Source: an uncultured Pseudomonadota bacterium
GTDB lineage: Bacteria > Vulcanimicrobiota > Vulcanimicrobiia > Eremiobacterales > Eremiobacteraceae
Direction of reading: 5' to 3'
Length of the DNA: 64,000 bases
NCBI GenBank assembly: GCA_963736005.1
Contig: CAVTNB010000003.1
Location: 352,001-416,000 of the forward strand
A model generated the notes under the pieces. That model saw only the letters and a list, made by a program, of their open reading frames with translations. It was not told the DNA's origin and made no database searches. Both the position numbers and the translations under genes were made by a program. This document shows, one piece after another, positions 1 through 64,000 of this stretch (positions are counted from its first letter, which is position 1; the number at the start of each line of letters is the position of its first letter).

Positions 1-895
1 GGCGTTCGTCGAATTTTTCGCGCATCGCGCGGACTGGCGCCTGATCGCCGCGCAGGCCAGCCAGCGCTGCTTTCTGGGTGATTGAGGAAGGTCCGGACGT
101 CGAGTGGCTTTGCAGTTCGGACATCGCCTTAGCGAGGGGTCTGGGAGACGCCGTATATCCAAGCCGCCAGCCCGTCATGGCAAATGCCTTCGAAAAACCG
201 TTGACCGTCACCGTGCGGTCGCGCAAGTCAGGGCTAAGTGCCGCGATGCTGATTGCTTGGGCTCCGTCGTAGGTGAGCCGCTCGTAGATCTCGTCGCTGA
301 TGATGGTCAGGTTGTGCCGGGCGGCCGTGTCAGCAATCGCCTGGAGGTGCTCGCGCGCGTACACAACGCCCGTCGGATTGCTTGGGTTGCAAATGGCAAT
401 CGCCTTGGTCCTGCCGGTGATCGCGTTGTCGATCATCGATGGCTGCAGTTCGAAGGACGTGCTTGCATCGGTGTTGATGATAACCGGCGTTCCGCCAGAG
501 ATTTTTACCATCTCCGGGTAGCTCACCCAATATGGCGCTTGAATGATGACTTCGTCACCAGGGTCGAGCAACACCATGAAGATGTTGAAGAGCGACTGCT
601 TCGCGCCGTTGGAAACGACAATCTCATCGGCCGCGTACTCCAGGTTGTTCTCGCGCCGGAGCTTATCTACGATAGCCTCGCGCAACTCGACGATGCCAGC
701 AGCCGCAGTGTACTTTGTAAAGTTTTCATTGATCGCCGCGATGCCACCGCTCTTTGCCGTCTCTGGAGTGTTCAGATCGGGTTCGCCGACGCTGAGGTTG
801 ACGACATCGACTCCCTCGGCGGCGAGCTTCTTGGCACGTCCGTCAATAGCCATCGTGGGCGAAGGAGAGAGATTCTTCGCGCGTTGATTCAGCAT
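1..895 (-). CDS. aspC: PLP-dependent aminotransferase class I/II (aspartate aminotransferase-like); runs off the window start
   Basis: Minus-strand translation from ATG at 895 reads MLNQRAKNLSPSPTMAIDGRAKKLAAEGVDVVNLSVGEPDLNTP, the typical AspAT N-terminus; absent from the ORF track because it is truncated. Confidence 0.85.
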   Translation of the reverse strand, partial: MLNQRAKNLSPSPTMAIDGRAKKLAAEGVDVVNLSVGEPDLNTPETAKSGGIAAINENFTKYTAAAGIVELREAIVDKLRRENNLEYAADEIVVSNGAKQSLFNIFMVLLDPGDEVIIQAPYWVSYPEMVKISGGTPVIINTDASTSFELQPSMIDNAITGRTKAIAICNPSNPTGVVYAREHLQAIADTAARHNLTIISDEIYERLTYDGAQAISIAALSPDLRDRTVTVNGFSKAFAMTGWRLGYTASPRPLAKAMSELQSHSTSGPSSITQKAALAGLRGDQAPVRAMREKFDER

Positions 896-914
896 GCCGG
901 TATTTTATGCGTGC

Positions 915-939
915 GCAGCAACGGACCTTTAGGCCCGCT
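915..939. repeat. REP-like palindrome, family C (GTAGCAGCGGACCTTTAGGTCCGCT type)
   Basis: gcagcaacggacctttaggcccgct; similar copies at 13072, 19822, 32455 and 52844. Confidence 0.65.
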
Positions 940-1718
940 TAGATTGGTGGAAGCGCTTCTCCGAAGCGATAGACGGCGCTGCGTACCGTGTCGCCGTTGA
1001 GGCGGACGATGCGAACGCCCGGGGCACGATCGTCCTTGCCGAAGCGCGGCGAGTTGGGCTTGAATTGAAAAAACGTCGAGGGCGCGCTCAAGTACTGCGC
1101 CCCGTTCCGACGGGTCTCGAAGACTTGATGGATGTGCCCGAAGAGCACAGCGTGGACCTGCGACGATGTTTCGAGGATTGCGGTAAGAGCGTTAGCATCG
1201 GCAATCGTCATCGGGTCGAGCCACGCCGAGCCGACCGGTACGGGGTTGTGATGCACGACGATTATGGTTGGCGTGTTCGGCTGGGTCGCAAGCGTCGCCC
1301 GCAACCACGCGCGCTGAGCGTCACCGAGTTCGCCACCGTCCTCGCCTGGCACGGAGCTGTCAAGGAGCACGAAGCGCCAACCCAAGGCTTCAAAGACCTG
1401 CGTCAGTTTCTCGCGTGGCGGGAGCTCTTTCCCTAGAAATATGCGGGCCATCGACCCGACATCGTCGTGATTGCCGGGCACGTAATACACGGGTACGCTG
1501 AAGCGTTGCAGTTTTTCCCCGAGTCGCAGGTACGAATCGGTCGACCCATCGCTCGAGCAATCGCCTGTCACCAAAAAGAACGCGGGGGAACCGAGTTTGT
1601 CGAGCTCTTCGAGGGCGCGGTCGAGCATCGGATCAGGAGCCACATCCCACAGCTTGGTGGATGGGTCGCGGAAGAGATGCGTGTCAGAAAGCTGGACAAA
1701 AAACGGCTCGCGAACCAA
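939..1718 (-). CDS. Calcineurin-like metallophosphoesterase, CpdA/Icc-type cyclic nucleotide phosphodiesterase
   Basis: Motifs SDTH, TGD, PGNHD, VHH, FGHIH; AGGAGG upstream of TTG at 1718. Confidence 0.85.
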   Translation of the reverse strand: MVREPFFVQLSDTHLFRDPSTKLWDVAPDPMLDRALEELDKLGSPAFFLVTGDCSSDGSTDSYLRLGEKLQRFSVPVYYVPGNHDDVGSMARIFLGKELPPREKLTQVFEALGWRFVLLDSSVPGEDGGELGDAQRAWLRATLATQPNTPTIIVVHHNPVPVGSAWLDPMTIADANALTAILETSSQVHAVLFGHIHQVFETRRNGAQYLSAPSTFFQFKPNSPRFGKDDRAPGVRIVRLNGDTVRSAVYRFGEALPPI

Positions 1719-1735
1719 TGCTCTGTTGTTCCTCC

Positions 1736-2029
1736 TTACCGCCGGTTTCGGCGCATGCTCTCGTATGACTGGCGAGCTCGACAAAGCAACACGTGATGCC
1801 AGACACCTTCTGCCCTGACGAAATGGCCCCTGTGCTCGCAACGTGCGCTGAAAGTAATAACAGGCGCAATGCCACGAGCTGCGCGCGACGTGAAAATTGC
1901 GCGCACCACGTGCGAAGGTTCTCGCCTCGCTCTTGTTGATGCGGGTGTCGAGAGATCCGTGAAAAGCACGAAGAGTTTGATGGTCGAGTCAGCGTCGCCG
2001 TGGTCACGAGAGCATTCCCCACGTGCCAC
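1736..2029 (-). CDS. Possible hypothetical protein (start uncertain)
   Basis: ORF whose stop abuts the RBS of the phosphoesterase gene; no recognisable motif. Confidence 0.3.
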   Translation of the reverse strand: MARGECSRDHGDADSTIKLFVLFTDLSTPASTRARREPSHVVRAIFTSRAARGIAPVITFSARCEHRGHFVRAEGVWHHVLLCRARQSYESMRRNRR

Positions 2030-2274
2030 GAAAATCGAAGTGCTCCATGCCGAAGCTGGCGGCTCGAGCAGACGATGGGATAGGAGCAGGCAATTAGCCC
2101 GCGTGTATCCGCGTGAGTGCGGGCCTGGATATACCTCGTCGGGCTTTCGTCCTGGAAAAAGGGACAAATCGGCGCGGGGGAGCGTGCCATTGATGCTTCG
2201 AAAAGGTCCGAGCGGACCTACCACGCTCGCATGGCGCGCGCGTCCGGCTACGGCGGTTGTGATGGGAGGTGTTC

Positions 2275-2667
2275 GTGAGCAAACCAATCGAGCCCGAGCA
2301 CGTCATTCTGGAATTTTTTACGACGTGCTCGTTTCATTCTGATTCTGAACCGGCTGCGCAGCCAACCCCACTCTTTGTGTTAGGATTTCGAGAAGGCGGC
2401 GAGCCGGTTTTCGTTTGGTTAGTGAACAAGGATCGTTTTGACGGATCAACTTTAACCCACGATGCCTATTGGCTGCATGCACTCTCCAATTTGGAAGGCT
2501 ACTTTATGAAGAAGCTTTCGAAGTGCGTGGCGGAGGAAGGGTGCGTTCGCGGCGGCATCGAGCTGTTGGTTTCAACGTATCAGAAGCAGCTGCGTTTCTC
2601 ACCACTGACGCCCGTGGCAGATCATCCATTCGGGTTGCGCAAGTCCAAAGAGCTCGCAACTGTCTAA
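2275..2667 (+). CDS. Hypothetical protein (~130 aa)
   Basis: GGAGG RBS before GTG; protein-like composition; followed by a REP cluster. Confidence 0.6.
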   Translation: MSKPIEPEHVILEFFTTCSFHSDSEPAAQPTPLFVLGFREGGEPVFVWLVNKDRFDGSTLTHDAYWLHALSNLEGYFMKKLSKCVAEEGCVRGGIELLVSTYQKQLRFSPLTPVADHPFGLRKSKELATV

Positions 2668-2668
2668 T

Positions 2669-2783
2669 GTAGATACGCGAATTCATTCGTGCACGTACCG
2701 GGCGACTGACAAGTCGCCCTTTTCTTTATGATGTGGTCGCGCGAATTCATTCGCGCTCCTCGGGGGCGACTGACAAGTCGCCC
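2669..2783. repeat. Mosaic of alternating REP-like palindromes (B-D-B-D), BIME-like
   Basis: GCGAATTCATTCG core twice, alternating with GGGCGACTGACAAGTCGCCC twice. Confidence 0.8.
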
Positions 2784-2800
2784 TTGAAGTACCTAACAAT

Positions 2801-3922
2801 ATGGCTCGCACGCATACAACTGCCCCGGCGCGCGAACGCGTCATCCTGGCGGGAGTCGACACAGGCGACGATCGGGGACTCTTTGCTATTGAGATGGATG
2901 AACTTGACGCCTTGGCGCGGGCCGCCGGCGGCGAGGTCGTCGCCCGCCTCGAGCAGCGCCGGCCCGCCGTGGACCCTGCGACCATGCTCGGCCGCGGCAA
3001 GGTCGACGAACTTGTCGGTTTGGTCAACGAAACAGGCGCGAGCCTTGTGGTGACGCTCAATCCCCTGCGTCCGAGGCAGCGCGCCGCCATCGAGCGGGCT
3101 CTGGGCGGCGTGATGGTCATGGATCGCTCGGTGCTCATCCTGGATATTTTTGCGAGTCACGCTCGCACAAGCGAGGGTAAGCTGCAAGTTGAGCTTGCTC
3201 AGCTGCGCCATCGCGCTGCGAATCTCATCGGATCGCGTGAGGAGCTGTCGCGCCTGGGCGGTGGCATCGGCACACGTGGCCCCGGTGAAACCAAACTCGA
3301 AGTCGATCGACGGCGCATTCGCTTGCGCCTCTCCCATCTCGAGGGCGAGTTAGATAACGTTCGCAAGCGCAGAGCCGAGCAACGTCGCAGCCGACAAGGA
3401 ACGCCGGTTGTCGCACTGGTCGGATATACCAACGCCGGCAAGTCGTCGCTCCTCAACGCACTGTCTGGCACCAACGTGCTGGTGGCCGATCAGCCCTTTG
3501 CGACGCTCGACCCCACGCTTCGCAAGATTCGTTTGCCCGATGGAGCTTTTGCGATCCTTGCGGATACGGTCGGTTTTATCAGCGACTTACCCAAAGAATT
3601 GGTTGCGGCATTTCGCGCGACGCTGGAAGAGGTAACGAGCGCCGCATTGTTGCTGCATGTGATCGATGCGAGCAACCCATATTGGCAACGCCAGCGCGAT
3701 TCAGTCGACGTGGTGTTGCGCGAGATCGGCGCAGCGGGCAAGCCCACTATCTACGTGTGGAACAAGATCGACGCGGCCTCTTACGAGGGCCCGGGTACCG
3801 ATTTAGGCGATGCCGGAGTCTTAGTATCAGCAAAAACAGGGGCTGGGCTCGACGGGTTGCGCTCCGCGATTGTTGCGCGATTAAGCTCCTCAACGCCATC
3901 GACCTCATCGTCAGTCGACTGA
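2801..3922 (+). CDS. hflX: Ribosome-splitting GTPase HflX
   Basis: GGGIGTRGPGET, GYTNAGKS, FATLDPT, DTVGFI, NKID. Confidence 0.97.
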   Translation: MARTHTTAPARERVILAGVDTGDDRGLFAIEMDELDALARAAGGEVVARLEQRRPAVDPATMLGRGKVDELVGLVNETGASLVVTLNPLRPRQRAAIERALGGVMVMDRSVLILDIFASHARTSEGKLQVELAQLRHRAANLIGSREELSRLGGGIGTRGPGETKLEVDRRRIRLRLSHLEGELDNVRKRRAEQRRSRQGTPVVALVGYTNAGKSSLLNALSGTNVLVADQPFATLDPTLRKIRLPDGAFAILADTVGFISDLPKELVAAFRATLEEVTSAALLLHVIDASNPYWQRQRDSVDVVLREIGAAGKPTIYVWNKIDAASYEGPGTDLGDAGVLVSAKTGAGLDGLRSAIVARLSSSTPSTSSSVD

Positions 3923-5238
3923 TCTTCAGGCGGAAAGAGGCGGTCGCCCACGATCTCGGGCGCTTGAAGCGATCGCGGCACTCGCTCGATCTGAGGCAGG
4001 GCTCTTAGTTCGGAATCGCTGCCCACCGCTTTGAGATCGCGGAACTTTCGGGCGCTCACCAAGACTCGGCTTTCGAGGGTGCCGACTGCCTTGTTGTAAA
4101 AGTCAACCGAAGCTCGCAAACTGCTGCCTAGCTTTGTGAAGTGTTCGGATAGATCGCTGAGTCGCTTGTATAAGTCGCGACCCAAATTACCGATTTCCTT
4201 GGCTTCTTGGGCGATTGCTTCTTGTCTCCAGCCATAGTAGATGGCGCGCAGCAAGCCGATCAGCGTGGTGGGCGTCGCGAGAATGATATTTTGGTCGCTT
4301 CCCGCTTCGATGAGTGATGGATCGGCCTCGAGTGCGGCACTAAAGAACATCTCACCCGGCAGGAACATGATGACGAGTTCGGGCGCCTCGCCAAGTTGAG
4401 TCCAGTATGCCTTTTTGGCAAGGTTGTTGATGTGCGTGCGAACCTTCTGGGCATAGGCTTGAAGAAGGCTGCGTCGTGCCTCGTTGTCTTCCGCTTTGAG
4501 CGCCTCGAAATACGAGGCGATCGGAGCCTTCGCATCCACAAAGATGCTCTTGTTGCCTGGAAGTCGGACGCGCACGTCGGGCCGCAATCGGCCGTCTTCA
4601 CTTTCGACGGTTTCTTGCTCGTAGAAATCGCAGTGGGCTAGCATGCCCGCCATTTCGACGACCCGGCGAAGTTGAATTTCGCCCCATCGGCCTCGCACGG
4701 TGGGCGAGCTGAGCGCACGTACGAGGTTCGACGTTTCCGACCGCAAAGCGGTCTGCCCCTCAGCGAGCGCCTTTACTTGCTCGCTCAACGCCGTGTACGC
4801 GCCGACGCGGTTTTTTTCGAGTTCCCCGATCTTAGCGTCGACTTTTTCGAGCGCTTCTCGAACTGGTGTTATCGTCTGATCGATTGCTTGCTGACGTTTG
4901 TCAAGATCGCTGGTTGCTGCTTGCTGGTATTTTTCAAGCGTCTGTTTGGCCAGGTCCAGAAACGATTGGTTGTTGGTTTGCAACGCTTGCGCTGAGAGCG
5001 CCGCGAAGGCGTTCGAAAGCCTTTGCTGCGCTTCGTCGAGCAGGGCGAGCTTCTCACCGGAAGCTTTTTTCTCGGCAGCGAGCTGCGCTTCCAAACGGGC
5101 GCGCGCAGATATGGCTTCAGTCAACTCCGTTTGCAGCTTGTCGAGGTTGCGCGTGTCGCCGGCGCGGCTCAGCCAAATGGCGAGCGCACCGATCGCAATC
5201 CCCAGCACGAAGAGCGCAATGGGGAAAAATTCGTTCAT
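3781..5238 (-). CDS. rmuC: DNA recombination protein RmuC
   Basis: N-terminal TM helix, coiled coil, RGRWGE, RPD..VDAKAP, MFLPGE, TPTTL; ATGA overlap with upstream ogt. Confidence 0.93.
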   Translation of the reverse strand: MNEFFPIALFVLGIAIGALAIWLSRAGDTRNLDKLQTELTEAISARARLEAQLAAEKKASGEKLALLDEAQQRLSNAFAALSAQALQTNNQSFLDLAKQTLEKYQQAATSDLDKRQQAIDQTITPVREALEKVDAKIGELEKNRVGAYTALSEQVKALAEGQTALRSETSNLVRALSSPTVRGRWGEIQLRRVVEMAGMLAHCDFYEQETVESEDGRLRPDVRVRLPGNKSIFVDAKAPIASYFEALKAEDNEARRSLLQAYAQKVRTHINNLAKKAYWTQLGEAPELVIMFLPGEMFFSAALEADPSLIEAGSDQNIILATPTTLIGLLRAIYYGWRQEAIAQEAKEIGNLGRDLYKRLSDLSEHFTKLGSSLRASVDFYNKAVGTLESRVLVSARKFRDLKAVGSDSELRALPQIERVPRSLQAPEIVGDRLFPPEDQSTDDEVDGVEELNRATIAERNPSSPAPVFADTKTPASPKSVPGPS

Positions 5239-5807
5239 CGGTGGGTGGTTCGCGCTTGCTTCTCGGAACGCTTTTTGGCTCGGGGAGTTGGTGACGCGAG
5301 CCTCACACCCTCTTGCTCGAGCAATGCGCGCTTTCGCGCTTGACCGACTGCTCCGTTGCCGTACGATCCAATGCTGCCATCTGCATGGATGACGCGATGG
5401 CACGGAACGAGAAGCCACAGCGGATTTCGGGCCATGGTGGTTGCCGCAGCTCTGACGGCAAGCGGCCTCCTTGCCTCGCGGGCAAGCCAACTGTACGAGC
5501 GCGTCTGGCCGTAGGGAATGCGACGGGTTGCTTCAAGCACGTCACGTTCGAAGTCTCTAGCCCACGCGAGGTCGACGGGCACTTCTTCTGCCTTCCCTTT
5601 TGTCGCAAGAACGAGAAACTGTCGGAACACGGGCGGCGGCGATGCTTCCACGAGGTCCATTTTGACGCGGCGTTTGAGGTCGCGTTTCGTTGTGAGCGTT
5701 TCTCGCTCCACGGCGGCGATGCCCGAGTTCGTCCAGGCAATGCGAAGCCGATCTTTTCCAATTGTGACGACTGCCGTTTTGCAGGCGGGGCGGAATCGTT
5801 TTTTCAT
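5235..5807 (-). CDS. ogt: Methylated-DNA-protein-cysteine methyltransferase
   Basis: IPYGQTRSY, RAAAT, NP...VPCHRV active site. Confidence 0.92.
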   Translation of the reverse strand: MKKRFRPACKTAVVTIGKDRLRIAWTNSGIAAVERETLTTKRDLKRRVKMDLVEASPPPVFRQFLVLATKGKAEEVPVDLAWARDFERDVLEATRRIPYGQTRSYSWLAREARRPLAVRAAATTMARNPLWLLVPCHRVIHADGSIGSYGNGAVGQARKRALLEQEGVRLASPTPRAKKRSEKQARTTHR

Positions 5808-5814
5808 CTGCGTT

Positions 5815-5840
5815 GGGGCGATTTTCCAATCGCCCCCTAC
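5815..5840 (-). repeat. REP-like palindrome, family A (GTAGGGGGCGATTGGAAAATCGCCCC)
   Basis: Identical copies at 8364-8389 and 58203-58228; variants at ~19791 and ~32490. Confidence 0.85.
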
Positions 5841-5854
5841 ATTTCTCTAGGGCG

Positions 5855-7069
5855 TCAATGGCCGTAGCGATGCATGATCTGCATCAAGCGGTCGTGCGGC
5901 AGCGCGTACACGGTGTCGCCATCGCGCCCGGTCATCGTGTGAGAGGCAAGCAGCGCATTGACGATCGCTTCTTCGGTTGCTTCGATCGCCGCCCAAAACA
6001 CCGGGTTGGTAAACGCGCGGTCCATAACCGTCGTTTGGAACGTCATCGAATTCGTTGCATATGGGACGACATTCGCTGTTGAAAAGGCGATGATGATGTC
6101 ACCACTACCCTCGCGCGACGAGCCGCCGGCGCGTGCATAGCCCAAGGCAGCCCGCTTGGCCAGATCGATGAGCTGCGTGTGCAAGAGCGGCGCGTTCGTC
6201 GCGACGACCATGATGATCGAACCATCGCTTTGGTGAGGGATATATGGCTGGAGGTCCTTGATCTGCGCTCCCACGGGAACACCATCGATCGTCAAGTCCT
6301 CGCGCCGACCAAAGGTGTTGACGTTGACCAACACACCAACGGTGTATCCACCGTCAGTCGCCGCCAACGTGCGTGAGGCTGTGCCGATGCCACCATGGAA
6401 CGCGTACGCAACGGCGCCCGTCCCCGCACCCACGTCCCCTTGCTCGACCGGACCTCCTCGCGCCGAGTCAAGCGCAAGGCCCGCGTCGGCCGGCGTGTTG
6501 TGACGTCCCTGCTGGTCGTTGAGAAAGTCATCGTTGACTTCAGCGACAACCGGCAGCGGCACGTCCTCTTGTATCCCTATCTGCGGCGATTCTTTGATCA
6601 ACCAAGAAATGACGCCGTCATCGACTCGACCCACGGACAGCGTATCGGTGAGCGCGATCGGCGTCTCGAGCCAGCCCGACTCATTGACCCAGAGCGAGCC
6701 GGTCATTTCACCGTTGCCATTGAGCGGCCACACGGCGGCCCAAAGATGATGATGCCAGATATCTGCGCGCGGAACGATCGCGGTGATGCCCGTTCGGATC
6801 GGACCCACGCCAGGGACGAGCTTGCCAGATCCTTCGATATGCGTTACTTGCCCCACGAGGACGCCAGGTACGTCTGTAATGGCGTCATTCGCCCCATGCG
6901 GCAGCGTTCCAATATGAATGCCAAGCGCTGGTGCTTTTGCAAATGGTCCGCTCGTCGTCATTGGCGGTGAGGCCGCAGCAGCAGCCGGTCCGGTCGGCGC
7001 AAGCCGGCTACACCATACTAAAGCCACGACACCGAGACACAAAAAAACAACTAAAAGCTGCTTCATCAT
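5855..7069 (-). CDS. Secreted P1/DmpA family aminopeptidase (peptidase S58)
   Basis: Signal peptide; ITDVPGVLVG, NGNGEMTG, GAGTG, DGSII autocleavage site, GSGDIIIAFST. Confidence 0.9.
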   Translation of the reverse strand: MMKQLLVVFLCLGVVALVWCSRLAPTGPAAAAASPPMTTSGPFAKAPALGIHIGTLPHGANDAITDVPGVLVGQVTHIEGSGKLVPGVGPIRTGITAIVPRADIWHHHLWAAVWPLNGNGEMTGSLWVNESGWLETPIALTDTLSVGRVDDGVISWLIKESPQIGIQEDVPLPVVAEVNDDFLNDQQGRHNTPADAGLALDSARGGPVEQGDVGAGTGAVAYAFHGGIGTASRTLAATDGGYTVGVLVNVNTFGRREDLTIDGVPVGAQIKDLQPYIPHQSDGSIIMVVATNAPLLHTQLIDLAKRAALGYARAGGSSREGSGDIIIAFSTANVVPYATNSMTFQTTVMDRAFTNPVFWAAIEATEEAIVNALLASHTMTGRDGDTVYALPHDRLMQIMHRYGH

Positions 7070-7158
7070 GCCCCGCCAATTCCACGCCGCCGATTGCGCC
7101 GCCTACGTTTTCAGCGCAGGTGGGTCACACGTGTGGCGACAACGCCTTTCCCTGAAAT

Positions 7159-8322
7159 GTGCTCACGCATTCCTTGGTGCTCGTGCGTCGCAGGCGTTTC
7201 CTAAGAGCTCTCGCCTGCACTGCAGGGGGCGCTTTGATTGCGCCCGCGGGTCGGGTTTTTGGCCAAACGGTTGACTTCGGTGCGCCTTTGCGCGTTCGCC
7301 TCTTCGCTGCTCTCGCGCTTGAAATGCTGACGGTCAACGGGGTCACGATCGACGCGCACGCAGCAACTGTCACCAACGCCGGCGGCACCACGTCGCTCGG
7401 CACTGGAGTGCTTGAATTCACTGGTACGCCCTCTTTGGAAGTCGTGGCGACAGCCGCAGATGGTTCCGCCACGGCGCGCACGTATTCTGGAGTGGTCTTC
7501 GTCGCGCTAAGGCAATCCGAGCTTCTTGTCGTGAATCAGGTTGACGTTGAGACCTACGTTGCCTCCGTAATGTCGGCCGAAGTCAGCCCAGGATGGGCTT
7601 TAGAATCGCTGCGCGCTCAAGCTATGGCCGTTCGGACCTACGCCGCTCGCTCGCGCCTATCGAATGCATTACGCGAATACGACCTCAAGGATGACACCTC
7701 GAGCCAAGTCTACCGAGGGATCGGTGGAGTCGCTTCCAGTCTTGTCACCGCGGCGAGGGACACAGCCGGCAGAATTGTATGGTTCGGAGGGGAGCCGGCA
7801 TCGGTGTTTTATTCCTCATCGTGTGGTGGGCACACGGCTTCGTCTGAGGAGTTGACTGGCCAGCCAGCGCCTTCGTATCTATTGGGCATCTCTGATGTTG
7901 ATCGCTCCGGACATGCATATTGCGGGGGAGCACCATACTTTCGGTGGACGAATTCGGTGGGGGCCGATGCAATGGCGCGCGTCGTCGGCCTCCCATCCAA
8001 CGAGTTGACCGCAGTTCAAATAACAGAACGCTGGCCGGATGGGCGCGTCAAGTCTGTGTTGGCGTCCGGGTCGCTCGTGTCGGTCAGCATGAGCGGCCGT
8101 GACTTTTACCAACGCGCGCTTGGCATCCTCGGCTACAAGGTCATTCCAAGCGCAATGTTTGACGTCAACCGGATCGGTACGGATTTCCAACTCGAGGGGC
8201 ACGGGGTCGGCCATGGGGTGGGCATGTGTCAATGGGGCGCCCGCGGGCGAGCGCAAGCGGGGATAACGGCCGAGCAGATCCTGCAGGCGTACTTTCCGGG
8301 GACGACGATTCAGGCGATCTAA
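7159..8322 (+). CDS. SpoIID/LytB domain peptidoglycan lytic transglycosylase with Tat-like signal
   Basis: RRRFL N-terminus; SAEV...LRAQAMAVRTY, SQVY, GHGVGMCQWGA, ILQAYFPG. Confidence 0.92.
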   Translation: MLTHSLVLVRRRRFLRALACTAGGALIAPAGRVFGQTVDFGAPLRVRLFAALALEMLTVNGVTIDAHAATVTNAGGTTSLGTGVLEFTGTPSLEVVATAADGSATARTYSGVVFVALRQSELLVVNQVDVETYVASVMSAEVSPGWALESLRAQAMAVRTYAARSRLSNALREYDLKDDTSSQVYRGIGGVASSLVTAARDTAGRIVWFGGEPASVFYSSSCGGHTASSEELTGQPAPSYLLGISDVDRSGHAYCGGAPYFRWTNSVGADAMARVVGLPSNELTAVQITERWPDGRVKSVLASGSLVSVSMSGRDFYQRALGILGYKVIPSAMFDVNRIGTDFQLEGHGVGHGVGMCQWGARGRAQAGITAEQILQAYFPGTTIQAI

Positions 8323-8326
8323 TTTT

Positions 8327-8389
8327 ACGCGCGAATGAATTCGTGGGGCGATTTCACGCGCGAGGGGCGATTTTCCAATCGCCCCCTAC
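8327..8389. repeat. REP-like cluster (partial B plus family A) between convergent genes
   Basis: cgcgcgaatgaattcg followed by ggggcgattttccaatcgccccctac. Confidence 0.8.
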
Positions 8390-9936
8390 ATGCTTGCGAT
8401 GTCGTTGAGCATCTGATCTTCTGCAGCCCAAACTGCATCGAGACCGTGCTGCCAATCGTTGACTAAGAAAACAAAAATGACCGGACCATGGCGCGCCGTG
8501 AGCAGGTACCCTGCGATCGAGCTCGCGCCATCGATGTAGCCGTCTTTGGCGAAAACATGCCCCAGTGCTTGCGGCGCAAGTTGCCGAACGGCTACGGTCC
8601 CTTCGATACCCGCCCGCGGCAAGAGCGTAAATGGCGGCTCAGGCATCGACTGATTCAGCAAGAAGCGCAGCGTCACGGCAAGCGATCGCGCGGATACTTT
8701 ATTTGCCTCCGATAGGCCCGATCCGTCCACCAAGGTTACTTCATCTGTGGGGACGCCATTTTGGTCCACAAATGCGCGCTCGGCGTGCAACGAGTTATCG
8801 AGCGTGCCAAGGCCCGTTGCGTTCCAGCCAACTTCGCGCAGCAGCTGCTCAGCGTAGTGGTTATCGCTGAGCAGGAACATATGCTTGATGATGAGATCCA
8901 AAGGTCGCGATTGATGCTGCCAGAGCGTCGCGCCTTGTGTGGGAGCAGCGTCGGCGTTTGCCGATCCGCTTACGCTCACGCCCGCTAGACGCAACATCGC
9001 GACGAGCGACGTCGCCGCAGCTTGCGTGGGGTGGCCGACCGCGCGCCAGTATTTTTGTGGCGCACCGAATGGGATTTGGCCCCGCACAAGATAGCCCGAA
9101 CCATCGGGCAGCGCGTCGATGGTCAGCGTGTTGTCAGCATCGGCTGCGGCGGTATCGACCGACGCAATGACTCGCTCGCCCGGCGGATCCACGGCGACGT
9201 CGGCTTGCGTTCCCTCCTTTGGCGTAATCGTGAACTGCACCGAGCCACCGTCGAGCGACAGCGCAGTGGCAGGGGCAGCCCAGCCGTATTGCAGATCTTC
9301 TCGCAGCCAACTCGCGCTCACTCGATCTGCGCCGTATCGCGAACCGTCAACGTCTATGTTGCCGCTGATCTGATCGATTCCAGCCAGTTGGAGCGCGCGA
9401 ATGCCGCGGCGCAGATCATCGCTCGTCAATTCCGGATCGCCGCCGCCAATGAGCCACAGATTTCCGCGAAGCGTGGTGCCGTCAATCGTACCATCGCTGA
9501 CCATCCGGGTGACAAAGCGATGCTGGCTACCCAAAGCCGCAAGCGCGGCCGCCGCGGTGATCAATTTCACGGTTGAACCGGGGACGAAGGGCTGATGTGC
9601 GTTACGGCTGTAGAGCACGCGTCCATCGCGCCCATCGATGACGAGGAGTCCCGTGCTCTGCGGAAACGCCGGCAGATCCGCCAACGCGGCAACGTCGCCG
9701 TGAAGCTTCGTCACGTCGCCCGGCGTCCATGGCCCGCCCGCTTTGAGCCAACTTGTCTTCCTTGCCGCTCGCGCCGTGTGGATTGGAGTGGGCGGTGCAA
9801 CTACGTGGGCGCGATGATGGAGAAATGAATAGATCAGCAAGACGAGCAGTGCGACAACCAGCGCCAGCAGCGCTATGCGTCGAAACCTGCGCTTCCGTTG
9901 CCTGCGCCAGCGTTGCGGACTAAGTCTGCGATCCAT
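8386..9936 (-). CDS. dacB: D-alanyl-D-alanine carboxypeptidase/endopeptidase (PBP4, peptidase S13)
   Basis: STVK (SxxK), GGGDP, SDN (SxN), DGSGLS, KDG in place of KTG; N-terminal TM anchor. Confidence 0.9.
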   Translation of the reverse strand: MDRRLSPQRWRRQRKRRFRRIALLALVVALLVLLIYSFLHHRAHVVAPPTPIHTARAARKTSWLKAGGPWTPGDVTKLHGDVAALADLPAFPQSTGLLVIDGRDGRVLYSRNAHQPFVPGSTVKLITAAAALAALGSQHRFVTRMVSDGTIDGTTLRGNLWLIGGGDPELTSDDLRRGIRALQLAGIDQISGNIDVDGSRYGADRVSASWLREDLQYGWAAPATALSLDGGSVQFTITPKEGTQADVAVDPPGERVIASVDTAAADADNTLTIDALPDGSGYLVRGQIPFGAPQKYWRAVGHPTQAAATSLVAMLRLAGVSVSGSANADAAPTQGATLWQHQSRPLDLIIKHMFLLSDNHYAEQLLREVGWNATGLGTLDNSLHAERAFVDQNGVPTDEVTLVDGSGLSEANKVSARSLAVTLRFLLNQSMPEPPFTLLPRAGIEGTVAVRQLAPQALGHVFAKDGYIDGASSIAGYLLTARHGPVIFVFLVNDWQHGLDAVWAAEDQMLNDIASM

Positions 9937-10978
9937 GCCCACCAAATAAGCTGGTTTGAAGAACGTCGTGAGGGGCAAAGTTACTGACGCGCACGCCGAT
10001 GAGCCGGACGGGCCGGCTGATGTCGAGGCGCCGCAGACAATGCTGCGCCGCCTCAGCGATGCTGCCGGCATCTTCGATCGGTTCGAAAAACGACGTTTGG
10101 CGGCCCATGACCCGCCAATCGGAAAATTTGACTTTGATCCCTACCGTGTGAGCGCGAATCTGCTTGCGTTGCAACCGGTCAGCAAGTTCGACGGCTTGCG
10201 TTGTAATGATCCGCTCGAGCGCGCCCACGTCGGCGACGTCTTGTTCGAACGTTTCCTCGCTCGAAATCGAACGAACCTCCCAGTCGTCGACGACCGGTCG
10301 CGGATCGATGCCGCGCGCAAGGTCGCGAAGCTCGTTGCCCCAGCGCCCAAACAATTGGTGTAGCCGCGCATCGGGGAGCGCGGCGATGTCACCGATAAGC
10401 TCGAGCCCGTGCGAGCGCAATCGCTGTTCTGTTTTCGGACCAATTCCCCACAAGCGGCGGACAGGCTTGGGCGCGAGATACGCTGCTTCGGTGCCGGGTC
10501 GTACCGAAACCAGACCGTCGGGCTTCCCCTCGTCACTGGCAATCTTCGCGACCATTTTTCCGCAGGCAATGCCTACCGACACGGTCAGTGAGGTCGCTTT
10601 GCAAACTTGTGCCTTGACCTCGCGCGCCACGGCGATGGCTGCGTCCAGCTCCAAATCGCCGATATCCAAGAACGCCTCGTCCAGGGACAGTCCCTCCACG
10701 ACTCGCGCGTGCTGTTTGAAAATGCCGAAGACAACAGTGCTTGCCTCGTGATACTTGGCGAAATCCGGAGCGGCGATGACAAGGTTCGGGCAGCGCTCCT
10801 TGGCCTGGTAGAGCGGCAAGGCGCTGTGAATGCCAAACTTGCGCGCCTCGTAGGAGGCAGTGAGCACGACGGCGCGCCGACTTCTGCCTGCAACCACGAG
10901 AGGCTTGCCGCGGAGCGAGGGATCGTCTCGTTGCGCAACGCTAGCATAGAAGGCATCGAGGTCGGCGTGAACGATCAT
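9920..10978 (-). CDS. dinB: DNA polymerase IV (Y family)
   Basis: HADLDAFYASV, ASYEARKFG, SLDEAFLD, AKIASD..KPDG. Confidence 0.96.
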   Translation of the reverse strand: MIVHADLDAFYASVAQRDDPSLRGKPLVVAGRSRRAVVLTASYEARKFGIHSALPLYQAKERCPNLVIAAPDFAKYHEASTVVFGIFKQHARVVEGLSLDEAFLDIGDLELDAAIAVAREVKAQVCKATSLTVSVGIACGKMVAKIASDEGKPDGLVSVRPGTEAAYLAPKPVRRLWGIGPKTEQRLRSHGLELIGDIAALPDARLHQLFGRWGNELRDLARGIDPRPVVDDWEVRSISSEETFEQDVADVGALERIITTQAVELADRLQRKQIRAHTVGIKVKFSDWRVMGRQTSFFEPIEDAGSIAEAAQHCLRRLDISRPVRLIGVRVSNFAPHDVLQTSLFGGHGSQT

Positions 10979-11943
10979 GAGACGGCTTTGAGTTTCTTGT
11001 CGCCGTTCGGCGGCACTTCCCACCAAGCCAGGCGCGGCTCCCAACGCTCGAACCAATACACGAGCGACTGCCACTTCCCATACCGCGCAAAACGCCGGCG
11101 GATTTGCTTCTCAGTTGGCCGCTTGCCGCGGAAGAAATGACGCTGGGCGTACGCGTAGGTGGCGCTGTCAACCGGCAAGTGATCGTAGTGGCCGAGCAGG
11201 TTCATCAAAAAGTGCGCGGATGACTTGCCAATACCGCGCAGGGCGACCAGCGCTGCGAATAATTCCTTTTCGGTCATCTTAGGCGAAGCAGCATCCAAGC
11301 TGTCCAGATCGATTTCGCCCGACTTGTGCTGCCGAGCCAACTCCATGATATAGGGAGCGCGGTAGCCCGCCCGGACGACGTCGCGCAAGAAACGTTCGCC
11401 CGCTCTTACAACTTGACCGGGCGTTGGCCACGCTCGTAAGGTTGGGTCCGCGGGCGCGGGCTCGCCAAGCTGCGCGAGACGATTGCTCATCGTGACGGCT
11501 TGGCGCCAATTGACGTTTGTGCTCAGGACGGTCTTGATGACATCCTCCCAGAGTGAAGGCGCGCGCATGCACCGGCCCGCACCGAGGCGGCGGGCTTCGC
11601 GCAAATCCGGCACCGTGCGACACAGCGCATAAAACGGTTGCAGTCCCTCGTCGGCGCGCAGTATGACGGCAACCCTTCGGGCCATCTCAGTGGCCACCCC
11701 CGGATCGTCCGCCCCTTCCCCGATCACGGTCAGGCTGACATCTTTATGGTTGGCGCGCTTCGACGCCCCTTCTTCCATTCGCACGACCATGACTCTGCCG
11801 TCGTGCAATCGCTCCGCACGCACGAGCACGTGCTGATCTTGAAGCCAGCGGAAGGGCTCTGTTTGGTACCAGCCGTGCGAAACGACCGTGGAAAAAAGGC
11901 TGAAGGGTTTGCGAATCTGCACTCGCGCCGTGGCGGTTTCCAT
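10975..11943 (-). CDS. HhH-GPD DNA glycosylase (AlkA/Ogg-like)
   Basis: LWEDVIKTVLSTN, WPTP, GYRAPYI, LRGIGKSSA helix-hairpin-helix, LPVDS. Confidence 0.85.
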   Translation of the reverse strand: METATARVQIRKPFSLFSTVVSHGWYQTEPFRWLQDQHVLVRAERLHDGRVMVVRMEEGASKRANHKDVSLTVIGEGADDPGVATEMARRVAVILRADEGLQPFYALCRTVPDLREARRLGAGRCMRAPSLWEDVIKTVLSTNVNWRQAVTMSNRLAQLGEPAPADPTLRAWPTPGQVVRAGERFLRDVVRAGYRAPYIMELARQHKSGEIDLDSLDAASPKMTEKELFAALVALRGIGKSSAHFLMNLLGHYDHLPVDSATYAYAQRHFFRGKRPTEKQIRRRFARYGKWQSLVYWFERWEPRLAWWEVPPNGDKKLKAVS

Positions 11944-12023
11944 GCACAGCAGCTTGGTTGACGGATACGGGTTTACCCTGCCTTGCGCAGGCTCACCTCA
12001 AAGACGGCGGGAAGCCATCTTGC

Positions 12024-13016
12024 ATGAGCTCAAAGGGAGACGAAGCGAAAGCCCACGGTCGCGTCCCTGAGCTGGCCCGCAAAGTTGTCGAGCACGACTG
12101 GCGCGCATTGGCCAGAGCGATCACCGCCATTGAGAATGAAGACCGCGACGCCGTCTCGTTGTCTGCGGCGCTGTATCCGCACACCGGCCACGCACAAATC
12201 ATTGGCGTCACGGGGCCGCCGGGCTCGGGAAAATCAACGCTCGTCGATGCGCTGACGGCTGTTATTCGCAAGGACGGCCGATCGGTTGGCGTCATTGCGG
12301 TCGATCCATCAAGCCCGTTTACCGGTGGAGCAGTTCTCGGCGACCGCGTTCGCATGCAGCGCCACGCAGGTGATTCAGGCGTCTTTATCCGCAGCATGGC
12401 GGCTCGCCACACTCCCGGCGGCCTCGCTCCCACCACTCGAGACGTCATCCGCGCGCTCGATGCGTTTGGCTGCGACGTCATTCTCGTTGAGACAGTTGGC
12501 GTTGGTCAAGTTGAATTGGAAATCATGAAGGTCGCCGATACGGTCTTGGTCGTCACCGTGCCCGGTCTGGGCGACAGCGTGCAAACAATTAAAGCGGGTC
12601 TGCTTGAGATAGCGGATTGTTTTGTCGTGAACATGGCCGACCGGCCCGGGTCGGCGCTGACCGTGGCGGATCTGCGAGCGATGCTCACGCTCGGTGGCGC
12701 TGAGGAGCGCCGCAGGCGTTGGGTTCCTCCGATCATCGAAACGGTTGCGTTGACCGGTCAAGGAGTCGACAAGGTTTGGGATGCCTGCCAGCGCCACCGC
12801 CAGGTCCTCGACGCCGACGAGCTCATGGGCCGCTCGCGAGACCGCTTGCGCGACGAAGTGCTCGAAGCGGTCACGCGCGGGCTGGGATCGTATGTCAATG
12901 AAGCGTTGTCACGTAACGGTTCGATGGATAGTATTCTCGCGGCCGTGTTGCGCAGAGAGCTCGATCCAAAAACCGCAGCGCAGCAGATCATCGCGGAGCA
13001 CCTCAAAAGGCCCTAG
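12024..13016 (+). CDS. meaB: Methylmalonyl-CoA mutase-associated GTPase MeaB/ArgK
   Basis: GVTGPPGSGKST, AVDPSSPFTGGAVLGDRVRM, FIRSMA, ETVGVGQ, IKAGLLEIAD. Confidence 0.95.
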   Translation: MSSKGDEAKAHGRVPELARKVVEHDWRALARAITAIENEDRDAVSLSAALYPHTGHAQIIGVTGPPGSGKSTLVDALTAVIRKDGRSVGVIAVDPSSPFTGGAVLGDRVRMQRHAGDSGVFIRSMAARHTPGGLAPTTRDVIRALDAFGCDVILVETVGVGQVELEIMKVADTVLVVTVPGLGDSVQTIKAGLLEIADCFVVNMADRPGSALTVADLRAMLTLGGAEERRRRWVPPIIETVALTGQGVDKVWDACQRHRQVLDADELMGRSRDRLRDEVLEAVTRGLGSYVNEALSRNGSMDSILAAVLRRELDPKTAAQQIIAEHLKRP

Positions 13017-13044
13017 CGAAATGCCCTCCCCGATCGCCCAACAT

Positions 13045-13098
13045 GGGCGACTTGACAGTCGGCCACTACATGTAGCAGCGGACCTTTAGGGCCGCTCG
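13045..13098. repeat. Back-to-back REP-like palindromes (D and C)
   Basis: gggcgacttgacagtcggccactac-at-gtagcagcggacctttagggccgct. Confidence 0.8.
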
Positions 13099-13189
13099 CT
13101 CGCCGGCTTCCGTGATGTGGAATGAGTCTTCCGCCTCATGGTTTAGTTATCGCGATTTGCGGTATATGGTAACCAGGAGGGCCCAACCC

Positions 13190-13369
13190 ATGTTGTCGCT
13201 TCCAATCGAATTGACGCGCGAACTCACAGAAGATGACGTGCTTCGAGTCGACCCGGTCGCAGAATACGACCGCCGGCTTGTCTGGCGCACCTGGGCTGAC
13301 CGGCTCTTTGCGCAAAACGGCGACGGCGTGGACGAGGTGCTCGAGCGCGGTCGACCGACCGGGCCCTAG
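13190..13369 (+). CDS. Small hypothetical protein (59 aa)
   Basis: AGGAGG RBS at 13175; MLSLPIELTRELTEDDVLRVDPVAEYDRRLVWRTWADRLF... Confidence 0.6.
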   Translation: MLSLPIELTRELTEDDVLRVDPVAEYDRRLVWRTWADRLFAQNGDGVDEVLERGRPTGP

Positions 13370-13371
13370 GT

Positions 13372-14745
13372 TTAGATTTCGACCACTTCACCCGGCCTTG
13401 CCGGGCTTGCTTCCAAACCATACTGATCGTGCACCGCGGCGGCGAGTGACGCCGCCGCGGCGGGGTCGGCGTGCACCAAGAACGTTTGCGGCTTGCTCTG
13501 AAAATTCCCAAACCAACGTAAGAGTTCGTTTCGATCGGCATGCGCAGAAAATCCGTCGATCTGAACGACGTTGGCTTTGACGTCCACCGGCACGCCGAAA
13601 ATCATCACCCGTTTTTGTCCCTGGAGCAATTGCTGGCCGAGCGTTCCCGGCGATTGGAACCCAACGAAACACATCGTGTCGTTGGGCCGCGGCAAGCGAT
13701 TGCGAAGATGATGCAGCACGCGCCCACCGGCTGCCATCCCGCTCGATGCAATGATGATCCCATTTGATTGGATGTCGTTCAATTTGATTGAATCTTGTTG
13801 CGACTGGACGTTCGTCACGTTGCGAGCGCCGATATTTTTATCTCCCGAACCGAAGCGTGCTCGCAGATCGAAGCGCATGGCTTCCGGATGCCGCTCCATG
13901 ATAGCATCCGCTGCTATTCCCATTGGACTGTCCACGTAAATTGGGACGTTTGAAATTTTCGATCCAGCCTGAAGCTGACCGATGGCGTACAGGATCTCTT
14001 GCGTCCTGCCGACCGCAAACGAGGGGATGACGAGCACGCCGTTGCGCTGTTGCGCAGCGTTGATCACGTTGCATAAGTCATCTTGCGGGTCATTTTGCGG
14101 GTGCAATCGATCACCGTAGGTTGACTCGCACAAGACGACATTCGCCTGCGCCACGGGCGATGGATCGCACAGGAGCGGTCTTCCGTAGCGCCCGAGGTCT
14201 CCTGAAAAGACTAGCGTGTGTTGGTCGAAGAAAATCTCCATGATTGCCGAGCCCAAAATGTGCCCCGCGTCGCTGTAGCGGAAGCGACAGCCAGCAATAT
14301 CCTGACGCATCTCAGCATACGCCACGTGCGAAAAGAGCGGCACAACTTGGTCGACGTCTTCGCTTGTGTACAGCGGCGTCGCGTGCAAGCCGCGGTCGGG
14401 ATGCCGCTTGGCCCGCGCTGCTTCGTCTTCTTGCAACCCCGCGGAATCCCGCAAGACAAGTTCGGCGACATCGGCGGTCGCCGGGGTGCAGTAGATCGGC
14501 TTATGAAACCCTTCCGCAACCAACGCCGGCAGATAACCGCAATGATCGAGGTGCGCATGCGACAACAGCACGGCATCCAGAGTCTTTGGATCCACCGGTG
14601 GGGCCGTCCAATTGCGCTGCGTGAGGTCGTGCGAGCCTTGGTACAAACCGCAATCCAGCAGCACGCGTGCGCCGCTGTCGGTCTCGAGGAGATGTTTGCT
14701 CCCGGTTACGACTCCCGCTGCCCCGATGAAGGTGATCCGGCCCAT
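13372..14745 (-). CDS. MBL-fold beta-CASP RNA-metabolising hydrolase
   Basis: VTGSKHL, DCGLYQG, SHAHLDHCG, AGHILGS, FSGDLG, ESTYG, FAVGRTQE, FSAHAD. Confidence 0.93.
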   Translation of the reverse strand: MGRITFIGAAGVVTGSKHLLETDSGARVLLDCGLYQGSHDLTQRNWTAPPVDPKTLDAVLLSHAHLDHCGYLPALVAEGFHKPIYCTPATADVAELVLRDSAGLQEDEAARAKRHPDRGLHATPLYTSEDVDQVVPLFSHVAYAEMRQDIAGCRFRYSDAGHILGSAIMEIFFDQHTLVFSGDLGRYGRPLLCDPSPVAQANVVLCESTYGDRLHPQNDPQDDLCNVINAAQQRNGVLVIPSFAVGRTQEILYAIGQLQAGSKISNVPIYVDSPMGIAADAIMERHPEAMRFDLRARFGSGDKNIGARNVTNVQSQQDSIKLNDIQSNGIIIASSGMAAGGRVLHHLRNRLPRPNDTMCFVGFQSPGTLGQQLLQGQKRVMIFGVPVDVKANVVQIDGFSAHADRNELLRWFGNFQSKPQTFLVHADPAAAASLAAAVHDQYGLEASPARPGEVVEI

Positions 14746-15443
14746 CCCTGCTGCTCCCCCTCGTCCGCTTTCTCCTGAAACACGGACGGATGTTTGTAGT
14801 GTTCTGTTTGATAAATCTCGACGCATCGTGCAACGAGCTTCGCGGGATCGTCTTCATAGACGAGCCGCGCACCCGTCTTCTTGCGGAGTCGTGGCACGAT
14901 ATCCGGGAGGTCGTCCGCAATGCCGTCGGTGTGCGCAAGGATGCCAATCAGCTTGCCTTCATCGTAGGCGATGGCGAATTCGCCGAGCGTTCCGGATCGG
15001 CCGCCCGCGATGATCACGATGTCCGATGAGTGAATGTTGTCGACCTCTCGTCCCATAAGGCCGCTGCCAGTATAAATGATCACGTCGTACTCGTCGACCG
15101 GCGATTCGTAGCGCAAGACGTGTTCGCTGCGCGAAAGCGCTGGCGAGATGCCGACCGACAGGCCTCCCGAAGCGTGAGCTCCTCGGGCGGTATCGTAGGG
15201 AAGTCCGGGGCAAGCGCCAGTGATGAGAACGCAGCCTGCTTTGGCGATAGCCACTCCGAGATCGTAGGCACGTTTGCGAACCTCGATGTCGAGCGCGCCT
15301 CCGGCGGAGCCCATCACTCCAATGGTTCGGACGGTCGGATCTTTGGTTGGGTCGTACGATTTGTCAACGTCGGGGCTGATGGGGCCCGAGTAGGGATGCG
15401 GTTCGCGGCGCGCGGGTTTGCCGCCATCTGGGGAGCTTGACAT
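14706..15443 (-). CDS. LOG-family/TIGR00725-like nucleotide-binding protein
   Basis: IGVMGS, LITGACPG, VGISP, GGRSGTLGEF. Confidence 0.85.
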   Translation of the reverse strand: MSSSPDGGKPARREPHPYSGPISPDVDKSYDPTKDPTVRTIGVMGSAGGALDIEVRKRAYDLGVAIAKAGCVLITGACPGLPYDTARGAHASGGLSVGISPALSRSEHVLRYESPVDEYDVIIYTGSGLMGREVDNIHSSDIVIIAGGRSGTLGEFAIAYDEGKLIGILAHTDGIADDLPDIVPRLRKKTGARLVYEDDPAKLVARCVEIYQTEHYKHPSVFQEKADEGEQQGWAGSPSSGQRES

Positions 15444-15521
15444 GACAAAGTCGCTTCGTTTCGACCTTGTCGCCTGCCTGCGGCGAGGCATCACCACGCA
15501 TTCGTCGTACTAACAAATTGG

Positions 15522-17342
15522 ATGCACACGCGTAGAGATATTCGCAATATCGGCATCGTCGCGCACGTTGACCACGGCAAGACCACGTTGGTCGATGCCA
15601 TGCTTCGTCAATCGGGGATCTTCCGCGACCCGACCTCCGCTGGCGAGCGCATCATGGACACCAATCCCATTGAGCGCGAGCGCGGGATCACAATCCTCGC
15701 AAAAAACACAGGCATCGTCTGGGACGGCATTAAGATCAACATCGTCGACACTCCAGGGCACGCGGATTTCGGTGGCGAGGTCGAGCGCGTGCTGCAGATG
15801 GTCAACGGTGTCCTGTTGCTCGTGGATGCGGCCGAGGGTCCCCTGCCGCAGACTCGCTTCGTCTTGCGTAAGGCGCTCGAGCAAGACTTGCCGGTCATCT
15901 TGGTCATCAACAAGATCGACCGCAAGGATGCCCGGCCGGTCGCAGTGCTCGATGAGGTGTTGGCGCTGTTCATCGACATCGGCTGCGCCGATCATCAACT
16001 TGATTTTCCCGTTGTGTACACAAACGCGCGCGAGGGGCTTGCGACGTATGACCTCCAGACGCCGGGCCGCGACATTCGGCCGCTCATGGAGACGATCATT
16101 CGGCATATTCCCGAGCCGCCAGGCGACGAGCACTCGCCATTCCAGATGCTGGTGTCCAACATCGATCATAATGAGTATGTGGGCCGTATTGCCATAGGCC
16201 GCATCTTCCGTGGCACGATTCATAAAGGTGAGCAGGTCGTGCGAATCAACCGCCAAGGTTCCACGTCGCACAGAGCCACCGCACTCTACGACTTCTTTGG
16301 TTTGCAGCGCAGGGAGCTCGAGGAAGCGAGCGCTGGCGACATCGTCGCGTTGGCCGGCATTGAGGGCATCAACATCACGGAAACGATCGCTGCCGGGGAA
16401 AACCCCGAAGCGGTCGACGCGGTCTTGGTTGACGAGCCGACCGTGTCAATTGATTTTCAAGTCAATACCTCACCGTTTGCCGGCCTTGAAGGCAAATACG
16501 TCACCAGTCGGCATCTGGGGGAGCGGCTCGCGAAGGAGCTGGAGAGTAATGTTGCGCTGCGCGTTGCACCAACCGCTTCTCCCGACACGTTTACTGTTTC
16601 CGGCCGAGGTGAACTGCATCTCTCCGTTCTCATTGAGACGATGCGCCGTGAGGGGTACGAACTCGCAATCTCCAAGCCACAGGTCATCGTCATCGAAAAA
16701 GATGGCAAGACGCTTGAACCCATTGAATACCTCGTGCTCGATGTGGCCGACGAGCATGCTGGTTCCGTGATCGAAGCGCTTGGCAAGCGCCGCGCAAAGT
16801 TGCTCAACATGCTCACGATCGGTTCCCAGCGCAGACTGGAGTACACGATCGCGACGCGCGCTCTCTTTGGGCTACGCGGCGAGCTCTTGACGCTTTCGCG
16901 CGGTACGGCCGTCATGAGCCATACCTATCACGATCATGAGAAGCAAGAGGCGCTCCCGGCCGATCGAGCGTTTGGCGCGCTCATCAGCGCGGAAACGGGT
17001 CTTGTGACCGCGTACGCGCTCGACAATTTGCAGCAACGAGGTCGCTTCTTCATCGGTCCGCAAACCCGGGTGTATGAGGGCATGGTCGTCGGCCGAGCCA
17101 ATAGCGAAGACGATATCACGGTCAACGTGTGCAAGATGAAGAAACTGACCAACATGCGTGCGGCGGGCTCTGACGATGCTCCGAACTTGGCGCCGCCCGA
17201 GGTGCTCACGCTCGAGCGGGCCCTCGAACTCATCCGCACCGACGAACTGATTGAAGTGACTCCGAAGTCGATCCGCTTGCGCAAGAAGCTTTTGACCGAG
17301 GATGCGCGGCGCAGAGCTTCCCGCGTCCACTCGCACACCTAG
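15522..17342 (+). CDS. typA: Translational GTPase TypA/BipA
   Basis: AHVDHGKTT, ERGITILAK, DTPGHADFGGEVER, GRGELHL, KKLTNMRA, EVTPKSIRLRK. Confidence 0.98.
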   Translation: MHTRRDIRNIGIVAHVDHGKTTLVDAMLRQSGIFRDPTSAGERIMDTNPIERERGITILAKNTGIVWDGIKINIVDTPGHADFGGEVERVLQMVNGVLLLVDAAEGPLPQTRFVLRKALEQDLPVILVINKIDRKDARPVAVLDEVLALFIDIGCADHQLDFPVVYTNAREGLATYDLQTPGRDIRPLMETIIRHIPEPPGDEHSPFQMLVSNIDHNEYVGRIAIGRIFRGTIHKGEQVVRINRQGSTSHRATALYDFFGLQRRELEEASAGDIVALAGIEGINITETIAAGENPEAVDAVLVDEPTVSIDFQVNTSPFAGLEGKYVTSRHLGERLAKELESNVALRVAPTASPDTFTVSGRGELHLSVLIETMRREGYELAISKPQVIVIEKDGKTLEPIEYLVLDVADEHAGSVIEALGKRRAKLLNMLTIGSQRRLEYTIATRALFGLRGELLTLSRGTAVMSHTYHDHEKQEALPADRAFGALISAETGLVTAYALDNLQQRGRFFIGPQTRVYEGMVVGRANSEDDITVNVCKMKKLTNMRAAGSDDAPNLAPPEVLTLERALELIRTDELIEVTPKSIRLRKKLLTEDARRRASRVHSHT

Positions 17343-17343
17343 C

Positions 17344-17425
17344 GTCGTCGCGCGAATTCATTCGCGCGGACCTTCGTCGCGAATAAATTCGCGATACTAC
17401 ATTGCGAATAAATTCGCGACACTAC
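17344..17425. repeat. Three family-B REP-like palindromes between convergent genes
   Basis: cgcgaattcattcgcg, cgcgaataaattcgcg, gcgaataaattcgcgacactac. Confidence 0.85.
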
Positions 17426-17751
17426 ATAGGTTGGATGTTGACGGCCGTGCCGTAACACACAACTTCGGTGACGCCATCCATGATGTCGTTCGTATCATAG
17501 CGCACGCCGATGATTCCGTTGCCGCCCATGGATTCCGCGTGCGACACCATTAACTCGTAAGCCTCGGTTCTCGCGTGCTCGCACAGCTCGGTGTACAGGG
17601 TGATATTGCCGCCTACCAGCGATTGAAAAGCAGCTCCAATGTTCCCAATGACGCTACGCGACCGAACGGTGATGCCGCGCACCATGCCAAGGTGCTTGAT
17701 GACCTTGTAACCCTCAAGCTCGAAACCGGTCGTCACGAGTGCGTTGTCCAT
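17422..17751 (-). CDS. YbjQ/UPF0145 family protein
   Basis: GMVRGITVRSR, GGNGIIGVRYD, EVVCYGTAV. Confidence 0.92.
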   Translation of the reverse strand: MDNALVTTGFELEGYKVIKHLGMVRGITVRSRSVIGNIGAAFQSLVGGNITLYTELCEHARTEAYELMVSHAESMGGNGIIGVRYDTNDIMDGVTEVVCYGTAVNIQPM

Positions 17752-17877
17752 GACAACATCCGCCTCTCTCCGTTACAGGAACGCGATTGAGTTCGCGCTG
17801 GTCCATTGGGCAAATAAGCTGGAAAAGCCGCTCGGGGGGCAGGAAATGACTCGCTGCGATGTCGCAACTAGGGGGCC

Positions 17878-18279
17878 ATGCCGGTTCATCCGATTCATCA
17901 TCTGGCTATAGGCACGGATGCGTTTAACGTCGCCAAGAAATTTTATGGCGCGCTCCTGCCTACTTTGGGTTTTGACCTCGTCTTTGAAAAAGACGACTCC
18001 TTCGGTTACCAACGCGAAGGCTTTGAAATCATCGTCCTCAAGGGAAAGAGTCTCCAAGAGGATCTTTTTGACGGCGAGCGCCGCGTCGGCTTCGACCATC
18101 TTGCTCTCAATGCGGACTCGCGCGCCAAAGTTGATGAGTGCGCCAAGATTCTCGACGAACTGGGCGCCGACATCGACGACCCGCCGGCCATCGTGAGCGA
18201 ACTAGGGGAAGACTACTACGCAATGTGGGTGCGCGATCCAAGCGGCTTGCGCATCGAAGTTGTCTATCAGGGAAGCTAA
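17878..18279 (+). CDS. VOC/glyoxalase family protein
   Basis: IHHLAI..KFY..LGF, GFDHLALNA, YYAMWVRDPSGLRIEVV. Confidence 0.9.
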   Translation: MPVHPIHHLAIGTDAFNVAKKFYGALLPTLGFDLVFEKDDSFGYQREGFEIIVLKGKSLQEDLFDGERRVGFDHLALNADSRAKVDECAKILDELGADIDDPPAIVSELGEDYYAMWVRDPSGLRIEVVYQGS

Positions 18280-18881
18280 AGAATCGAGACCTCGTCTCGA
18301 AACGCTTCAGGATACTGTTCCCTGACCTGATCCACGTACAGCACGCGAGATGGTAGCCTCCCGAACCTCAGGCGATCGTAGCGGGTAAACGCGCGCTCAA
18401 GCGCATCGAGCGCGTTCACGCCTTCCCGTAAACGCTCGCGCCATGAAGGTGAATCCGGCTGGGGCTGACTCATGAGCTCGCGAACCTCGCCGATGAGTTT
18501 GGTTTTGAGAACGATGTTCTCTGGAGTCACGTTCTTGAGACAGATACCGTAATGTCCATTGAGGTAGCCGAACCACGCAGCCTCAATCTCAGCATCGTCC
18601 AAAGAAAGACCTTCGTCCGTGGCTGCTTGAGTCAACCGCGTTTGGAACAGCAGCTGCATGGCATCGACGCTGCTCGCTTCTTCAAGCAATTGAAAGTAAT
18701 CGTGGGGGACCATCGGAGTGCCGTTTGGCAGCACATAGCTTGGCAGGGGCAGCCTTCCGGCGAGCATGAGAATTCGTACCTCGGCCTCTTTGAAGGAATG
18801 TTGCTCGCAGGCGTGAGCCAAGGTCTCGTACTGATTGCTCACATACGCAACATCTCTCTCGTCGAGTGGCATGCCCGTCAT
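18276..18881 (-). CDS. Conserved-looking hypothetical protein (resembles DUF6058-type proteins)
   Basis: AGRLPLPSYVLPNG..PHDYF, YLNGHYGICL, LDALERAF..YDRLRFG; ATGA coupling to the upstream regulator. Family name is from recollection only. Confidence 0.65.
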   Translation of the reverse strand: MTGMPLDERDVAYVSNQYETLAHACEQHSFKEAEVRILMLAGRLPLPSYVLPNGTPMVPHDYFQLLEEASSVDAMQLLFQTRLTQAATDEGLSLDDAEIEAAWFGYLNGHYGICLKNVTPENIVLKTKLIGEVRELMSQPQPDSPSWRERLREGVNALDALERAFTRYDRLRFGRLPSRVLYVDQVREQYPEAFRDEVSIL

Positions 18882-19582
18882 AGCGGACGTTGCCTCTCGA
18901 CAGAGATGCCGAAGCTCTTGAGAAGCCAGCGACCCCCATCGGCTGTGATCTTGAGCGAACGATTCGAGCGCGCCCGCGTGAACCAGCCTTGTTCGATCGT
19001 GCGATTGGCGAGCGCGGCGCCCAGTGCTCCACCAACATGGGGACGGCGCTCGCTCCAGTCGAGACATTGGGTGGCGAGCCTTCGGCGCGACTGCTCGAAC
19101 GGCTCGGACTCGACGCCAAACGCCACAAGCCACTTCATCCCTTTTTTGGTGATCTCGAAGTCGCGCCCGTGCGGCACGATGTAGGAGCGGTGCGCGAGCG
19201 CTTCGGTGATTCCCACGCCGATGTATCCCGCCAGATGATCGTAACACATCCGCGCGAGCTTCAACGCTGCAGATTCATCCGACTGACGCAGGGACACGAT
19301 CTGGTGCTCCGGACTTATAGCACCAAGCGCCTCGAGTGCGTGGCCGACCTTGGCATTGCCTAAACGATAGAGGCGGTAACGCCCGCTGCGCATCACCTTG
19401 GTGAGGCTGGCCTTGGTCAACTTCGCGAGGTGTGCACTGGCGGTTTGCGCAGAGACGCCGGCGCGCTCGGCAAGCATGGTCGCCGGATAGGCTTCACCGC
19501 TCATAAGCACCGACATCATCGCAGCCCGGGCGGGGTCCCCGATGAGACCGGCGACGACCGCAAGGTCAGGGCCGGCGATCAT
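18878..19582 (-). CDS. ArsR-family transcriptional regulator with C-terminal ARxCYDHLAG domain
   Basis: GDPARAAM, TASAHLAKL, GRYRLYRL, ARMCYDHLAG, CLDWSERRPHVGG. Confidence 0.9.
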   Translation of the reverse strand: MIAGPDLAVVAGLIGDPARAAMMSVLMSGEAYPATMLAERAGVSAQTASAHLAKLTKASLTKVMRSGRYRLYRLGNAKVGHALEALGAISPEHQIVSLRQSDESAALKLARMCYDHLAGYIGVGITEALAHRSYIVPHGRDFEITKKGMKWLVAFGVESEPFEQSRRRLATQCLDWSERRPHVGGALGAALANRTIEQGWFTRARSNRSLKITADGGRWLLKSFGISVERQRPL

Positions 19583-19665
19583 ACTTCGACCGGTAACGAA
19601 GTGTCTCCGTGGTATCATGAACGCATCTGCTCTGCTCGGTGCTGCGCTTCCTGCCGATGTGCGAA

Positions 19666-19842
19666 GGGCGACTTGACAGTCGCCCGCTACAGGTTCTCTG
19701 CTACATGGGAACTTGAGAGTCGCCCGCTACAGGTTCTCTGCTACATGGGAACTTGAGAGTCGCCCGCTACAAGTTCTCTGCTGGTTGGCAGGGGCGATTT
19801 GCCAATCGTCCCCTACGGGGTCAGCGGATCTAAAGATCCGCG
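19666..19842. repeat. 40-bp tandem repeat (~2.8 copies) built on a family-D REP, followed by A and C REPs
   Basis: Unit acttga(c/g)agtcgcccgctacaggttctctgctacatggga starting at 19671, 19711 and 19751. Confidence 0.9.
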
Positions 19843-20231
19843 GCTCCATTTAAGGCCAGGGCTTGTTTTAACACCTTTAGGCCGAGTAGCGCGCATTTCA
19901 ACCGAACCGCCGATATTTGAATTCCCAAGTTCTCGAGCACTTCTTCCTTGCCGATCCTCTCGACCTCAGCGACAGTCTTGCCCTTCACCGCTTCGGTCAG
20001 CAGCGACGCCGAGGCCTGGGAGATCGCACAACCGCGGCCGCGAAAGCGGATGTCCTCGATGACCCCATCGCGCAGTTTCACATCCATGCGAATCTTATCG
20101 CCACACAGTGGGTTGTTGTCTTCGAAGGTTACATCCGGCGACTCAAGCGTGCCCGCATTGCGAGGATTGCGATAGTGATCGAGGATGAAGTCGCGATAGA
20201 GGTCCTCCATCCCGGTGAAATCGTCTTTCAT
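19830..20231 (-). CDS. sufU: Fe-S cluster scaffold/sulfur transfer protein (SufU/IscU type)
   Basis: ILDHYRNPRN, NPLCGD, GCAISQASAS, RLKCALL. Confidence 0.93.
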   Translation of the reverse strand: MKDDFTGMEDLYRDFILDHYRNPRNAGTLESPDVTFEDNNPLCGDKIRMDVKLRDGVIEDIRFRGRGCAISQASASLLTEAVKGKTVAEVERIGKEEVLENLGIQISAVRLKCALLGLKVLKQALALNGAADL

Positions 20232-20242
20232 AAACTATGCGT

Positions 20243-21514
20243 TCAATCGATCTTGAAGATTCGCTTGGCCTTTTCGATGCCCGCGATAAGGACGTCGATC
20301 TCACCCGGCGTGTTATAAATGTAGAATGAGGCACGCGTCGTGGCCGGCACGCCGAGTTTCTCCATCAGGGGTTGATTGCAATGATGGCCCGCGCGGACGC
20401 AAATACCTTCCCGGTCGAGGATGCTCGCCAAGTCGTGCGCGTGGATGTCACCGACCGTGATCGAGATGACGCCGGTTCGATGCCTGATATCGGGGCCGTA
20501 GATAACCACGTGCTTTTCCCGCGAGAGCTTCTCGAGCGCAATCTTCGCCAGGGAAATCTCGTACTCGTGGACGCGATCCATACCAATCGTCTCGAGATAG
20601 TCAACCGCTGCACCCAAGCCTACCGCCTCCGCAATCGCCGGGGTCCCTGCCTCGAATCGCGCCGGTACGTCAGCATACGTCGAACAATTGTACTCGACCA
20701 CATTGATCATGCCACCGCCGGACATGAAGGGCGGCATGGCGTCAAGCAACTCTTTTCTGCCGAAAAGAATCCCAATGCCGGTCGGGCCCAGCATTTTGTG
20801 TGAGGAGAATGCCATAAAGTCGCATTGCCAGTCGGTCACGTCCACTGGCATTCGCGGCACTGCCTGACAGGCATCCACCACGCTGATCGCCCCAGCACTC
20901 CGTGCTCTGGCAGCCAGCTCTTTCACGGGGTTGATCGTCCCGAGCGTGTTGCTCACCGCCGTGAAAGCAAAAATCTTGGCTCCTTGAAGCAAATCATCGA
21001 GCGATCGTAGATCGAGCAAGCCATCCGGCGTGATCGGCACGAAGCGAAGTTGGGCTTCTTTTTCCTGCGCGAGAATTTGCCAGGGCACAAGATTGGAGTG
21101 GTGCTCCATCTCCGTGAGCACGATGACGTCGCCGCGCTTGACGTTGTGCCGACCCCACGCATAGGCGACCAAATTGAGGCCCTCGGTGGCATTGCGCACA
21201 AAAATGCATTCGGCCGCGCAAGGCGAGCCGATGAACCGCGCGACCTTGCTGCGCGCTTCTTCGTAGGCTTCGGTGGCAAGCTCGCTGATGTGGTAGATGC
21301 CGCGATGGATGTTGGCGTGATAGCGACGGTAGTAGTCGTCCATCGCCTCGATGACTTGAACCGGCTTCTGCGAAGAGGCTGCGCTGTCCAAGAACACGAG
21401 CGGCTTGCCGTGTGGCCGCTCCCGCAGAATCGGAAAATCTTGACGGATGCGTGCGACGTCTGCTTGGGTTAGGGGCTCGCGGCGCGCGGCCGGTGCGGTG
21501 AGTGCGCTCTTCAT
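20243..21514 (-). CDS. sufS: Cysteine desulfurase (group II)
   Basis: LDSAASSQKP, ANIHRG, EHHSN, SSHKMLGP, FEAGTP, RAGHHC. Confidence 0.96.
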   Translation of the reverse strand: MKSALTAPAARREPLTQADVARIRQDFPILRERPHGKPLVFLDSAASSQKPVQVIEAMDDYYRRYHANIHRGIYHISELATEAYEEARSKVARFIGSPCAAECIFVRNATEGLNLVAYAWGRHNVKRGDVIVLTEMEHHSNLVPWQILAQEKEAQLRFVPITPDGLLDLRSLDDLLQGAKIFAFTAVSNTLGTINPVKELAARARSAGAISVVDACQAVPRMPVDVTDWQCDFMAFSSHKMLGPTGIGILFGRKELLDAMPPFMSGGGMINVVEYNCSTYADVPARFEAGTPAIAEAVGLGAAVDYLETIGMDRVHEYEISLAKIALEKLSREKHVVIYGPDIRHRTGVISITVGDIHAHDLASILDREGICVRAGHHCNQPLMEKLGVPATTRASFYIYNTPGEIDVLIAGIEKAKRIFKID

Positions 21515-21837
21515 GAGGACACCTCGATCGAAATCTTGCCATCGCTGATCTGCACGGGGTACGTGCGAACCGGACGGATGGCTGGCAAACGCGTTGCGAC
21601 CCCGCTCGTCACGTCGAAGCGCGCTCCGTGTCGGGGGCACTCGATCTCTTTGCCGATCAGTTCGCCTTGATCGAGCGGACCGCGGTCGTGCGTACACACG
21701 TCATCGATGGCATAGATCTGACCGCCGTAGTTGCACAGAGCGATCTGTCGCCCTTCGACTTCGACAACTTTGACCTTCCCCTCGGGCACGTCCTCGACGC
21801 GCGCCACTTCGACTCCCTGCGCCGGCATCGCGCTCAC
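21511..21837 (-). CDS. Rieske-type ferredoxin
   Basis: CTH...ECPRHGARFD Rieske ligands. Confidence 0.93.
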   Translation of the reverse strand: MSAMPAQGVEVARVEDVPEGKVKVVEVEGRQIALCNYGGQIYAIDDVCTHDRGPLDQGELIGKEIECPRHGARFDVTSGVATRLPAIRPVRTYPVQISDGKISIEVSS

Positions 21838-23027
21838 ACGCCGACGCGCTGGAGATGTGGCGCAACTTTGCCGCGCAACAGCTCGGTGACACTCGGTTCG
21901 CCAAATTTTTCAAACACTTCGCCAAAGAAGCCCTCGACGATGAGCCGAGCCGCCGCGTTCGGCGTGAGTCCGCGACTGGTGGCATAAAAGAGCTGCTCTT
22001 CGTCTACGGGTCCAACCGTCGCGCCATGCGTGCAGCGCACGTCGTCGGCTTCGATTTCTAGCATCGGCTCTGTGTCGGCGCGCGCGCCTTCGCTGAGCAA
22101 TAAATTGCGATTGGCCTGATAGGCGTCGCTGCGCTGCGCGCCGCGATCGATAATGATGATACCCGTATAGGCTGAATGCGAATGGTCGTCGAGCGCGGCT
22201 TTGAAGAGCAGGTCGCTGCGCGTGTTCGGCGAGCGATGTCCTTGCAGCGTGTGATAGTCAAACTGCTGCTTGCCTTCCGCGAACACGAGCCCAAGCATGT
22301 CGCTTTCCGCCCCGGAACCCATCAGCTCTACTTCGACGTCGGTGCGTGCGAGCTTCCCGCCGAGCCCAAAGTTCAGCGTGACGAGTTTAGCATCCCGGCC
22401 GATTTCGGCTCGCTGGTGAGAGAACACCACGCTGTCGCGTGGGCAATCTTGCACGTGCACGTAGTTGAGATGGGCACCGTCCTCGAGGATGAGGTCCACC
22501 TTCCCGGACGCGAGGCGCCCCGCGTGGGTATGTTGCTCCATGATCGTCGCGCGGGCATTTTTGCCGAGCACCACGAGCAGGCGCGGGTAGGGACCACCCT
22601 TCCAGTTGACCTGGATGGGCTCGGCAACGGTGGCTCCTGCAGGGACGGAAATGTATCCGCCCGCTTGCCACACGCTTTGGGCCAATGCGGAGAATTTTCT
22701 GAAAGAGACGCCCGTGTGCACGCTTGCGACAAGAGGCACGGGACCGCGAGCAACTGCTTGCGCAAGCGAGCTCGAGACCACTCCGGCTCGCTGATCCTGT
22801 GGCGAAATTGCAATGTCGCATTCGCTAGGAGCGGAGGGTTCGGGAGTAAGATCGATGCCGGCGAGATCGGTGCGCCGCCAACCCATCGTGCTCTCCGTGG
22901 GAAATGGAATAGACTCGTACTGCTCGAGCGCGCTCAATCTGGCCTCAAGCACGTTTTTGGGCTCTGAAGCCGAAAGTCGCGCGAGGTCGTCGCGCGAAAT
23001 CGGAGGTGTGGTTTTTGTCTCGGTCAC
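21834..23027 (-). CDS. sufD: Fe-S cluster assembly protein SufD
   Basis: [42 protein letters not shown]; lies between sufB and sufS. Confidence 0.93.
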
Positions 23028-23042
23028 GGTTGTTGGGTCGGG

Positions 23043-24459
23043 TTAGCCGACGGAGCCTTCCATCTCGAGTGCGATCGAGCCGGTTCAGCTCAACTGCGTA
23101 CTCCATCGGCAGCTCCTTGACGAACGGCTCAAAGAATCCGTTCACGATCATCGTCGTCGCTTCGACCTCGGTAAGGCCGCTGCTCATGACGTAGAAAAGC
23201 TGTTCCTCGCCGACCTTGGACACGGTTGCCTCGTGTTCGATGCGAACGTTCTTCGAATCGATCTCCATAGTCGGATAGGTGTCCGAACGGGATTCGGGAT
23301 CCATGAGCAGCGCGTCGCAGCGGACGTTGGACTTCACTCCGTCGCAGCCTTCGTAGACTTTGACAAGTCCACGATAGCTTGTCCGACCGCCACCCTTGCT
23401 GACCGACTTGCTCGTGATTAGGGATGTCGTATTCGGCGCCGCGTGCACCATCTTCGAACCAGCGTCTTGGTGTTGCCCCTCGCTCGCGTACGCGATGGAG
23501 AGCACGTCGCCGCGCGCTCCTTCGCCGACCATGTACACCGACGGGTACTTCATCGTGAGGCGCGAGCCGATGTTGCCATCCACCCACTCAACGTGGGCGT
23601 TCTTTTGAGCCATCGCGCGCTTGGTGACAAGATTGTAGATGTTCTTGTACCAGTTCTGGATCGTCGTGTAGCGAATGTGCGCGCCTTCCTTGGCGATGAG
23701 TTCAACGACGGCCGAGTGCAGCGAATTGCTCGAATACGTCGGCGCCGTGCATCCTTCGATGTAGTGCACGAACGAGCCGGGCTCGGCAATGATCAGCGTG
23801 CGCTCGAATTGACCCATGCTCTCGGCGTTGATGCGGAAATACGCCTGGAGCGGAACGTCGACGCTGCACCCCGTCGGGTACCCAGATGAACGAGCCGCCG
23901 GACCAGACAGCCGAATTCAGCGCAGAAAACTTGTTGTCGGCAGGCGGGATAACCGTGGCGAAGTGCTCGCGCACGATGTCTTCGTGCTCGCGCAAGGCTG
24001 GTATCCATGTCGGAGAACAGCACGCCTTGCGCTTCGAGTCTTTGCGGATGCTGTGGTAGACGACTTCAGAATCGTATTGGGCGGTGACGCCGCCGAAAAA
24101 CTTGCGCTCCGCTTCGGGGATGCCCAGACGATCGAACGTGCGCTTGATATCAGCGGGTACTTCTTCCCACGTCTTGCCTTCGACGTCGGACGCTCGCATG
24201 TAGTAGTAGATGTCTGTCGAAATCGATCTGGCCCGAGCACCTCGAGGTCTGCCCACAGCGGCAGCGGTTTGCTCAGGAAAATGTCGAGCGAGCGGTGGCG
24301 GAAGTCGCGCATCCACTGCGGCTCGTGTTTCATCTGCGAAATCTGCTCCACGATATCGTGGTCGATGCCCTTGCGCGCCTTAAAGCTATAGGTGTCAGTT
24401 TGGTCGCGAAAACCGTACTGATAATCTTTATCGACGAGCGTCTGCTGTTTGGTTGCCAT
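23043..24459 (-). CDS. sufB: Fe-S cluster assembly protein SufB, split by about six single-base indels (probable sequence errors)
   Basis: Consecutive fragments in different frames: [61 protein letters not shown], ending EMEGSVG-stop at 23043. Confidence 0.9.
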
Positions 24460-24465
24460 GATTTT

Positions 24466-25229
24466 CTAGGCCTCCACGAGCTCTTTGATGAGCGGATCGT
24501 AGCCCTGTGCTTCGAGTTCGTGCGCAAGTTCGGGACCGCCTTCTTTGACGATCTTCCCACGCACCATGACGTGCACTCTGTCGGGCTTAAGGTAGTTGAG
24601 AATACGCTGGTAATGCGTGATGAGCAGAATCGAACGCTCGGGTCCGCGCTGAGCTTCGATGCCTTCGGCGATGATGCGCAACGCATCAATGTCGAGTCCA
24701 GAATCCGTTTCGTCCAAGATTTCGAGCTCTGGCTGGAGCACGAGCACTTGCAGAATTTCAAGCCGCTTCTTTTCTCCGCCGGAGAAGCCGTCATTGACGT
24801 ACCGGCCTAGCACCGCCGGGTCCATCTTCAGTTTGGCTATTCCCTCGTCGAGGAGTTTCTTGAACTTCGCTGGCGCCAACGGGGCTGAGCCCTTGTGACG
24901 CGCCATGAGTGCGTTGCGCAGGAAGTTGGCGACCGACACGCCCGGAACTGCGGACGGGATACTGAAAGCCCAAGAACATGCCGAGCAGCGAGCGCTCCGT
25001 GGGAGGGAGCCCGAGAATGCTGCTGCCCTTTAAAGAGTATGTCGCCCTGAGTCACCTTGTACTTTGGGTGGCCCATGAGCGCAAGCGAAAGCGTGCTCTT
25101 GCCCGAGCCATTGGGGCCCATGAGCGCATGCACGCTGCCGCGGTCGATTGTGAGGTTGACGCCGCGAATGATCTCGGTATCGCCGACGGCAACATGGAGA
25201 TCGCGGATCTCAAGAAGTCTATCTGCCAT
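24466..25229 (-). CDS. sufC: Fe-S cluster assembly ATPase SufC, split by two single-base indels
   Basis: MGPNGSGKST, FLGFQYP, FSGGEKKR, LDETDSGLDID, ITHYQR in shifted frames. Confidence 0.92.
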
Positions 25230-25242
25230 GATTCCTTACTCT

Positions 25243-25309
25243 ATTGTACGGGTTTGGGGCCCAAATAGTCAAGATAAGTCTTGAAAATCTATGCTACATT
25301 CTATATAAT
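25243..25309. promoter_or_regulatory. Divergent sigma70-type promoters for the suf operon and its regulator, with a palindrome between the -35 boxes
   Basis: Plus strand TTGAAA(25281)-17-TATAAT(25304); minus strand TTGACT(25272)-18-TACAAT(25248); TCAAGA-taag-TCTTGA palindrome at 25269-25284. Confidence 0.7.
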
Positions 25310-25336
25310 GGCATTAGCACCCTCGCCAAACCTACT

Positions 25337-26026
25337 ATGAGAGAACAAAGCTTTTTTCAAACCACGCGTGGCCGCATCGTTCAGTCTCTGAAGGAGCATC
25401 GCGCCCGCACCGCCTCCCAACTGTCGCAAGAGCACGGCGTCACGCCCAATGCGATTCGGCAGCATCTTTCGCGCCTTGGCCGCGACGGTCTTATTAGCGA
25501 GCGGGCCGAGCGCCTTGGGCGCACCAAGCCGACCCTTGTCTACTCCCTCACAGAAGAGGGAGAACAACTCTTCCCGCAACGCTATCCATTGCTGCTCTCG
25601 GTGCTCTTGGACGAGCTGCAGCGCGAAGATGGTTCGGCCAAATTGAAAGCGCTCTTTGAGAACATCGGCAGGCGCTCGGCGAAGCGTCATGCTGCGCGCT
25701 TTGCCGGTAAGGATCTTCCCGAAAGGGTCGCCGAGCTCGCGGCATTTCTGCGCGAGCGCGGCGTGATTGTCGAATACGAGCGCACGCCAAACGGGTTTAC
25801 CTTCCGCGAATACAATTGTCCGTTCAAAGAAAATGTCAGCGCGCATCCCGAAATCTGCTCGATGGTTCACACGCTTATGGGGGAAGTGCTTCCCGGGGCA
25901 CCCCGCCAGACGGCCTCCATCGCATCCGGAGATAGCCGCTGTGAATTCGAGTTGAGCGCCGCTGCGCCAAACACAAGCAAGGCCGCCGCACCGGAGAAGG
26001 TGCGCGCACTCTCAGGGGAGCTGTAA
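25337..26026 (+). CDS. SufR-like HTH transcriptional regulator
   Basis: HTH (NAIRQHLSRL), YSLTEEG..FPQRY, three C-terminal Cys (NCPF, EIC, RCEF); divergent from the suf operon. Confidence 0.85.
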   Translation: MREQSFFQTTRGRIVQSLKEHRARTASQLSQEHGVTPNAIRQHLSRLGRDGLISERAERLGRTKPTLVYSLTEEGEQLFPQRYPLLLSVLLDELQREDGSAKLKALFENIGRRSAKRHAARFAGKDLPERVAELAAFLRERGVIVEYERTPNGFTFREYNCPFKENVSAHPEICSMVHTLMGEVLPGAPRQTASIASGDSRCEFELSAAAPNTSKAAAPEKVRALSGEL

Positions 26027-26433
26027 TGGATTTTCCAAAGTTTCAGGAACTTGTCACAAACCGCCACGGATTTGCCCAAATGGAGAACCCCAGTGCGACG
26101 GGAGAGTACTTCTCCGATTCGTGCGGTGACATGTATACGTTTTACGTGAAGATCGGCCCGGAAGAGCGGATCGACGATATAAGCTATTTTACGACCGGAT
26201 GCGGATTTGGCGTTGCGACCTGCGCCATTGTCACTTCCCTTGCTAAAGGAAGAACCGTTAGCGAAGCGGAGCAGATGACTCCGAAGGAAATAGAAGACTT
26301 CTTGGGTGGGTATCCTGAGAGAAAGCGCGACTATCCAGAACGCGTGCTCGAAGCGCTGCGCATCACCCTGGGAAACTACCGAAAGGCCGCACAACCGACA
26401 ACCGCGGCGGACTCGTTCTCCAAAATTCACTAG
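26026..26433 (+). CDS. IscU/NifU N-terminal-like scaffold protein (atypical)
   Basis: SCGD, TTGCG, LAKGRT..EA, LGGYP; TAATG overlap with the regulator stop. Confidence 0.85.
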   Translation: MDFPKFQELVTNRHGFAQMENPSATGEYFSDSCGDMYTFYVKIGPEERIDDISYFTTGCGFGVATCAIVTSLAKGRTVSEAEQMTPKEIEDFLGGYPERKRDYPERVLEALRITLGNYRKAAQPTTAADSFSKIH

Positions 26434-26616
26434 ATTTTAACTCCGCAGAGCGACCATAGGGGAGCTTTGAAGCGTTCCTTAGTCGAAGCGTGCCGTTTGA
26501 GACAAATGTCACATCAGGGCAGATGGCAGACCGTGCGTTCGCGGTCCTCATGAAACGTCAGCTACGTAATAGTGGTAAGAGAAGGAAGAAAGGATCGGCA
26601 CGCGCCGGTCAAGATC

Positions 26617-27018
26617 ATGAAAACGAATACACTACCGCTTGGGCTCCGTAACGGGGTTATCAGCACCTCCGACGACTCGATCACCATCGGGTCGCGCCTC
26701 GACGTCTCAGGCGCGCGCCGGTTCGCGCGTGCCGTGACCCGCATCGCTTTGCGAAAACCAGCTCATGCGGTTATTGATCTGTCTCGCACGCGGACGGTCG
26801 ACTCGTCGGGCTTCGGCGCGCTTGTGTCGGGTCTGAAAAGGCTGAACGAGCACGGCGCAACCCCCATCGTTGTCTGTGCGAATTCTTCGGTTCGCCGGCT
26901 GATGGATTTCGCGGGAATCTCGCGCACCTTCACGATTGTCGAACGCATGAGCGACGCGCGTAAAATGCTCTCACAAGCCGCCGCCCACCACACGGCAACC
27001 GACGCCCTCGCGTCATGA
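26617..27018 (+). CDS. STAS-domain anti-sigma factor antagonist
   Basis: IDLSRTRTVDSSGFGALV, VRRLMDFAGI. Confidence 0.88.
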   Translation: MKTNTLPLGLRNGVISTSDDSITIGSRLDVSGARRFARAVTRIALRKPAHAVIDLSRTRTVDSSGFGALVSGLKRLNEHGATPIVVCANSSVRRLMDFAGISRTFTIVERMSDARKMLSQAAAHHTATDALAS

Positions 27019-27179
27019 CCGGCATTAAAGTTTTCACCAGCCTCGAAGAAGCCCAAAAAGCAGGCTTTGTTGTTTTTGACCGCATCCCCGACGGCTATCT
27101 CGTGCGCAAGGATTTTGGGCAGACTTTCGCCCTCGCCATCGTCAAGCTCAAGCCATCAAAAGAACCGTCCAAGAATTAA
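27015..27179 (+). CDS. Small protein (54 aa), below the ORF-track cut-off
   Basis: MTGIKVFTSLEEAQKAGFVVFDRIPDGYLVRKDFGQTFALAIVKLKPSKEPSKN; ATGA overlap with the STAS stop. Confidence 0.7.
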   Translation: MTGIKVFTSLEEAQKAGFVVFDRIPDGYLVRKDFGQTFALAIVKLKPSKEPSKN

Positions 27180-27181
27180 AA

Positions 27182-27206
27182 CGCGCGAATGAATTCGCGC
27201 GACTAC
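27182..27206 (-). repeat. Family-B REP-like palindrome
   Basis: cgcgcgaatgaattcgcgcgactac. Confidence 0.85.
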
Positions 27207-27220
27207 ATTAGAGTGGGCGT

Positions 27221-29833
27221 TTAGATTTCGAGGTTGAGAAACGTCTCGACTACTTTTGGGTCGAACTGCGTACCCGAGCAGGCCTTGAGCTCGTCCTTCG
27301 CTTCGTCGCGCGTTTTCTTGGGGCGATAGGGACGATCGCTGGTCATGGCCACGTAGGCTTCGATCACCGAGAGAATCCTGGAAAGCCGCGGGATGTCTTC
27401 TCCCGCGAGGCCCTGCGGGTAACCACTCCCGTCGTAGCGCTCCTGATGATGGCGAACCGTGGTAGCAATCGCTTCGCAGTCGCGCAAGCTGCTCAGCATC
27501 TGGTAGGCAAAATCCGGATGCTTTTTGATAATCTCATAGTCTTCTTTTTCCAGCTTACCAGGTTTACTGAGAATGAGGCCGGGGATGGCAAGCTCGCCGA
27601 TGTCGAGCAAGGCTGCCGAGCACAAGAGCACGTGGCGCTGGTGGTCGTCCATCTCGATCGCTGTGGCATACTTCGCCGCCAGATGATTGACTTTGATCAA
27701 CTGTTCCCGTTTCGTGCGCCCTGCGTTGGCTAGGGCCGCGATGAATGCAGCAAACGGCTGCAGCTCGCCTTCGAGCGATCCGATGAGGTCATCTGTCTTG
27801 ACGGCTTGCTGGGCCTCGCCACGCTTCGCTGCGTAGAGCGCCGCGTCGGCGACGCCGACGAGATCTTCTCGGCCCTCGCATTCGTCAGGATAGACGGCAA
27901 CACCGATGGAGAGCCGAACCGGGATTGACTGGCGCTCAGTGATGTCAAACGGCTTTCGCGCAATCTCCGCATTGAGCCGTTCCGCAAATCGCCACGCCGC
28001 CTCCCGATCGGTGTCGGGTAGTATCGCGCAAAACTCATCCCCACCGTAGCGCCCAATCCCATCGGTCTCTCGCGCGACGCGGCGCAGTACTGCCGCCACT
28101 TCTTTGAGGACACGGTCGCCCACCGGGTGGCCGTACGTGTCGTTGAACGCCTTGAACTTGTCGATGTCCATCATCAACAGCGACACCTTGGCGTTGGAGC
28201 GTCGAGCGCGCTTCAACTCGTACGCCAGCCGCTCCTGAACGGAACGCTGATGCGGCAATCCAGTCAGCGCATCGTTGTCGGCAAGCTCCTTGGCGCGTTC
28301 GTACAACTTGGCATTTTGCACCGCGACGGAAGACTGCTCTGCGATGGCGTTGAGCAGTTTGAGGTGCTGCTCGTCGTATGCATGGGCGATGTACGATTGG
28401 ATTGAAATCGCACCGATGATGCGGCCTCCCACGTTCATGGGAACGGCAACAATGGATTGCACCGTGGTTGGACCTTCGCCCACTCTTTTGGTGCTGAGCT
28501 TATCGCGCTCTTCGGTGTTTCGCACTAAAATCGGCTTGCCGCTTTCGATCACACGACCGACGATCGTTCCTTCAATGCTGTGCTTGGCAGGTGGGAAAAC
28601 GCGTTCGCCCTCGACTAGGTATTCGAGCGTCACGTCGCTCTCGCCGTCACCCGAACGCAACGCCACAAAAAACAACGGCGCATCGATGACTCGGCGCACT
28701 TGTTCGTGAATTTTTGCAAACACGCGATGCAGATCGAGCTCGGATGAAACGGCACTCGCTACTTCAACGAGCAAGTTGAGATCGGCAGCGCGCTGGGTAC
28801 TGGCTCGCAAGTTCTTCAGGTTTTCCACCGCGACCGCTGCTTGTTCCGAAATAGCTGTGAGCAAATCGCAATCCGTCTCGGAATACGAGTTGGCGCGCGG
28901 GCTTTGGACCGAAAGAACGCCGAGCACTCGATCGCCGAGCTTCATTGGAACGATGAGTGCCGAGGCCGGGTCCTGCGCATCGCCCAGCGTGACCGATCGG
29001 ACGGTGTTCCAATCTTCAGGCCGGCGGATGATCACTGGATGTCCTGACTTGAGGACATCTCCCGAAACGGTGGTCAGCGGTAGCCGTACGCGTTCTACCG
29101 AGCGGCGCCCGAACTCCGCGCTGTATTCAATCTCAAGCTGATCGCCATCTGGGGTCAGCAGGGCGGCCACAAAGAGAGACGCGTCCATCACCCGTCCCAC
29201 CAAAGTGTGGAACTTTGCGAACAAATCGCTTAGGTCCAAGCCGCTCGAGAGGGCACGCGCTGTTTCGAGCAACAGATTCAGCGCCTTCGCGCCGTGCTCG
29301 CAGAGCGCTGCTTCACGAGTGATTTCGAGATCTTGCCCGACGTGCACGGTGACCGTCTCCAGCAGCGTGCCATCGTAAGCTGCCAGCGGCGAGTCAGATT
29401 GAATGACGCAAAAACCATTGATTGCCCCTGCGACGCGAATGGGTGCGACCATTGCAAAGGCAAGGCGGCCTCGCGTGCTCCGCGCCGCGGGGTCGATATT
29501 GCGAACGCCCGCCACGGTGGGGAGTTCGCAGAGCTGCTCGGACGCCAACGCAAAGGCCAACGTCTGCGCATCAAGCGGCTCGGCGACTTGGAAGTTTCGA
29601 TCGGCATGATAGTGATAGTGGACGGGACTTGTCACGTCTCGATCGATCGTCGCGATCGTGAGGCGCCGAATGCCGCGCGCAAACAAAAGCTCGTGCAGCG
29701 CGGCAAACGCCTTCTCGCCGGTGGAATGGGCGAAGATCGTTGCCACGCGCCCAAGGGCACGCAGTTGCTCTGCGGCGGGATCGGGTTGGCTTGCCGCAGC
29801 GGTGGGCTCGTCGATGCTCAGGTGGTGTTCCAA
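27221..29833 (-). CDS. GAF-GAF-GGDEF-HD-GYP c-di-GMP signalling protein
   Basis: Tandem GAF domains, DALTGL, DIDKFKAFNDTYGH, RETD I-site, GGDEF, HHQERYDGSGYP, RPYR; start codon uncertain. Confidence 0.92.
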   Translation of the reverse strand: MEHHLSIDEPTAAASQPDPAAEQLRALGRVATIFAHSTGEKAFAALHELLFARGIRRLTIATIDRDVTSPVHYHYHADRNFQVAEPLDAQTLAFALASEQLCELPTVAGVRNIDPAARSTRGRLAFAMVAPIRVAGAINGFCVIQSDSPLAAYDGTLLETVTVHVGQDLEITREAALCEHGAKALNLLLETARALSSGLDLSDLFAKFHTLVGRVMDASLFVAALLTPDGDQLEIEYSAEFGRRSVERVRLPLTTVSGDVLKSGHPVIIRRPEDWNTVRSVTLGDAQDPASALIVPMKLGDRVLGVLSVQSPRANSYSETDCDLLTAISEQAAVAVENLKNLRASTQRAADLNLLVEVASAVSSELDLHRVFAKIHEQVRRVIDAPLFFVALRSGDGESDVTLEYLVEGERVFPPAKHSIEGTIVGRVIESGKPILVRNTEERDKLSTKRVGEGPTTVQSIVAVPMNVGGRIIGAISIQSYIAHAYDEQHLKLLNAIAEQSSVAVQNAKLYERAKELADNDALTGLPHQRSVQERLAYELKRARRSNAKVSLLMMDIDKFKAFNDTYGHPVGDRVLKEVAAVLRRVARETDGIGRYGGDEFCAILPDTDREAAWRFAERLNAEIARKPFDITERQSIPVRLSIGVAVYPDECEGREDLVGVADAALYAAKRGEAQQAVKTDDLIGSLEGELQPFAAFIAALANAGRTKREQLIKVNHLAAKYATAIEMDDHQRHVLLCSAALLDIGELAIPGLILSKPGKLEKEDYEIIKKHPDFAYQMLSSLRDCEAIATTVRHHQERYDGSGYPQGLAGEDIPRLSRILSVIEAYVAMTSDRPYRPKKTRDEAKDELKACSGTQFDPKVVETFLNLEI

Positions 29834-30016
29834 ACTCCTTCGGTTCGTTCTCCATTCATTATCGGCAAAGCTGGCCAGCCGCCCATTGGGGCCTTGCGGC
29901 TTCTCACTTAAACCTCATCATATGCTATGGCCGCGGCCTGGGTCACAGTAGGGGTTTGGGATGCCTCGCGGCGTCACGAACCCCACTTTGGACTGTCTTA
30001 CGGATGGTGACCAATT

Positions 30017-30424
30017 ATGCAACCGCGTGATAAGTTTTTTAACGCCCTTTTTGCCATTCGATCGGCCGCAGAGCCGTCAGACTCCGAAGCGGTTGCGGTC
30101 GTTGCTGCCAGCGATCGACTCGACGCAGACGGTGTGGATACGCTGCGCTTGAAGCTGACGTCGTGCGCGCAAAGTGGGAGCTGGCGCTACGTCGTCGACC
30201 TCAGGCGGGTCAAGAAAATGGATTCTCTGGGGCTGGGCATGCTGGTCAGCGCACTGAGAACAATCCGAGACCTCGGCGGCGCTGTTGGCCTTGTGACGGC
30301 CTCGCCAAAACTGCAAAGCATCTTAGAACTGTGCACTCACAGTCGGTCGTGCAAGATCTACGCCCGCACAGGTGACGCTCTTGAGGCGCTGCGCAACGCG
30401 GCGCGACCAAACACCGCAGCCTAG
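30017..30424 (+). CDS. STAS-domain anti-sigma factor antagonist
   Basis: VVDLRRVKKMDSLGLGMLV. Confidence 0.85.
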   Translation: MQPRDKFFNALFAIRSAAEPSDSEAVAVVAASDRLDADGVDTLRLKLTSCAQSGSWRYVVDLRRVKKMDSLGLGMLVSALRTIRDLGGAVGLVTASPKLQSILELCTHSRSCKIYARTGDALEALRNAARPNTAA

Positions 30425-30469
30425 CCGACTCCGAAGGTCTGATTCCGGCTACCCGATAAAGAGCGACCC

Positions 30470-32452
30470 ATGCCCCGCGACATTCCGGTTGGCAACGGGT
30501 CGGTACTCATTACCTTCGACGGGCTCTATCAGCTGCGCGACATTTACTTTCCGTACGTTGGGGCAGAAAATCACAGCCCAGGCGATATTTGCCGCACAGG
30601 TATTTGGGTTGACGGGCGCTTTGCCTGGTTCTCCGATGATGCGTGGCAGCGAAACGTCGAATACGAAAAGGATTCGATCGTTAGCAACGTCACGTTGGAG
30701 AACGCTGACCTGATGCTGCGGGTGGCTTGCAATGATGCGGTTGACTTTGACCGCAACATCTTCTTTCGACGAATAACCGTTACCAATCTCGCCTTGATTG
30801 CCCGCGAGATTCGACTGTTTTTTCACTACGATCTCCACATCGAAGGCAATGAGGTGGGGGACACGTTCGCGTACCACCCGCACCTGGGCGCTTTGGTAGC
30901 GTATAAGCGGCGGCGCTATTTTCTCATGAACGGGCAAGTTGGCGATGAGACCGGCCACCATGTCGGAGTCTCATCGTGGGCTACCGGTCTGAAGGAAGTC
31001 AACGGGCTGGAAGGCACCTGGCGCGATGCCGAAGATGGGGTGCTCAGCCGGAATCCGATTGCTCAGGGTTCTGTGGATGGCACGATCGGACTGTATGCGC
31101 CAGGTATTGCCTCTTCCGAATCAGTGACCTTCTATCACTGGCTTGCGCTCGCCGAATCGTATCAAGACGTTCACGAACTCGACACGATCGTGCGCGAGAG
31201 AGGTCCCGCTCGCTTCATCGATCGGACGCGCGATTATTGGCGCTTGTGGATCAATAAAGAGCCGGTTGACTATGCCGATCTCGAAGACCGGCTCGTCGAG
31301 CAGTACAAGCGCAGCCTCTTGGTAATGCGCACGCAGATCGACAATCACGGCGCAATCATCGCGGCCAACGACACCGATATCTTGCGGTTCTCCCGCGATA
31401 CGTACTCGTACATGTGGCCGCGCGATGGTGCGCTGGTTTCAACCGCGCTCATTCGTGCTGATTATCAGGCGCTGGCAGCCAGCTTTCTCACGTTTTGTGC
31501 TAATGCGATGACCGCCGGTGGGTACTTGCTTCACAAGTACAACCCGGACGGATCCCTTGGTTCATCGTGGCATCCTTGGATGGATGGCAATGGTCGAGAA
31601 CAGCTGCCCATTCAAGAAGACGAAACGGCGCTCGTCCTCTACACCCTCTGGGAGCACTACAGAAGGTACCGCGACGTCGAGGTGATCCGACCGCTCTATC
31701 GCCAGATCATCACGGGGGCGGCAGACTTTATGTGTCGCTACCGCGATCCCGTGACGAAGCTGCCCTTGGCCTCGTACGATCTTTGGGAGGAGCGCCATGG
31801 GGTCCATGCGTTCACCGTCGGCGCCGTCTGGGCAGGGCTGCGCGCCGCCGCGCAGTTCACCGATTTGTTTGGCGAAGCGCGCCGCTCCGCGATGTACAAT
31901 ACGATCGCCGACGAAATCAGCGCCGCTGCCGGAAAGTATTTGTGGGCCGGCGATCTTGGGCGGTTTGTCCGCATGATCAACTTCAAGCCCGACGGCAGCG
32001 TGATCCGGGATGAGACCGTAGACAGCGCGCTGTTCGGATTGTGGTATTTTGGAATGTTTTCGCCGCGTGACGAACGCATTACGGCCACCGTTGCGGCGAT
32101 TCGTGACCGATTATGGCTGCGAACGGACGTGGGCGGCTGCGCGCGCTATGAGAACGACTACTATCAGCGCTATCAGGACTTACCCCCGTCGCTGCCCGGC
32201 AATCCCTGGTTTATCTGCACCCTTTGGCTCGCGCAGCACGCGATCGCATGCGCCCAGACCCGTCAGGAACTCGAGGAAGCCAAAGCGCAGATTCTTTGGG
32301 CTTGCGACCATGCGCTGCGGAGCGGCATCTTGGCAGAGCAGGCGCATCCACTGACCGGCGCACCGCTCTCGGTCTCGCCGCTCACCTGGAGTCACGCAAC
32401 TTTCTGCCTGGCATTTCAAGAATACGTGCGTCGCTGGAATGACGTGGCCTGA
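30470..32452 (+). CDS. Glycoside hydrolase family 15 (glucoamylase-like)
   Basis: GAIIAA, YSYMWPRDG, QEDET, DLWEE, RYENDYY, NPWFICTLW, LAEQ, PLTWSHA. Confidence 0.95.
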   Translation: MPRDIPVGNGSVLITFDGLYQLRDIYFPYVGAENHSPGDICRTGIWVDGRFAWFSDDAWQRNVEYEKDSIVSNVTLENADLMLRVACNDAVDFDRNIFFRRITVTNLALIAREIRLFFHYDLHIEGNEVGDTFAYHPHLGALVAYKRRRYFLMNGQVGDETGHHVGVSSWATGLKEVNGLEGTWRDAEDGVLSRNPIAQGSVDGTIGLYAPGIASSESVTFYHWLALAESYQDVHELDTIVRERGPARFIDRTRDYWRLWINKEPVDYADLEDRLVEQYKRSLLVMRTQIDNHGAIIAANDTDILRFSRDTYSYMWPRDGALVSTALIRADYQALAASFLTFCANAMTAGGYLLHKYNPDGSLGSSWHPWMDGNGREQLPIQEDETALVLYTLWEHYRRYRDVEVIRPLYRQIITGAADFMCRYRDPVTKLPLASYDLWEERHGVHAFTVGAVWAGLRAAAQFTDLFGEARRSAMYNTIADEISAAAGKYLWAGDLGRFVRMINFKPDGSVIRDETVDSALFGLWYFGMFSPRDERITATVAAIRDRLWLRTDVGGCARYENDYYQRYQDLPPSLPGNPWFICTLWLAQHAIACAQTRQELEEAKAQILWACDHALRSGILAEQAHPLTGAPLSVSPLTWSHATFCLAFQEYVRRWNDVA

Positions 32453-32454
32453 AA

Positions 32455-32507
32455 ACGGACCTAAAGGTCCGCTGCTACATTCGATCTAGAATCCAATCGC
32501 CCCCTAC
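32455..32507. repeat. Family-C REP plus partial family-A REP between convergent genes
   Basis: cggacctaaaggtccgctgctac ... tccaatcgcccctac. Confidence 0.75.
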
Positions 32508-32932
32508 AGGCGCCTGTAGGTTGGGCCTGACACCATCGGTGCGCTAGGTTGAAAATCCATGAGCACCGACACCACCGTGAGCTCGAACGTTTGAAATTCA
32601 TGACCCTTTGAATCCGCATGAGGGCGTGGTGGATCTTGAGATCCGCCAACAGTACCGCGTATGCAATACGCCGCGGCATCGAGCACGTACCAAAGAGCGC
32701 CTGTACCCGAGCGCGTCAAATTTGCACCAGTAGTTGAATCGGCGTGCACGGCAAACTCGAGGTGCGACGCGTCTTTGACGCGCAGTTCAGGGGCGCCGAG
32801 GACCGCGACGCGAGAGTGTCCATCAGCATCTGTCGTCAACAGCAGTACAGCTTTGGGCGCTCCGCCCGTTGGATGCGCGCCCAGTTCGAACTGAAGCGGC
32901 GGCGGTAGTTGCGATCCAATTTCTTGCGACAT
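32504..32932 (-). CDS. Pyridoxamine 5'-phosphate oxidase-like FMN-binding split-barrel protein
   Basis: LLTTDADGHSRVAVL, STTGANLTRSG, AYCIRG pattern. Confidence 0.65.
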   Translation of the reverse strand: MSQEIGSQLPPPLQFELGAHPTGGAPKAVLLLTTDADGHSRVAVLGAPELRVKDASHLEFAVHADSTTGANLTRSGTGALWYVLDAAAYCIRGTVGGSQDPPRPHADSKGHEFQTFELTVVSVLMDFQPSAPMVSGPTYRRL

Positions 32933-32944
32933 CTCTGACCCCTT

Positions 32945-32969
32945 CGCGCGAATGAATTCGCGCGACTAC
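32945..32969 (-). repeat. Family-B REP-like palindrome
   Basis: cgcgcgaatgaattcgcgcgactac. Confidence 0.85.
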
Positions 32970-32970
32970 T

Positions 32971-33177
32971 TTAGATTTTTTTGCGAATAAAGCGCTCTAA
33001 CACGTATTGAGCAATTTGCCTCGCCGCTTGCGTCGAGTAGTAGGCGAACTGCCGCGGAGAAGTCGCCGTCTTCCCCATAGCCACGTCGATAATGCCTCGC
33101 GCGAACGTCTCGAGTTCGTCATCTCGTTCGAGTTGATACGGATTCTTTGGTTGCTGGGATTGCGGACCCTCGCTCAT
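32971..33177 (-). CDS. Small hypothetical protein (68 aa)
   Basis: MSEGPQSQQPKNPYQLERDDELETFARGIIDVAM...; ATGA overlap with the MBL gene stop. Confidence 0.65.
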   Translation of the reverse strand: MSEGPQSQQPKNPYQLERDDELETFARGIIDVAMGKTATSPRQFAYYSTQAARQIAQYVLERFIRKKI

Positions 33178-33812
33178 GTTTGTTGCACGATGAAGGGGTT
33201 CGAGCGTCGTTCGTTGCCGATCGTTGTTTGCGGACCGTGGCCTGGAATGACGGTGACATTGTCTTCGAAGGCAAGGAGCTTGGAGCGGATGGACTGCATG
33301 ATCTGGGTGAACGAACCACCCCATAAATCCGTTCGTCCTATGCCGCCGGCGAAGAGCGTGTCGCCCGATAAGATGATCGGCTCGCGTTCTTCGATGACAA
33401 AACTGACGCTGCCCGGCGTGTGGCCCGGCGTGTGAACGGCGCGCAGCGCGTGGCGCCCAAATTGCAGAGGTTGGCTTTCGCGAAGATAGCTGTCGACGTC
33501 CGCCGTTGTAGGCGTGGGAACGCCAAGCCACGCCGCTTGCTCGGCGATGTTTTTGTAAAGAGGTATGTCGGCCTCGTGCATCATGATCGGCGCGCCGGTC
33601 CGCTCCTTGAGATCGGCAAGTGCTGCAACGTGATCGATATGTGCATGCGTTGCGACAATCGCGGCGAGCTTTAGATCGTGCTTGCGCAGGGCTTGATAGA
33701 TGTTTTCCACGTCACCCCCCGGATCCACCACAATCCCTGTTTTTGTCGCTTCATCGCCCAGAATGATGCAGTTGCAGGCTATCGGACCGACGGGGAAATA
33801 TCGCAAAATCAT
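33174..33812 (-). CDS. MBL-fold metallo-hydrolase (glyoxalase II/YcbL-like)
   Basis: VDPGG, THAHIDH, TPGHTPG, SGDTLF..IGRTD, PGHG. Confidence 0.93.
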   Translation of the reverse strand: MILRYFPVGPIACNCIILGDEATKTGIVVDPGGDVENIYQALRKHDLKLAAIVATHAHIDHVAALADLKERTGAPIMMHEADIPLYKNIAEQAAWLGVPTPTTADVDSYLRESQPLQFGRHALRAVHTPGHTPGSVSFVIEEREPIILSGDTLFAGGIGRTDLWGGSFTQIMQSIRSKLLAFEDNVTVIPGHGPQTTIGNERRSNPFIVQQT

Positions 33813-33915
33813 ATGCGGCTGCAAGCTTAGTGCGCGTTGCAAAGCCACCCTGCCCGCGGGCTCGGAGGTTTGCGGGTACGGCCCTGTCAAAACGCACATT
33901 GTTTTGGACGCTCAC

Positions 33916-35013
33916 ATGATACGCACGGTTGCAAGCGGCCTCGATCGCAAGCTTTTGGATTTCATCTCTAGTCCGGATGCCGGCGAGGCCGAATTCGAGC
34001 AGCTGGCGCTGGAGCTGTTTGCCTACCAGTACTCGGCAAATCAACCATATCGCAATCTGTGCGATCAACGCAACCGCACGCCGGAGCTCGTTCGCCGCTG
34101 GACCCACATTCCCGCGCTCTCAGCAGCGTCCTTCGCCGACGCTCGCATCGCTTGCTTTCCGCCCGAGCGCGCGCGCTTGCGTTTCGTTTCCAGCGGCACA
34201 ACGAGCGAGGGAGAGCGAGCGTCGGTGCACGAGCTTGAGAACGCCGTGCTGTACGATGCTTCGCTTGCGAATCATTTCCGGCGATGCGTTCTGCCAGATC
34301 GCGAAAAGATCGAGATGCTGCTGCTCTCCCCTTCCTTTGAAGACGCGCCTCAGTCGTCGCTTGCCTACATGCTTTCCCGCCTCTACGAACGATACGCAAG
34401 CGGCGGTGACTTCTTCGTTCGGCACGGCAGTCTCGACTCGCAGGGGATCGCCAGCACGTTGCGCTCGGCTCGCGAGCCCGTGCTCCTTTTCGGCACGGCA
34501 TTTGCCTTCGTTCATTTCTTCGACTATTGCGACGCCGCTCGCCTCAAGTTCCAGGTTCCCCCGGGTAGTCGCATCGTCGAAACAGGCGGCTTCAAGGGAA
34601 AATCTCGATCGATCGAACGAGATGAATTTCATCGGGTACTCTCGTCGACATTTGGCATTTCGCCAGAGTGGTGCATTTCCGAGTACGGCATGTGCGAGCT
34701 CGGCAGTCAATGGTATGACGCGAGTCTGAGCGACAAGCTCGCGGGTCGTCCGCCGCGCCTGGCGTTCAAAGTCGGGCCCCATTGGACTCGGCACCTGGTC
34801 GTCGATCCTGTTAGCGCGGAGCCGCTGCCCGAAGGCTCCGTAGGATTGCTCCAAGTATTCGATTTGAGCAATCGAGGATCGGTGGCAGCAGTGCTCACAG
34901 GCGATCTGGTCAGGGGCGAAGGCGAGGGCTTTACGTACGTAAGCCGCTCGCAGGCCGCTCCGCCAAAGGGTTGCAGCATCACCGTCGATTCGATGCTTCG
35001 GTCTCATGCCTAA
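33916..35013 (+). CDS. LuxE-like acyl-protein synthetase
   Basis: FAYQY..N..Y, FVSSGTT, ETGGFKG, SEYGMCEL, LTGDL, C-terminal KGCS. Confidence 0.85.
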   Translation: MIRTVASGLDRKLLDFISSPDAGEAEFEQLALELFAYQYSANQPYRNLCDQRNRTPELVRRWTHIPALSAASFADARIACFPPERARLRFVSSGTTSEGERASVHELENAVLYDASLANHFRRCVLPDREKIEMLLLSPSFEDAPQSSLAYMLSRLYERYASGGDFFVRHGSLDSQGIASTLRSAREPVLLFGTAFAFVHFFDYCDAARLKFQVPPGSRIVETGGFKGKSRSIERDEFHRVLSSTFGISPEWCISEYGMCELGSQWYDASLSDKLAGRPPRLAFKVGPHWTRHLVVDPVSAEPLPEGSVGLLQVFDLSNRGSVAAVLTGDLVRGEGEGFTYVSRSQAAPPKGCSITVDSMLRSHA

Positions 35014-36211
35014 CGCCCAACCAATTGCCAGTGCCCGCACAACGGCGCTGTTGGCAGGAGCGGCGCAATGGCGCCATCGGAATTCCCACGTCCGCATCGC
35101 AGCGCGCGAAGCGCTGCGCGACGGGGAGTGGCCTGCCCAAGTCGTCGAGCTGGCACTCGACAACGTCCTGCTCGATGACCAAGTGCTGAGCGAATACGGC
35201 AGCGGACCTGGCAGCAGCGGACTCTGTAGCAGTGGACCTGTAGTGGGCGACTGTCAAGTCGCCCGCCGAAACTCAATGCTTGCCATCCTCCCAGGCAACG
35301 TCTTGGGCCCGGCGATTGCCACGGCATATTGCGCCGCCGCGGCGGGCGCGACCATCATGCTCAAGTCTTCGAGCCGAGAACTGTGCCTTGCGAATATCGT
35401 CGCAGAACAATTCGAATCGCTCGGTCCGCCAATCGCAGGCACGCTGAAGGCGCTGCGATGGACCGGAGGTGACGAGGATTTCGAATCTAAGATTTTTCCG
35501 CTAGCTTCCCGGATTATCGTTTTTGGCGACGACGCAACAATCGCCGACGTCAAGCGTCGTGCCCCCAGCAACGTCACCGTTGTGGGGTACGGCAGCGCCT
35601 ACAGCCTCGGCTACGTTCCGGCCGGCAGCGACATGGCTGCTGCTGCCAAGGCCGCCGCAACGGACGTCGCATTGTTCGATCAGCGTGGATGCCTCTCACC
35701 GCAAACGATCTATGTCGAGGGCGACGATTCAAAGGCGATCCTGTTCGCGCATGCGTTGAGCGGCGCTCTGGCCCGGGTTGGCCGTGCTCTTCCGCGTGGG
35801 CAGGCGGGCGGCGCCGAAAAGGCGGCGGTCGCGGAGTTCATACGGCGGCTCATGGTGAGAGCACTCGCTCCCAAGACGCATGCTCTCGACACGGTGATCG
35901 TCGGACCCGATATTGATGGAATCCCCGAATTTGTCGTTGGTGCTGAAGCGTTCTCCGCGCCGACGTGCGCCGGATTCGGAAGAATCGTGGTGGTGAAGCC
36001 GGTCCACAGCCCCTCCGACGCTGCTGGAGCTGCAAAGACCTTGGGTCATCGTCTGGACTCGATCGGCGTCGCTTCGGCGTTGAGCCCGCAACTCCGCGGC
36101 GCATTCGCCAACTGCGGTGCGTCCCGCCTTTGCTCGCTGGGAGAGATGCAGCGTCCGCCACTTGGCTATCGCCCGAAGATATCGGACTTCGCGCTCGAGG
36201 ACTCCGAATGA
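35006..36211 (+). CDS. LuxC-like acyl-CoA reductase
   Basis: ILPGNV, LKSSS, WTGGD, VFGDDATI, DVALFDQRGCLSPQ (catalytic Cys region), GASRLCSLGEMQRP. Confidence 0.82.
   Translation: MPNAQPIASARTTALLAGAAQWRHRNSHVRIAAREALRDGEWPAQVVELALDNVLLDDQVLSEYGSGPGSSGLCSSGPVVGDCQVARRNSMLAILPGNVLGPAIATAYCAAAAGATIMLKSSSRELCLANIVAEQFESLGPPIAGTLKALRWTGGDEDFESKIFPLASRIIVFGDDATIADVKRRAPSNVTVVGYGSAYSLGYVPAGSDMAAAAKAAATDVALFDQRGCLSPQTIYVEGDDSKAILFAHALSGALARVGRALPRGQAGGAEKAAVAEFIRRLMVRALAPKTHALDTVIVGPDIDGIPEFVVGAEAFSAPTCAGFGRIVVVKPVHSPSDAAGAAKTLGHRLDSIGVASALSPQLRGAFANCGASRLCSLGEMQRPPLGYRPKISDFALEDSE
35199..35264 (+). repeat. REP-derived in-frame insertion inside the luxC-like CDS
   Basis: Three truncated family-C units (gcagcggacct; gcagcagcggactct; gtagcagtggacct) plus a full family-D unit gtagtgggcgactgtcaagtcgccc. 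Confidence 0.75.
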
Positions 36212-37572
36212 GCGCTCGAACGTTCGGAACGCAACCGGGCAAGATCAAAGTCAAGCCGCCAGGTCCAAAGAGTCGGCGTCTGACCGTGGAGCTGCGTCGC
36301 TACGAAAGCCGCAACGTCACCTTCGTTAACAAAGACTTTCCTATCTTTTTCTCCCAAGCAGCCGGTGCGAATGTCGTTGACGTTGACGAGAACGTTTACG
36401 TGGACCTCACCGGCTTTTTTGGCGTGGCGGCGACAGGCCACAGCAACGAGCGCGTGGCCGACGCGATTGGGAACCAAGCTCATCGCTTGCTCCATGGCAT
36501 GGGCGATGTGTATCCGACGGAGAGCAAAGTTGCGCTGGCGCGCGAGCTGTGCAAACTGACGCCGGGCAAAGGGAACAAGCGGGTCATCTTTGCCTCAACC
36601 GGGGCTGAGGCAGTTGAATCCGCGTTGAAGACAGCGGCGATTGCCACCGGCAAGCCCGGTGTCTTGTGTTTCACGGGTGCGTACCACGGCCTCACCTACG
36701 GGGCGCTTTCGGTTACGGACCGGGATTTGTTCCGCGCTCCGTTCTCCGATCAGCTCGGCCATTTCAGCCACAGAGTGGACTTTCCGTATTGTTACCGCTG
36801 CCCGCTGGGGCTCCGGTATCCATCGTGTAAGGTTGCGTGCCTTGACTTCGTTCGCAGCGCGCTCGAAAGGTTGGGCCCTTCTGAGATCGGAGCGGTCATC
36901 GTTGAGCCCATGCAAGGGCGGGGTGGGGAGATTCCTGCGCCGGACCAATGGCTACAAGAGCTGCGAACGTTCTGCGACGAGCAAGGCCTGCTGCTCATCT
37001 GCGACGAGATTTTCTCCGGGTTTGGACGTACCGGACGCTGGTTTGCCTGCGAACACGCCGGTATCGTGCCGGACATCATCTGTGTCGGCAAAGGCCTCTC
37101 ATCTGGATTTCCGATCTCCGCCTGCATCGGTAAGGCGGAGATCATGGATCGTTGGCCCGCATCGGAAGGCGAGGCAATACACACGAGCACGTTCCTCGGG
37201 CATCCTACCGGCTGCATGGCGGCGCTCGCGTCGATTGCAGAAGTGCAAGAACACAGACTCGTTGCACGAGCAGCAAAACTCGAGGGATCCGTGCGCGAGA
37301 TGCTTGTGAAGCTACAGAAAGAAAGCAAGGGGAAAATTGGCGATGTGCGCGGGCTCGGGCTCATGTGGGGGCTCGAGTGCATCAAGCGCGATGGCTCGCC
37401 CGATAAGGATCTCGCCCTCCACGTCCTGCGGGATGCGATGCAGCAGGGTGTGCTTATCTTGACCAGCGGACCTCAGGGCAACGTTCTGTCAATAACCCCT
37501 CCGCTTGTCATCACGACGGATCAGCTCGCGTTTGCGATCGACATCCTTGCAAATGCAATCAAAAAGGCCTGA
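36208..37572 (+). CDS. Class III PLP-dependent aminotransferase (GabT/ArgD superfamily)
   Basis: TGAEAVE, AYHG, VEPMQG, DEIFSGFGRTG, PDIICVGKGL, HTSTFLG, VRGLGLM; ATGA overlap with luxC. Confidence 0.93.
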   Translation: MSARTFGTQPGKIKVKPPGPKSRRLTVELRRYESRNVTFVNKDFPIFFSQAAGANVVDVDENVYVDLTGFFGVAATGHSNERVADAIGNQAHRLLHGMGDVYPTESKVALARELCKLTPGKGNKRVIFASTGAEAVESALKTAAIATGKPGVLCFTGAYHGLTYGALSVTDRDLFRAPFSDQLGHFSHRVDFPYCYRCPLGLRYPSCKVACLDFVRSALERLGPSEIGAVIVEPMQGRGGEIPAPDQWLQELRTFCDEQGLLLICDEIFSGFGRTGRWFACEHAGIVPDIICVGKGLSSGFPISACIGKAEIMDRWPASEGEAIHTSTFLGHPTGCMAALASIAEVQEHRLVARAAKLEGSVREMLVKLQKESKGKIGDVRGLGLMWGLECIKRDGSPDKDLALHVLRDAMQQGVLILTSGPQGNVLSITPPLVITTDQLAFAIDILANAIKKA

Positions 37573-37582
37573 GCACTCAGCG

Positions 37583-37611
37583 TTATCCACAACAATCAAA
37601 TGCTATCCACA
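37583..37611 (+). promoter_or_regulatory. Two DnaA-box-like sites in direct orientation
   Basis: TTATCCACA (37583-37591, consensus) and CTATCCACA (37603-37611). Confidence 0.6.
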
Positions 37612-37641
37612 ATTTTCTTTCAAAAGCGAACAACCGTTCAC

Positions 37642-37670
37642 TTGCACAATGGGAGTGCATTGAGTATACT
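37642..37670 (+). promoter_or_regulatory. Sigma70-type promoter
   Basis: TTGCAC-17 nt-TATACT. Confidence 0.7.
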
Positions 37671-37676
37671 GCCACT

Positions 37677-37927
37677 ACACCGACCGCGGTGCCGAGTGAA
37701 GTCAGCAACAACGGATGCCACGATTCGAAGCGTGGAGAGCTGAAGTCCTCGGAGATGGTACCCCTACCGTTGGGGACCCGGCTCACGCTGGGGGATGGCT
37801 CTGGGGATCGCGTCCCAGTTAAGCCCTACAACCGAACCTACTGACTAGAGAGTAAGGATCGGAAGGTACGGCGAAAATGTCATCGACCTAACAGTCAACG
37901 ACCGAGCTCCGCTCGGTCGTTACTGTT
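37677..37927 (+). ncRNA. Candidate stand-alone structured non-coding RNA, family unassigned
   Basis: Own promoter and terminal hairpin, no downstream plus-strand gene, many complementary segments (AGTCAG/CTGACT, CAACGG/CCGTTG, CCACG/CGTGG, CTGGG/CCCAG). Confidence 0.55.
37890..37927. terminator. Long hairpin, probable bidirectional terminator
   Basis: aacagt-c-aacgaccgagc-tcc-gctcggtcgtt-actgtt. Confidence 0.7.
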
Positions 37928-37939
37928 GTGGGGGTCCTT

Positions 37940-39391
37940 TTAGCGTGAATCTACCCGGAACGTCAGTGTTGCCTGGCGTCCGGCCGCCACCGGAATCATC
38001 CACACAACCGTTGAGCTCGAGGTCTTTTGGTGGGGCAGCGTCTCACTTGCGATCTGCCACAGGCCGCTGAGCTGCTCCTCATAGCGCAACACGATCGGCT
38101 TACTTTTGGCATTGCTGACCGTCACGCGATAGTCGGTGACATATTCAGTTCTATTGTAGGGATGTGGGATCTCTTGGTAATTCGTTTGAACGCGGCTCAC
38201 GTGAACGTCAAATGATGGACCGAGGTCGAGCTGCACGTGCGCTTTGCGGGGCGTGTTGTCAATGGCATTTTCGCCGATGAAGACTGGTTCGCCGGACTCA
38301 TCGTTTTTGTACATATGAAAGACCCCACTGGGTAGGGGCACGCCGAGCCCGTGTCCATCGTTGTCAAATTCAAGCGTCACCTCAACCGGGACCGCTTGCT
38401 CCGAGCCCTGGCTTTGAAAGTCGTTGGCGCTTACCGATGATGAGAAGACCTGTTGCACGGGGACCTCGCGAGCAAAAAGCAAGAGGGTTTGCTTGGTCTC
38501 ACCGGTTCGCAGCGAGGTCCGCCGGGGCAGACTGTATTCGTAAAATTCAAAGACCGCCTGGCGTGTGGCACGATTGGTGTTAGCTGCGTAGACGTCAGCG
38601 GCGGCCTGCGCGCGCACCGCACCAAGCATTTTCACTTCACCTGGCTGCGCGCGCTGCACGCTCCCGGCGACGAGCCGAACGGTTGCATCGTCAAAGTCCA
38701 TGCCGCTGTCGTTGTGCAAAGTGATGAAGGCGTCGATGTCGAGATGGTCGCCTCCGGCGTTGAGCCTGGCCACATAGTCGGCGGCCCAAGACAGGCCACT
38801 TGTGAGGTACCCGAGGGCGATGGGTCGTTGTGCGGCGGTTGGACTTTCAAAATCAGCCAAGAAATCGGGCGTCAGTCGAATGATTGGCAGCGTCGCATAC
38901 ACGATGCGGGAATTGGGCGGCAAGCTCGTTTCGAAGCGATCCTTGAACTTGAGGATCGGGCCGCTCGCACTGATCACCACCGCCGTCTCTTTTGTCTCCT
39001 TCCCCGTCATTGGTTCGTCGTGGATAACGGTCACCGTGTGGCCGACAGCTCGCGCAAAAATCGCGTCTGGCGAAAGAACAGCGGTTTCAAAATTCTGCTC
39101 CTGCACAAGGATCGGCACCTGGGTGCCGAGATCCGAAAGAAAGGCTGTCTCTGGTGACATCTGCGGTGAGACGTCGTCAAAAACGATTCGATTCTCGCCC
39201 CGCTCGACATTGAGGAGCCTGACATCCCGAACAAGTGCGAAGTCCCCGTAGACGGTGACCGTCAGGGATTGACGTTGCGCTGCGCTCGTGTGGCGTTCGG
39301 GAATCACAGCGAGCGCGCGCGGTGCATTGACAAGCGACGCTACCATCGCGCTCATAATCGAGAGGAGCACAAACACCGCTGTCCTCTTCAT
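37940..39391 (-). CDS. Secreted DUF4139-domain protein
   Basis: Signal peptide; LTVTVY..FALVRDVR, YLTSGLSWAADY, RLVAG, LGVPLPSG, FIGENAIDNTP; GGAGGA RBS. Confidence 0.85.
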   Translation of the reverse strand: MKRTAVFVLLSIMSAMVASLVNAPRALAVIPERHTSAAQRQSLTVTVYGDFALVRDVRLLNVERGENRIVFDDVSPQMSPETAFLSDLGTQVPILVQEQNFETAVLSPDAIFARAVGHTVTVIHDEPMTGKETKETAVVISASGPILKFKDRFETSLPPNSRIVYATLPIIRLTPDFLADFESPTAAQRPIALGYLTSGLSWAADYVARLNAGGDHLDIDAFITLHNDSGMDFDDATVRLVAGSVQRAQPGEVKMLGAVRAQAAADVYAANTNRATRQAVFEFYEYSLPRRTSLRTGETKQTLLLFAREVPVQQVFSSSVSANDFQSQGSEQAVPVEVTLEFDNDGHGLGVPLPSGVFHMYKNDESGEPVFIGENAIDNTPRKAHVQLDLGPSFDVHVSRVQTNYQEIPHPYNRTEYVTDYRVTVSNAKSKPIVLRYEEQLSGLWQIASETLPHQKTSSSTVVWMIPVAAGRQATLTFRVDSR

Positions 39392-39539
39392 ACAAAATCC
39401 TCCTCGGCCAATACGCAGGCGAAGGGCTGTCAAATGACGAGCTTCGCGGCTCCCTTGGGCCGTCCTTGGTCGTCGCTCGGTGCTCTTTTCGTCGAACCCG
39501 TGGCACGGAACTTGTCGTATCCGCGACAAACAATCGCGC

Positions 39540-40808
39540 GTGGCGACGACGACAGAACAAAACCCATCGCAAGAGAGCGAATCGCCGCCGGGGGCGCAGC
39601 GCTGGGGCGCGCTGGCGTACCGAGAGTACCGGCTGCTGTGGATCGGGCTCATCATCTCCAACACCGGCAGTTGGATGGCTACTTTAGCTCAAGGATGGCT
39701 TGTCGTTGAATTGGCGCCGCGCCCGGCCTTGGCGCCGTTTTACCTTGGCATCATCGGCTTCACCCGCGCCATCCCCGCTCTGTTGCTGTCCGGAGTGGCG
39801 GGCACGATCGCCGACCGAGTCGACCGGCGACGCCTCTTAATCGTCAGTCAGGTCGTCCTTGGACTCGCTGCCCTCGCGCTGGCCATTTTGGCACAGACGC
39901 GTACGGTACAAATATGGCAGGTCATCCTGCTCGCCGGCTTGTCCGCGTGTGCGCTCACCTTTGACGCGCCCACGAGGCAATCGATGGTGCCCCTTCTTGT
40001 TGGACCACGCGAGCTGATGAATGCGATCGGACTCAACTCCGCCGCCTTTAATGGACCGGGCATCATCGGCCCAGCCATCGGCGGAATTTTGGTGAGTACC
40101 GTGGGCGTCAGCGCCACATTCTATCTCAACGCACTTTCATATGTCGCGGTTATTTTTGCGCTCTTGCTCATGACTCCCAAGCCGCCCGTACAGGTTGCCA
40201 AGCGATTGGGTCTGTGGGAAGAACTCGTCGATGGGTTGCGTTACGTGCGCGGGCAGCCTGCAATTCTTGCGCTCTTCTTGCTCGCGCTGCTCGTCTCAAT
40301 TGTGGGGCGGCCTTACATACAGCTGCTGCCCGCTTTTGTGAAAGCGACGATTCAGGGTGGGCCGGATACCCTCGGTGTGCTCATGGCGGGATCCGGGGTT
40401 GGCGCGTTGGCAGGTTCGATTGCCGTCGCATTCATCGGAACTCGCCATCACCGAGGACGGATCGCGACTGCTTGTGCGACGCTCGCGGGGGTGGCGCTCT
40501 TTGGATTCTCGCTGACGAAGACGACGCTGATCGCAGCAAGCGTGCTCGTTGCGCTCGGAGCAAGCATCAATCTGTTTATGGGCATGACCAACACCTTGCT
40601 GCAGCTTCACACCGCCCTTGAAATGCGCGGTCGCGTGATGGCGCTCTACACGATGATCTTTTTGGGCTTCATGCCCTTGGGCTCGTGGCTGCTTGGCTCG
40701 ATCGCGACGCTGACGACCTTGCCGCTGACCCTGGCGGCTGCCGGCATTCTCGTTGCGCTAGCCGGGCTCGCGGTGAGTCGCCTTCCGGGCCCTCGCGACC
40801 TGGCATAA
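39540..40808 (+). CDS. MFS transporter
   Basis: YRLLWIGLIISNTGSWM, GTIADRVDRRR motif A, about 12 TM segments, RGRVMALY. Confidence 0.93.
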   Translation: MATTTEQNPSQESESPPGAQRWGALAYREYRLLWIGLIISNTGSWMATLAQGWLVVELAPRPALAPFYLGIIGFTRAIPALLLSGVAGTIADRVDRRRLLIVSQVVLGLAALALAILAQTRTVQIWQVILLAGLSACALTFDAPTRQSMVPLLVGPRELMNAIGLNSAAFNGPGIIGPAIGGILVSTVGVSATFYLNALSYVAVIFALLLMTPKPPVQVAKRLGLWEELVDGLRYVRGQPAILALFLLALLVSIVGRPYIQLLPAFVKATIQGGPDTLGVLMAGSGVGALAGSIAVAFIGTRHHRGRIATACATLAGVALFGFSLTKTTLIAASVLVALGASINLFMGMTNTLLQLHTALEMRGRVMALYTMIFLGFMPLGSWLLGSIATLTTLPLTLAAAGILVALAGLAVSRLPGPRDLA

Positions 40809-40813
40809 CCGAA

Positions 40814-40838
40814 CGCGCGAATAAATTCGCGCGACTAC
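40814..40838 (-). repeat. Family-B REP-like palindrome
   Basis: cgcgcgaataaattcgcgcgactac. Confidence 0.85.
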
Positions 40839-42097
40839 ATCGAGAAGGTTTCGAGACGGTGTCTTACTGACTGCAAGAAGCGCGACGCCACCGAGCCATC
40901 GAGGACGCGGTGATCGAGGCTCATGCAAAGATTCATGATCGAGCGGATTGCAATGGCGTCATTGATCACCCAAGGTCGCTTGACCACGGCTTCCATAGTG
41001 ATGATGGCAGCCTGAGGAGGGTTGATGATCGGGTAGGACGCGACGCTTCCGAGTGCGCCCGTGTTGTCGACCGTGAACGTGCCGTCGGACATGTCCTCCA
41101 TGGTGAGCTTGCGACTACGAGCCTTGGCGACCAATTCGGTCATGGCCCGCGCCAGCCCGGAAAGACTAAGACGATCTGCATCGCGGACAACTGGAACGAC
41201 GAGTCCTTCTTCAATTTCGACTGCGATGCCGATGTTGATATGGCTGCGAACGATGATGCGATCGCCTGCCCACGTCGCATTTACCATCGGAAATTCGCGT
41301 AACGCGCCACACACCGCAGTGACAACGATCGGTAGGAAGGTCAGATTCACCCCTTCTCGGGCCTTGAAGCCCTCCTTCTCTCGCTCTCGCCACTTCGCAA
41401 CTTCGGTGACGTCCGCTTCGACCATTGACCAAGCATGAGGCACCGTCGTCTTGGAAAGCACCATGTGTTCGGCAATCGTCTTGCGCATCTGCGTGACGCG
41501 GACCGACGTGTCGCCTTCACCCGGTGGAGCGACCGGGACGGGTTTGGCGGGCGCAGCCACATGAGCCGCAGGAGCGGCGGTCACGCTGGCCGCGGTTTGC
41601 GCCGCTGGAGCCTGCCCTGTCGCAGCGGCACCCGAATGATCGATTACATCTTTGGCGGTGATCCGACCACCGCGCCCGCTGCCGGAGAGCTGACGCAGAT
41701 CGACTCCGTGCTCGCGCGCGAGTTTGCGCACGGCTGGCGAGTAGCGATTGTCGTCGGCCTCGCCATCGGATGAAATTGAGGGCGCCGCGTTATGACTTAC
41801 TCGCGCGGCGGGTTCGGTCGGCGCAATGGTGGAGGCGTTTGGCGCGGCTTTTGCTTCTACTCCAGATTCGCTGATCTCACAAACGGGAGCGCCAACGGGA
41901 ATCGTCGATCCTTCGGCCGCCACAATCTTCGTGAGCGTTCCGGCAAACGGTGAGGGAATCTCAGAAGCGACTTTATCAGTCTCCACTTCGAGCAGCGGCT
42001 CGTACTTGGCAACTGCTTCGCCCTCTTTCTTGAGCCAGCGCCCGACGGTCCCTTCGGTGACCGTCTCACCCAGTTGTGGCATCGTGACGATTGCCAA
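40835..42097 (-). CDS. 2-oxoacid dehydrogenase E2 (dihydrolipoamide acyltransferase)
   Basis: Lipoyl domain ETDKV, E3-binding SPAVRKLAREHG..GSGRGGRI, catalytic DHRVLDG. Confidence 0.95.
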   Translation of the reverse strand: MAIVTMPQLGETVTEGTVGRWLKKEGEAVAKYEPLLEVETDKVASEIPSPFAGTLTKIVAAEGSTIPVGAPVCEISESGVEAKAAPNASTIAPTEPAARVSHNAAPSISSDGEADDNRYSPAVRKLAREHGVDLRQLSGSGRGGRITAKDVIDHSGAAATGQAPAAQTAASVTAAPAAHVAAPAKPVPVAPPGEGDTSVRVTQMRKTIAEHMVLSKTTVPHAWSMVEADVTEVAKWREREKEGFKAREGVNLTFLPIVVTAVCGALREFPMVNATWAGDRIIVRSHINIGIAVEIEEGLVVPVVRDADRLSLSGLARAMTELVAKARSRKLTMEDMSDGTFTVDNTGALGSVASYPIINPPQAAIITMEAVVKRPWVINDAIAIRSIMNLCMSLDHRVLDGSVASRFLQSVRHRLETFSM

Positions 42098-42109
42098 AGC
42101 TTGAGCTCC

Positions 42110-43093
42110 TTAGATTGCGACGAGGTCGCGCATCGCCGCGGCGATTTTTTCTGGATTGGGCATGAACGCTTCTTCGTATTCCTTTGCGTAGCCCATCGCG
42201 GGGACGTCCGGCCCACACACGCGCCGAATGGGGGCATCGAGATCGAAGAACGCTTCCTCGGCGATGATTGCGGAAACCTCGGCACCGACACCGCCGAATT
42301 TTTGATCCTCGTGTACGATCAGCGCGCGACGAGTCTTCCGAACGCTCTCCAAAATTGCGCTACGATCCATCGGTCGAATCGACCGCAAGTCGATGACCTC
42401 GGCTTCCACGCCCTCTTTCGCCAGCGTTTCGGCTGCCTCGACTGCGAAGTGGCGCATGAGGCCGTAGGTAATGACGCTGAGATCCTTACCAGGACGGGCC
42501 ACGTCCGCTTTGCCGATCGGAACGGTGAAATCGCCATCCGGCACTTCGCCTTTGATGAGACGATACGTTCGCTTGTGCTCGAGAAACAGCACCGGGTCAT
42601 CATCGCGAATCGCGCTCGTCAACATGCCTTGGGCGTCTGCGGGCGTCGAGGGAACGCATACTTTCAAGCCGGGAACGTGATAGAAAAGCGCTTCCACGCT
42701 GACCGAATGCGACAGCGCTCCGCGCACGCCGCCGCCGTACGGCGTGCGGATGACGAGCGGGCACGAGTTACCCCCCGCGCTGCGATAGCGAATCTTGGCC
42801 GCTTCGCCGACGATCTGGTTGTACGCGGGGTAGATGAAGTCGGCAAATTGGATTTCGGCAACTGGGCGCATGCCGGCCATCGCGGCCCCAATGGCGATTC
42901 CCACGATGGAAGCCTCGGCCAGCGGCGTATCAACGACCCGATCTCGGCCGAATTCCTCTAGGAACCCTTTCGTTATGAGGAAGACGTTACCGCGCGGGCC
43001 CACATCTTCGCCCATGATGAAGACCCGTGAGTCGCGCGCCATTTCGTTGTGGAGCGCGTCGCGAACGCCTTCGAGCACCGTTTTGTTTGCCAT
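42110..43093 (-). CDS. 2-oxoacid dehydrogenase E1 beta subunit (branched-chain type likely)
   Basis: MGEDVG, DTPLAE, EIQFADF, GGGVRG..HS, EHKRTY, IDLRSI. Confidence 0.95.
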   Translation of the reverse strand: MANKTVLEGVRDALHNEMARDSRVFIMGEDVGPRGNVFLITKGFLEEFGRDRVVDTPLAEASIVGIAIGAAMAGMRPVAEIQFADFIYPAYNQIVGEAAKIRYRSAGGNSCPLVIRTPYGGGVRGALSHSVSVEALFYHVPGLKVCVPSTPADAQGMLTSAIRDDDPVLFLEHKRTYRLIKGEVPDGDFTVPIGKADVARPGKDLSVITYGLMRHFAVEAAETLAKEGVEAEVIDLRSIRPMDRSAILESVRKTRRALIVHEDQKFGGVGAEVSAIIAEEAFFDLDAPIRRVCGPDVPAMGYAKEYEEAFMPNPEKIAAAMRDLVAI

Positions 43094-43102
43094 CAACAAA
43101 CC

Positions 43103-44120
43103 TTACGAAAGTGGGCCCGAGGCATACACATGCGTATACAGATCAGCTTCAGTGGGGGGCGGCTGCGCTTCGGCCCAATCGGTTGCATCGTCCACTTCCG
43201 CTTGCGCTTTCTTCTTCATTTGCGCAATCATCTCGTCATCAGCGAGGCCGCGGTCCTTGAGCCATCCATCAAAGCGCGGGATCGGGTCGCGACGCCTTGA
43301 GCGCCTCGATATCTTCGGGCGTTCGATAGGTTAGCTGATTGTCGTCGCTCGTGTGTGACATGGCGCGGTAGAACTTGGCCTCGACGAGCGTCGGGCCTTC
43401 GCCTATGCGAGCGCGTTCGACCGCCTCATGCACGACCGAGTAGGTCGCACCACATCCGTGCCGTCGCAAATGACGCCCGGGAAGCCGTATCCTGCGGCGC
43501 GGTCGGCGACGTTGGAGACCGCCATCTGGAGTTTCTGAGGAACTGAGATAGCAAACTCGTTGTTCTCGCACAAGAAAACCACGGGCACATTGTGAATCCC
43601 GGCGAAGTTCATGGCTTCGTGCCACTCGCCTTCGCTCGTGGAACCCTCACCAAAGGTGATGAGCGTAACGACCGGTTCTTTGCGCATCTTAAACGCCAGC
43701 GCCATGCCAACGCCGTGCGTCACGTGAGCGGCAATGATGCTCGAGATGCTCGCGATCTTTCGATCGGGCACGCTGTAATGGTTCGGGAAATTGCCGGCCG
43801 CTGGAGAAAATGTCATCCTTGCGCGCGAAAAGGCACATGAGCTGCTCTCTCGGGGTGACGCCATACGATAGCGCGAGCGCGGTGTCGCGATAGTAGGGCA
43901 CGACCCAGTCGGTACCGCGTTTGAGCGCGAATGCGGCCGCTACTTGTGCCGCTTCGTGGCCCTGGCACGTTGCGGCGAACGGTATCTTGCCTTGGCGATT
44001 GAGGGCGAAGGCACGATCGTCGCACAGGCGTGTGAGAACCATGCGATAGTACATTTCGCGCAAGGTATCCGCAGAGAGACCCTCCGGCAGTGAGACCCGG
44101 ACTTTTGGTTCACTCTTCAT
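43103..44120 (-). CDS. 2-oxoacid dehydrogenase E1 alpha subunit, split by three single-base indels
   Basis: RQGKIPF..CQGHEA, PYYRD, FGEGSTSEGEWHEAMNFA..CENNEFAIS, HTSDD, RDP in successive frames. Confidence 0.9.
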
Positions 44121-44222
44121 GAGCCGGTCGTTTGACGCGCTTGCCAGCGACTCTTCCCTGGCCGCCCTCCGCGAGCTCACGGCTGCGGGGTTTTGTTGCA
44201 ACAAGCACGTATTGCGGTCTCT

Positions 44223-45326
44223 ATGAGACCACAGGTGAGACGGTGCATGGCAGCCGCTGCGATTGCATTGCTGCTCGTTTCGGGCTTCTCTGGGTGTTCG
44301 AAACCCCTCGACCCAAATAGCAACGTTCCCGCCTACGATCAACCGCTGGTGCTTCTGTTGGCTGCAATCGGTCTCGGCATCGGCATCACCGCGCTGCATC
44401 ATCACAACGAGAACCACTCGGGCAGCTCCGGCACACCGACGCTGACCACACCCTCGTTCGTGGGTTCACTGACAAATCAACCCTTCGATCTCGCTCTCGA
44501 TCTGAGCGTGGCTGGGTCTGTCGGCGCCCTTGGGACTAGTGGTGGCGGCGGCAATTATGGTTTTACGGAGACCGGTTCATCTTCTACCAACGCCGGCTCG
44601 TACACGCTCCCGACCGGTTATCACCCTGTCGCGGTGGCCATCGATGGCGTTGGGGATGATTGGTTCGACGACAGCGCTGGCAATATCGATAAGTGCCCGC
44701 CACCGACGTCGACCTCTGGAGCGTGCACGCCGCTTCTTACTTTCAGTGACGCCCTGGGCAGCGGTGGCTTCCGCGCGCTCGTCGCAGATTCCACGCACGT
44801 TTTTATCGCGGCTGATAATCGCAGCGGAACGGTCAAGTGGGCAGCCTTCGCGCTCGATGGGACCGGCGGGCTCAACGGATCGTACACTTACTCCGGTAAC
44901 GGCATCTACTCGCAAGATGCGGCGGTTGCTGTGTCAGGCACGTCTGCGGCAACCTACGAAGTCTTCCATCAAGATGGCACATCGTGGACCATCCCACTGC
45001 CTGGTCCGGCAAGTAAGAACACGTTTACCTTTAGTCCATTGCCATTGGCAGCCGCGAATGTGGCCTTCGATGGCGCCTCCCTTTTCTATGGCGCGCTTGG
45101 TTCGGCGACCTCGGGCAGCTATCAGATCGGTCGCTGGGTCGGTCCCAATAATTCGCTCGAGAAGCCGCCGGGTGCACTTGTTTCCCGAATTACTATTGCG
45201 TACAATGGGCAGACGAGCCCGAGGGGAGCGGCCTTTGTTGTGCCGGTGCGCGCACTCCACACCGACGGCTCTTTCATCTATATGCTCGATGCAAGAGGCA
45301 AACTCGTGCTGTTTGCCGCTTTCTAA
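44223..45326 (+). CDS. Putative lipoprotein, Ser/Thr/Gly-rich, beta-rich
   Basis: Lipobox-like LLLVSGFSGC; 367-aa ORF with no recognisable family. Confidence 0.7.
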   Translation: MRPQVRRCMAAAAIALLLVSGFSGCSKPLDPNSNVPAYDQPLVLLLAAIGLGIGITALHHHNENHSGSSGTPTLTTPSFVGSLTNQPFDLALDLSVAGSVGALGTSGGGGNYGFTETGSSSTNAGSYTLPTGYHPVAVAIDGVGDDWFDDSAGNIDKCPPPTSTSGACTPLLTFSDALGSGGFRALVADSTHVFIAADNRSGTVKWAAFALDGTGGLNGSYTYSGNGIYSQDAAVAVSGTSAATYEVFHQDGTSWTIPLPGPASKNTFTFSPLPLAAANVAFDGASLFYGALGSATSGSYQIGRWVGPNNSLEKPPGALVSRITIAYNGQTSPRGAAFVVPVRALHTDGSFIYMLDARGKLVLFAAF

Positions 45327-45339
45327 GAGGCGCACGATC

Positions 45340-45699
45340 ATGTCAACCAGAGCTCTACGACCAAACGCAGCTGCCTCGCTGCTGAACCAGTTGCAACGTC
45401 TCGCTTCGGCGGACCAAGGCAGCGCCGACCTCGCCCAGCTGCTGCTCGCTCCTCTCGCGCGAGAGGATGATGAGCGCGGCAATAATCTGCTCGCCACGCT
45501 GCGCGCATACTATGAGTGCGGAGCTCGTGTCGACTGGACCGCAGATCGCCTCTTTCTCCACCGCAACAGCGTGCGCTATCGGCTCGATCGCGTTCGTTCC
45601 TTGCTTAGGATGAACATCGACGAACCGCAAGCGATCGCCGCGCTCGTGTTGGCACTCGAGTGCAGCGGGCAGGCAGCGGAGCAAGCAGATGCGGGTTAG
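45340..45699 (+). CDS. Stand-alone PucR C-terminal HTH protein
   Basis: LLATLRAY, TADRLFLHRNSVRYRLDRV. Confidence 0.85.
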   Translation: MSTRALRPNAAASLLNQLQRLASADQGSADLAQLLLAPLAREDDERGNNLLATLRAYYECGARVDWTADRLFLHRNSVRYRLDRVRSLLRMNIDEPQAIAALVLALECSGQAAEQADAG

Positions 45700-45892
45700 C
45701 GCGCGCAACAAGCTCCCGGGCATCGTGTCCGATATCCAAACCGATGGGCTCATGGCAAAAGTGAGCGTACGCATCGGCGACAATCATATCGTTGCGTTGA
45801 TCACCGCGGAATCCGTCGCCGAGTTGGAGCTGCGGGTTGGAGACCACGTGTCGGCCCTGATCAAGTCGACCTCAGTCATGCTCGCAAAATAG
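45689..45892 (+). CDS. TOBE/molbindin (Mop) domain protein
   Basis: SARNKLPGIV, ALITAESVAELEL, SALIKSTSV. Confidence 0.93.
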   Translation: MRVSARNKLPGIVSDIQTDGLMAKVSVRIGDNHIVALITAESVAELELRVGDHVSALIKSTSVMLAK

Positions 45893-45901
45893 TAATCCGA
45901 T

Positions 45902-45927
45902 CGCGCGCATAGATTTCGCGCGACGAC
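45902..45927 (-). repeat. Degenerate family-B REP-like palindrome
   Basis: cgcgcgcatagatttcgcgcgacgac, directly before the next ATG. Confidence 0.6.
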
Positions 45928-47031
45928 ATGAGGAACGTGCGTAGAGCGATCTTCGTGCTGCATAAATATCTCGGCCTCTTTGTTGGGGTCTACTTTTTTG
46001 TTATCTGCGGCACCGGCGCTATCCTCATCTTACTGGAGAATCGCATCGACGGCTTTCTCGACTACCCGGTCATCCACGTAACACCCACCCACGAAAAACG
46101 CTCTCTTACCTCGATGCTTGCGACGGTGCACAGTGCATATCCAGATGCAACCGTGACGCACATTCTAGAGTCATGTCAGGTCGGGTGCACGTATGATGCA
46201 AGCCTCCGGCAAACGGATGATGACCGCCTTGACGTCCTCGTCAACCCCTACAACGGTGCCATCATCCGCGCGCAACTTTGGAGCAAGTCGGCGGTCGGCG
46301 TGCTCTACGACTTTCACGCCAACCTCTTTGGCGGCGACAAAGGCTCCTTCATCAATTCAATCATTGGGCTCGTTGCGGTCCTCATGGTCTTGAGCGGGCT
46401 CTACCTGTGGCCGGGCTGGCGGAGACTGCCAATCGGGTTCTCGATCAAGTGGGGTTCGGATTCATGGCGGGTGAACTTCGACATCCACAAGATCACCGGC
46501 ATTCTGTGTGTCGTGTTTTTTGTCTACATCGTGCTCACCGGCATCGCCACCGTCCTCATCGCCGAGCCAAACACGCCCCAGCCTTCCTTGGCAACGACGC
46601 AACCGTTGCATCCGTCAATGGAACTTGATACTCTTGTAGCTATCGGCGATCGGGCGCTGCCCGGGAAGATCACGATGGTCTACCCACCCGCAGCGTCGAC
46701 GGCACCGGTGCGCATTCGCAAGGTGGTCCCAGGAGATCCAGATCCTTACGGCTGGAGCTTTGTCTCGGTTGACCAGCATTCGGGTGCGGTCGTTGGTCTC
46801 GTAGATCGTCGGCGCTGGCCTTTGTGGTGGCGTTTGTACACGTTCTTTTATCCGCTCCACATCGGTTCGGTGGGTGGATATCCACTTCGCTTCCTCTACG
46901 TCGTTCTTGCGATGGCTCCAATCGTGCTCTACTTTACAGGTTTTCTCCAGTGGCTCAATCGGGTGAAGCGTGATGAAGCGGTTGCAACCGCGCGATCGGC
47001 CCGACTCTCGGCGAGTCCAAGCACGCGTTGA
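45928..47031 (+). CDS. PepSY-associated TM helix domain protein
   Basis: LHKYLGL...TG, VNPYNG, DFHANL, SGLYLW, DIHKITG, PLHIG. Confidence 0.9.
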   Translation: MRNVRRAIFVLHKYLGLFVGVYFFVICGTGAILILLENRIDGFLDYPVIHVTPTHEKRSLTSMLATVHSAYPDATVTHILESCQVGCTYDASLRQTDDDRLDVLVNPYNGAIIRAQLWSKSAVGVLYDFHANLFGGDKGSFINSIIGLVAVLMVLSGLYLWPGWRRLPIGFSIKWGSDSWRVNFDIHKITGILCVVFFVYIVLTGIATVLIAEPNTPQPSLATTQPLHPSMELDTLVAIGDRALPGKITMVYPPAASTAPVRIRKVVPGDPDPYGWSFVSVDQHSGAVVGLVDRRRWPLWWRLYTFFYPLHIGSVGGYPLRFLYVVLAMAPIVLYFTGFLQWLNRVKRDEAVATARSARLSASPSTR

Positions 47032-47053
47032 ACTTCTGCTCAGGAGGAAAAAG

Positions 47054-50000
47054 ATGAGAACCATTTACGTTTTTGCAGCGGTGTGCTCGCTGATGGTCAT
47101 GTTTTCGGACGCTGCTGTCGACGCCGGCACTACTGGGACGCTCTCGGTAAGGGTCGTTGACGTACATGTCGTGCCCGTGGCTGGGGCAAAAGTTTCCGTC
47201 GCATCTCCATCGCAAAACGCAACGGGCGTTACGGATGCCCGCGGGTTCCTCGGATTTGTCAACCTCTCGCCTGACACCTATACCGTTGTCGCGTCTAAAG
47301 AAGGCTACAGCCCAACCTCAGTCGAGGGCGTTACAATACAGGCCGACCAGAACACGTTTGTTCAAATTTTGCTCCAAGTCCAAGTCACGCTCTTGGGACG
47401 CGTCGTGACCTCCGCCCAAGCCATCGTCAACAAGTCCGTCACAGGCGATCTCTACGCTGTGAATTCGAAAGCCATGAGCCAGTATCAAGGAAGCATGGGT
47501 GGCTCTGAGACGCTCAACAGTCAGTTTGGCGTCATCTCGTCGCTGCCGGGTGTTATTCGCACCATTGGAACCGGCGGTGGATATTATGGGAACGGACTTG
47601 TGAGCGTCCGTGGCGGCACGCCGGATCAGATCGGATTCGAACTCGAGGGCGTACCCCTCAATCGCAGCTTTGACAAGTACAACGGCGGTTCGTTTGCGGC
47701 GAACGGGCTTTCGAGCATCGAGCTCTACACCGGTGGAGAGCCGGCCGATGCTGGGCACTCGATGTCCGGTTTCGTCAACGGGGTCATACAGCGGGGTTCG
47801 TATCCTGGAGGTGCTGATTTCTCAGGCTTCGTCGGAGCACCGGCATTCAACCACACCGTCCAGGCCGATATCTACGGTGGCTCGCCAGACCAACGTTTTA
47901 CTTACTATGTTTCCACGCTTGCTATCAATTCTGATGTCCGCTACTCAAATTCCAGCAACCTGGACAATACCTCGATATCGATTCCAGCGAACGATCCGGG
48001 TTGTCCAAATGTCAACCTCATCAACTTCTCCTCGCTAAATTGCGCCCAACCACATGTGATTAACCTCCCGATCTCGCAAGCACCACTTGAAGTGCTCGGC
48101 ACGACCACCGTTTCCACTCGCAACACAGTGGCCAATTTGCATTTTGCTCTCCACCATGGCGACCTAAGTGACGACCTGCAAGCGCTGTACATGGTCGACT
48201 ATACGGGCAGTCCGTTTCCCTACTCGGGCGCGACGATCGATCCCCACATAGCGAACGCCTCCAACGCTTTGGGTCAGATCGTGTGGCCTTCAGGAGCGCT
48301 GTACACCGGTGCATTGGGGCAGCCGTTCAATCCGACAGCTTTCCGGACTTTGACTTGGCCGTCTTCCGGGGGCGGCACCGGCTTAGTTCCATTGTGGTAT
48401 TACGATGGGCAATCGACGCAACAATCGATCGAGAAGGTCAGCTATACACATCTCTTCACTCAGTCTTCGTTCCTGCGGTTCTATGTTTATGGGCTCTACT
48501 CGCTATGGGGTTTCGATCAGGCCACCAACACGCTCGTGGGCGGCATCTACTACACCTTGCGCAACAACACGACCGGCGCTACGGCAACCTATCAAAACCA
48601 ACTTAGCGACCACAACCTCTTCCGTGCGGACGTCGACTACGAAAAGCAAGTTGGCTTGCGCTACAGCTATTCACCGGGCGGCGGTGTCCTATGCGGCAAT
48701 CTGAGCGCGGGCCAAAGTAGCCTGGTCTCGTGCACACCGGGGGCAACGGTAGCGCAAATTAAGGTGCCGTCGCATTCGTGGAACGACCTGCCCGAGATTG
48801 ACACAGATGCCGCCCTCTCGGACAAGTGGCAAGCCTCGGATCGGTTGCTCTTTGAGCTTGGGGTGCGCTTTGATCGCTTCCATCAGGGACTCGACTCCCT
48901 GACTATTAACGGGCCCAACGGGATCGCCGAGCAGTCGCAAAACCAATTCGGAATCTGCCTCGATGGTTTTGCCTACGCAGCTTCCCAGCCATGTCACGGC
49001 TACCTCATAGCCGCGGGTGTACCGGCCGTGTTGCCGGGCGCGGCTAACTGGCAAGACGTGACAGGCTCGCTTGACTTCAACGAGTTTAGCCCGCGCTTTG
49101 GATTGACCTATACCGCCGACTCGGCGGATGTCATTCGCCTTTCGGTTGGCCGCTACGTCGAAGCTCCGAACACGTCGTACCAAGAGTACGTAGGCGCACC
49201 GTTTTGGGGCGTCGCAGGCACGGTCAACGCACTGAACAACTACTACAGCGGCTTTGGGTTTTTAGCTGTGCACAACGTTCAACCTGAAGACAGCACGAAC
49301 TACGATCTTTCCTTCGAGCATCAGTTCTCTGGCGGATGGGCCGCAAAAATCTCACCGTTCTACCGCGTGACGCGCAATCAAATTCTCAATGCGCCTGCCA
49401 ACCCGCTGGCCCCGCAACTCACCACCGGATTCAACTTTGGCGCCGCACGCATTCGAGGTGCAGAATTCCTTATTGGGCACAACCGAACAACCCCAAACGG
49501 TCTCAACGTGACGCTTGCAGCGACGTATAACGATGCAAAGATTCGGTTCGAGCGAAATCTTACCGGGCACAATTTTATCGACGCGGTGAATCGCGCAATT
49601 TCGATCTATAATACAAAGTATGCAACAAACTTCCCGCTGTTCGACCCTAATGGATACTACTCACCTTCGGTCACCGAATCGCCACAGTACTTGACGCCCT
49701 CGTACGATGTCCGCTGGACGATCAATCTGGGGCTCGATGAGCGCTTCCAGGGCTGGGACCTAACGCCAACCTTCAACTACCAATCGGGGAACCCGTACGG
49801 AGATCCGCTGGGATTTCCGGATTCTGGCGCTCAATTGCTAAAGTACGGACCAGATCCGTATACGCATACGTTCGATGGATTTGGATCATTAGTTGGGCCG
49901 TCGTGGCTTACCATGAATCTAGGTCTATCACGCGACCTGGGGTCAAACACGAGAGGGACGGTCCTCGTTACCAATCTGTTCACGATGATCCACAATCATG

Positions 50001-50176
50001 GTTATCCGTGGGAGTTCCCGACGCGCTATCAAGTCTTATCGTACGGCGACAACAACTTCTACTACGGTTTCCCCTTCTCGGGATCGGAATTTCTTGGGGA
50101 GAATTATTACCCATACGCACCGTTCTCGCTAAACCCAGCCACGCAGCTCACCTTCGCGATCACAACCAAGATGTAG
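47054..50176 (+). CDS. TonB-dependent receptor-like outer-membrane protein with N-terminal carboxypeptidase regulatory-like domain
   Basis: AGGAGG RBS, signal peptide, NLSPDTYTV, SLPGV, SVRGG..IGFELEGVP plug motif, FSPRFG, PEDSTNYD. Confidence 0.85.
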   Translation: MRTIYVFAAVCSLMVMFSDAAVDAGTTGTLSVRVVDVHVVPVAGAKVSVASPSQNATGVTDARGFLGFVNLSPDTYTVVASKEGYSPTSVEGVTIQADQNTFVQILLQVQVTLLGRVVTSAQAIVNKSVTGDLYAVNSKAMSQYQGSMGGSETLNSQFGVISSLPGVIRTIGTGGGYYGNGLVSVRGGTPDQIGFELEGVPLNRSFDKYNGGSFAANGLSSIELYTGGEPADAGHSMSGFVNGVIQRGSYPGGADFSGFVGAPAFNHTVQADIYGGSPDQRFTYYVSTLAINSDVRYSNSSNLDNTSISIPANDPGCPNVNLINFSSLNCAQPHVINLPISQAPLEVLGTTTVSTRNTVANLHFALHHGDLSDDLQALYMVDYTGSPFPYSGATIDPHIANASNALGQIVWPSGALYTGALGQPFNPTAFRTLTWPSSGGGTGLVPLWYYDGQSTQQSIEKVSYTHLFTQSSFLRFYVYGLYSLWGFDQATNTLVGGIYYTLRNNTTGATATYQNQLSDHNLFRADVDYEKQVGLRYSYSPGGGVLCGNLSAGQSSLVSCTPGATVAQIKVPSHSWNDLPEIDTDAALSDKWQASDRLLFELGVRFDRFHQGLDSLTINGPNGIAEQSQNQFGICLDGFAYAASQPCHGYLIAAGVPAVLPGAANWQDVTGSLDFNEFSPRFGLTYTADSADVIRLSVGRYVEAPNTSYQEYVGAPFWGVAGTVNALNNYYSGFGFLAVHNVQPEDSTNYDLSFEHQFSGGWAAKISPFYRVTRNQILNAPANPLAPQLTTGFNFGAARIRGAEFLIGHNRTTPNGLNVTLAATYNDAKIRFERNLTGHNFIDAVNRAISIYNTKYATNFPLFDPNGYYSPSVTESPQYLTPSYDVRWTINLGLDERFQGWDLTPTFNYQSGNPYGDPLGFPDSGAQLLKYGPDPYTHTFDGFGSLVGPSWLTMNLGLSRDLGSNTRGTVLVTNLFTMIHNHGYPWEFPTRYQVLSYGDNNFYYGFPFSGSEFLGENYYPYAPFSLNPATQLTFAITTKM

Positions 50177-50266
50177 TGTCGCGATGACAACAAAAGATCT
50201 AGTGTCGCGAATTTATTCGCGACACTAGATTCGGTGTTTACGCGCGCGAATAGATTCGCGCGACTA
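50173..50266. repeat. Family-B REP-like cluster between convergent genes
   Basis: gtagtgtcgcga; ctagtgtcgcgaatttattcgcgacactag; cgcgcgaatagattcgcgcgactac. Confidence 0.85.
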
Positions 50267-50268
50267 CA

Positions 50269-52815
50269 TTAGTGTTTGAGCTTGGACTTGGATTCGAGGC
50301 GGTCGATGCGGTCCAACAAAATCTTATTGCTCTCTCGCAGCGATTCAATTTCTCCCCGCAACTCTTTGAGCTCGGCGGGCTTCTCTTGGTATTCAGCGAT
50401 CGCCCGTGCCGCGGTGGTCGCAGCACCTTTCAGCCGGCCTTCGACGTCTTGTGACGCAATGCGCTGTAAGACTGGGATTGCGGCAACGTCGTGCAACTCC
50501 ACCAGCGCACCAATGGCGGACAACCGAGCGTAGAAGTTCTTGTCCTCGAGCAAGTCCATCAGACGAGACCGCACCTTGCGGTTGCCCTGCCCTAGCTTGC
50601 CAAGTGCTGAAATCGCCGCTTCGCGCGCATACGTCGGCTTACCATACTCTGTCCAGTCGAGCAGCACGGGAATAGCACGATCGTCGCCAAGTTCGGCGAG
50701 TCCTTGCATTGCGCCGCTGCGAATGACTTCGTTGAATGACGTTTTCTCCAAGGCCTTTGTCAACAGCGCATACACCTTCTTGGATCGCGTCTTGCCTATG
50801 GCGAGCGCAGCCTCAGCTTCAACAAAGTACGAAGCGTCGCGCGCAAGCAGCATCGCTATTGCTTCGCACGCGGCGTCGCCACGAAACTCACCGAGCGCAC
50901 GTGTTACCGCTCTGCGCGCCTTGGGGTGGTCGACTTTCCTCGCCCGAACGAGCGCAGCAAACGCTCGCTCGCTGCGGATGCTCCCTAGTGCCGCTGCGGC
51001 TTGCGCCTTCACGCCCCAAAACGACCGGCCAGCCAACAGCCGGTCCAAGGCATCGACAACATCAGGCGCTGGATCTCTTGCCAGCGCACGAATCGCGTCC
51101 ACCCGTGCACACAAATTCTTGTCGGTCAAACTTTGGCGAATGAGCATCTCAAAGGGCACGCGCAACTCAACCGTCTTGAGCACGTCGCCGTCAGGATCGA
51201 AGCAAAAAATCTCCGGACGCTTGGGGAGCGCAAAGTTGAACGTCTGCTCCCGCTGCTCCAGCTCGATCTTGAAGCGCTGCTCGGCCTTGCCCGTCACAAA
51301 CGCCACAGTCATAGGAAGCGTGAAGACGGGCGTCCCGTCCTCTGGGTCTTGCGTTTGTTCGACCCGCACCGCGGCAGATTTTGTTTTTTCATCCCACGTA
51401 TAGTGAACGCGAAACGACGGATGGCCGCCGTGGAACACCCACTGATCGAAAAACGGCAGCATGTTCTTGCCGGTCACGGTCTCGATGGAGCGAATGAAGT
51501 CGATGGTCTCCACATTGCCCAGCTTGTGCTCCGAGACATAATGGTAAATGGTTTGCCACCACAACTGGTCGCCCAGCGTCCGTCGAATGAGGTGCAGCAC
51601 GCACGCAGCCTTTTCGTACAGATGACGGTCGAACAGATCGATTGGCTCGATGTACACGTTGGTGACGATCGGCCGGCGGTATTTCTTGATGTCCTCTTCA
51701 AAATAGCGCTGTGCAAGCATGAGCCGGTAGTAGTCAAACTCGTCTTCGCCTTGGTCGAACTCGCGAAAGAGCGCCTCGAAGTAGGTTGCGAAGCCTTCGT
51801 TGAGCCACGCGTGCGACCAATCTTTGCAGGTCAAGAGATCGCCGAACCATTGATGCGCAAGCTCGTGCGCAACGAGGCTATCGCTCGAGAAATCGAGATG
51901 AGCGCGCGCATCGTGCAGCGTCGTGTCGGTCTGCGTCGTCGCGCTCGTGTTCTCCATGCCACCAAAAATAAAGTCCGTGACGGCGATCTGCGCGTACTGT
52001 GCATAGGGGTATGGCACCCCGATGCGATCCGAATAGAACTTCACCATCTTCGGGGTCTTGCCGAAGGAGCGCTCGCCATCCGCTTCGCGGCCTGGAACGA
52101 CGTAATAGGAGACCGGAAGATCCCCGAGCATCTCGGTCTCCTCGGAAAACTCACCCGCCACGCACGAGACCAGATACGTCACGTGCGGCGTGTCCATTTT
52201 CCAATGATATGTCTTGGTTTTTGCCTTCGTATCGCCCGTCGTTGAGACCAGCGCTCCATTGCTCAACACAAAAAAGTTGGCGGGCACCTTCGCGATGAGC
52301 TCGGTTGTTGCTTTGGCATTGGGATAGTCGATGCACGGGAACCAGTAGTGGGCGTCTTGATCTTGTCCTTGGGTCCACACCTGGACCGGCTTGCGCGGAT
52401 AACCCTTGTCAGGGGAAATGAAATAAATGCCCTGGGTTGGCTGTCGGGCCTCGTAATCCACGATCACCGTGCTCGACTTCCCGGGCTGCAGCGTCTGGTC
52501 GAGATCGATCAGCAGCTTGCCAGCGGCAAGCTCGAAGGACAGCTTTTTCCCGGACGCGCTGCGCGCAGCCTTGATATGCAGGTGGTCGGCATCCATCTCG
52601 AGCGAATCCAGCGATTTGCCGACCGCACGGAACGTCGTGCGGCAGCTGCCAAAGAGCACGTGGTCTTTGAAATCAAACGAGACTGTCAGCGCGATGTGCT
52701 CGATGGCCGCGGGCCGATCCGGTGCGTAGCGCGGTTTGGTACCCGGTAGGGCAAAGGGTCGACGACCGATGGAGTAATCTCCAACGTCCGCGCGACGGCA
52801 ATACGCTTCGTTCAT
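50269..52815 (-). CDS. pepN: M1 family aminopeptidase N with C-terminal HEAT repeats and coiled coil
   Basis: WFPC.D.P, GGMEN, HELAHQWFG, WLNEGFATY, YEK. Confidence 0.93.
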   Translation of the reverse strand: MNEAYCRRADVGDYSIGRRPFALPGTKPRYAPDRPAAIEHIALTVSFDFKDHVLFGSCRTTFRAVGKSLDSLEMDADHLHIKAARSASGKKLSFELAAGKLLIDLDQTLQPGKSSTVIVDYEARQPTQGIYFISPDKGYPRKPVQVWTQGQDQDAHYWFPCIDYPNAKATTELIAKVPANFFVLSNGALVSTTGDTKAKTKTYHWKMDTPHVTYLVSCVAGEFSEETEMLGDLPVSYYVVPGREADGERSFGKTPKMVKFYSDRIGVPYPYAQYAQIAVTDFIFGGMENTSATTQTDTTLHDARAHLDFSSDSLVAHELAHQWFGDLLTCKDWSHAWLNEGFATYFEALFREFDQGEDEFDYYRLMLAQRYFEEDIKKYRRPIVTNVYIEPIDLFDRHLYEKAACVLHLIRRTLGDQLWWQTIYHYVSEHKLGNVETIDFIRSIETVTGKNMLPFFDQWVFHGGHPSFRVHYTWDEKTKSAAVRVEQTQDPEDGTPVFTLPMTVAFVTGKAEQRFKIELEQREQTFNFALPKRPEIFCFDPDGDVLKTVELRVPFEMLIRQSLTDKNLCARVDAIRALARDPAPDVVDALDRLLAGRSFWGVKAQAAAALGSIRSERAFAALVRARKVDHPKARRAVTRALGEFRGDAACEAIAMLLARDASYFVEAEAALAIGKTRSKKVYALLTKALEKTSFNEVIRSGAMQGLAELGDDRAIPVLLDWTEYGKPTYAREAAISALGKLGQGNRKVRSRLMDLLEDKNFYARLSAIGALVELHDVAAIPVLQRIASQDVEGRLKGAATTAARAIAEYQEKPAELKELRGEIESLRESNKILLDRIDRLESKSKLKH

Positions 52816-52843
52816 TAATTTTCCTTAGGTCAAAGAATGCTTG

Positions 52844-52868
52844 AGCGGACTTCAAGATCCGCTGCTGC
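52844..52868 (-). repeat. Family-C REP-like variant
   Basis: agcggacttcaagatccgctgctgc. Confidence 0.6.
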
Positions 52869-52950
52869 TATAATTGCGGTGCGAGCAATTTAGCCAGCCA
52901 GGCTCGAGAATCCATCTAGATGCGTGGCCCGCTGCGATTTTTCTCGTTGT

Positions 52951-55014
52951 CTATTTTGCGGCGGCCGCCATCTCTTTGCGTTCGGCCGTGACGATTTGCA
53001 CGACCTTAGGCGGAGCAAACTCGAAATGATCGTGCTCCGCTGTGTAGTAACCGAGGCCTTGGGTGGCCGTGCGCAGCTCGGTTAAATATCGCGGCATTTC
53101 CGATTGCGGCACGAGCGCTTTGACGACATCTGCGCCTCGGCGCTCTTCGCTCGGACCGTAGTTGAGAATCTGGCCGCGGTGACCGCTGATTTGTTGCAGC
53201 ACCGTGCTCGTGTACGTGGTTGGCACGGTGATCTCAACTCGTTGAATCGGCTCGAGCAGCACGGGATGACATTTTGGCATGCCCTCGCGCATGGCGAGCG
53301 AAGCTGCAAGTTTGAAGGACATTTCATTCGAGTCGACGCTGTGGTACGAACCGTCGTAGAGCGTCACCTTAAGGTCCACCACCGGGAAGCCTCCCAACGG
53401 CCCGCGTTCGAGCGCTTCCCGCACGCCTTTTTCGACGCCTGGAAAAAACTGCTTCGGTACAGAACCGCCGACCACACGCTCGTCAAATTTGAAACCAGAA
53501 CCGCGAGGCAACGGCTCGATCTCAATGTGAACATCGCCGAACATGCCGTGGCCTCCGGTTTGGTGCTTGTATCGGCCCTGCTGTTGCGTCTTGCCCGTAA
53601 TGGTTTCGCGATAGGGCACCGCGGGCAGCTGCGTGTCGAGCTTCACGCTGTACTTGCGCTGTAAGCGTTCCACGGTGACGGCGAGGTGCATTTCCCCATA
53701 GCCGCGCAGCACGAGCTCATCAGTAAACTCAGCACGCTCGACAACCAGGGTTGGATCTTCTTCGCGCATGCGCACGAGCAATTGTGAGAGCTTTGCTTCG
53801 TCCGATCGGTCGTGGGGACGCAATGCCAACGAGAAGGCTGCCTTCGGCAATTTGCGCTTGGGCATGATCGTCTTGTTTGCATTGGAACACAGGGTGTCGC
53901 CCGTGACGGTCGTATCGAGCCGCGCTATCGCCGCAATGCTGCCCGGACCGAGGTTGCTCGCGGTCGTCTGCGCCTTGCCGAGCAGCGCGTAGAGGCCGCC
54001 GGGGCGCTCCTTGACGTCGCGATTGACGTTGACAAGCGCGGTGTCCGGATTGAGCGTTCCAGAAAAAACTCTGACGATCGAAAGCTTGCCGCTTTGTGGG
54101 TGGACGATCGTCTTGCAGACTTGGGCGACAACCGGTCCGTTTGGATTTGGTTCGACAACTTTGCCAGCTTCATCATTGCGCCGCACTTGCGTACCGTCGG
54201 GAAACTGCCGGATGATGAGGTCGAGGAGCTCGGCGACTCCCCAGCCGCGGATGCCGCTGGTAACGAGCACGGGTATGATCTTATCGGCGCTGACATCTGT
54301 CGTGAGATCCTGTTCGACCTCTTCGAGCGGCGGCTCCGTGCCCTCCAAAATCTCTTCCATGAGGTGGTCGTCGAAATCGGCCAGCGCTTCGAGCAGTTGC
54401 TCGTGATTCTTGTCGGCAAAATGTTCAGGCAAGGTGCTGGGGCTTGCCACGCCGTCCGAATACTTGTACGCTTTCATCGTCACCACGTCGACGAACCCTG
54501 ACAGGTTCTCGCCTTGGCCAATCGGCGCTTGCTCGGCCACCACGTGGTTGCCGAAGCGCTGGCGCAGCGCCGCGTACGTGCCAACGAAATCTGCGCCGGG
54601 ACGGTCGAGCCGATTGATGACGAAGCAATGCGGCAAGGAGAGCGATTCGACATAATCGACGATCATCTCGACTTGCGGCAAACGGTTAGGATCGGCCTCG
54701 ACGACGATGATGACGGCATCTGCGCCGGCGAGTGCAAACTTGGTCTCCTCAAGAAAATCGACTGCTCCTGGGCAGTCGATGATGTTGACAGACACTCCCC
54801 CGCTTCGCAGATAGGCGAATCCTGGCGTGACCGACATTTGGTGAGCGTGCGATTCGGGATCGTGATCTGTCGTCGCGGTGCCATCGACGACTGAGCCTTT
54901 GCGGGGAATCGCTTGGGTGTGAGCGAGCAGCGCCTCGACGAGCGTGGTCTTGCCGCTGTGGTGCGGGCCGACAAAAGCGACATTCCTGATGCCTTGGGCT
55001 TGCGCTGCAGCCAT
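52951..55014 (-). CDS. Elongation factor G paralogue (EF-G2-like)
   Basis: GPHHSGKTT, DCPG, EEDPT, GEMHL, VPYRETI, KHQTGGHG, DGSYHSVDS, LLEPI; GGAGG RBS. Confidence 0.93.
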   Translation of the reverse strand: MAAAQAQGIRNVAFVGPHHSGKTTLVEALLAHTQAIPRKGSVVDGTATTDHDPESHAHQMSVTPGFAYLRSGGVSVNIIDCPGAVDFLEETKFALAGADAVIIVVEADPNRLPQVEMIVDYVESLSLPHCFVINRLDRPGADFVGTYAALRQRFGNHVVAEQAPIGQGENLSGFVDVVTMKAYKYSDGVASPSTLPEHFADKNHEQLLEALADFDDHLMEEILEGTEPPLEEVEQDLTTDVSADKIIPVLVTSGIRGWGVAELLDLIIRQFPDGTQVRRNDEAGKVVEPNPNGPVVAQVCKTIVHPQSGKLSIVRVFSGTLNPDTALVNVNRDVKERPGGLYALLGKAQTTASNLGPGSIAAIARLDTTVTGDTLCSNANKTIMPKRKLPKAAFSLALRPHDRSDEAKLSQLLVRMREEDPTLVVERAEFTDELVLRGYGEMHLAVTVERLQRKYSVKLDTQLPAVPYRETITGKTQQQGRYKHQTGGHGMFGDVHIEIEPLPRGSGFKFDERVVGGSVPKQFFPGVEKGVREALERGPLGGFPVVDLKVTLYDGSYHSVDSNEMSFKLAASLAMREGMPKCHPVLLEPIQRVEITVPTTYTSTVLQQISGHRGQILNYGPSEERRGADVVKALVPQSEMPRYLTELRTATQGLGYYTAEHDHFEFAPPKVVQIVTAERKEMAAAAK

Positions 55015-55146
55015 CATGACCTCCGCATCATTGAGAAAAGGGAGTGGGCTTTTCGACGCGGGTAGGAGCTTGCCTCTCGCCATGCGGGTCTGCGGCGCGG
55101 CACACGGGGGGTAGCAGCGGGAGGTGGCGCGAAAAAACGTTGTCCG

Positions 55147-55833
55147 ATGAACGCCCAGGCCACGCTGAACGTCAACGAGACGTTCGTTTCCATTCAGGGC
55201 GAAGGCGACCTGATCGGCGCGCCTGCGCTTTTTATTCGACTCGACGGCTGTCCGCTGCGCTGTTCGTGGTGCGATACGCCATACGCGTTGGCTGGTGACG
55301 CGGGGCGGCCCACGGACGTCGTTGCCTTGGCGGCGCTCGCTCGAAATCACAAGCGCATCGTTATTACCGGCGGTGAACCGCTCGCCCAAGACATCAAACC
55401 GTTGGTGACGGCATTGCGCGATGCTCATGTTACGGTCGAAACCAGCGGCACGATCTTCGCCGACCTGCCGGACGTGGCGCTCTTCTCGATCAGCCCCAAG
55501 GTTGGTTCGTCCGGCTACACCCCCAAACCGATCGTCCTCCGCCAGTTTTGCGCGAGTGCCGCTGGCCGCATGCAGCTGAAATTCGTCATCGCAAACGAAC
55601 TGGATTTGGCGCAGGCTCGAGCGCTGCTCCTCGCCATACGCGCAGATCTCCCACCGCGAACACCCATCATCTTGCAACCCGAAAGCGGCGAGGCGAACAA
55701 AAACAACTCCTATCTGTCGTTTTTGCGGTGGCTCACCGAAGCGGTGCTCGCAGATGAAACATGGAGCGACTTTAACGTCCGCGTGCTTCCGCAGTTGCAT
55801 TACTTGCTTTGGCACGGAGAGCCGGGCCGATGA
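55147..55833 (+). CDS. queE: 7-carboxy-7-deazaguanine synthase (radical SAM)
   Basis: FVSIQGEG, CPLRCSWCDT, ITGGEPL, VETSG, ISPK, PQLH. Confidence 0.92.
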   Translation: MNAQATLNVNETFVSIQGEGDLIGAPALFIRLDGCPLRCSWCDTPYALAGDAGRPTDVVALAALARNHKRIVITGGEPLAQDIKPLVTALRDAHVTVETSGTIFADLPDVALFSISPKVGSSGYTPKPIVLRQFCASAAGRMQLKFVIANELDLAQARALLLAIRADLPPRTPIILQPESGEANKNNSYLSFLRWLTEAVLADETWSDFNVRVLPQLHYLLWHGEPGR

Positions 55834-56192
55834 TATCCGTGTCGCTCACCTGTCACTTCGACGCGGCGCATCAACTCGTATTGCCGTATGATTCGCCGTG
55901 CAACCGCAGACACGGACACCGCTATACGGTTGAGATTACCGCCTCATCAGAAAAGCTGGAACATGGCATGGTCGTCGACTTCAATACGCTGCGCGAGGTC
56001 GTGGACGAGTTCGACCACTGCGATCTGAACGAACGACCGGAATTTTCTGTCACCGGTTTGGCGACGACTGCGGAAAATATTGCCTTTGTGCTGGCACAAA
56101 AACTCGAACACGCGGTTGGCCCGCGCGTGGCAATTGACGAGGTAACGGTGCGTGAAACGCCGCACTCGATGGCGCGTTGGAGGCGAGGCTAA
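55830..56192 (+). CDS. queD: 6-carboxy-5,6,7,8-tetrahydropterin synthase
   Basis: FDAAH, CNRRHGHRY, GMVVDF, FDH..LN, TAENIA, RETP. Confidence 0.92.
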   Translation: MISVSLTCHFDAAHQLVLPYDSPCNRRHGHRYTVEITASSEKLEHGMVVDFNTLREVVDEFDHCDLNERPEFSVTGLATTAENIAFVLAQKLEHAVGPRVAIDEVTVRETPHSMARWRRG

Positions 56193-56193
56193 G

Positions 56194-56217
56194 GCGCGAA
56201 TAAATTCGCGCGACGAC
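56194..56217 (-). repeat. Family-B REP-like palindrome
   Basis: gcgcgaataaattcgcgcgacgac. Confidence 0.8.
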
Positions 56218-56219
56218 GT

Positions 56220-56447
56220 CTAGCGGGCGTTGGTGTCGATTTCGATGTCGAGCTTATCGGCTGCGATCTCGGCGAACGCGGTCGTCACCGCCTTCTCGGG
56301 ATTGGCCCCTTCGATCGCAGGCTCGTCTCGGTTGACCAGTTGTTGGGCGCGCACGCGTGCTGCGTTAACGAGCAGGTACTTATTGCCCACGCGCGCCAAA
56401 AGCTGATCGATATCGCCAAATGATTTTGGTGTTTTCGTATCTTTCAT
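56220..56447 (-). CDS. rpoZ: RNA polymerase omega subunit
   Basis: IDQLLARVGNKYLLVNAARVRAQQL, KAVTTAFAEI. Confidence 0.9.
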   Translation of the reverse strand: MKDTKTPKSFGDIDQLLARVGNKYLLVNAARVRAQQLVNRDEPAIEGANPEKAVTTAFAEIAADKLDIEIDTNAR

Positions 56448-56519
56448 CAGACCAGACTCGTTCGACTAACAGCCGTGGGCGCCTGCCCGCGTTGTGCGAT
56501 CAATGGGTGATGGCGGTGA

Positions 56520-56951
56520 CTATTCTTGCAGCAACATCTCCAGAGTCCCGCGCATGGCGACAAGACCATCTTGGTTGGTCGCGGTCCCTTCGAACAAGAT
56601 AATCATGCCGCGCAGCGATTCCTTTTGGTATGTGTCGGTGACTTGCCAACGCAATTCAAGGTTGTCTCCCTCGCGAACCGCAGCGGTAAATCGAAAAGAA
56701 CACCCAAGACCAATGGCCGTGCCGCGCTCAGCGAGCCAGGAGGCTGCCATGCCAAGCATAAGCGAAATTGTCTGCTCGGCTGAAGCAATGCGTTTGCCGA
56801 AGCGCGAGCGCGCGCCTGAAGCTTGATCGTGATGCACGGGGTTGTGGTCTCCAGCCCTGTGCGCGAAATCGGCGACGTCAGCAGCATCGTACCGATGATG
56901 CTGCGAGAAGGTGTCGCCCGAAGAAACCCGTTGTGCCAGTGGTAGCGCCAT
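56520..56951 (-). CDS. MaoC-family hot-dog dehydratase
   Basis: DFA..AGDHNPVHHD, RFGKRIA, FTAAVREGD. Confidence 0.88.
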   Translation of the reverse strand: MALPLAQRVSSGDTFSQHHRYDAADVADFAHRAGDHNPVHHDQASGARSRFGKRIASAEQTISLMLGMAASWLAERGTAIGLGCSFRFTAAVREGDNLELRWQVTDTYQKESLRGMIILFEGTATNQDGLVAMRGTLEMLLQE

Positions 56952-56996
56952 AGTGGGTCCCTATTATGGAAGGTGCAAGCAGCGGTCCTTTAAGCT

Positions 56997-57025
56997 CAAA
57001 AAGGACGGCCTGAGCCGTCCTTTTG
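56997..57025 (-). terminator. Intrinsic terminator after the STAS gene (bidirectional geometry)
   Basis: aaaaaggacggc-ctga-gccgtcctttt. Confidence 0.8.
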
Positions 57026-57046
57026 ATTTCTTGCGCGCAGCGCGAC

Positions 57047-57406
57047 CTATGCGGCTTTGTGCAGCCCGATGGCGCGGAGCGCCTCTGAACCGCTGCGAAA
57101 GATGACAACCGAGGATGGAAGATTGGCGTGCGCGAGAACCTCGGCAAGCCAGCTATCCTTGGCGACAAAGGCCACGTGCAGGGTGGGTCGCTCTGCAATC
57201 AACTTGGCAACCGTCCCCGTCAGTTTGCCGACACCAATTTCATCAACGCTGGCCAAATCTTCGAGATCGATGATGAGGTCGCTGCCATCGAGGTGCGCGG
57301 CGTGAAAGAGAGCAGTCTGCACTGTGGGCGCCGCCGCGAAATCCAATTGCCCTTCAATTTTGAAGAGATTCCATTTCGTCGTGGCGGGTAATGTTTGTAA
57401 AATCAT
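57047..57406 (-). CDS. STAS-domain protein
   Basis: IEGQLDFAAAP, IIDLEDLASVDEIGVG. Confidence 0.8.
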   Translation of the reverse strand: MILQTLPATTKWNLFKIEGQLDFAAAPTVQTALFHAAHLDGSDLIIDLEDLASVDEIGVGKLTGTVAKLIAERPTLHVAFVAKDSWLAEVLAHANLPSSVVIFRSGSEALRAIGLHKAA

Positions 57407-57619
57407 TGTGTCACCTAGGTCACGTTATCGGCGTTCCCGCGAGACTTTACACCTCTGGTCCGAATTTTTACAAGTACTCATCTAGTTTTTAAACTCTACA
57501 TCTTGGGTTAGCGAGGAAGCTGCATCGCAAGACGTGCTGCTGTCCCGTTGCATTCCACGTTTGCGGCGCGACGCGGCCCAAGGAAGGGGCCACGCCGTCA
57601 AGGCCGTGAAGGGCGCTGC

Positions 57620-57808
57620 ATGGACGTTGTCTGCATCATCGGTGACCGCGTCTATCACTCCCCAGGAAGTCCTTGTCAGCGGGAGCTTGATAGCCGTGGC
57701 CAGCTGCTCAACCTCACGGAAGCGCAGGCGCACGAAGTGGGCATGGAACCCTGCGGGTTCTGCATGGCTCCCCATTCCAGCGAGGATCCTACGCCAAAAA
57801 GGGGCTAA
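57620..57808 (+). CDS. Small protein with Ada metal-binding-like motif (62 aa)
   Basis: VYH..SPC...EAQAHEVGMEPCGFC. Confidence 0.55.
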   Translation: MDVVCIIGDRVYHSPGSPCQRELDSRGQLLNLTEAQAHEVGMEPCGFCMAPHSSEDPTPKRG

Positions 57809-58202
57809 GCGCTGCGCGCAGTTCCTCAGGCAGTGTCCGCTTGGCAAACGATTTTCGATCGATGCAGACCAGCACGATCTCGAAATCTGCGATCCGAGTC
57901 TTTGCATCATTGTCGATCGTGAACCCAAGTGCGACCGACGTTGTGCCAAGCGACTTGACGAAAGCGGCGACCGTCAGCTTCTCATCCAATCGTGCCGGGG
58001 CGTGAAAATCACCCGAGAAGTGTACGCGCGGCAGCCAGCAGTCAAACTCGTCGAAGACCTTTCCATACGGCATGCCCGCGGCTCGAAAGAGTTCGGTCTC
58101 CGCAACTTCAACGAAGCGTACGAACGCACCGTAGCAGACGATGCCGGCAGCATCGACATCACTCCAGCGTACGTATTCTTGAATCTCAAATGGCTTCTTC
58201 AT
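57789..58202 (-). CDS. 4HBT/YbgC-family acyl-CoA thioesterase
   Basis: VRWSDVDAAGIV, FVEVAETELF, FHAPARLDE. Confidence 0.9.
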   Translation of the reverse strand: MKKPFEIQEYVRWSDVDAAGIVCYGAFVRFVEVAETELFRAAGMPYGKVFDEFDCWLPRVHFSGDFHAPARLDEKLTVAAFVKSLGTTSVALGFTIDNDAKTRIADFEIVLVCIDRKSFAKRTLPEELRAALSPFLA

Positions 58203-58228
58203 GGGGCGATTTTCCAATCGCCCCCTAC
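58203..58228 (-). repeat. Family-A REP-like palindrome filling the tnaA-thioesterase spacer
   Basis: ggggcgattttccaatcgccccctac. Confidence 0.85.
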
Positions 58229-59604
58229 AAGCGCTCAAAGCGAGCGGTGAAGTGCCGCAGCGGCGGCGATTGCCACGTCATTTTGAGGCCACGCACCTTC
58301 GCTTTGTCCTTGTACACTTCAGCCATCACCTCGATGACGTAGTCGACATGACTTTGCGTATAGACACGGCGCGGAATCGCGAGTCGAACGAGCTCCATCG
58401 CGGCGGGGGTCTCGGCACCCGTCTTCGGATCTATTGTGCCGAACATGACGGTTCCGATCTCCACGGCGCGAATGCCACCCGCGAGGTAGATTTCGCACAA
58501 GAGCGCTTGGCCCGGATATTGGAGCGGTGGAACCTGTGGTAAGAGCGCGGCTGCATCGACATAAATTGCGTGCCCGCCGGGTGGCTGCACGATCGGATAC
58601 CCAATCTCTGTCAGGTGCTTGCCGAGGTAGGCGGTCGAGGTAATGCGATATCTAAGGTAGTCATGATCGACGACCTCTTTGAGGCCGATGGCAATGGCCT
58701 CGAGGTCACGACCCGCCAGCCCGCCATAAGTTGGGAATCCTTCGGTCAAAATGAGAAGCGTCGCCTCTTGTTTGGCCAGCAATTCGTCGTTGGTCGCAAG
58801 AAAACCACCGATGTTAACCAGTCCGTCCTTCTTGGCTGACATCGTTGCTCCGTCGGCATACGAGAAGAGCTCGCGGGCGATGTCGATGACCGCTTTGCTC
58901 TCATAGCCTTTTTCGCGCTCGCGAATGAACCAGCAATTTTCGGCGAAGCGGCATGCATCGATGTAGAGCGGCAAGCGATGCTCCTTGCACACGTCGCGCA
59001 CCGCCTTGATGTTCTCCATCGAGACGGGCTGACCGCCACCGGAGTTGTTCGTGACGGTGAGCATGACGAGTGGAATCTTCTCCCTCCCAACCTCCGCAAT
59101 GAGGGCGCGCAATCCCGCCACGTCCATGTTGCCTTTGAACGGATGCATCGATGCGGGTTGGCGACCTTGCAGGATGGGCAAGTCGACGGCGACCGCACCG
59201 ACGTGCTCGATATTTGCGCGCGTCGTATCAAAATGCGTGTTGTTGGGAACCACGTCTCCTGGTTTGCAGACCGTGGCGAATAAAATGCGCTCGGCAGCGC
59301 GGCCTTGGTGAACTGGGAGCACGTATCGGAAGCCGAAGAGGTCGTGCACCGCATCGAAGAAACGATAGTACGAGCGTGCTCCCGCGTACGACTCGTCGCC
59401 TCGCATTATGCCAGCCCACTGCTCAGCGCTCATCGCTCCCGTGCCGCTGTCGGTGAGGAGATCGATGATGACGTCTTCGGCTTTGAGCAGAAACGGATTG
59501 TTGCCCGCAGCCTCAAGCAGCCGCTCGCGCTGGGCGCGCGTGGTCATCCGAATCGGTTCGACAACTTTAATACGAAAGGGTTCGATGATGGTATGAAATG
59601 ACAT
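58225..59604 (-). CDS. tnaA: Tryptophanase (beta-eliminating lyase)
   Basis: EPFRIKVVE, IDLLTDSGT, GDESYAG, HQGRAAE, MSAKKD (tyrosine phenol-lyases usually show MSGKKD), RLAIPRRVY, LRHFTARF. Confidence 0.9.
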   Translation of the reverse strand: MSFHTIIEPFRIKVVEPIRMTTRAQRERLLEAAGNNPFLLKAEDVIIDLLTDSGTGAMSAEQWAGIMRGDESYAGARSYYRFFDAVHDLFGFRYVLPVHQGRAAERILFATVCKPGDVVPNNTHFDTTRANIEHVGAVAVDLPILQGRQPASMHPFKGNMDVAGLRALIAEVGREKIPLVMLTVTNNSGGGQPVSMENIKAVRDVCKEHRLPLYIDACRFAENCWFIREREKGYESKAVIDIARELFSYADGATMSAKKDGLVNIGGFLATNDELLAKQEATLLILTEGFPTYGGLAGRDLEAIAIGLKEVVDHDYLRYRITSTAYLGKHLTEIGYPIVQPPGGHAIYVDAAALLPQVPPLQYPGQALLCEIYLAGGIRAVEIGTVMFGTIDPKTGAETPAAMELVRLAIPRRVYTQSHVDYVIEVMAEVYKDKAKVRGLKMTWQSPPLRHFTARFERL

Positions 59605-59705
59605 ACGACCCCCGTGATTGCTGCTCGGCGGTTCGCGCCGCAGCGGTGTCTCGCCTATGAGCTTTGGCCCAAGGAGATTCTAAAAACCGAACCTAAGGGG
59701 GCAGC

Positions 59706-59909
59706 GTGCTTGCTCAGTCAGTATTTCTCAACGTCTGCCCGAAGTGCGCTTCGCCGAACTTGGAGCGCCGCAAGTACTGGTATCCAACCTTGGGCTATGG
59801 CGATCAAGAATTGAACTGCCGCCTGTGTGGACTGTGCCTGTGGCCGCGCTTCGACGAATCGCCGCGCCGCGCATATTATCGATGGTTGATGAACCGACTC
59901 CGCTTTTAA
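59706..59909 (+). CDS. Small zinc-ribbon protein (67 aa)
   Basis: CPKC...CRLC; AAGGGGG RBS before GTG. Confidence 0.6.
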   Translation: MLAQSVFLNVCPKCASPNLERRKYWYPTLGYGDQELNCRLCGLCLWPRFDESPRRAYYRWLMNRLRF

Positions 59910-59916
59910 CGCGCGA

Positions 59917-60726
59917 TTAGGAGCCGGTGCCTTTGTAGTGATTGAGGCCTGCGCGCCAAAAAAGATATGCACCCCCAAACCAGAGAGCGCCGATCGCCGG
60001 CGTGAACCAGCCAAGAGCCGGATTGATCGAATAACCGACTTCTGATGTTTTGTGCAAGAGCGTCGTCGCCGGAAAATAGTTCATGAACGCGAAGGGGAAG
60101 ACATAGGCGAGCATGATGCGCACGGCGCGATTATAAATCGAGAGAGGATAACGGGTAAAATCGTTCTCGAGCGACATGACCACCCACCGGAGCGTATCGA
60201 GACGGATCACCCAAAAGGAGAGCGTCGCCACTGCAAGCTGGACCGCAAAATCGATAAGTGCGCCGCCCGCGAATGCCAGCAGCAGCAAAATGGTTGAGGC
60301 GATCGTCCATTGTAAATGCGCGACGCCTTGAGCGAATGCAAAAAAGACCAAAGCGATCACAAGCTCGTCCGGCCAGATTTGGCCCGGCTGAGACAGCACT
60401 TGGAAGAGCGGATCCAGCGGGCGCACTAAGAAACGATCGAAGCCGCCTTCTTGCACGTGCGTCGGCACCTCGCCGATCGTGAAGAAAAACGTATTGTTCA
60501 GCGTGTGCGCAACCATGTACAACGCGTAGAGGAAGAACACTTCTTTCCAGTTCCAACCGTTCATGGATGGGAAACGCGACATCATGATCCAGATCGTTCC
60601 GACCGCGATCCCATGATACACGATCGTAAAAAAAAGCCAGATAAAGAAGTTCGCTTTGTACTCAAGAAGCGTGAGGGTGTTGAGCCGCCAGAATTGACGA
60701 TACGTTGCGAGGTAGCGGCTAGCCAC
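59917..60726 (-). CDS. ABC-2 type transporter permease (DUF990-like)
   Basis: LEYKANF, GWNWKEV, GGFDRFLVRP, RYPLSIY, PFAFMNYFP. Confidence 0.9.
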   Translation of the reverse strand: MASRYLATYRQFWRLNTLTLLEYKANFFIWLFFTIVYHGIAVGTIWIMMSRFPSMNGWNWKEVFFLYALYMVAHTLNNTFFFTIGEVPTHVQEGGFDRFLVRPLDPLFQVLSQPGQIWPDELVIALVFFAFAQGVAHLQWTIASTILLLLAFAGGALIDFAVQLAVATLSFWVIRLDTLRWVVMSLENDFTRYPLSIYNRAVRIMLAYVFPFAFMNYFPATTLLHKTSEVGYSINPALGWFTPAIGALWFGGAYLFWRAGLNHYKGTGS

Positions 60727-61516
60727 CTTGAATCACCACACGGCGCTCGCCCACTCGCCACAACCCGAAGGCGATGACGCCGAAGACGATCGCCCAAACA
60801 ACTTGGAATCCCAACATACCGAGGATCTGCGTTCCAGCCACTTTGCCGATGTAGATGGACAGCGGCGCATTGTAGATTGCGGCGAACGGTGACGCGAACG
60901 CAAGTTGCTGCAAAATGCCTGGCGGGAAAAAGTAGAGTGGAACGAGCGACCCCGACAACAGCGACGAGACAAACTGTACCATGAGTTGCACACCGAAAAT
61001 TTCCATGGTCCAAAACGTGATGGTCGCCATCATGAGATCAAGGAAAAAATTGACAACGAATCCCAGCACCACGGCAATGAGGAACGCGACGGCCGCCCCA
61101 AATGATGGCGGAGGAGAAAGATGCACGAGCAAGAGTGACAGCAAGAGCGCCGGAATAATCTGCAGTGAAGCGAACAAGGTCTGGCCGACGGTATCCGCCA
61201 GCACGTAAAACGGCACGGAGATTGGCCGCATCAGGTCGATCGCGATCGACCCTTCGCGAATTTTCTCGCGAATGATATAGGCCCCGTTGACGCCGTAGAT
61301 GAGATCGAGCAAGAGCGCCAGCGTGGCATACGTGATCATGGCGGGCAACGAGATGCCTGCCTGCGCGCCGTTGTTACGGTATAAAGCCGTCCACAGCGTG
61401 GAGAGCAAGAACACGCGCAGCAAAACCGAGCCTATGTGCGTAAAAACCTGGGGACGGTACGTGCCCTCGCGAGAAAATGCGCGTTTCGCAAATTCGAGGT
61501 AAGGGGCAATCGCCAA
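60719..61516 (-). CDS. ABC-2 type transporter permease (DUF990-like)
   Basis: IREGSIAIDLMRP, LSGSLVPLYFFP, PFAAIYNAP, C-terminal VIQGG. Confidence 0.9.
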   Translation of the reverse strand: MAIAPYLEFAKRAFSREGTYRPQVFTHIGSVLLRVFLLSTLWTALYRNNGAQAGISLPAMITYATLALLLDLIYGVNGAYIIREKIREGSIAIDLMRPISVPFYVLADTVGQTLFASLQIIPALLLSLLLVHLSPPPSFGAAVAFLIAVVLGFVVNFFLDLMMATITFWTMEIFGVQLMVQFVSSLLSGSLVPLYFFPPGILQQLAFASPFAAIYNAPLSIYIGKVAGTQILGMLGFQVVWAIVFGVIAFGLWRVGERRVVIQGG

Positions 61517-62605
61517 CTAGGCGTGGCCTCGGAACTTTATCTTGATGACGGGACTCACGTAGCGCATGACGACTTTGCTCGGCGCGGTGCCGGTCGTTGA
61601 CGCGCCGCCGATAACCCACACCACATTCCCGAGCGTCACCTGTGCCATGCCGTGTCGCGGGCTTGGCAGCCACGGTCCATCGAGCCAACCGCCTATTTGC
61701 GGCTCGGAGATCTCCATTGTTTGCGTGGCTTGATCCTGACGCAGGTCATCGCCACCGACAGCAACGAGTCGACTATTGACCACCGACAACCCAAAATCCG
61801 ATCTTGGTTGGTGCAGATAGGAGCACGCCATCCAGCGATCAACAGCGGGATCGAATGCATCGCAGTTGCTCAAGTTGCGCTCTTGCTCGTCCCGACCGCC
61901 GACAACAACGATCAGCCCATCGAGCACGGTGGACGCTAGGCCTTCCCGCTCGTCGGCGAGGGCAAAAGGCACGACGGTCCACTTTTCCGTCGTCGTATCG
62001 AAGATCTCCATGCTCGTTGCGTCATTGCCGTGCGATACCGCACCGCCAATGAGATAGAGCTTGTCGTCAGCGGCCTGCATCGTTGCGCCATATCGAGGAA
62101 TGGGCATGGATGGCAGCTCAACCCAAACATCGTTGCCGACATCGTAACGCCAGAATTTGTTCGTAACCAGATTTTCAATTCGCCCACCCGCAACATAGAC
62201 GTAGCCTTCGGACGCCGCTGCGGCGGCGTGATCGACGGGTTCGGGAATGGGCGCTCCATACGTCCACGCGCCGAGCCGAACGCCGGCTCGCATGACATCG
62301 GTGCCCGGCTCCTCTTGCGCGATTTCTGGCTCCCAAACAAGCGTCGTGTCCATTTGATCGTCGTGAGGTCCATAGCCGCCGATCAGGTAAATGCGTCCGG
62401 CGAGGACGGCTGCTGCTGCGTCTTGGCGTGGTGAGGGCAAGTCCGGTCCGTGCGCCCAGGTTCCCCGATTGAGATCCGCACGAAGCTCAAAGGCTTCGGA
62501 GGGGGGCGACGCCGCCGATGCTTGCGCATTGATTGCGCTGCTCGTCAAGCACACGAGAGCAAAGCCCACGAGGGTGGCGAGTGCAGTTCTGCGGTACGCG
62601 GCCAT
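61517..62605 (-). CDS. Secreted Kelch-repeat beta-propeller protein
   Basis: Signal peptide; six repeats with YLIGG/YVAGG/VVVGG-type cores followed by W and PxPR. Confidence 0.88.
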   Translation of the reverse strand: MAAYRRTALATLVGFALVCLTSSAINAQASAASPPSEAFELRADLNRGTWAHGPDLPSPRQDAAAAVLAGRIYLIGGYGPHDDQMDTTLVWEPEIAQEEPGTDVMRAGVRLGAWTYGAPIPEPVDHAAAAASEGYVYVAGGRIENLVTNKFWRYDVGNDVWVELPSMPIPRYGATMQAADDKLYLIGGAVSHGNDATSMEIFDTTTEKWTVVPFALADEREGLASTVLDGLIVVVGGRDEQERNLSNCDAFDPAVDRWMACSYLHQPRSDFGLSVVNSRLVAVGGDDLRQDQATQTMEISEPQIGGWLDGPWLPSPRHGMAQVTLGNVVWVIGGASTTGTAPSKVVMRYVSPVIKIKFRGHA

Positions 62606-63621
62606 CACGTCAGCGCTCCGGCAATGCTCGGTTCGATGTCCAATCCCTTGAGGTAGATTTCGCGAATAATCGATTCCAATGCCGGTTCGGAAATCGTCAC
62701 ATCCTTGAGCTCGTACTGCTTGGCCAGCGCGACGATAATCGCGTCAGCGCCCACGCGCTCGCGGTCGAATTCAAAGGAAATGCGATTGCCTTCTTGGGCA
62801 ACGAGCCGGACCCCCGGGATCTCGATATCGCATTCTTTGCAATAGCCCTCAATGAAGGCAACTAGGATGCGGTTGCGCCCATAGCGCCGCTTGATCGCCT
62901 CAATGCTGCCGTCGTACAGTTTCTGCCCGTGATCGATGATAATAATCCGGTTGCAAAGTTTCTCGACGTCGTTGAGATCGTGCGTCGTGAGGATGAAGGT
63001 GGTACCGCGCTCGCGGTTCGTTCGCCCTATAAACTCGCGAATGGCTTCCTTGGCGACGACGTCAAGACCGATGGTTGGTTCGTCGAGAAAAACGACGGGC
63101 GGGTTATGCAGCATGGCAGCAGCAAAATCGCCCCGCATTCGCTGCCCGAGGCTAAGCTGGCGTACCGGCGTGCGAATAAACTCTTCGAGCCCGAGCAGGT
63201 TACTGAACTCGCGCATGTTGCGCTCGTACACATCCGCCGGGATCCCGTAAATCGCCCGTAGCAGCTCGAACGACTCGCGCAGCGGCAGGTCCCAATACAA
63301 CTGCGTTCGCTGCCCAAAGACGACGCCGATCTGACGTCCGTTAGCAGTCCGATGCAGCCACGGCACGATGCCGTTGACAACGCAATCGCCGCTTGTCGGC
63401 ACGAGGATGCCGGTGAGCATCTTGATCGTGGTTGATTTGCCCGCGCCGTTGGGTCCGATGTAGCCGACGAGCTCGCCGGCCTCGAGTTCGAAGGACACAT
63501 CGCGCACCGCAACCTTGTCATCATATTCGCGCGAGAAGAGCGAGGTGAGCGTGCCGACAACACCGTCTTTGCGGCGCCGGGTCCGAAATGTTTTTGTCAG
63601 GTGGTTGGCGCGAATTATCAT
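62605..63621 (-). CDS. ABC transporter ATP-binding protein
   Basis: GPNGAGKST, VFGQRTQLYWDLP, LSLGQRMR, FLDEPTIGLD, LTTH. Confidence 0.95.
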   Translation of the reverse strand: MIIRANHLTKTFRTRRRKDGVVGTLTSLFSREYDDKVAVRDVSFELEAGELVGYIGPNGAGKSTTIKMLTGILVPTSGDCVVNGIVPWLHRTANGRQIGVVFGQRTQLYWDLPLRESFELLRAIYGIPADVYERNMREFSNLLGLEEFIRTPVRQLSLGQRMRGDFAAAMLHNPPVVFLDEPTIGLDVVAKEAIREFIGRTNRERGTTFILTTHDLNDVEKLCNRIIIIDHGQKLYDGSIEAIKRRYGRNRILVAFIEGYCKECDIEIPGVRLVAQEGNRISFEFDRERVGADAIIVALAKQYELKDVTISEPALESIIREIYLKGLDIEPSIAGALT

Positions 63622-63667
63622 GCGTTGCCTAGGGGTGGGATGCGGCCCTGAACGCGAATCCTTGCGC

Positions 63668-64000
63668 GTGACCGCAACGCCTTCCTTGGACGGCCAATCG
63701 GACGGCGAGATTACGTACCTCTTCGTGTACGGCGGGCTTATGCGTGGCTTCGATTTGCATCATTACTTGGCGAGCAGCACATTTATCGACACCGGGTGGA
63801 CGGCAGGCTCGCTCGTCGAGTTAGGGCGCTATCCGGGTTTGATCGATGGCCCCGGGAAGGTCAAAGGCGAGCTCTATGCGCTCCACGATACGCCGGCACA
63901 ACTCGAGGCGCTGGACGAGCTCGAGGACTTCGACCCAGCGAATCCACAAGCGAGCACGTATCTGCGGACGATCTGCGAGGTGCATCTGGCAAACGGTTCG
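63668..64000 (+). CDS. Gamma-glutamylcyclotransferase/AIG2-like protein; runs off the window end
   Basis: YLFVYGGLMRG, GRYPGL, VKGELY, LDELED. Confidence 0.85.
   Translation, partial: MTATPSLDGQSDGEITYLFVYGGLMRGFDLHHYLASSTFIDTGWTAGSLVELGRYPGLIDGPGKVKGELYALHDTPAQLEALDELEDFDPANPQASTYLRTICEVHLANGS

Follow-up and report, generated by a model that had tools for sequence, protein, structure and literature searches.

We identified, in a 64,000-nucleotide stretch of DNA from an Eremiobacterota MAG that was analysed as a whole (hereafter the window), three genes that, judging from their sequences, should constitute one unit for the carrier-free conversion of a free carboxylic acid into a primary amine. 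This trio is kept throughout the class of the MAG and was found again in Nitrospirota, Binatia and Myxococcales. Its substrate is most likely 7-carboxy-7-deazaguanine (CDG), the QueE product, rather than a fatty acid, since the phyletic pattern (QueD, QueE, TGT and QueA kept, QueC and QueF missing) fits the chemistry predicted for the trio. We consider the chances about even that the reaction of the unit is the conversion of CDG to preQ1 by a nitrile-free route, independent of QueC and QueF and passing through 7-formyl-7-deazaguanine. The genes considered here are the following:

33916..35013, + strand: LuxE-like adenylating acyl-protein synthetase, 365 aa (PF04443)
35006..36211, + strand: LuxC-like thioester reductase of the ALDH superfamily, 401 aa (PF05893)
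36208..37572, + strand: class III PLP aminotransferase of a subfamily of its own, 454 aa (PF00202)
33174..33899, - strand: divergent MBL-fold hydrolase, glyoxalase-II-like, with a likely start near 33812 (PF00753, 108.5 bits)
55147..55833, + strand: QueE-like 7-carboxy-7-deazaguanine synthase, whose best matches are five QueE models
55809..56192, + strand: QueD-like 6-carboxytetrahydropterin synthase (TIGR03367, 71.8 bits; PF01242, 95.6 bits; G000:C3:407842-408183)

The three genes of the trio lie on the same strand and overlap by 8 bases at the LuxE/LuxC junction and by 4 bases at the LuxC/aminotransferase junction, where the stop codon of the LuxC-like gene is overlapped by the start codon of the aminotransferase gene. 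The LuxE-like reading frame is open from 33700 to 35013, with the ATG at 33916 being the point from which relatives align, and that of the aminotransferase spans 35965-37572, with a likely start at 36208. The original prediction of three overlapping genes of these families is borne out by the reading frames and their Pfam matches, and the motifs that it quoted (SSGTT, a C-terminal KGCS and DQRGCLSPQ) were all found in the translations. A promoter/terminator scan gave nothing usable. A search for longer fused forms of the LuxC-like protein found none, which is weak evidence.

Both Lux-type proteins are above the Pfam cut-offs of their families: the LuxE-like protein scores 65.8 bits against PF04443 (cut-off 24.9), the match spanning positions 30-384 of the 391-position profile, and the LuxC-like protein 121.5 bits against PF05893 (cut-off 21), which confirms the domain assignments by HMM. 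LuxE is described as having an adenylation pair, Lys238/Arg355, and a thioester-forming Cys364 in a C-terminal KGC (PMC9157457). In the alignment with PDB chain 7xc6_E (E 6.6e-13) these positions correspond to K227, R344 and C353 of the LuxE-like protein, which are invariant in 12/12 aligned homologues. Likewise, C229 of the LuxC-like protein aligns with the catalytic cysteine of 7xc6_A, residue 285 of the 477-residue chain as counted by hand, which we infer to be Cys296 of the 488-aa LuxC, and G228, C229 and S231 are invariant in 12/12. The AlphaFold model of the LuxC-like protein (pLDDT 83.2) has 7xc6_A as its best fold match (E 7e-17, TM 0.72), so the predicted structure shares the LuxC fold. 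For the long hydrophobic L-shaped cleft and the C-terminal element P460-P488, which in the LuxC fatty acid reductase take up a C14 chain, the comparison extends to length and sequence: the LuxC-like protein is 87 residues shorter, and its sequence alignment to 7xc6_A spans residues 76-274.

The original prediction assigned to the trio the reduction and amination of fatty or aryl acids to alkyl or aryl amines or an amino-lipid precursor. Membership of the LuxE and LuxC Pfam families speaks for it, since the members characterised so far all use long-chain fatty acids (PMC9157457), and reductase-plus-transaminase routes to fatty amines do exist, the Tab pathway being one (10.1101/2025.08.11.669332). 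Nevertheless, we regard such a substrate as improbable. The equivalog cut-offs of NCBIfam are missed by far, with 51.6 bits against 550 for the long-chain-fatty-acid--protein ligase (NF052244) and 60.5 bits against 750 for the long-chain-fatty-acyl-CoA reductase (NF052251). The LuxC-like protein is about 20% identical to 7XC6 LuxC. At the loci examined, the trio has no conserved neighbours of the lipid, ACP, thioesterase or biosynthetic-cluster kind, and its universal presence in a class of small genomes (1.9-4.7 Mb) is more in keeping with a housekeeping function than with a speciality lipid. Together with the phyletic pattern, which points to a queuosine precursor acid, these observations make the fatty, aryl or amino-lipid part of the prediction, for which we found no specific support, unlikely.

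The trio thus has the two protein families of Photobacterium phosphoreum LuxC-LuxE (PDB 7XC6; PMC9157457) in the same order, with the adenylation Lys/Arg, the C-terminal KGC thioester cysteine, the reductase cysteine and the fold in common. It differs in sequence and in the length of the reductase (401 aa against 488 aa), in being coupled to an aminotransferase, in a substrate that is likely not a fatty acid, and in having no luciferase that we could find. The absence of luciferase genes claimed for the window extends, for the alpha subunit, to the whole genome, which is 84% complete and has no match to the luxA model NF052254. The thioester reductase plus transaminase routes to amines, TamH as well as TabE and TabA of tambjamine BE-18591, also convert an acid derivative to an aldehyde and this to a primary amine by an omega-transaminase; they belong to natural-product clusters and use fatty acids bound as ACP or CoA thioesters (10.1101/2025.08.11.669332). 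The trio, in contrast, would use a free acid activated by a LuxE-type enzyme, with neither carrier nor cluster.

The aminotransferase belongs to PF00202 (339.4 bits, cut-off 30.5) and falls under every curated cut-off among the best 25 models listed, the top NCBIfam model giving 372.7 bits where 552 are required and GabT (TIGR00700) 328.1 bits against 506.65. K295 is invariant in 11/11 and aligns with the lysine of the GabT motif AKG, which we take to be the PLP-binding residue. The GabT motifs HGRT and VIRLLPPL, whose two arginines presumably bind the carboxylates of the substrate and of 2-oxoglutarate, read HGLT and VLSITPPL, and thus the Eremiobacterial enzyme lacks both the carboxylate-binding arginine of GabT and the second conserved arginine. 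The trio aminotransferases of other phyla form another subgroup, with an HGD motif and the arginine kept. That the gene encodes an ordinary GabT or ArgD that happens to adjoin a LuxEC pair, a condition under which the original prediction would fall, is hardly credible, even though GabT enzymes are the closest solved structures (267.9 bits). Besides the scores below the cut-offs of the best 25 models listed and the overlap with the LuxC stop codon, the adjacency is retained in other phyla and where LuxC identity is as low as 24-30%, and elsewhere the genome encodes a true GabT (563 bits, cut-off 506.65) as well as a putrescine aminotransferase, HemL and an enzyme of the acetylornithine type, so that this reading is close to refuted. 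Routes by lysine, ornithine or ALA-type semialdehydes were also rejected, because the aminotransferase lacks the carboxylate-binding arginine and paralogues of the HemL and acetylornithine types are present in the genome. Some loci of the sister family have aconitase genes nearby.

Gene order and synteny are well conserved. The trio occurs in order in 18/19 family loci, the 19th terminating within LuxC, and the LuxC and aminotransferase genes adjoin each other in all 13 sister-family loci, in 15/59 loci of other phyla and in 61/80 metagenome loci; the LuxC-like protein is present in 40/41 class relatives. The aminotransferase, on whose synteny in other genomes the original prediction depended, accordingly accompanies the Lux-type genes across the class and three other phyla, and the trio is more than a chance synteny. 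The suggested association of the MBL hydrolase stands for one family, where its gene is adjacent in 13/19 loci (1.5 kb flanks) and in 19/21 Eremiobacterota-type loci (longer flanks), but not beyond it, as the gene was found in 0/13 sister-family loci and is absent from the loci of other phyla. The sister family has a GFO/IDH/MocA oxidoreductase gene that overlaps the aminotransferase gene and has no close orthologue in the present genome (best match 27% identical); therefore we place it outside the core unit. The tRNA beside two trio loci is tRNA-Glu and thus not a Q-tRNA.

The catalytic residues of the respective families are retained in all three proteins and, with family membership and synteny, support the predicted carrier-free logic from acid to aldehyde to amine. 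The LuxE-like protein would adenylate the acid with ATP and take the acyl group as a thioester on the C-terminal Cys353; the acyl group would then move to Cys229 of the LuxC-like protein, be released as the aldehyde by NAD(P)H reduction and be aminated by the class III aminotransferase. The chemistry of every step is inferred, as are the substrate and the amino donor.

To our knowledge, all bacteria that synthesise queuosine de novo are taken to do so by way of the nitrile preQ0. Among 41 class relatives, TGT and QueD are present in 41/41 and QueA in 40/41, while QueF was found in 0/41 and QueC above the cut-off in none. The Pfam QueC model gave 20-34 bit partial matches of two types, which turned out to be MnmA and a LarE-type PP-loop protein in the one case tested of each, and one further match of 72.5-80.5 bits, below the cut-off. 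The gap left in the class by QueC and QueF is exactly a carboxylate to aminomethyl conversion, matching the chemistry of the trio. In a phylum sample of 101 genomes, the 38 from within the class all have the LuxC orthologue and QueE, and none has QueF or QueC above the cut-off; the 63 from outside have no LuxC orthologue, with QueC in 29 and QueF in 12. QueE matches outside the class co-occur with QueC in 26 of 28 cases, the remaining two being 36-41 bit partial matches, so that every credible QueE carrier of the sample has either QueC or the trio.

An anticorrelation between QueC and any LuxC failed phylum-wide, as 17/30 LuxC-positive genomes outside the class carry QueC. These LuxC matches were set apart, in a post hoc split, because they belong to an arrangement of LuxE with a LuxC::AMP-binding fusion (850-930 aa, in other classes of the phylum) that has no aminotransferase. 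This arrangement is a separate system: it shares with the trio the two Pfam families side by side, but the fusions lie much nearer to the Pfam LuxC model (286-332 bits), have a PaaK-like adenylation domain and co-occur with QueC.

Five trio genomes from three other phyla (two Manganitrophaceae, two Binatia and one Myxococcales) repeat the pattern, with a QueE-like protein in 5/5 (a partial match in two of them), TGT in 5/5, QueC above the cut-off in 0/5 and QueF in 0/5. QueC is present in 93/101 genomes of a Nitrospirota sample, and the 8 genomes lacking it include the sole trio carrier. In terms of independent cases, this complementarity between the trio and QueC/QueF amounts to about four lineages rather than 46 genomes.

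In the proposed route to preQ1, the QueE-like protein of the window (112.4 bits to TIGR04349, the best of the five QueE models, all below their cut-offs) would supply CDG, the LuxE- and LuxC-like proteins would convert it to 7-formyl-7-deazaguanine, and the aminotransferase would yield preQ1 (7-aminomethyl-7-deazaguanine), to be put into tRNA by TGT. The trio would thus stand in for QueC, which turns the acid into the nitrile, and for QueF, which turns the nitrile into the amine, sharing with the sequence CDG, preQ0, preQ1 its start and end compounds. QueC likewise activates the CDG carboxylate with ATP, and QueF is the textbook biological nitrile reductase. QueC and QueF have no homology to the trio and were not found in genomes that carry it; moreover, the trio route would pass through an aldehyde instead of a nitrile, and its nitrogen would come from transamination instead of ammonia. 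7-Formyl-7-deazaguanine is a real, releasable compound, observed with QueF variants (PMC13740343). The salvage transporter YhhQ was found in 0/5 genomes searched. The TGT pocket reads GGLWVGE, keeping the valine that marks preQ1-type enzymes (10.1101/2023.12.05.570228). Our literature search, with subscription journals outside its scope, found neither a link of LuxE/LuxC to queuosine nor 7-formyl-7-deazaguanine as a pathway intermediate.

Several observations count against the preQ1 reading. The second arginine, which in relatives binds the carboxylate of the amino donor, is absent from the Eremiobacterial aminotransferase, and the sister-family GFO/IDH/MocA oxidoreductase has no role in the route. 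PanD is missing as well, which leaves another acid-to-amine step for the trio to fill. The same applies to gene neighbourhood and regulation: the overlapping queE-like and queD genes lie 18 kb downstream of the trio, outside the operon; tblastn with QueE, QueD, TGT and QueA of the window gave 0/80 metagenome loci with a que gene near the trio; no que family occurs among 93 flanking proteins of 22 metagenome loci; across loci L005-L116, QueD was seen only in L088 and L089, 4.5-5.5 kb off and behind a kinase gene; and no preQ1 riboswitch reached the Rfam gathering score in 37 sources.

This lack of a direct que-gene link leaves room for another small primary amine, derived from a free core-metabolism acid, in which case the queuosine gap would be filled otherwise or left. 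The trio stands alone amid unrelated housekeeping genes in the 22 metagenome loci examined, as expected for a self-contained core pathway, and the sister-family oxidoreductase hints at extra redox chemistry. We consider this unlikely, as the chemistry of the trio matches the QueC/QueF gap in about four lineages and we identified no further missing carboxylate to aminomethyl step besides that of beta-alanine. The latter is a second acid-to-amine hole, since PanD (PF02261) was found in 0/5 class genomes, four of them 97-99% complete, though panB, panC, coaBC and coaX are present in the genome of the MAG. The trio could replace PanD by making beta-alanine for pantothenate from malonate or a related acid, with malonate semialdehyde as the intermediate, and at one Nitrospirota locus (L060) panB lies about 0.9 kb from it. 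Only a slim chance is left to this possibility: the aminotransferase lacks both arginines that bind substrate carboxylates in GabT-type enzymes, the pan operon is 127 kb from the trio on the same contig, and other omega-aminotransferases of the genome, one of them adjoining a methylmalonate-semialdehyde dehydrogenase, could serve. Moreover, we know of no beta-alanine route with free malonate as an intermediate. The survey of PanD against the trio covers these five class genomes.

If the preQ1 reading is correct, the trio would represent a hitherto undescribed synthesis of preQ1, a second route, via an aldehyde, on which an entire class of Eremiobacterota and some lineages within Nitrospirota, Binatia and Myxococcota would rely. 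It would account for genomes that keep QueD, QueE, TGT and QueA without QueC and QueF, and would change how genomes are scored for queuosine synthesis versus salvage. For biocatalysis it would be of interest as a compact cascade in which three enzymes lead from a heteroaromatic acid to an aminomethyl group. It would also be the first assigned function for a large group of luciferase-less LuxE/LuxC homologues.

We identified in the window three overlapping genes, encoding a LuxE-like protein, a LuxC-like protein and a class-III aminotransferase:

33916-35013, same strand as the other two, LuxE-like gene; start at ATG 33916, where the alignments of relatives begin
35006-36211, same strand, LuxC-like ORF
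36208-37572, same strand, class-III aminotransferase ORF

Stop and start codons overlap by 8 bases at the LuxE-like/LuxC-like junction and by 4 bases at the LuxC-like/aminotransferase junction, and the Pfam scores in bits, 65.8 for LuxE, 121.5 for LuxC and 339.4 for Aminotran_3, are all well over the gathering scores. The three-gene operon of the original prediction is therefore real and its LuxE and LuxC domains are confirmed at the Pfam level, though the NCBI equivalog cut-offs that mark LuxE and LuxC proper were missed widely (51.6 versus 550 and 60.5 versus 750, respectively). The source MAG has 2.84 Mb in 6 contigs and is 84% complete.

The LuxE-like protein was aligned over 337 residues (E 6.6e-13) to the Photobacterium phosphoreum LuxC-LuxE complex (7XC6), with K227, R344 and C353 corresponding to Lys238, Arg355 and Cys364, described in an excerpt of PMC9157457 as the adenylation pair (Lys238/Arg355) and the thioester cysteine (Cys364, motif TRxxKGCxLS). 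These residues are invariant in 12/12 homologues from four phyla. In the LuxC-like protein, C229 lies opposite the cysteine of the QQAC|FS stretch of 7XC6 chain A, which, counted on the alignment, stands at position 285 in that chain of 477 residues and which we infer to be Cys296 of the 488-residue LuxC protein; G228, C229 and S231 are invariant in all 12 homologues. An AlphaFold model of the LuxC-like protein, from an alignment (A1) that takes in two rows from genomes flagged as unpublished (G011 and G013), had a pLDDT of 83.2 and 7xc6_A (LuxC) as its top PDB match (E 7e-17, TM 0.72, 20% identity). The trio would operate as LuxEC does, with an omega-transaminase step to follow, but its proteins are not orthologues of LuxE or LuxC.

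The aminotransferase scored under the curated cut-off of all the best 25 models listed (top 372.7 versus 552), and its own genome encodes eight more class-III paralogues, among them GabT (563 versus 506.65) and putrescine aminotransferase (686 versus 612), both over cut-off, HemL (501 versus 398) and an acetylornithine-type enzyme (582 versus 552). Since these are encoded elsewhere in the genome, the trio enzyme is a dedicated copy, and not the ordinary GabT or ArgD that would have refuted the original prediction. The mycobacterial GabT stretches AYHGRT and GNVIRLLPPL read AYHGLT and GNVLSITPPL in this enzyme, replacing two arginines with roles in carboxylate binding: the first holds the omega-carboxylate of GABA, the second the alpha-carboxylate of glutamate/2-oxoglutarate. 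The second loss leaves the amino donor unexplained. The first speaks against substrates of the GABA, ornithine, lysine or beta-alanine type, and thereby bears on a beta-alanine route, a live rival for the substrate of the trio, which is favored by the finding of PanD in none of five class genomes, though the own genome has a panB-panC-coaBC-coaX operon (G000:C3:512500-517444 and C5:1-390, loci L256 and L257; panB split over two contig ends). In Nitrospirota, Binatia and Myxococcales the aminotransferase of the trio falls into a separate subgroup (33-35% identity, FHGD motif, Arg retained), so that the partner may have been recruited more than once.

The LuxC-like query matched 38 of 41 relatives and a family search added two, the sole relative without a match being G019, an assembly of 370 contigs. 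The three genes occur in order in 18/19 same-family loci (15/16 without the three loci from the unpublished genomes G008, G011 and G013), the nineteenth stopping within LuxC. In the sister families, LuxC (24-30% identity) adjoins the aminotransferase in 13/13 loci, and LuxE is directly upstream in eight, 4.5 kb off in one and missing from four; these four belong to one genus, in which all five genomes carry a LuxE orthologue elsewhere. When each species was scanned through a single genome, 80 loci emerged, 21 Eremiobacterota-type and 59 other. A class-III aminotransferase stands beside LuxC in 15 of the 59 (Manganitrophaceae and other Nitrospirota, Binatia and Myxococcales); in the other 44, which come mostly from Thermoanaerobaculia and Multivorans, LuxE and LuxC stand with no aminotransferase in reach. 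Among metagenome loci the aminotransferase is present in 61/80, several of the remaining 19 being truncated by contig ends. Aminotransferase synteny, the lack of which would have refuted the original prediction, is thus kept across phyla.

The conversion of 7-carboxy-7-deazaguanine (CDG, the QueE product) to 7-aminomethyl-7-deazaguanine (preQ1), canonically performed by QueC and QueF via preQ0, is a carboxylate-to-aminomethyl step that exactly matches the chemistry that the trio, by its sequence, should do. The intermediate would be an aldehyde, a known and releasable compound according to an excerpt of PMC13740343. Our literature search found no paper describing the trio module; further papers are cited from excerpts (PMC12041015, PMC7874193, PMC4875605 and a preprint on tambjamine BE-18591, Tab pathway).

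Among the 41 relatives, TGT and QueD were found in 41/41 and QueA in 40/41 (missing in G019), and QueF in 0/41, its control being positive in 7/14 known genomes; these counts include three unpublished genomes, without which the pattern is the same. Pfam QueC gave mostly partial matches of 20-34 bits, of two types; the one locus tested of each type scored as MnmA and as the N-terminus of a LarE-type PP-loop protein, respectively; G006 (L117) reached 72.5-80.5 bits versus a cut-off of 150.3. QueC-like proteins of 72-84 bits, well under that cut-off, occur in three trio-bearing genomes (G006, G091 and G042). Overlapping queE-like and queD-like genes lie in the window (55147-56192), both under equivalog cut-offs and hence divergent members. 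Also in the window are an EF-G homologue (52951-55815; 954-residue frame with an N-terminal extension of ~270 residues, which may reflect an ORF called too long) and a tryptophanase (58225-59604, 693 bits). A second, more divergent QueA-like copy (~262 bits) accompanies the main copy (~391 bits) at G000:C1:552434-553408 and in many family genomes. The salvage transporter YhhQ was found in 0/5 class genomes. The TGT of the own genome (G000:C1:1468334-1469386) has the pocket motif GGLWVGE, with Trp in place of the E. coli-type Ala; an excerpt of a preprint (10.1101/2023.12.05.570228) gives GG[LS][AS]G for queuine-salvaging TGTs and GGLAVG, whose Val blocks queuine, for preQ1 enzymes.

In a sample of 101 genomes of the phylum, the 38 of the class (own genome included) all have a LuxC orthologue (>300 bits; one split over two contigs) and QueE, with QueC over cut-off in 0/38 and QueF in 0/38. 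Of the 63 genomes outside the class, none has a LuxC orthologue (best match 167 bits), 29 have QueC over cut-off and 12 have QueF; 26 of their 28 QueE matches co-occur with QueC, the other two being partials of 36-41 bits in ~420-residue frames. No QueF match over the PF14489 cut-off was seen in 17 of the 29 QueC-positive genomes; in one family (f13), for example, 5/6 genomes have no QueF match. The weaker LuxC matches outside the class belong to another system, LuxE beside an 850-930-residue LuxC::AMP-binding (PaaK-like) fusion with no aminotransferase, and these matches were set apart post hoc, after their architecture was seen. Such fusion loci (L152-L168, e.g. L154:6688-10628) come from other classes of the phylum; L154 carries a 245-bit QueE on the opposite strand, 1.2 kb from LuxE/fusion.

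Five trio genomes outside Eremiobacterota (two Manganitrophaceae, two Binatia and one Myxococcales) have QueC over cut-off in 0/5 (one 78.7-bit and one split match below it), QueF over cut-off in 0/5, QueE-like proteins in 5/5 (two partial only) and TGT in 5/5. QueC is present in 93/101 genomes of a Nitrospirota sample, whose lone trio carrier is among the eight lacking it. Two Manganitrophaceae-type loci have a fluoride riboswitch upstream of the trio (L081:4408-4475 and L170:5463-5528, the latter adjoining crcB, 5026-5397), which is probably unrelated to it.

Other observations weigh against preQ1, among them that the lineages concerned are few and made up of kin. QueE, QueD, TGT and QueA had no matches in the 80 metagenome loci, and no que family was found among 93 flanking proteins of 22 of them, the neighbors being unrelated housekeeping genes. 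Among loci L005-L116, L088 and L089 alone have QueD close to LuxE-LuxC, with a kinase gene between and the aminotransferase missing, and no preQ1 riboswitch was detected in 37 sources scanned. In the sister family, as in 12/80 metagenome loci, the next gene after the aminotransferase encodes a GFO/IDH/MocA oxidoreductase, and the two genes overlap in these sister-family loci:

L029:8399-9418, GFO/IDH/MocA gene
L033:8185-9225, GFO/IDH/MocA gene
L036:8444-9466, GFO/IDH/MocA gene

This enzyme, of which the own genome has no close orthologue, has no role in a preQ1 route, which counts against that route.

The trio is a conserved acid-to-amine module. The fatty-amine reading within the original prediction found no specific support, and CDG to preQ1 is the best-supported substrate assignment, to which we give about an even chance. 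The complementarity of the trio with QueC-QueF is upheld for the lineage of the window (class and phylum sample), where the trio would lead from CDG to preQ1.

Follow-up and report, generated by a model that had tools for sequence, protein, structure and literature searches.

Locus and promoter region

We analysed a window of 64,000 nucleotides (the whole stretch of DNA studied here), in which a 367-bp gap (37573-37939) lies between a class-III aminotransferase gene on the plus strand, ending at 37572, and a DUF4139 gene on the minus strand (37940-39664). The original prediction placed a structured RNA in this gap between convergent genes, and reading of the sequence together with the gene annotation bore out the arrangement. 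The gap encodes a real structured RNA of ~250 nt on the plus strand, at ~37677-37930. Its start would lie 7-10 nt past the -10 element, and its end is probably the U-rich tail of the terminator. The features of the locus, with positions in the window, are as follows.

33700-37572, plus strand: conserved cluster of LuxE-like, LuxC-like and class-III aminotransferase genes, upstream of the RNA
37583-37591, plus strand: distal DnaA-box-like 9-mer TTATCCACA, read in the sequence
37603-37611, plus strand: proximal DnaA-box-like 9-mer CTATCCACA, 21 nt from the distal box
37612-37626, plus strand: A/T-rich block AATTTTCTTTCAAAA, conserved in the alignment, a possible UP element
37627-37640, plus strand: LexA-type (Cheo-box-like) palindrome CGAAC-AACC-GTTCA, adjoining the -35 element
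37642-37670, plus strand: sigma-70-type promoter, TTGCAC (37642-37647), 17 nt, TATACT (37665-37670)
37677-37930, plus strand: the RNA; covariance model match of 271.5 bits (model span 37671-37936), metatranscriptome contig beginning at 37680, strand fixed by G-U pairs
37678-37691, plus strand: P1 hairpin CACCG/CGGTG, loop ACCG with palindrome ACCGCGGT; invariant, so covariation gives no evidence
37692-37752, plus strand: P2, CCGAG (37692-37696) with CTCGG (37748-37752), enclosing a conserved internal loop and P2a; 3 of 5 pairs compensatory
37710-37714, plus strand: candidate 5' half of a pseudoknot, AACGG; partner CCGTT (37767-37771) in the P4 loop
37718-37735, plus strand: P2a hairpin CCACGA/GCGTGG, loop core TCGA; 5 of 6 pairs compensatory
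37757-37888, plus strand: P3, GGT (37757-37759) with ACC (37886-37888), closing the 3' domain
37761-37775, plus strand: P4 hairpin CCCC/GGGG, its loop containing the CCGTT of the pseudoknot
37777-37792, plus strand: P5 hairpin CCCGGC/GCTGGG; 4 of 6 pairs compensatory
37794-37884, plus strand: P6, GATGG (37794-37798) with TCATC (37880-37884), enclosing P7, P8 and P9; 2 of 5 pairs compensatory
37801-37818, plus strand: P7 hairpin CTGGGG/TCCCAG, loop core CGCG; 2 of 6 pairs compensatory
37823-37872, plus strand: P8 (GCC/GGC) and P8b, with every pair compensatory, and the variable hairpin P9, with 5 of 6 compensatory
37890-37927, plus strand: terminator hairpin with an upper stem ACGACCGAGC/GCTCGGTCGT on a lower stem AACAG/CTGTT, followed by a U-rich tail; compensatory changes in 9 of 10 pairs of the upper stem
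37940-39664, minus strand: DUF4139 gene (Pfam match), here separating the RNA from the exporter gene
39480-40808, plus strand: MFS_3 / DHA3-type (EntS/Mef/Tap-like) exporter gene; true start probably later than 39480

The promoter TTGCAC-17-TATACT is present as predicted, and an automated promoter scan gave the overlapping register TGCACA-16-TATACT. TATACT is kept in 51 of 52 distinct upstream sequences. A strict promoter scan was too insensitive, detecting the RNA's own promoter in 4 of 20 loci, and was replaced by the relaxed pattern TTGNNN-16..18-TANNNT, which matches it in all 20 tested loci. Cheo-box-type LexA operators have as their consensus a CGAAC-N4-GTTCG-like palindrome. At the RNA promoter, GAAC-N4-RTYY occurs in all 52 upstream sequences, and similar boxes lie elsewhere in the genome upstream of lexA (two), upstream of a RecA-domain gene (one) and by a LigD-like ligase gene (two). 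With a palindrome at the promoter and the same motif at SOS genes, the element is a putative LexA operator of the Cheo-box type; the motif showed no genome-wide enrichment (38 GAAC-N4-GTTC sites). Farther upstream, the proximal 9-mer fits the DnaA box consensus, TTATNCACA, and is likewise a candidate binding site. YTRTYCACA is found at this position (-68) in 51 of the 52 distinct upstream sequences, the remaining one being TTATGCACA, and a second DnaA-type box stands at -89 in 24. Perfect TTATCCACA sites number only 8 in the 2.84-Mb genome, the distal box among them.

Fold, covariation and identity of the RNA

The plus strand of the gap folded with a z-score of -4.05 relative to shuffled sequences, with 0 of 200 shuffles as good, and the minus strand with a z-score of -2.09. 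The fold comprises nine helices, a likely pseudoknot and the terminator hairpin. We identified homologues across the family and found strong covariation among them, amounting to the conserved, aptamer-like fold expected of a riboswitch. Across 54 distinct homologues, 97.1% of cells pair, against 33-44% with the partners slid, and compensatory changes occur in 37 of 71 pairs, against 6-12 in the slid controls; none of 500 shuffles matched the observed pairing and covariation values. One P3 pair (95:238), for instance, is U-A in 37 sequences, C-G in 8 and U-G in 5. In a MAFFT alignment, 32 of 63 predicted pairs had compensatory changes. Conservation reaches at least 90% at about half of the junction bases that are unpaired, and the flanks are not alignable. 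ViennaRNA alifold proposed a different pairing in the P3/P4/P6 region; we retained P3, P4 and P6 on the strength of their compensatory changes.

Several of the complementary segments listed in the original prediction proved to be parts of this fold. The CCACG/CGTGG hairpin is P2a, CTGGG/CCCAG is P7, and the long terminal hairpin is the terminator, all with the compensatory changes given above; a simple terminator scan did not flag the hairpin at 37890-37927. CAACGG/CCGTTG keeps its complementarity in 52 of 52 sequences and never varies; it is a plausible pseudoknot on which covariation is silent. GTGCC/GGTAC pairs in 99.2% of cells, but it has zero compensatory changes and competes with the covarying P2 and P3. 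The two remaining proposals, AGTCAG/CTGACT joining the 5' and 3' ends and GGCT/AGCC, are not conserved (58.3% and 73.9% paired, respectively), and their bases sit in other, covarying helices (P6, P8 and P9). We also considered a candidate antiterminator, formed by the 3' strand of P2 with the 5' strand of the terminator; 95.1% of its cells pair, but the pairing neither covaries nor exceeds that of shuffles.

The loops of P2a and P7 show a distinct pattern of variation. Of 54 distinct sequences, 46 have TGCA as the P2a core and 8 have TCGA; for P7, 46 of 51 have CGCG and 5 have CATG. Single-base changes in either core were found in none of these sequences. Variation is free in the bases beside the two cores and in the loops of P5 and the terminator. 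On a tree of the 48 full-length distinct sequences, built with the loop columns excluded, we counted at least two independent swaps in P2a and at least three in P7, all five being double substitutions at adjacent bases. According to PMC12286853, palindrome-keeping swaps of this kind in OLE and GOLLD (GC to CG; GGCC to GAUC) are evidence for intermolecular symmetric kissing loops, adjacent bases being unable to pair within one chain; by that yardstick, adjacent loop-base covariation that keeps the palindrome holds in 54 of 54 P2a cores and 51 of 51 P7 cores. A contact between the P7 and P1 loops (CGCG with CGCG) was rejected by eye, as P1 is constant where P7 is CAUG.

A transcript starting near 37677 had been anticipated, and a soil metatranscriptome yielded a 194-nt contig (depth 233.7) that begins at 37680, covers 37680-37872 with 2 differences and touches neither flanking gene; it stops at 37872, before the terminator. 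The expression data are assembled contigs of one run (0.06 share of sampled words), which give neither strand nor transcript ends, nor a comparison with housekeeping RNAs.

We compared the locus with the 4227 covariance models of Rfam 15. No match reached gathering scores in the window, and none reached E<=10 in the gap (37450-38050). Among seven divergent homologous loci the only matches were to SorX; they fell on the terminator hairpin and, at 25.3 and 22.2 bits, stayed below the cut-off of 46.6. The faint likeness to the c-di-AMP (ydaO) motif noted earlier is thus unsupported, since no Rfam family matched, 6S and SRP RNAs included. The suggestion of a divergent 6S-like RNA came only from a loose sequence likeness noted by the earlier reader, and we give this idea, or that of another housekeeping RNA, a negligible chance: the genome has a bona fide 6S RNA (RF00013) at C1:1843467-1843652 (83.8 bits), and RNase P RNA (260.7 bits), tmRNA (166.7 bits) and SRP RNA (72.3 bits) likewise lie elsewhere, all over their cut-offs. 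6S RNA is one long interrupted hairpin, and in E. coli it is co-transcribed with a downstream ORF. The RNA here resembles it in being small and abundant and in having its own promoter, but its fold is branched and multi-junction.

Two further identities would make the locus something other than a structured RNA gene. The 35-codon ORF (MPRFEAW...) lacking a ribosome-binding site does exist in this window, and all 48 sequences compared keep an ATG or GTG at that site, which lies within the 5' strand of P2a. The frame, however, is not conserved as a coding frame in relatives: among the 48 distinct full-length sequences it runs for 5-7 codons in 19, 9-10 in 2, 21 in 6, 26 in 4 and 32-35 in 11, and in 6 it is frameshifted to 42-53 codons. 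One-base indels are tolerated, and substitutions are compensatory in stems rather than synonymous, so that a small protein or leader peptide is hardly credible as the conserved element. A DNA-level element, such as a replication origin or a DnaA-titrating site, would account for the one or two DnaA-type boxes and the A/T-rich block conserved upstream. It is nonetheless very improbable, as this locus has only two boxes and no cluster of three or more, the cumulative GC skew shows no turn near 389.6 kb of the contig, the G-U pairs and compensatory changes indicate selection at the RNA level, and a transcript contig covers the region. The original prediction's other option, an undescribed lineage-specific RNA, is the one that stood, with no Rfam match, strong covariation, a range of one family and the transcript contig behind it.

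Distribution and gene neighbourhood

The range of the RNA is a single bacterial family, the Eremiobacteraceae, which are uncultured soil bacteria. In 29 of 31 genomes of this family our covariance model found one copy, the two misses being 72% and 55% complete. The sister family gave one match of 22 bits among 116 genomes (in G095), which we regarded as noise, and the other families of the phylum only this same single weak match among 141 genomes. Matches of 13-26 bits on the opposite strand over the terminator were also regarded as noise. Three of the 26 genome loci from a pattern scan, in Granulosicoccaceae, Friedmanniella and Actinophytocola, had no model match and were attributed to chance.

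The gene neighbourhood is conserved together with the RNA. In 23 of 24 family relatives the RNA is followed, on the same strand, by an orthologue of the exporter gene (53-93% identity), whereas the sister family has only exporter paralogues of 37-41% identity. In 20 of 23 species loci the exporter gene is the next gene on the same strand, and the protein alignment begins 5-242 nt past the end of the model. The LuxC-like gene of the upstream cluster is present in 23 of 24 family relatives versus 0 of 15 sister-family genomes. According to bioRxiv 10.1101/2025.08.11.669332, LuxE and LuxC convert acids to aldehydes, from which a transaminase then yields an amine.

This genome departs from the prevailing order. 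RNA-adjacent DUF4139 orthologues were found only in G000, G001, G003, G004 and G019, and a convergent DUF4139 gene of ~1.5 kb parts the RNA from the exporter gene in this genome and in the last four of these. The separated copies are fully conserved (268-285 bits in the three full-length ones, the G003 copy being cut by a contig end), and the function of the RNA therefore does not depend on adjacency to the exporter gene. The earlier observation that no plus-strand gene follows the RNA is true of this window but not of the relatives. The argument drawn from it, that a cis riboswitch role is unlikely, applies to this genome's arrangement only.

Possible roles: leader of an exporter gene or stand-alone RNA

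Our best reading, at a probability of roughly 40%, is that the RNA is a riboswitch-like leader that gates the exporter gene. The RNA would be driven by its own conserved promoter, with the LexA-type operator by the -35 element and one or two DnaA-type boxes upstream, and would be the leader in a transcription unit shared with the exporter gene, probably under SOS control. Its nine helices, with two junctions and a loop-loop pseudoknot, would fold ahead of an intrinsic terminator at the end, and this folded domain may act as a sensor that sets transcription past the terminator into the exporter gene. The ligand could be an amine or an aldehyde made by the neighbouring enzymes of the acid-to-aldehyde-to-amine route; alternatively, it could be a genotoxic compound. 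We propose a leader because in almost all relatives the RNA lies directly 5' of the same-strand exporter gene, within the conserved LuxE/LuxC/aminotransferase cluster, and no sigma-70-type promoter was found between them: the relaxed pattern occurs in 0 of 20 spacers, where shuffles give 0.74 loci with a site. This argument is weakened by the DUF4139-separated loci, in which a sigma-70 pattern is also absent upstream of the exporter gene, so that the pattern is blind to whatever serves the exporter there.

Terminating riboswitch leaders upstream of transporter genes include guanidine-I/ykkC and fluoride/crcB. The RNA here is like them in having its own promoter, a branched pseudoknotted fold, conserved junctions, an intrinsic terminator and a co-oriented efflux gene a few tens of bases beyond the terminator. 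In contrast to them, it is much larger (~215 nt ahead of the terminator), matches no Rfam family and has no covariation-supported antiterminator; its promoter is co-conserved, and it survives separation from the transporter gene. Against a leader stand the conservation of the copies that DUF4139 separates from the exporter gene and, further, that (i) the antiterminator candidate shows no covariation; (ii) the terminator has the length and strength of one that closes a stand-alone RNA gene; (iii) stable RNAs are the more usual bearers of a widely conserved promoter and of high contig depth; and (iv) the palindromic loops point to RNA-RNA assembly, which riboswitches rarely need.

The strong rival, partly compatible with a leader function and to our minds quite possible if on balance doubtful, is an abundant stand-alone structural RNA that acts in trans and forms RNA-only homodimers or oligomers through two symmetric kissing loops. 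The P2a (UGCA/UCGA) and P7 (CGCG/CAUG) loops, and perhaps the P1 palindrome, would serve as the contacts, the terminator would be the true 3' end, and the exporter gene would be an operon neighbour served by leakage. This would fit the conserved promoter, the strong terminator, the deep contig confined to the RNA and the conservation of the RNA even where DUF4139 separates it from the exporter gene. It would also fit the P2a and P7 cores, which stay self-complementary through five independent double substitutions, a number of events that corresponds to odds of only ~(1/3)^5 under a crude null model; moreover, the loop idea was formed post hoc from the alignment, with two of six loops chosen. 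It does not account for why 23 of 24 relatives keep the RNA 5' of the exporter gene. There is precedent in OLE, ROOL and GOLLD, described in PMC12286853 as ornate RNAs that form RNA-only homo-oligomers, with a palindrome-swap signature reported there for the symmetric kissing loops OLE L9.3 and GOLLD L21a. The RNA here shares the palindromic loop swaps at adjacent bases (GC to CG, CGCG to CAUG), but at ~250 nt it is two to three times smaller, shows no match to these RNAs or to Rfam, belongs to a different phylum and has a fixed chromosomal locus by the exporter gene, and its assembly is a prediction from the sequence signature. The fuller version, a natural RNA-only homo-oligomer with two (perhaps three) kissing loops that is damage-induced through LexA, tuned by DnaA and assembled into dimers, closed dihedral assemblies or chains, strikes us as a little more doubtful still. 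A leader or small RNA that acts through a protein or by base pairing, either as a platform for a cluster or SOS protein or as an antisense regulator of DUF4139, would share the position, terminator and conserved promoter of a riboswitch-like leader, and read-through would be antisense to DUF4139 in five genomes. We consider it improbable, given that the RNA has neither repeated protein-binding motifs nor a long unpaired seed, that its conserved bases lie in the junctions of a compact fold, and that most genomes have no DUF4139 gene at the locus.

The locus defines a well-supported structured RNA family that is new to Rfam 15, in the Eremiobacterota (WPS-2); our literature search combining Eremiobacterota (WPS-2) with riboswitch or structured-RNA terms found no paper naming both. 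If the RNA is a riboswitch, it would represent an orphan class, large and complex, that goes with an unexplored acid-to-amine cluster and its exporter, and its ligand would show the product of that cluster. If its loops self-assemble, it would stand at the smaller end of the natural RNAs whose evolution gives evidence of quaternary structure, short and easily tested, and a true oligomer would be a compact ~250-nt damage-induced RNA quaternary assembly in an uncultured phylum, co-made with an efflux pump. The putative LexA-plus-DnaA-type promoter before a highly structured RNA is unusual and would tie RNA structure to the DNA-damage response; a literature search for LexA-controlled structured RNAs or riboswitches gave nothing relevant. 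LexA-regulated small RNAs, such as E. coli IstR-2, are short base-pairing RNAs of toxin-antitoxin loci. The RNA here resembles IstR-2 in the LexA-type operator in its promoter and differs from it in being a 250-nt compact fold with 37 covarying pairs.

Fold and identity of the RNA

The gap at 37573-37939 almost certainly holds a new structured RNA family. Its helices (P1 to P9) and borders are as follows.

Features of the locus (coordinates, strand, feature)
end 37572, +, class-III aminotransferase gene, left border of the gap
37642-47 and 37665-70, +, promoter of the RNA as read in the sequence (TTGCAC, 17-nt spacer, TATACT)
37678-82 with 37687-91, +, P1
37692-96 with 37748-52, +, P2
37718-23 with 37730-35, +, P2a
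37757-59 with 37886-88, +, P3
37761-64 with 37772-75, +, P4
37777-82 with 37787-92, +, P5
37794-98 with 37880-84, +, P6
37801-06 with 37813-18, +, P7
within 37823-37872, +, P8-P9
37890-37907 with 37911-37927, +, terminator hairpin
37940-39664, -, DUF4139 gene, right border of the gap

Folding of 37670-37940 gave z = -4.05 for the plus strand (200 shuffles) and z = -2.09 for the minus strand, and G-U pairs, such as P7 pair 145:152 (G-U in 50 of 51 sequences), place the RNA on the plus strand. The covariation among homologues proposed as a test in the original prediction was found. An alignment of 54 distinct sequences, which was fitted to the covariance model and is therefore biased toward the structure, had standard pairs in 97.1% of cells, versus 33-44% with partners slid by 1-3 columns, and compensatory changes in 37 of the 71 pairs of our own structure model, versus 6-12 after sliding; 0 of 500 shuffles reached the observed pairing and compensatory values. 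As an independent check, RNAalifold on a MAFFT alignment predicted 63 pairs, 32 of them with compensatory changes.

Of the six pairings originally proposed, covariation upheld three (CCACG/CGTGG, CTGGG/CCCAG and the terminal hairpin). GTGCC/GGTAC is paired in 99.2% of cells, with no compensatory change, and AGTCAG/CTGACT (58.3% of cells) and GGCT/AGCC (73.9%) are unconserved. The proposed CAACGG/CCGTTG survives as a likely pseudoknot between AACGG (37710-14) and CCGTT (37767-71), the latter inside the P4 loop; the two strands are complementary in all 52 sequences and lack the variation that covariation needs.

No Rfam 15 family matched the whole window at gathering scores, and none matched 37450-38050 at E <= 10, the covariance-model check initially suggested. 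Seven divergent homologous loci gave nothing but two sub-threshold SorX matches (25.3 and 22.2 bits against a cut-off of 46.6), on the terminator hairpin. The 6S, RNase P, tmRNA and SRP RNAs of the source genome (G000) each lie elsewhere in that genome with scores above cut-off, which rejects all four identities, including the divergent 6S-like RNA first considered. The other option then named, an undescribed lineage-specific RNA, agrees with the lack of Rfam matches, the covarying fold and the one-family range. Among the papers searched, none joins Eremiobacter or WPS-2 with riboswitch or structured-RNA terms. The 35-codon ORF was ruled out as a gene: among 48 distinct sequences the frame spans 5-7 codons in 19, is frameshifted in 6 and is full length in only 10.

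Distribution

The 367-base gap sequence matched 24 of 24 Eremiobacteraceae genomes from 10 genera at 74-97% identity (21 of 21 without G008, G011 and G013, flagged as unpublished, which enter our rows and tallies and on which alone no claim depends), and 0 of 16 genomes from other families of the class. With a covariance model built from 24 sequences, the collection of homologues envisaged at the outset extended across the family: 29 of 31 genomes carry a single full-length copy, and the two without one are 72% and 55% complete. The model gave one match, at 22 bits, among 116 sister-family genomes and none among three genomes of a third family. In a phylum sample it matched 9 of 9 family genomes versus 1 of 141 others, the same weak sister-family match. 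Of the 26 loci returned when 185,579 species genomes were scanned for a pattern, 23 match the model over its full length (212-287 bits) and the other three are chance matches; in a scan of metagenome contigs, 36 of 36 loci matched the model, six being cut by contig ends.

Public records bearing the RNA are titled Candidatus Eremiobacterota, Vulcanimicrobiota or Eremiobacteraceae. Three scanned loci (L042, L056 and L066) hold a full-length copy, yet are titled uncultured proteobacterium, Candidatus Binatus and Candidatus Acidiferrales; mislabelled records or misbinned contigs may account for these titles.

Promoter and transcript

The predicted promoter is present in the sequence, and a promoter scan gave an overlapping register. 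A LexA-type GAAC-N4-RTYY box adjoins the -35 in all 52 distinct upstream sequences, and 51 keep the TATACT -10. A DnaA-type 9-mer lies 25 nt above the box in 51 of 52, with a second 21 nt above the first in 24. Similar boxes in G000 occur upstream of lexA (two), upstream of a RecA-domain gene (one) and beside a LigD-like ligase gene (two), with no genome-wide enrichment of the motif. From these motifs we infer that the promoter is under LexA control.

These G000 boxes are Cheo-box-type palindromes (CGAAC-N4-GTTYG) that stand twice upstream of lexA (contig C5, locus L154) and, on contig C1, once at the RecA-domain gene and twice at an ATP-dependent DNA ligase gene (near 561633, L097; 132899-132967, L102). 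Their placement suggests an SOS operator of Gram-positive type in this lineage.

In one soil metatranscriptome run, a 194-nt contig covers 37680-37872 with two differences at a depth of 233.7, to be read in light of assembled contigs carrying no strand, true ends or levels. Within that limit, its start agrees with the transcript forecast near 37677; it lies 3 nt from the start inferred from the -10 and fits an independent transcript. A second contig comes from a relative, and none fell on the flanking genes.

Leader and self-assembly readings

Our favoured reading, at a probability of about 0.4, is that RNA and exporter would form one SOS-controlled unit, with the RNA as its riboswitch-like leader. 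The MFS_3/DHA3 exporter is the next gene 3' of the RNA, on the same strand, in 20 of 23 species loci; in the other three, the opposite-strand DUF4139 gene precedes it. Across 24 relatives, whole-genome searches placed an exporter orthologue (53-93% identity) just 3' of the RNA in 23, and in the 24th the contig ends at that point; other families have only 37-41% paralogues. The pattern TTGNNN-16..18-TANNNT was found between RNA and exporter in 0 of 20 loci versus 20 of 20 for the RNA's own promoter, a weak test because the pattern is also missing upstream of the exporter where DUF4139 intervenes.

Ranked second, and also tentative, is a stand-alone, self-assembling RNA, a reading compatible with a leader role. 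The P2a loop core is TGCA in 46 and TCGA in 8 of 54 distinct sequences, and that of P7 is CGCG in 46 and CATG in 5 of 51, with no single-change intermediates in either set. On a tree built after removing these columns, the swaps require at least two (P2a) and at least three (P7) changes. OLE and GOLLD have the same loop-palindrome pattern, from which Kretsch et al. argue for intermolecular kissing loops of a symmetric kind (PMC12286853). Oligomers of RNAs under 200 nt are described in a 2026 preprint (10.64898/2026.07.01.735769). The P1 hairpin (37678-37691) bears an 8-nt palindrome, ACCGCGGT, which a CG insertion extends to 10 nt in one clade (7 distinct sequences); it may be a third self-complementary element.

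The DUF4139 (MuiA-like) gene between RNA and exporter is patchy, adjoining the RNA in five genomes of two genera (G000, G001, G003, G004 and G019); remaining genomes have nothing more than a 37-45% homologue elsewhere. It is absent from the closest relative, G002 (RNA 97% identical), where the exporter directly follows the RNA. In genus g5 (L049, L064 and relatives), an extra, partly repeated GGTCGAGTTTACTCGACC-like hairpin lies 10-70 nt past the terminator, before the exporter.

LuxC-like and aminotransferase genes lie upstream of the RNA in 23 of 23 species loci. Of 24 relatives within the family, 23 have the LuxC-like gene, versus 0 of 15 sister-family genomes. The LuxE-like, LuxC-like and class-III aminotransferase genes (33700-37572) and the exporter (39480-40808) form one family-wide cluster. 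From Pfam/NCBIfam matches well under equivalog cut-offs, and from the acid-aldehyde-amine chemistry of neighbouring enzyme types in a preprint (bioRxiv 10.1101/2025.08.11.669332), the cluster probably converts a carboxylic acid to an amine. About 8 kb upstream, a large gene (27221-29833, minus strand) encodes a GAF-GAF-GGDEF-HD(GYP-type) signalling protein, a candidate for c-di-GMP turnover.
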